Origin: Deltaproteobacteria bacterium
GTDB taxonomy: Bacteria; Myxococcota_A; Polyangia; Haliangiales; JADYYK01
Length of the DNA stretch: 16,849 nucleotides
NCBI GenBank assembly: GCA_020853705.1
Contig: JADYYK010000245.1
Span: forward strand, 71,943-88,791
Reading direction: 5' to 3'
Numbering within the stretch: the stretch's first letter is position 1; the number at the start of each line of letters is the position of its first letter. A program made the position numbers and the translations under genes. Below are positions 1 to 16,849 of the stretch, piece by piece. Below the pieces are notes generated by a model. That model worked only from the letters and a program-made list of their open reading frames with translations. It had not been told where the DNA came from and did no database searches.

Positions 1-415
1 GCGCCGGATCCAGCTCGGCCAGCGCCCCGGCGGCCTGGTAGCGCACGTCGGCGGGGCCCTTCTCGAGCGCGAGCTCCAGGCGGCCCCAGGCGGCGCCGTC
101 GCCGATCATGGCCAGCGCCAGCACCGCGGCCTGGCGTGCCATGCGATCACCGTCGGCCTCCAGCTGATCACACAGCGCGGCCACGGCGTCGCGATCCCCC
201 AGCTCGCCCAGTGACAGGGCGGCGGCGTAGCGCACCTCGCCGCGGTCGTCGCGCAGCGCCTTGTGCAGGGCGGCCCGCGCCGGCTCGCTGTCCTCGCCCT
301 CAGCGCTACCCAGCGCGCCGGCGGCGAAGGCGCGCACCTGCGGGTCGGCGCTGCCGAGATCACGCAGTGCGGCCTCCAGCGTCAGCACGCGCGAGCGCGG
401 GTGCAGGTCGCTCAT
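1..415 (-). CDS. HEAT-repeat (PBS-lyase-like) protein, N-terminal part. The gene runs off the window beyond position 1. ATG at 413-415 overlaps the stop of the upstream gene (ATGA).
   Basis: Own translation of the reverse strand from ATG(415): MSDLHPRSRVLTLEAALRDLGSADPQVRAFAAGALGSAEGEDSEPARAALHKALRDDRGEVRYAAALSLGELGDRDAVAALCDQLEADGDRMARQAAVLALAMIGDGAAWGRLELALEKGPADVRYQAAGALAELDPA. It shows a repeating ~30-aa V-R-x-x-A-A-x-A-L-G HEAT/PBS-lyase pattern. Not in the ORF track because there is no in-window stop. Very high GC3. Confidence 0.6.
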   Translation of the reverse strand, partial: MSDLHPRSRVLTLEAALRDLGSADPQVRAFAAGALGSAEGEDSEPARAALHKALRDDRGEVRYAAALSLGELGDRDAVAALCDQLEADGDRMARQAAVLALAMIGDGAAWGRLELALEKGPADVRYQAAGALAELDPA

Positions 416-948
416 CGGCTCGTCCCGGTGCCCGGGCCAGCGCCGGTGCCGGTGCCCGCCTCCGGCTCGGCCCCGCGCCTGGGCCGCGGCGGCTCCAGCT
501 CCGCGACCTGCTCGACTCGCCCGGCGCAGGCGGCGACGATCAAGCCATACAGCTCGCCGCGGCGCTCGACGCGGAACGGCGCTGCGATCCCGGGACCCGG
601 CAGGAGGAAGCTCTTGGCTGGCATGCCGGCGTCGATGTAGCACGTCTCGCTCGCGGCTGCCGCGCGCACCCGCACCACCTCCTTCCAGGACAGCTGCAGG
701 CGCAGGCCACGCGGGGTCTCCACGCGCAGCCCGTCGTCATCGACCACCACGTGCGACCGCCACAGCGGCGAGCGCAGGTACAGCAGCGCCAGCACGATCA
801 GCACCGCGCCAGCCCCGGTCTCCACGGTGCGGGTGCGCGGCGGCACCCCGGCGACCCAGGCGAACACGATGAGGGCGATCCCGAACCCGATGATGACCCC
901 CGGCAGCCACGGCCAGCGCGGCCGCATCCGGAACCGGCTGGTCGCCAC
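412..948 (-). CDS. Small membrane protein with two predicted TM helices and a C-terminal soluble domain, possibly bacterial PH-like. GTG start at 948, alternative ATG at 927.
   Basis: 178-aa ORF. Hydrophobic segments are LPGVIIGFGIALIVFAWVAGV and GAGAVLIVLALLYL. Its stop is 3 nt from the PilZ gene stop/start region. Its TGA overlaps the ATG of the downstream HEAT gene. Confidence 0.5.
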   Translation of the reverse strand: MATSRFRMRPRWPWLPGVIIGFGIALIVFAWVAGVPPRTRTVETGAGAVLIVLALLYLRSPLWRSHVVVDDDGLRVETPRGLRLQLSWKEVVRVRAAAASETCYIDAGMPAKSFLLPGPGIAAPFRVERRGELYGLIVAACAGRVEQVAELEPPRPRRGAEPEAGTGTGAGPGTGTSR

Positions 949-951
949 CTG

Positions 952-1398
952 CTATCCCCCGCCGCCCTTGTCCTGGATCAGCTTGGCGATGGCGACGCGG
1001 GCCTCCAGGCTGATGGCCTCGAACAGCACGCCGAAACCGCCCTGCAGCAGCACGGTCTTGCCGTCGCTCTCGCGCGGGATCTCGCAGTCGCCGGCGCGGC
1101 GCCACAGCACCCAGCCCAGCGACTCGACCTGGCCGTACCCGGCCAGCGGGAAGGTGAAGGCGACGCGCGACATCAGCGGCAGCGCCTGGCCGGCGATGAA
1201 GGCGCCGTTGGTGCTGAGGTCGCGGATGGCGGCCGGGAACTTGAGGCCGATGTCGTCGGGGTTGGGGCGCACGCGGTCATAGACCCGCTCCAGCGCGGGG
1301 TGCAGCTTGACGTCGCGCTGGCTGATCTTCTCCACCAGAACCGGGATGTTGACGGACACCCGCGGCGCTCGCCGCTGCTCTCCCTTCAAGGTCGACAT
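952..1398 (-). CDS. PilZ-domain protein (putative c-di-GMP receptor)
   Basis: Translation from ATG at 1396-1398: MSTLKGEQRRAPRVSVNIPV...DLSTNGAFIAG. It contains the PilZ signature motifs RxxxR (RRAPR) and DxSxxG (DLSTNG). AAGGAGAG Shine-Dalgarno 7-8 nt upstream of the ATG. The longer track ORF (to 1455) has a junk N-terminus. Confidence 0.75.
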   Translation of the reverse strand: MSTLKGEQRRAPRVSVNIPVLVEKISQRDVKLHPALERVYDRVRPNPDDIGLKFPAAIRDLSTNGAFIAGQALPLMSRVAFTFPLAGYGQVESLGWVLWRRAGDCEIPRESDGKTVLLQGGFGVLFEAISLEARVAIAKLIQDKGGGG

Positions 1399-1426
1399 CG
1401 TCTCGTCTCTCCTTCGGCCTTCGGCG

Positions 1427-3460
1427 TCAGCGCACCTTGGTCCCGGGCGGCACATCGCAGTCGATGGCGGACAGGCCGATCACCTGCTCGTCCCCCGCCG
1501 CCAGGATCATACCCTCGGAGCGTACACCACGGATCGTCGCCGGCGCGAGATTGGCGAGGAAGATGACCTTCTTGCCGGGCAGCGCCTCGGCGGCGTAGGC
1601 AGCCGCGATGCCGGCCACCACGGTGCGGGTCTCGCCCCCCAGGTCGAGCGTCAGCTTGAGGAGCTTGTCGGCCTTGGGCACCTTCTCGGCGGTCTTGACC
1701 TCGGCCACGCGCAGGTCGAGCTTCTTGAAGTCGTCGTAGCTGATGCTGCCCGGGGGCGGCGCGGCGGCGGCTTGCGGGGCCTTGCCGGCGGACTTGTCGG
1801 CCGGCTTGTCGGCCTGCTTGTCGTTCTTCGGGTCGCCGCCCTTGTCGGGCTTCCTGACCGCCGGCTTGACGCCCCAGCGCGCCTTCAGCTCGGCCTTGCG
1901 GTCGTCGTCCAGGCGCGGCCACAGCGGCTCGCCAGGGACCACCTTCTGGCCCGACGTGAGCTCGCGTCCCCACGCACGCGGCCAGCGCAGCAGGCGCTCG
2001 GGGCCGCCGGGGACGCCCAGGCGGTCGAGGATCTCGCCCGCCTTCTTCGGCATGAAGGGCGCCACCATGAGGGCGATCCAGCTCAGCGCCTCCAGGAAGT
2101 GGCGCACGGTGTGGCTGAGCTCGGCGGCGCGCGCGGGATCCTTGGCCTGCACCCAGGGCGCGGCGTCGTCGATGTACTTGTTGCCACCGCGGACCAGCTC
2201 CCACAGCGCCTCCAGGGCGCGGGTCGGCTGCAGGCGCTCCATGTGCTCGGCCACGGTGTCGCGGGCGTGGATGGCCAGCGCGGCCAGCTTGCCGTGCACC
2301 GGGTGATCCTCGAACGCGCCCGGCTCCAGCCTGGGGATGACGCCGCCGGCGTAGAGCTCGGTCATCTTGACGCAGCGGTGCACCAGGTTGCCGAGGTCGT
2401 TGGCCAGGTCGGAGTTGAGGCGGCCCAGGAAGGCGTCGTGCGAGAAGTCGCCGTCGAGGCCGAACGAGGTCTCGCGCAGCAGGAAGTAGCGCAGCGCGTC
2501 GACCCCGACGTCAGCGGCGAGGCCGAGGGGATCGATGGCGTTGCCCAGCGACTTGGAGATCTTCTGCCCGTTGGCGGTCCACCAGCCGTGCGCGAACACC
2601 GTCTTCGGCAGCGGCAGGCCGGCGGCCAGCAGCATGGTTGGCCAGTACACCGCGTGGTGGCGCAGGATGTCCTTGCCGATGACGTGCACCGCCTGGGGCC
2701 AGAACTTGTCGTACTGCGCCGTGCCGGGGCCGCCCAGCGCGCTCATGTAGTTGGTCAGGGCGTCGATCCACACGTAGATCACGTGCTCGGGCGCGCCCGG
2801 CACCGGGATGCCCCACTTGAAGGTGCGCCGTGACACCGACAGATCGCGCAGGCCGGCCTTGACGAAGGCGACCACCTCGTTCTTGCGGAAGTCGGGCTGG
2901 ATGAACTCGGGGTGGGCCTCGATGTAGTCGAGCAGCGGCTGGGCATACTGCGCCATGCGGAAGAAGTACGACTGCTCCTTGAGGCGCTGCACTGGGCGCT
3001 TGTGATCGGGGCACAGGAAGACGCCGGGGGCGTCGCCGGGGACGAGCTGGGTCTCGGTGTAGAACGACTCGCAGCCGACGCAGTACCAGTCCTCGTAGTC
3101 GGCCAGGTAGATCGCGCCGGCGGCCTCCAGGCGGCGCCAGATGTCAGCGACCACGTCCTTGTGGCGCTGCTCGGTGGTGCGGATGAAGTCGTCGTTGGAG
3201 ATGTCGAGCTTCTTCCAGGCGTCCTGGAAGCGGGCCACGAAGTGATCGGCGTGCGCGATCGGGGTGCGCCCGGCGGCGATCGCGGCCTCCTCGATCTTCT
3301 GCCCGTGCTCGTCGGTGCCGGTCAGGAACCAGGTGTCCTGGCCGCGCGCGCGGTGGTAGCGCGCCAGCGCGTCGCACGCGATGGTGGTGTAGGCGCTGCC
3401 GATGTGCGGCGCGTCGTTGACGTAGTAGATCGGGGTCGTGACGTAGAAGGGGTCGGACAC
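1427..3460 (-). CDS. metG: Methionyl-tRNA synthetase with C-terminal EMAP/tRNA-binding (Trbp111-like) domain
   Basis: Class I aaRS motifs are present: HIGH (PHIGSAY) and KMSKS (KISKSLGN). C-terminal domain VAEVKTAEKVPKADKLLKLTLDLGGETRTVVAGIA. The N-terminus FYVTTPIYYVND aligns with MetRS starts. Start assigned to the GTG at 3458-3460 (VSDPFYVTTPIYY). The track ORF extension to 3595 is low-complexity and would overlap the upstream gene. Confidence 0.88.
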   Translation of the reverse strand: MSDPFYVTTPIYYVNDAPHIGSAYTTIACDALARYHRARGQDTWFLTGTDEHGQKIEEAAIAAGRTPIAHADHFVARFQDAWKKLDISNDDFIRTTEQRHKDVVADIWRRLEAAGAIYLADYEDWYCVGCESFYTETQLVPGDAPGVFLCPDHKRPVQRLKEQSYFFRMAQYAQPLLDYIEAHPEFIQPDFRKNEVVAFVKAGLRDLSVSRRTFKWGIPVPGAPEHVIYVWIDALTNYMSALGGPGTAQYDKFWPQAVHVIGKDILRHHAVYWPTMLLAAGLPLPKTVFAHGWWTANGQKISKSLGNAIDPLGLAADVGVDALRYFLLRETSFGLDGDFSHDAFLGRLNSDLANDLGNLVHRCVKMTELYAGGVIPRLEPGAFEDHPVHGKLAALAIHARDTVAEHMERLQPTRALEALWELVRGGNKYIDDAAPWVQAKDPARAAELSHTVRHFLEALSWIALMVAPFMPKKAGEILDRLGVPGGPERLLRWPRAWGRELTSGQKVVPGEPLWPRLDDDRKAELKARWGVKPAVRKPDKGGDPKNDKQADKPADKSAGKAPQAAAAPPPGSISYDDFKKLDLRVAEVKTAEKVPKADKLLKLTLDLGGETRTVVAGIAAAYAAEALPGKKVIFLANLAPATIRGVRSEGMILAAGDEQVIGLSAIDCDVPPGTKVR

Positions 3461-3480
3461 GGGAGTCGGATGTACCGGAC

Positions 3481-3522
3481 AAACAGGCGACAGGCAACAG
3501 GTGACAGGCCACAGGCGACAGG
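3481..3522. repeat. Six tandem copies of a 7-bp unit NNACAGG (aaacagg cgacagg caacagg tgacagg ccacagg cgacagg) in the intergenic region upstream of metG
   Basis: Read directly from the sequence. It lies between the PSP1 stop (3555) and the metG start (3460). On the metG-sense strand it reads CCTGTNN x6. Confidence 0.7.
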
Positions 3523-3554
3523 GAATCCGGGGGGATGAGGGGCGGGAACGGGCG

Positions 3555-5966
3555 TCAGGCCGGGGGCAGGTCGTCGCCAGGCAGCGGGCCGGCACCGCCA
3601 GGGCCAGCGGCGCCGCCGTCGTCGTCGGGCTCGGGGTCGCGGCGGCGGCCCTGCGGCTGCGGTGGATCGACGCGGGCGACCACGTTGGCCGGGAAGACCT
3701 GCGAGCCGCCCTCCTCGAACCAGACCCGCACGCGCTGGCGCAGCACGTCGAGCTCGGCGACCTTGCCCTCGCCGGCCGGCGTGGTCACGCGCTTGCCCAG
3801 CTTGGGCAGGCCCTTGCCGAGCTCCCGGTAGGTCGACGCCTCGTAGACCAGGCAGCACTTGAGGCGGCCGCACTGGCCGGTGACCTTGGACGGGTTGAGC
3901 GGGAGGTTCTGCTCCTTGGCGTGCTTGATCGAGACCGGCTCGAAGCGCGGCAGGAAGGTGGAGCAGCACAGCTCGCGGCCGCAGGAGCCGATGCCCCCGA
4001 CGATCTTGGCCTCGTCGCGGGCGCCGATCTGGCGCAGCTCGACGCGCACGCGCAGCCGGGTGGTCAGCTCCTTGACCAGGTCGCGGAAGTCGACGCGATC
4101 CTCGGAGGCGAAGTAGACCAGGACCTTCTGGCCCTTGTGGATGTAGTCGCAGCGCACCATCTTGATGGGCAACCTGCGCTCGCGGGTGCGCTCGCGGGCG
4201 AAGCGCAGGGCCTCGGCGGCGCGGTCGTCGAAGGCGCGCTCGGCGGCCAGGTCGGCGGCGGTGGCGCGGCTGAGGATGCGCGGCAGCTCGCCGGCGACCA
4301 GGCGGCGCGCCGAGGCGATGACCACGCGGCCGATGCTGACGCCCTGCTCGAAGTCGCACAGCACGTGATCGCCGCGCTGGTAGGCCTCGCCCTGGGCGTC
4401 ATAGTCGTAGATCTTGCCGGCCTCGCGGAAGTTGACGCCGACCACGTTGGTCAGCATGCCGGAGGCGTAGGGCACGTCGTCGAGCTGCGCGAAGACCTCG
4501 TCCTGATCGGGGTCAGCCGCCTCGCGGTCGGCGTGGAAGGTCTTGAAGACCACGGGGGCGTCGTCGTCGCCGTCGTCGTCATCACCGGCGCCGGCGCCGG
4601 CGCCGGCCGCGGGCGTGGGGCCGGAGTCGCGCAGCATGGGCAGCGCGACCAGGCCGCCACGGCGCGCGTCGGCGGCGTGGCGTGCGGTGGCCGAGGGCGG
4701 CGCGGTGGGGGCGCCGAAGGGTGACGGCGCGGCGGCGACAGGCGCGGGTGCGGTCGGGGCCGGGCCTGCACCGGTGATGGGGGCGTCGTCCCAGCCGTCA
4801 TCGATGGCGGCCTGGGTCCGGGGGCCGGGCGGTGGGCCCGGGGGGGCGCCGCGGGGCGCCTCGGGGCGTCCGTGGCGCGGCTCGCCGTGGCGGGGCCCGC
4901 CCTGCGGACGGCCCTGGTCCCGGCCGCGCTCGCGGTCGCGTCCGCCACGATCGGGTCGGCCGCGATCGCCACGGGGGCCGCGGTCGCCGCGGGGGCCGCC
5001 GCGATCGCTGACCGGGCGGTCGCCGGGAGCGCCAGGCCCGCCCGCGGCGCCTTGCCCCGGCGCCTCGCCGGGTGGGCGGGGCCGGTCGTCACGTCGTGGC
5101 CCGCGGTCGTCGCGACGGGGGCCGCGCTCATCGGGCCGCCGCCCGCGCTCGCCGCCGCGCCGACCCTCCGGGCGGGGGCCGCGGTCGCCTTCGGGCCGCG
5201 CCGCGCGGTCGCCTTCGGGCCGCGCCGCGCGGTCGCCCTCGGGCCGTTCCGCGCGGTCGCCTTCGGGTCGCGGCGAAGCTTCGGTGGCTGCCCCCGCGTC
5301 AGGAGCTGCGCCCTCGGGTCGCGGGCCGCGCTCGTGCGGTCGGCCCCCCCCGCGCTCACCGTGCGGCCGGGGCCCGCGCTCACCGTGCGGCCGACCACCG
5401 CGCTCACCCTGCGGCCGGGGCCCGCGCTCGCCTTGCGGGCGACCGCCGCGGTCGCCCTCGGGTCGCGGCCCGCGCTCGTGACGATGGCGACCCTCGGGCC
5501 GGGGCCCGCGCGCCTCCTGCGCTGGCCGGTCACCCGCTGGCCTGGCCTCGCTGGCCCCTGCTTGCGTCGGCGCCGCCGCTCCCGGCGCCGCTGGCGCTGC
5601 ATCATCATCGGGGCCGTCGTCGGGCCCCTCGGCCTCGCCACCCGGGGCGCCCCCTGGACGATCGCCGCCGCCACGCCCGCGCCGCCGCCTGCGCCGCCGC
5701 CGCTCGCCGTCGCCCCCGCCGGCACCGCCGCCAGCGCCAGCACCGCCGGCCCCGCCAGCGCCAGCGCCGCCGCCCCCGCTCGCACCACGGCCGCCCGCGC
5801 CGCCGCTCGCGCCACCGCCACCCGCGCCAGCCGCACCACCACCACCAGCGCCGCCGCCGCTCGCACCACCGCCACCCGCGCCAGCCGCACCACCACCACC
5901 CGCGCCGCCGCTGCTCGCGCCCCCGCCGCTCGCGCCTGCGCCAGCACCGCTCTCGTTCTCGCTCAT
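3555..5966 (-). CDS. PSP1 C-terminal-domain protein (RicT/YaaT family). The conserved domain is 3555..4457. It has a possible long Gly/Arg/Pro-rich low-complexity N-terminal extension. Start is uncertain: ATG 5966, GTG 6017 or ATG 4457.
   Basis: The C-terminal 300 aa (MLTNVVGVNFREAGKIYDYD...RVDFRDLVKEL...ELRQIGARDEAKIVGGIGSCGRELCCSTFL...FEPVSIKHAKEQNLPLNPSKVTGQCGRLKCCLVYE) align along their length with B. subtilis YaaT. In frame upstream of M(4457), non-low-complexity residues (APVVFKTFHADREAADPDQDEVFAQLDDVPYASG) suggest the protein starts further upstream. ATG 5966 has a GGAG 11 nt upstream. The N-terminal ~500 aa are (GGA)n and 8-aa ERGPRPxG/RPEGDRAA repeats with high GC3. Confidence 0.55.
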   Translation of the reverse strand: MSENESGAGAGASGGGASSGGAGGGGAAGAGGGGASGGGAGGGGAAGAGGGGASGGAGGRGASGGGGAGAGGAGGAGAGGGAGGGDGERRRRRRRRGRGGGDRPGGAPGGEAEGPDDGPDDDAAPAAPGAAAPTQAGASEARPAGDRPAQEARGPRPEGRHRHERGPRPEGDRGGRPQGERGPRPQGERGGRPHGERGPRPHGERGGGRPHERGPRPEGAAPDAGAATEASPRPEGDRAERPEGDRAARPEGDRAARPEGDRGPRPEGRRGGERGRRPDERGPRRDDRGPRRDDRPRPPGEAPGQGAAGGPGAPGDRPVSDRGGPRGDRGPRGDRGRPDRGGRDRERGRDQGRPQGGPRHGEPRHGRPEAPRGAPPGPPPGPRTQAAIDDGWDDAPITGAGPAPTAPAPVAAAPSPFGAPTAPPSATARHAADARRGGLVALPMLRDSGPTPAAGAGAGAGDDDDGDDDAPVVFKTFHADREAADPDQDEVFAQLDDVPYASGMLTNVVGVNFREAGKIYDYDAQGEAYQRGDHVLCDFEQGVSIGRVVIASARRLVAGELPRILSRATAADLAAERAFDDRAAEALRFARERTRERRLPIKMVRCDYIHKGQKVLVYFASEDRVDFRDLVKELTTRLRVRVELRQIGARDEAKIVGGIGSCGRELCCSTFLPRFEPVSIKHAKEQNLPLNPSKVTGQCGRLKCCLVYEASTYRELGKGLPKLGKRVTTPAGEGKVAELDVLRQRVRVWFEEGGSQVFPANVVARVDPPQPQGRRRDPEPDDDGGAAGPGGAGPLPGDDLPPA
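5181..5494. repeat. In-frame 24-nt (8-codon) tandem repeats, two related families: gcggtcgccttcgggccgcgccgc x4 at 5181-5276 and cgcgctcaccgtgcggccggggcc x6 at 5351-5494. On the minus strand they encode RPEGDRAA / ERG(P/G)RP(H/Q)G repeats.
   Basis: Direct inspection of the sequence. The period is exactly 24 nt and keeps the reading frame of the PSP1 N-terminal extension. Confidence 0.65.
5700..5945. repeat. Imperfect ~51-nt tandem repeats (gccgccgccgctcgcaccaccgccacccgcgccagccgcaccaccaccacc...) encoding a poly-Gly/Ala tract (GGGASGGGAGGGGAAGAGGGGASGG...) on the minus strand
   Basis: Direct inspection of the sequence. The repeated blocks are visible in both the DNA and the minus-strand translation. 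Confidence 0.55.
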
Positions 5967-6006
5967 CTCGCTTCGGCTCCGGCGCCCGTCCCTGTGCTCG
6001 CGCGAC

Positions 6007-7017
6007 TCACGCCGCACGCAGCTGGAACACGAGCTGCTCCAGTGTCAGATCCACCGCCGCGAACGCCCGCAGCGCGCTCGCGGCCTCGGCCGTCGCGCGC
6101 GCCGCCGCCACGCAGCGGGCCCCTCCGCGCGCGGCATCGACCGCCAGCCCTTCATCATCATCGACGGCGTGCACCAGCCGCGTGACCTCGGCGCCGCTGG
6201 CCAGCAGCGCGCCGTCGCGCCAGTACAGCGTCAGCAGGTCCAGCGCGTCCGCCAGGGTCTCCTTCTCGTGCTCCTGCTTCAGCTCGGCCGCGGCGTCGAG
6301 CACCTCGGCCGCGCCGGTCCCGCGTGCCGCCGCGCGCAGCCGCCGCGCCACCGCGCGCCGCGCCGCCATGGCCTCCTCGTCGAGGCTGGCCAGCGCGCGA
6401 CCCAGGCTGCCGCCCGCCAGCGCGGCCAGCTCCTCGCTGCGCGCCGCGGCCACCGCGTGGCGCTCGCGCAGCACGCGCGCCACCACGCTGGCCGGAAGCG
6501 GCGCGAAGCGCACGCGCTGGCAGCGCGACCGGATGGTGGGCAGCAGCTGCTCGGGTGCCGCGCTGACCAGCACGAACACCGTGCGCGGCGGCGGCTCCTC
6601 CAGCGTCTTCAGGATCTGGTTGGCGCTGGTCGGGTTGAGGCGCTCGGCCTCGTCGATGATGATGACCCGGGCACGGCCCTCGTGCGGGGGCAGCGTCAGG
6701 CGCTGGCGCACGACGTCGATGGACTCCTTGGTGATCTGCCGCGCCGCGCCGGTCGGCTCGACCCGCAAGACGTCGGGGTGCAGGTCGCGCGCGATGCGAT
6801 CGCACGCCGCGCACAGCCCGCACGGACCGCCCGGCTCGAGGCAGTTCAGCGCCTGCGCCAGCACCAGCGCGGCGCGCGCCTTGCCGACGCCGGTCGGCCC
6901 CGCGAACAGGTAGGCGTGGGCGACGCGGTCCGCGCTCAGCGCGTGGCGCAGCATGGCCAGGGCGCGCTCCTGCCCGTGCAGCTCATCCCACGTGGTCTTG
7001 CCGCTGCTGCCGCTCAC
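6007..7017 (-). CDS. holB: DNA polymerase III subunit delta-prime (clamp-loader AAA+ protein)
   Basis: TTWDELHGQERALAMLRHALSADRVAHAYLFAGPTGVGK (Walker A-like GPTGVGK), zinc-module Cys NCLEPGGPCGLCAAC, IIIDEAERL, and LKTLEEPP (T-L-E-E-P-P delta-prime signature). Start assigned to the GTG at 7015-7017. The track ORF continues to 8814 but that stretch is antisense to a well-supported kinase gene. Confidence 0.8.
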   Translation of the reverse strand: MSGSSGKTTWDELHGQERALAMLRHALSADRVAHAYLFAGPTGVGKARAALVLAQALNCLEPGGPCGLCAACDRIARDLHPDVLRVEPTGAARQITKESIDVVRQRLTLPPHEGRARVIIIDEAERLNPTSANQILKTLEEPPPRTVFVLVSAAPEQLLPTIRSRCQRVRFAPLPASVVARVLRERHAVAAARSEELAALAGGSLGRALASLDEEAMAARRAVARRLRAAARGTGAAEVLDAAAELKQEHEKETLADALDLLTLYWRDGALLASGAEVTRLVHAVDDDEGLAVDAARGGARCVAAARATAEAASALRAFAAVDLTLEQLVFQLRAA

Positions 7018-7027
7018 CGACGCACCA

Positions 7028-7037
7028 TAGCATGCTA
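7028..7037. promoter_or_regulatory. Perfect 10-bp AT-rich palindrome TAGCATGCTA within the 30-bp gap between divergent holB (minus) and kinase (plus) start codons. Candidate operator or core promoter element.
   Basis: Read directly from the sequence. It is 40% GC in a ~75% GC context and lies in the only intergenic DNA between two divergent genes. Confidence 0.3.
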
Positions 7038-7047
7038 CAAACGGGAC

Positions 7048-8918
7048 ATGACCCCGGCCGAGCGGGCGCTCGCCATCGGAGACCGCTATCGCGAGCTCGG
7101 GCTCCCTGCCGCAGCAGGCGCCGCCTACCGCCGCGCCGGCCTGCTCGATCCCGCGCCGGGAGTGGCCTCGCGACGGCTGGCCGAGCTGGCGCTGGCCGAG
7201 GGCGACGGCGCCGCCGCCAAGCGCCACGCCGACGACGCCAGCCGTCGCCAGCCCGGGCCATCGACGCGCCTTCTGGTCGGGCGCGCCGCGCTGGCCGCGG
7301 GCGAGCTGGCCGCGGCCCGCTTCGCCTTCACCGCGGTGGTCGAGGGCGCCGCGCGCGACGCCCGCCTGCGCGCCGAGGCGCACATCGGCCGCGCCGAGGT
7401 GGCCCTGGCCGAGGGTGACAGCGCGGGCGGCTTCGCGCACCTGGCCGCCGCGGTCGACGATCACCCCGACGACGCCGACGTCATCGCCCGCGTCGGCACC
7501 CTGGCGGTCGCCACCGGGCGCGCCGCGGAGCTCCTGGCGCGCACCCGCGAGGAGGTCACCAGTCGGCCGCAGTCGCACTCGGCGCAGGCCATCCACGCCG
7601 AGGTGCTGGCCGCCGCGCAGGCCGCCGGCGCCGCCCCAGTCGCCGACGCCGAGATCGAGCAGGCGCTGGAGCGCACCCTGACCCTGGACCCCCGCGATCA
7701 CGGCGCGCGCCTCAAGCTCGGGCTGCGCCTGCTGCGCCGCCGCTTCCGCGACACCGGGGCCCGCCAGCGCGCCCTGGTCGAGCTGGAGCGGCTGGCCGCC
7801 GAGCTGGGCGCCGGTCCGGCGCGCGCCCGGGTCGACCTCCTGCTGGCCGGCCTGTACGACGACGACGAGGCCACCGCGACCGCCGCCGCCGCCGCCGCCG
7901 AGCGCGCCCTCGACGCGCGCCCCGGGGACGCCGCCGCGCTGGGCACCCTGGGCATGCTGGCGCTGCGCCGCGATGACCTGCCGCGCGCGCGCGCCCGCTT
8001 GCTGGCCGCGGTCGGTCGCGCCCCGCGTGACGATGGCGCCTACCACACGCTGGCGCGGCTGCTCTACGCCGAGCGCGCCACCCGGACGCTGGCCGACGAC
8101 GTCGGCGCGGTGCTGGGCGCCGCGGTGCCCGCCCTGGGCGAGGCCGCCGTCGACGCCGGGGACGCCGCCGCGCGCCTGCTGCACGCGCTGACCGAGGTCG
8201 CGCGGGCCGACGTCTACGAGGGCCTGTACACCAAGGGCCACCAGCTCAAGAACCTGCTCGGGATCGCGGGCGCGCGGGCGCGCAGCGCGGTCAAGGCGGC
8301 GCGCGCGGCCGGCGCCGCCCCCGATCTGCTGGCCAAGCACGAGGAGCTGACCAGCCACATCGGCGCGCTGTACGACGAGTGGGCCAGCTACCTGCGCACC
8401 ATGAAGGACGACTCGCCGCGCCTGGAGGCGGTGGCGGTCAATGGCCTCGCCGCCGAGGCCGCGCAGCTGGCGGCGCAGCGCGGCGGCGGCGCCCCGGTGC
8501 GCCTGGTGCCGGGCGGCGCGATGCCCGAGATCCGCGGCGATCGCGCGCGCCTGCGCGAGGCCCTGCTCAACCTGGTGGCCAACGCGCTGGAGGCGCAGGC
8601 CGAGGTCGACCCCAGCGCCGCGGTCGAGGTCGCGACGCGGGCGCTGCCCGGCGCGTCGGGCGCCGCGCCACGGGTCGAGATCGAGATCCGCGATCGGGGG
8701 CCGGGGATCGCGCGCGCCGATCTGCGCCGCATCTTCGCGCCCGGCTTCACCACCAAGGAGGGCGGCTCGGGCTTCGGCCTGGCCATCGCCGAGCGCGTGG
8801 TCGCCGCGCACCACGGCCGCATCGCCATCGACAGCGAGCCCGGGCGCGGCACCACGGTGCGCATCGATCTGCCCAGCGACCTCGAGGGGCTGGCCGCGGT
8901 GCCCAGGGTGTCGAGCTG

Positions 8919-8919
<1 letters not shown>
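7048..8919 (+). CDS. Soluble sensor histidine kinase: N-terminal TPR-like repeat region plus C-terminal HATPase_c catalytic domain. No TM segments. Atypical DHp/H-box.
   Basis: ATG at 7048. N-box RLREALLNLVANALEA, G1 box IEIRDRGPGI, F box FAPGFTTKEG, G2 box GGSGFGLAIAERVV. The N-terminal ~400 aa are Ala/Leu-rich with TPR-like periodicity (LAELALAEGDGAAAKRH...). Its stop TGA (8917-8919) overlaps the ATG of the response regulator (TGATG). Confidence 0.8.
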
Positions 8920-10423
<1,504 letters not shown>

Positions 10424-10427
<4 letters not shown>

Positions 10428-11305
10428 GCGTGTTCGACCGCATCCGGGCGGCGCTGAAGTCGAACCTGGACGGCCTCTGGGGCAAGGCCAGGGGGGCGCG
10501 TGACGCTCGCAAGGTCAGCGCGCTGGAGGCCGATCTGGCGACCGGGCGGCGCGAGCTGGCGCTGCTGCTGGCCGCCGAGGCGCGCCTCGAGCAGCAGGGC
10601 CGCGACAAGGTGGCCATGGTGCGCAAGCTGGCGGCCCAGATCGAGCAGGCGGCGCGGGCCGGCAACAAGCCGCTGGCGAGCGCCGCGCTGGCGCAGAAGA
10701 AGCGCGCCGAGGACGAGACCCGGGCGCTGGCCAAGGTGCTGGCGGGGCAGCGCAAGGAGACCGACGAGCTGCAGAAGAACCTGGATGAGCTGGAGAGCAA
10801 GCTCGCGGAGGTCAACGGGACCCGGGCGGGCGCGGGCGCGGGAGCGAAGACGAGTTCGAGCACGAGCGGGAGCACGAGTTCGAGCAGGAGCACGAGTTCG
10901 AGCGGGAGCACGAGTTCGAGCGGGAGCACGAGTTCCAGTTCGAGTTCGAAGGCGGGCAGCAAGAAGTCGACCTCGTTCGTCGATGACGACGGGCTGCCCG
11001 ATCTGTCGCGCTTCGACGTCGGCGATGACGACATCGATCAGGACGCCATCCGCGCCGCCGCGGACGCCGAGGTCGAGGCCACGGTGCGCGCGGCGGAGAA
11101 CTTCGGCATGGCCGAGGAGGAGCTGAAGTCGCGCCGCATGGACCTCGAGCTCGAGCGGCTCAAGCAGAAGATGCGCGCGGGTGGGGCAGGGGCCGCGAGC
11201 CGGCCCAGCGCTGCCAAGGCTCAGCCCGCCCGCCCGTCCGCCAGGAAGCCGGCGCCGAGCAGCGATCCGCTGGCCGAGCTCAAGAAGAAGCTGGATCGCA
11301 AGTGA
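10424..11305 (+). CDS. PspA/IM30 (phage-shock protein A)-like coiled-coil protein, atypical. N-terminal PspA-like region (~150 aa), Ser-rich tandem-repeat linker, acidic C-terminal domain.
   Basis: The N-terminus MSVFDRIRAALKSNLDGLWGKA resembles the PspA N-terminus [22 protein letters not shown]. It is followed by a heptad-like Ala/Glu/Arg/Lys-rich coiled coil (LEQQGRDKVAMVRKLAAQIEQAARAG...DELQKNLDELESKLAEV). GTG start (GTGA overlap with the RR stop) preceded by GGAGGG. Adjacent to a sigma54 activator, as in psp loci. Confidence 0.5.
10850..10945. repeat. About 5 tandem copies of an 18-nt unit acgagttcgagcgggagc, encoding (TSSSGS)n in the PspA-like protein linker
   Basis: Direct inspection: acgagttcgagcacgagcgggagc / acgagttcgagcaggagc / acgagttcgagcgggagc / acgagttcgagcgggagc / acgagttccagttcgagttcg. 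Confidence 0.7.
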
Positions 11306-11709
11306 GCGCGCGCCCGGCTGAACAGCGCCTGGGCGACGCGCTGCTGCTCCGCCTCGCCGACCTGGCCCGCGTCGAGCTCGACGTCCTGGTCGCCGGCGCC
11401 ACGCCCGAGCACGGCCGCCAGCTGGTCGCGGCGCACGTCGAGGATCTGGCCGACGCCCTGGCCGACGCCCGCGATCTGGTCATCTCGCTGGACCGCGCGC
11501 CGCCCGGCGCCCGCGCCTCGGAGCAGGACCCGCTCGGCTTCGCCGAGGCGCCCGCGGCCACCCGCCGCGAGCTGTCCGACGAGGAGCTCGAGCGCCTCGG
11601 CGCGGCCCTGCTGACGCGCGCCGAGCGCCGCCGCCACGCCGCCGCGCTGGAGGCCGCCGCCGCGCCGCTCCTCATCAAGCTGCGCGACGCCGAGCGCCGC
11701 CTGGTCTGA
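11302..11709 (+). CDS. Hypothetical acidic Ala/Leu-rich protein (135 aa), translationally coupled to the PspA-like gene (GTGA overlap)
   Basis: GTG start overlaps the stop of the upstream gene. Codon usage is strongly GC3-biased (ctg/gcc/gac/cgc). No recognisable motif and no TM segment. Confidence 0.5.
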   Translation: MSARPAEQRLGDALLLRLADLARVELDVLVAGATPEHGRQLVAAHVEDLADALADARDLVISLDRAPPGARASEQDPLGFAEAPAATRRELSDEELERLGAALLTRAERRRHAAALEAAAAPLLIKLRDAERRLV

Positions 11710-11732
11710 GCGCCGACGCGAGCGGCGACTTG

Positions 11733-12341
11733 CTACACCCCGCTGCGCCGGTGGCGCAGCAGATCCAGGAACTCGCCGCGCGTCCTGGCGTCCTCGCGAA
11801 AGCGCCCCAGCATGGTCGACGTGATGGCGTAGCTGTTCTGCTTCTCCACCCCGCGCATCATCATGCAAAGGTGCTGCGCCTCGCTGACCACGGCGACGCC
11901 GGGGGCGCCGATCAGCTCCTCGATGGTGCGCGCGATCTGGTTGGTCATGGTCTCCTGCACCTGCAGGCGGCGCGCGAAGACGTCGACCAGCCGGGCCAGC
12001 TTGCTCAGGCCGATGACCCGGCCGGCGGGCAGATAGCCGATGTGACACTTGCCGAAGAAGGGCAGCAGGTGGTGCTCGCACAGGCTGAAGAACTCGATGT
12101 CCTTCACGATCACCATCTCGTCCGAGTCGGTCTCGAACATGGCGTCGTTGAGCACCACGCGGGGGTCCTGCTCGTAGCCGCGGGTCAGGAACGACAGCGC
12201 CTGCGCGACCCGGCGCGGCGTGCGGGCCAGCCCCTCTCGCTCGGGGTTCTCACCGATGAGCTCGAGCTGCCGCCGCACCAGGGTCTCGAGCTCGGCACGT
12301 GCCGCCTCCGGGATGCCGGGACGTTCCTCTTGCTTTGCCAT
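11733..12341 (-). CDS. folE: GTP cyclohydrolase I
   Basis: [21 protein letters not shown] (Zn-binding CEHH...C motif), [11 protein letters not shown] and HLCMMMRGV are the characteristic FolE blocks. ATG at 12339-12341. Confidence 0.92.
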
Positions 12342-12408
12342 GCCGGGACGCTACCGCGCGCCTCGGCGCTTGGCCACCGCGATCACCAGCTCGGCGCCGG
12401 GGCGACCG

Positions 12409-13116
12409 TCAGAACAGGCTGTCGCACCCGAAGTCGTCGGGCTTGGGCCGGGTCCCGCCGCCGCTGCCCAGCACGACCCGGAAGTCGCTGACGCGCACCA
12501 CGGTCTCACCCGAGACCGCGCCAGCGTTGCTGCCGACCTGCAGGCCCAGCTGCAGCGGGGTCTGGCCATAGAAGCCCTGCACCGTCGCGGTCTGCCCACC
12601 GGCCGTCGCCGTCACCGTGATCGAGTTGCCGGTCTTGACCACGCGGAACGTGGCCGCCGTCGCCGCCACCGGCTCGAGGTCGCTGCTGCCGGGCTGCATC
12701 GCCGCCGAGATCCCCACCACCGGGCTGGTGCCCATGCCGGCGGTGAACAGCTGGTCGGGCACCAGGTCCTGGTTCGACAGCACCGCCTGCACGAAGGCGC
12801 CGGTGCCGCCAGCGCTGAAGCTCTCGACCTCGAAGCTGGCCTCGAAGTTCCCGCTCAGGCCGGTCTGCTGCACGCCGATGCTGCCGGTCCCGGTCGCTCG
12901 CAGCACCAGCGCGCCGCCCTCGACGCGCGCAGTGGCCCCGCCGGTCGCACCCACACGCCGCCACAGCACCGCGCACTGTGACGCGTCGATGGCCGCGTCG
13001 GCCAGGGCGGCGTCCGCGGCGCCGCCACCATCGCGGGCCCCGCCATCGTCATCGTCGCCACACCCCGCCAGCGCCAGCAGCGCCAGCAGGGCGGTCAGCG
13101 CATGATGCTGTCGCAC
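12409..13116 (-). CDS. Secreted lipoprotein of unknown function (paralog B): signal peptide with lipobox LAGC followed by a DDDD linker. Conserved GAFVQ / PLQLGLQVGSN / DDFGCDS blocks.
   Basis: N-terminus MRQHHALTALLALLALAGCGDDDDGG. About 40% identity to the adjacent upstream ORF along the whole length. GTG start lies 22 nt inside the upstream paralog. Confidence 0.65.
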   Translation of the reverse strand: MRQHHALTALLALLALAGCGDDDDGGARDGGGAADAALADAAIDASQCAVLWRRVGATGGATARVEGGALVLRATGTGSIGVQQTGLSGNFEASFEVESFSAGGTGAFVQAVLSNQDLVPDQLFTAGMGTSPVVGISAAMQPGSSDLEPVAATAATFRVVKTGNSITVTATAGGQTATVQGFYGQTPLQLGLQVGSNAGAVSGETVVRVSDFRVVLGSGGGTRPKPDDFGCDSLF

Positions 13117-13838
13117 GAGAAGTCGTCGGTCTGGGCCGGGCCGCCCGCGCCACCGCCGGTGATGGCGATCTCGGTGATGCGGATCGAGGTCTCCGGGTCG
13201 AAGGTCTGGCTATTGGTCCCGATCTGCAGCCCGAGCTGCAGCGGCATGATGGTGAAGGCCTGGCTGGCCGTCGACGCCGGGGTGCCGCCCAGCGCCACCG
13301 CGGTCACCGTCAGCATGCCGCCGGTGCGCACGAACTGGAACTCGCCTGACTTGATGGTGGTGGCATCGACGTCGGTCACCCCGGCGGGGTTCTTGAAGGC
13401 CGCCGACAGCCCCTCCAGCGGCACGTTGCCGATGGCCGCGGTCGCGAACGGGGCGTTGGCGCCCAGGGTGGGATCGGCGACCGCCGACTGCACGAAGGCG
13501 CCCATGCCGCCGGCCACGAAGTTCTCGAAGCGGATGGTCGCGCTGAAGTCCCCGGTCAGCGTCATCATCGGCAGCAGGTTGAGCAGGTCGGTCTGCGCGC
13601 TCATGGACGACCGCAGCACCAGGGCGCCGCTCTCGACCGTGGCGCTCGACACCGCAGCGGTGCCGATCTTCTGCACCCGCCAGCGCTTGACGCAGCCGAC
13701 CGCGGCGTCGGGCCCGCTGGCGTCGGCCACCACGCCGCTGTCCACCGTGGTGCCCCCATCGTCGTCGTCACCACAGCCCATCAGGCCCACCGCCACCGCC
13801 ACCGCCAGCGCCAGCGCCACTCCAGTCATCCGTCCCAT
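13095..13838 (-). CDS. Secreted lipoprotein of unknown function (paralog A): lipobox LMGCGDDDDGG. Conserved GAFVQ / PLQLGLQIGTN / DDFSCDS blocks.
   Basis: N-terminus MGRMTGVALALAVAVAVGLMGCGDDDDGG. Shares ordered motif blocks with the downstream paralog (CxxxWRx, GALVLR, AGGxGAFVQ, PLQLGLQ(V/I)G(S/T)N, DDF(G/S)CDS). Confidence 0.65.
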   Translation of the reverse strand: MGRMTGVALALAVAVAVGLMGCGDDDDGGTTVDSGVVADASGPDAAVGCVKRWRVQKIGTAAVSSATVESGALVLRSSMSAQTDLLNLLPMMTLTGDFSATIRFENFVAGGMGAFVQSAVADPTLGANAPFATAAIGNVPLEGLSAAFKNPAGVTDVDATTIKSGEFQFVRTGGMLTVTAVALGGTPASTASQAFTIMPLQLGLQIGTNSQTFDPETSIRITEIAITGGGAGGPAQTDDFSCDSIMR

Positions 13839-13865
13839 GGCGCCATGGTAACCCAGCCGCCCGTT

Positions 13866-14915
13866 TCAGTGGCCTTTGAGGGCGTCGCTCGCGAGCAGGG
13901 CCTGGTAGTCGATGCGCGCATGCCCATCCGCCAGCACCGGGGGCAGGGCGCCCAGCGCCAGCGCGCGCACCCGGGCCGCGAAGGCGGCCGCGATCTCCGA
14001 GCGCGGCGGCAGCGCCGCGGCCATGCGCGCGTCCATCTCGATGTCGGCGCGCTCGATCTCGAACGCCAGCCGGGCGCCCTCGGCCAGCGCCAGCCTGCCG
14101 CGCCGCAGCAGATCCTGCAGCGAGTTGGCCAGCGCATCCAGGGTGTACTCGCCGCTGGCGATCATCTCCAGGGCGGTGCCCAGCACCGCACCACCCGACA
14201 GCGTGCCGTCGGCGAACAGCACCAGCGCGCCCTGGAAGTAGTTGTAGATGGGCACCACGCGCGGCCCGTACTTGGCGAAGCGCGCCGTCGGCGAGCGCTG
14301 ATCCAGGTGGATCAAGATCCGGCGCACCACGTCGTGCCCGACCCGCGCCACCGCCGCCGCGGCCAGGGTCGCCTTGCGCGCATCGGGGTAGGCGCGCACC
14401 TTGCTCAGGACCTGGTCGAGCTCGCGGTCGCCGACGCGCCCGGCCAGCACGTCGCCGTACAGCGAGTAGATGAAGGCGTCCATCTCGGCGTCATCACCGA
14501 ACAGCGTCTCCTCGACCTCCTTGGGCTGCTGCGCGCGCGAGCGCAGCAGCGCGGGCAGCTTGTAGCCGACCTGCTCGCGCACGGCGCGGAAGCGCCCGCG
14601 CAGCATGTTCTCGAGGTTGGGCTTCAAGACGAACTCGTCATACTCGACGCCGTCGAGCTGGAGCCGCTTCTCCAGCACGGTGCGCATCTGGGTCGGGCTG
14701 CCCGACACGATGCAGATGCGCCCCAGCGCGCCGCGCTCGCGACGCAGCGCGCGCAAGAGCGCCGGTGCCCCGGGCACCGCGCGCTTGTCCTCGGCCTTCT
14801 CGAACGCCGACTTGAGCAGCTGGGTGAAGGTCGAGAACTCGCTGCGCAGATAGGTCTTGTCGAGATCCCAGCGAAACACGTGGCGCCGCTCCGGCGCGGC
14901 GGAGGCAGCGGCCAC
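13866..14915 (-). CDS. HAD-superfamily phosphatase/hydrolase with all four HAD motifs, possibly Lipin/App1-like. Start assigned to the GTG at 14915, 1 nt after the plsX stop.
   Basis: Motif I: [10 protein letters not shown] (DxDxT). Motif II: ICIVSGSP. Motif IV: [11 protein letters not shown]. The track ORF extends to 15107, but that stretch overlaps plsX and is low-complexity. Confidence 0.65.
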
Positions 14916-14916
14916 G

Positions 14917-15972
14917 CTATCCGGCCTTGGCCCCGCCGCCCTGGCGGCTGGCCTCGAACTCGCGCATGCCCTTGGCGATCTCTTCCACCACGCCATGAGC
15001 CGCGGCCTTGCCCGCCACCTTGATGGCGTTGGCGATGGCGCGCTGCTTGGAGCGCCCGTGGGCCTTGATGTACAGCCGGTCGAAGCCGAGGAACGGCGCG
15101 CCGCCATACTGCTCCCAGTCGGTGACCTCCTTGATGCGCTGGAAGCCGCCCGACAGCATCATCAGGCCCAGGCGCCACACCATCTTCTCCTTGTAGGCGT
15201 AGCGCGCCAGCGACATCACGGTCTCGCTGACGCCCTCGAGCATCTTCAGGACCACGTTGCCGACGAAGCCCGAGCACACGATGACGTCGGCGGTGCCGCG
15301 CGGGATGTCGATGCCCTCGACGTTGCCGATGAAGTTCAGCCCGGTGTGCGAGGTCAGGAGCTTGTGCGCCTCGACCACCGAGGCCGGCCCCTTGCCGGCC
15401 TCCGAGCCGTTGGACAGCAGCGCGACCTTGGGGCGGGCGTTCTTCGACACCCGCGACGCATAGGCCGCGCCCATCAGCGCGAAGGCCACCAGGTCGTCGG
15501 CGTCGGCGTCCAGGGTGGCGCCGACGTCGAGCAGCAGCGAGAACGGATCCTGCTTGTCGCCGTGGCGCTGCTCGGTCGGGTACACCGCGGCCAGCGCGGC
15601 GCGGCGCACCCCGGGCACTCGCTTCCAGGTCCGCGCCGCCGCCAGCACGCCGGCGCCGGTGTTGCCGGCCGAGACCAGGGCGTCGGCGCCGCCCTCGGCG
15701 ACCAGCCGGGCCGCGACCAGGACCGAGCAGTCGGGCTTCTGGGTCAGCGCCTCCGCGGGCTTGTCGTCCATGGTCACGAAGCTGCCCGCGTGCAGCACGC
15801 TGAGGCGCTCGGCGTCGTGCCGGGTCTCCTCCAGGATGGGCTCGATGCGCCGCTGATCGCCGACCAGGACGATCTGCAGGTGGCGCGCCTCCAGCGAGGC
15901 CAGCGCCGCACCCCGCACCGTCTCCAGGGGCGCATTGTCGCCGCCCATCGCGTCGACCGCGATCGTGAGCAT
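14917..15972 (-). CDS. plsX: Phosphate:acyl-ACP acyltransferase
   Basis: [15 protein letters not shown]...VSAGNTGA...the PlsX family blocks, through to the C-terminus. About 350 aa, the typical size. Confidence 0.9.
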
Positions 15973-16023
15973 GGGGGAAGCCTACCCGAAACCAAGCGCG
16001 CGGCCTACTTCGCCGCACGCCCG

Positions 16024-16849
<826 letters not shown>

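Follow-up and report, generated by a model that had tools for sequence, protein, structure and literature searches.

The window, the whole 16,849-nt stretch of DNA that was analysed, almost certainly encodes a single 803-aa RicT protein in which 4458-5966 on the minus strand is a translated, selected and disordered N-terminal extension, as judged from comparison with orthologues. The full-length ricT (yaaT/PSP1) coding sequence was placed at 5966..3555 on the minus strand (803 codons plus a stop at 3555-3557) from the list of open reading frames and the family matches. The extension, residues 1-503, was delimited by comparative tests against the relative L084, frame openness, composition and AlphaFold2 prediction. 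The explanation as a whole, a translated disordered tail plus a tethering role, is likely to be right when the identity claim is weighted most.

RicT (YaaT) of Bacillus subtilis binds [4Fe-4S] and forms, together with RicA and RicF, the RicAFT 'Y-complex', which associates with RNase Y. Characterised Bacillus RicT is compact (about 275 aa) and tail-less, and its gene also lies directly downstream of holB. The window protein resembles B. subtilis RicT in its homologous body (242 bits to RicT_YaaT_fam), its identical six-cysteine motif and the holB gene upstream, but adds a 503-aa disordered N-terminal extension to the tail-less form. The canonical RicT/YaaT body, a C-terminal tail and the stop codon were located by NCBIfam and Pfam matches at 3555..4457 on the minus strand; the body comprises residues 504-760, and the tail consists of 43 residues rich in Pro, Gly and Asp. 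The score was 241.8 bits against NCBIfam RicT_YaaT_fam (NF041131; cut-off 70, residues 533-741) and 87.4 bits against Pfam PSP1 (PF04468; cut-off 27, residues 563-647), in agreement with a previous sequence-only reading, which had recognised a PSP1/RicT homologue with its conserved domain in the last 300 codons (residues 504-803). The body was predicted by AlphaFold2 with pLDDT above 90 except in the Cys loop, and 3555..4457 was 97.2% identical in DNA to L084 (pS 0.082, pN 0.006). The translation contained the Fe-S motif CX4CCX30CX4CC at 3852..3983 on the minus strand (C662, C667, C668, C699, C704 and C705), and all six cysteines were invariant among 60 relatives. The same spacing has been reported for Firmicutes RicT, in which the Fe-S ligands of the B. 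subtilis protein are C161, C166, C167, C198 and C203 (PMC6751060). The compact single-domain architecture of Bacillus RicT was not found, the protein being 803 aa long with its body starting at residue 504; by sequence, it is a variant architecture still inside the RicT/YaaT family.

The extension was aligned as DNA, without protein guidance, with that of L084, a close relative with 97% DNA identity in the domain. The two extensions were 85% identical, and their mismatches were distributed over codon positions 1, 2 and 3 as 32, 31 and 158. Whether changes in repeat number preserve the frame had been proposed as a check, and against L084 they did: the four indels (18, 18, 24 and 9 nt) were all multiples of 3 and the substitutions were mostly synonymous. 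The dN/dS was 0.16 in the ricT frame, against values of 3.0-3.6 when either of the two remaining sense frames was read. An antisense frame that shares the ricT wobble positions gave a dN/dS of 0.15; dN/dS alone therefore cannot tell it from the ricT frame, and it was excluded solely by its stops, 1-4 in each of five orthologues. The ricT reading frame (3555..6017, minus strand) was open for 820 codons from GTG 6017 and for 803 from ATG 5966, so that it does continue for about 1.5 kb upstream of the YaaT-like domain, as first noted. Four of the five other frames contained just 1-3 stops and the fifth 13, and the chance of an open frame was 0.038 for the window alone. The earlier caution that several frames are open at once in this GC-rich repeat DNA was thus well founded; openness proves nothing by itself, and comparative tests were needed. 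Among all five orthologues the ricT frame was the only one open (chance 0.012-0.12 per orthologue), and a check of orthologues, as had been proposed, found the extension kept in the same frame, beginning at or shortly past the holB stop, in L001, L002, L084 and L085.

Analysis of the repeat DNA showed periods of 24/48 nt at 5180-5272 and 5309-5492 and of 27/54/81 nt at 5690-5936. The longest exact matches were 34 nt at a distance of 24 and 35 nt at a distance of 54, and all repeat distances in the extension were divisible by 3. Differences between repeat units clustered at codon position 3 and were synonymous in the ricT frame only. The tandem repeats described from sequence alone are therefore real, but those of 24 nt are near-exact copies, not exact ones, and the period of the Gly-rich repeats is 54 nt (27/81) rather than about 51 nt. 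The tail was built and resized by in-frame expansion of tandem repeats, and its amino-acid sequence is kept by purifying selection.

The extension consists of 26% Gly and 15% Arg with 4% hydrophobic residues, and is encoded by DNA of 83% GC. It contains 77 positive and 76 negative charges (net about zero), and its 25 RG and 8 RGG motifs cluster in a Gly-rich disordered context. It is predicted to be intrinsically disordered: residues 1-476 had pLDDT below 50 and no secondary structure in the AlphaFold2 model, although the shallow alignment may partly lower pLDDT. The order of blocks, namely Gly-rich, poly-Arg, acidic patch, octapeptide repeats, IDDGW island and conserved linker, was common to P0001, P0002, L084 and L085, and motifs and block order were retained at 55-58% domain identity. 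All blocks lie on the minus strand. The Gly/Ala/Ser-rich segment (residues 1-85, 5712..5966; 50 Gly, 22 Ala and 8 Ser, with 27/54/81-nt repeats) evolved fastest, with pS 0.50 and pN 0.15 against L084. It is followed by the poly-arginine run ERRRRRRRRGRGGGD (residues 86-101, 5664..5711; +9 over 16 aa), which was conserved in P0001, P0002, L084 and L085, and by the acidic patch RPGGAPGGEAEGPDDGPDDD (residues 102-122, 5601..5663; 8 acidic and 1 basic over 21 aa), which was conserved in L084. The octapeptide region (residues 150-300, 5067..5519) is made of ERGPRPxG, RPEGDRAA and RGPRRDD units in 24/48-nt tandem repeats. Next comes a segment defined by composition as RG/RD/Pro-rich (residues 301-385, 4812..5066), long stretches of which were 100% identical in protein to L084 although pS was 0.31. 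The conserved island AAIDDGWDDAPITG (residues 386-400, 4767..4811), which includes IDDGW, is a candidate short linear motif; D-x-G-W did not vary among the window protein, P0001 and P0002, and it occurs in L085 as well as in the majority consensus drawn from 60 relatives. The last block (residues 471-503, 4458..4556; DDDGDDDAPVVFKTFHADREAADPDQDEVFAQLDDVPYASG), marked out by conservation, combines another acidic patch, close to residue 470, with the pre-domain linker; its pN against L084 was 0, and a short helix was predicted in it with pLDDT of about 70. The linker motif DPDG(E/D)x(V/I)F (DPDGEDVF) was the majority consensus of 60 relatives, and this conservation upholds the earlier argument that the non-repetitive residues just upstream of M504 speak against a start at 4457. 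Outside the few charge blocks, the charges of the extension are finely mixed (R-P-E-G-D-R).

We also examined tails among pooled RicT homologues. A tail of at least 100 aa was N-terminal in 84/278 and C-terminal in 74/278, and a run of at least 5 R/K was present in 48/84 N-tailed proteins (median 24 aa from the N-terminus) and 38/74 C-tailed proteins (median 25 aa from the C-terminus). Tail-bearing RicT was found in Myxococcota, Chloroflexota and Lachnospiraceae. These homologues resemble the window protein in their repeat tails, rich in R/G/P/D/E, and in a poly-Arg tract located some 25 aa in from the free end; the 85-aa Gly-rich head of the window protein is unusually long by comparison. The 503-aa tail was the longest among about 280 homologues, the next being 377 aa. 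Outside the nearest, Myxococcota-labelled relatives, tails were mostly C-terminal; those of Lachnospiraceae, Sarcina and Acetatifactor, with 52-60% GC, were 100-380 aa long and ended at real stop codons. An N-terminal RicT tail was also found in a genome of 47% GC. The tail is therefore a trait of the family and not a high-GC artefact. Our literature search found no description of tail-bearing RicT homologues, the sequences of which are present in databases.

The octapeptide of the extension was also found on other proteins. In metagenomes, ribosomal protein S3 and a DeaD-type DEAD-box helicase (P0280, P0282-P0284 and P0017) carried (E/D)RGPRP(Q/E)G or DRGPRPEG in tandem on their C-terminal tails; they share the tandem octapeptide with RicT but differ in their folded domains. 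The same unit was present on the transmembrane protein P0281, which matched no Pfam family, so the octapeptide also occurs outside RNA proteins. The E-values of the matches to other proteins were just 1e-10 to 3e-4, and the likeness among RicT, S3 and the helicase may be convergent low complexity.

From composition and from analogy with the S3 and helicase tails that bear the octapeptide, we tentatively propose that the tail serves in RNA/RNP tethering or condensate partitioning, in line with the earlier suggestion of RNA binding or condensates. The C-terminal disordered region of RNase E drives bacterial RNP bodies, and eukaryotes have RGG/RG motifs; the RicT tail is like both in being Arg-rich, charge-patterned disorder on a protein of RNA metabolism, and unlike the RNase E region in that its charges are mostly interleaved, the poly-Arg run and the two acidic patches being the few exceptions. 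The tail would be a multivalent tether for nucleic acid, RNA or ribonucleoprotein being the most probable target, with the terminus-proximal poly-Arg tract and the RG-rich octapeptide repeats as its binding parts and the IDDGW and ALPMLRD islands as candidate partner-binding motifs. It would thereby raise the local concentration of the Fe-S RicT module at RNA, at ribosomes or at an RNase assembly. In Bacillus, mRNA and rRNA are both targets of RicT working together with RNase Y (PMC10470536, PMC13230545). Arg-rich disordered insertions in Rho are reported to raise RNA affinity in M. tuberculosis and M. luteus and to give phase separation in B. thetaiotaomicron (PMC11347177). Rho is likewise an RNA-handling housekeeping protein that gained a lineage-specific disordered Arg-rich region; however, it belongs to an unrelated protein family, its insertions occupy another position, and the RicT tails are known from sequence alone.

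It is rather less probable that the tail, though translated, binds no RNA and serves instead as an entropic spacer or solubility bristle, a nucleoid/DNA tether, a poly-Arg anchor to anionic membrane or polyphosphate, or a protein scaffold through IDDGW/ALPMLRD. Any polyanion can be bound by poly-Arg, the octapeptide is carried by transmembrane P0281, and Bacillus YaaT is partly membrane-associated (PMC8945944); the place of ricT in the holB operon would suit a DNA tether, the presence of conserved islands suggests protein partners, and tails at either terminus fit bulk physical properties. A pure spacer is at odds with the purifying selection on specific residues, including the fully conserved RG/RD stretches, and the other octapeptide carriers are mostly RNA-handling. 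Returning to RNA tethering, RicA and RicF deliver RicT to RNase Y in Bacillus. A more speculative extension of the tethering proposal, which we consider doubtful, is that poly-Arg and (E/D)RGPRP(Q/E)G form a shared targeting module that, in Myxococcota and in other bacteria, brings RicT, S3 and DEAD-box helicases together within one RNA-protein assembly or condensate; in that case RicT would be the Fe-S (redox- or iron-sensing) part of a bacterial RNA granule, and the tail would replace or supplement the RicA/RicF route.

Next to be weighed are the readings that place a start elsewhere. Directly upstream of ricT, holB (DNA polymerase III delta'; Pfam DNA_pol3_delta2, E = 2e-50) was located at 6007..7050 on the minus strand, with its TGA stop at 6009-6007, and the order holB, ricT, metG was kept in L001, L002, L004, L084 and L085. 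ATG 5966 lies 40 nt past the holB stop. The Shine-Dalgarno-like GGAG previously seen upstream of it is indeed present, at 5980-5977 on the minus strand, 10 nt 5' of the ATG, and the stretch containing it, GGAGCCGAAGCGAGATG, matched L084 exactly. In orthologues, ricT starts at or just past the holB stop (GTGA overlap in L001 and L002, 14-nt gap in L085, 40-nt gap in L084), and the N-terminus was kept as MSENES in L084, MSDGEN in L085 and MSNEG in L001. No in-frame start codon was found in L084 upstream of the counterpart of ATG 5966. The internal M504 (ATG 4457) coincides with the N-terminus of ordinary RicT homologues, which align from residue ~505. A 300-aa tail-less RicT made from this ATG in addition to the 803-aa protein is improbable: Met at the canonical start is retained in the window and L084, unlike in the other N-tailed homologues examined (0/68), but no Shine-Dalgarno-like sequence was found before ATG 4457 (GCCTCCGGCATG), L085, at 81% identity, has Thr at this position, and a single Met may persist by chance.

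The alternative that the open reading frame is over-extended, so that RicT starts at M504 like its Bacillus counterpart YaaT, with 4458-6006 as a non-coding spacer made of 1.5 kb of repeats, is very improbable. The exact coincidence of M504 with the ordinary start and the several nearly open frames would fit it, as would the fall in GC3 to about 0.80 (0.64-0.84) in the extension, where codon usage is atypical, against 0.97 in the domain, and the fact that JGI and NCBI annotation of relatives left the extension out. However, a spacer does not account for the low dN/dS, the in-frame indels and the 3-nt periodicity of substitutions, for a frame open in every orthologue together with the missing Met at the orthologues' canonical start, for motifs and block order conserved at 55-58% domain identity, or for an ATG 4457 that has no Shine-Dalgarno motif. 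The annotation artefact that had been feared is thus refuted, as far as sequence can show; the artefact lies rather in the annotation of relatives. Another gene in the repeat DNA, either the frame +1 ORF at 4451..5947 on the minus strand (498 aa) or the antisense ORF at 4543..5481 on the plus strand, can be dismissed, since frame +1, despite the highest third-position GC (0.92) and a counterpart that the annotation of GCA_963853155.1 lists as a protein of 323 aa, has a dN/dS of 3.6, 1-3 stops in every orthologue and a product without a Pfam family match, and the wobble-sharing antisense frame, despite its low dN/dS, carries stops in all five orthologues.

In two public records of relatives, the annotation cuts this gene short or chooses the wrong frame. 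The GC content of the extension is highest at codon position 1 owing to its amino-acid composition, so gene finders tuned to high GC3 truncate the gene or call a spurious wrong-frame protein. The practical lesson for annotation is that this disordered tail is missed or misread by automatic callers in related genomes. RicT is widely conserved and, to our knowledge, its molecular role is known in Bacilli only, where it helps RNase Y to select RNA and ribosome targets. The long, selected, Arg-rich disordered tails of many homologues outside that model offer a testable handle on how RicT makes contact with its substrates in bacteria that may lack the partners known from Bacillus.

The ORF that contains ricT was located at 3555..6017 on the minus strand, between holB (6007-7050, minus strand; Pfam DNA_pol3_delta2, E = 2e-50) and metG (1427..3430, minus strand), in a window whose GC content ranges from 68 to 86%. 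In the 803-aa form of the protein, residues 563-647 matched Pfam PSP1, and residues 533-741 matched NCBIfam RicT_YaaT_fam with 241.8 bits (cut-off 70). The six-cysteine motif CX4CCX30CX4CC was complete in the window protein (C662-C705) and invariant in 60 relatives; in Bacillus RicT, cysteines with this spacing have been shown to ligate Fe-S clusters (PMC6751060). The window protein clearly belongs to the RicT family and has a variant architecture. Alignment with the ordinary RicT genes of named genomes started at about residue 505, the Met at 4457, and another 503 codons were open upstream of M504, up to an ATG at 5966. This ATG is preceded by GGAG at a distance of 10 nt, and it is 40 nt downstream of the holB stop. 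No solved structure of a RicT was found in the PDB by sequence search; the tail had a single match there, marginal and of low complexity, in the tail of a ribosomal protein (E = 0.003), and this match was disregarded. Rfam detected no RNA family over 3000-7000.

The repeats of the extension were analyzed with Tandem Repeats Finder, which gave periods of 24/48 nt at 5180-5272 and 5309-5492 and of 27/54/81 nt at 5690-5936. These periods bear out the repeat description in the sequence-only reading overall, except that the Gly-rich period is 54 nt and not about 51 nt. The longest exact repeat matches were 34 nt (distance 24) and 35 nt (distance 54), every distance being divisible by three. The same reading had cautioned that several frames are open simultaneously in such DNA, and this was well founded: four of the five other frames had only 1-3 stops, and the fifth had 13. 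For the window alone, the chance of an open 503-codon frame in DNA of 83% GC was P = 0.038, and openness of the ORF was dropped as weak evidence of coding. GC by codon position was 0.92/0.77/0.80 in the extension, compared with 0.74/0.47/0.97 in the domain. A GC3 frame plot favoured frame +1, the alternative sense frame over the tail (4451..5947, minus strand), because of the G/R/P/E/D/A composition; frame +1 as a coding frame was ruled out by dN/dS and stop-codon tests.

Four independent lines of sequence evidence, from within the gene, from a close relative, from more orthologues and from position and architecture, agree on the ORF frame as the highly probable coding frame. Within the gene, repeat units differed mainly at the third codon position of the ORF frame (3/4/12 at positions 1/2/3 in the RPEGDRAA array), and synonymous differences were frequent in this frame only (7 vs 0 and 2; 12 vs 0 and 4; 10 vs 3 and 3). 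The close relative, L084, is on an 8-Mb contig (GCA_963853155.1, CAWKVE010000002.1). Its DNA was 97.2% identical to the window in the domain and 84.7% identical in the extension, when aligned without protein guidance. Changes in repeat copy number had been proposed as a check on the frame, and the four indels found in the extension (18, 18, 24 and 9 nt) all preserved it. Mismatches at codon positions 1/2/3 of the extension numbered 32/31/158. By the Nei-Gojobori method, the ORF frame showed a pS of 0.352, a pN of 0.074 and a dN/dS of 0.16, compared with dN/dS of 3.6 and 2.9 for the other sense frames. The antisense frame with common wobble positions had a dN/dS of 0.15, which is similar by necessity; as a coding frame it was rejected, having 1-4 stops in every orthologue.

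The orthologous loci L084, L085, L001 and L002 were compared with the window. Conservation of frame and of protein-level organization, suggested earlier as the means of telling a real extension from an over-extended ORF, was found in both respects. The ORF frame was the only frame open in 5/5 loci, where the chance of an open frame per orthologue was 0.012-0.12, and the order of sequence blocks was conserved down to 55-58% domain identity. This order runs MSxxE, a Gly-rich block, RRRRRRRGRGG, an acidic patch and the R/P/E/G/D repeats, followed by I/F-D-x-G-W, a Pro/Ala-rich block, DPDG(E/D)x(V/I)F and the domain. In every orthologue the long frame started at or just past the holB stop, overlapping holB by GTGA in L001 and L002, after a 14-nt gap in L085, and after a 40-nt spacer with GGAG in L084, as in the window. 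Two other observations also favour the long form. A Met at the canonical start was present in 0/68 of the N-tailed homologues examined. Since L084 has no in-frame start upstream of the ATG, the conserved start is the ATG at 5966 and not the GTG at 6017. A 15-codon mini-ORF was also observed at 5963-6010 (minus strand); its GTG overlaps the holB TGA (GTGA) and its TGA overlaps the ricT ATG (ATGA). The mini-ORF is conserved in L084, whereas L085 lacks it; it could serve as a translation relay from holB to ricT.

The annotation artefact runs the opposite way from that suspected, as the public calls under-call the tail in two cases, L084 and L085. The public gene calls for L084 gave a 323-aa ORF in tail frame +1 and a 268-aa truncated PSP1 protein. 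A 2-nt insertion, GG, splits the L084 ricT gene (6463-8807) inside the domain, following ...CTCAG (PRIL|S in the protein). With just 4 nonsynonymous differences in 299 codons, either the assembly is wrong at this point or the gene became a pseudogene very recently. For L085 (2577-4478, JGI metagenome 3300006844) the caller gave 348 aa, where a 633-aa frame is open past holB. No exact match to window RicT, in any of three start variants, was found in a 15-billion-protein collection. In L084, ricT and metG are separated by a gene for a 594-aa sigma-54 activator (8853-10637) on the opposite strand; the window has no such gene there, and its ricT-metG distance is about 125 nt. The window metG product carries a Lys/Pro/Ala-rich low-complexity linker, KPAVRKPDKGGDPKNDKQADKPADKSAGKAPQAAAAPPPGS, before the C-terminal tRNA-binding domain. 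The genes divergent from holB, within 7000-12341, encode a histidine kinase (HATPase_c), whose orthologue in the relative gave faint TPR matches, an NtrC-type sigma-54 activator (8379..10427, plus strand), a PspA/IM30 protein (10424..11305, plus strand) and GTP cyclohydrolase I (11733..12341, minus strand).

The 503 residues of the tail, which include IDDGWDDAPITGAGPAPTAPAPVAAAPSPFGAPTAPPSATAR, were 26% Gly, 17% Ala, 15% Arg and 14% Pro, with 77 positive and 76 negative charges, 4% hydrophobic residues, 25 RG motifs and 8 RGG motifs. For residues 1-476, AlphaFold2 with a 60-sequence alignment predicted no secondary structure and a pLDDT < 50; pLDDT was about 70 in the linker (481-503) and > 90 in the RicT body except the cofactor-free Cys loop. 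Selection along the tail, as read from pS/pN against L084, is uneven: the Gly-rich head had 0.50/0.15, the RG segment 0.31/0.07, the linker 0.13/0 and the domain 0.08/0.006. Long RG/RD stretches were 100% identical in protein to L084 despite many synonymous changes. The data show that a RicT body whose Fe-S ligands are intact is joined to a disordered polyampholyte under selection. Tail pS (0.25-0.50; 4458-5966) was 3-6 times that of the domain (0.08; 3558-4457) and rose steadily towards the N-terminus. Possible reasons are that codon bias is relaxed, that the repeats drive mutation or gene conversion, or that non-orthologous units were aligned with each other. Codon usage in the tail was atypical for the genome, with many GGT, CGT, CGA, GAA, GCT and GCA codons that were near-absent in the domain.

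An exhaustive profile search found 6769 RicT relatives. Low-complexity words dominated the homologue search that used the full protein as query (17 matches), and residues 440-803 were then searched instead. The best 150 of the 6769 profile matches, together with two word-index searches, gave a pool of 278 homologues, among which 84 had at least 100 aa before the body, 74 had at least 100 aa after it, 13 had both and 51 were compact. The pooled tails were rich in R/G/P/D/E. The median distance of a run of at least five Arg/Lys from the protein end was 24 aa at the N-terminus of N-tailed proteins and 25 aa at the C-terminus of C-tailed proteins. The window tail was the longest of the pool, the next being 377 aa. 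Locus L004, from a Myxococcales MAG, encodes a compact 281-aa RicT with an ATGA overlap with holB, and the tail is therefore lineage-specific. Among the matches listed, the genome-contig scan gave mostly Firmicutes and Chloroflexota, with one Myxococcales MAG. Lachnospiraceae, Sarcina and Acetatifactor (52-60% GC) carried C-terminal tails of 250-380 aa, ended by real stop codons and containing repeats such as RPRRPERGEDGQG or DRNDRGERSDR, and Flemingiibacterium (47% GC) carried a 220-aa N-terminal RicT tail. On this comparison, RicT tails are not a high-GC artefact. At high-GC Chloroflexota loci, chance-open upstream frames resembled unpatterned noise. The sequence RRDDRGPRRDDRGPR was observed in the N-terminal tail of window RicT (residues 271-300, about 5067-5156) and also in the C-terminal tails of two homologues, P0003 and P0004, whose domains were 51% identical to that of window RicT. 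Either the tail moved between termini or the sequences converged; N- and C-terminal tails evolve too fast for a decision between homology by translocation and convergence.

A search with the tail only matched five proteins. Four were ribosomal S3 proteins whose C-terminal tails consist of ERGPRPQG in tandem, an octapeptide shared with the window RicT tail, and the fifth was a transmembrane protein that belongs to no Pfam family and bears RPEGDRGPR repeats. A DEAD-box helicase with DRGPRPEGDR repeats was matched in the full-length protein search. Bacillus RicT is an RNase Y-binding protein required for specific mRNA cleavages and rRNA degradation (PMC10470536, PMC13230545), and YaaT there shows RNA-dependent dynamics and is partly membrane-associated (PMC8945944). 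Roles of the tail apart from RNA, as a spacer or at the membrane or nucleoid, are only somewhat less likely than an RNA-related one. The conserved IDDGW and ALPMLRD islands are possible partner-binding motifs. No description of tails on RicT, YaaT or PSP1 proteins, disorder and Myxococcus included, was found in the open-access literature. As a general phenomenon, RNA-handling proteins with lineage-specific, Arg-rich disorder are already known, and in several phyla disordered Arg-rich insertions in Rho increase its affinity for RNA or cause its phase separation (PMC11347177). Because of the S3 and helicase repeats, the RNA roles of Bacillus RicT and the Arg-rich insertions of Rho, we tentatively favour an RNA-related role, in which the tail would act as an RNA/RNP tether or as an element that partitions RicT into condensates.
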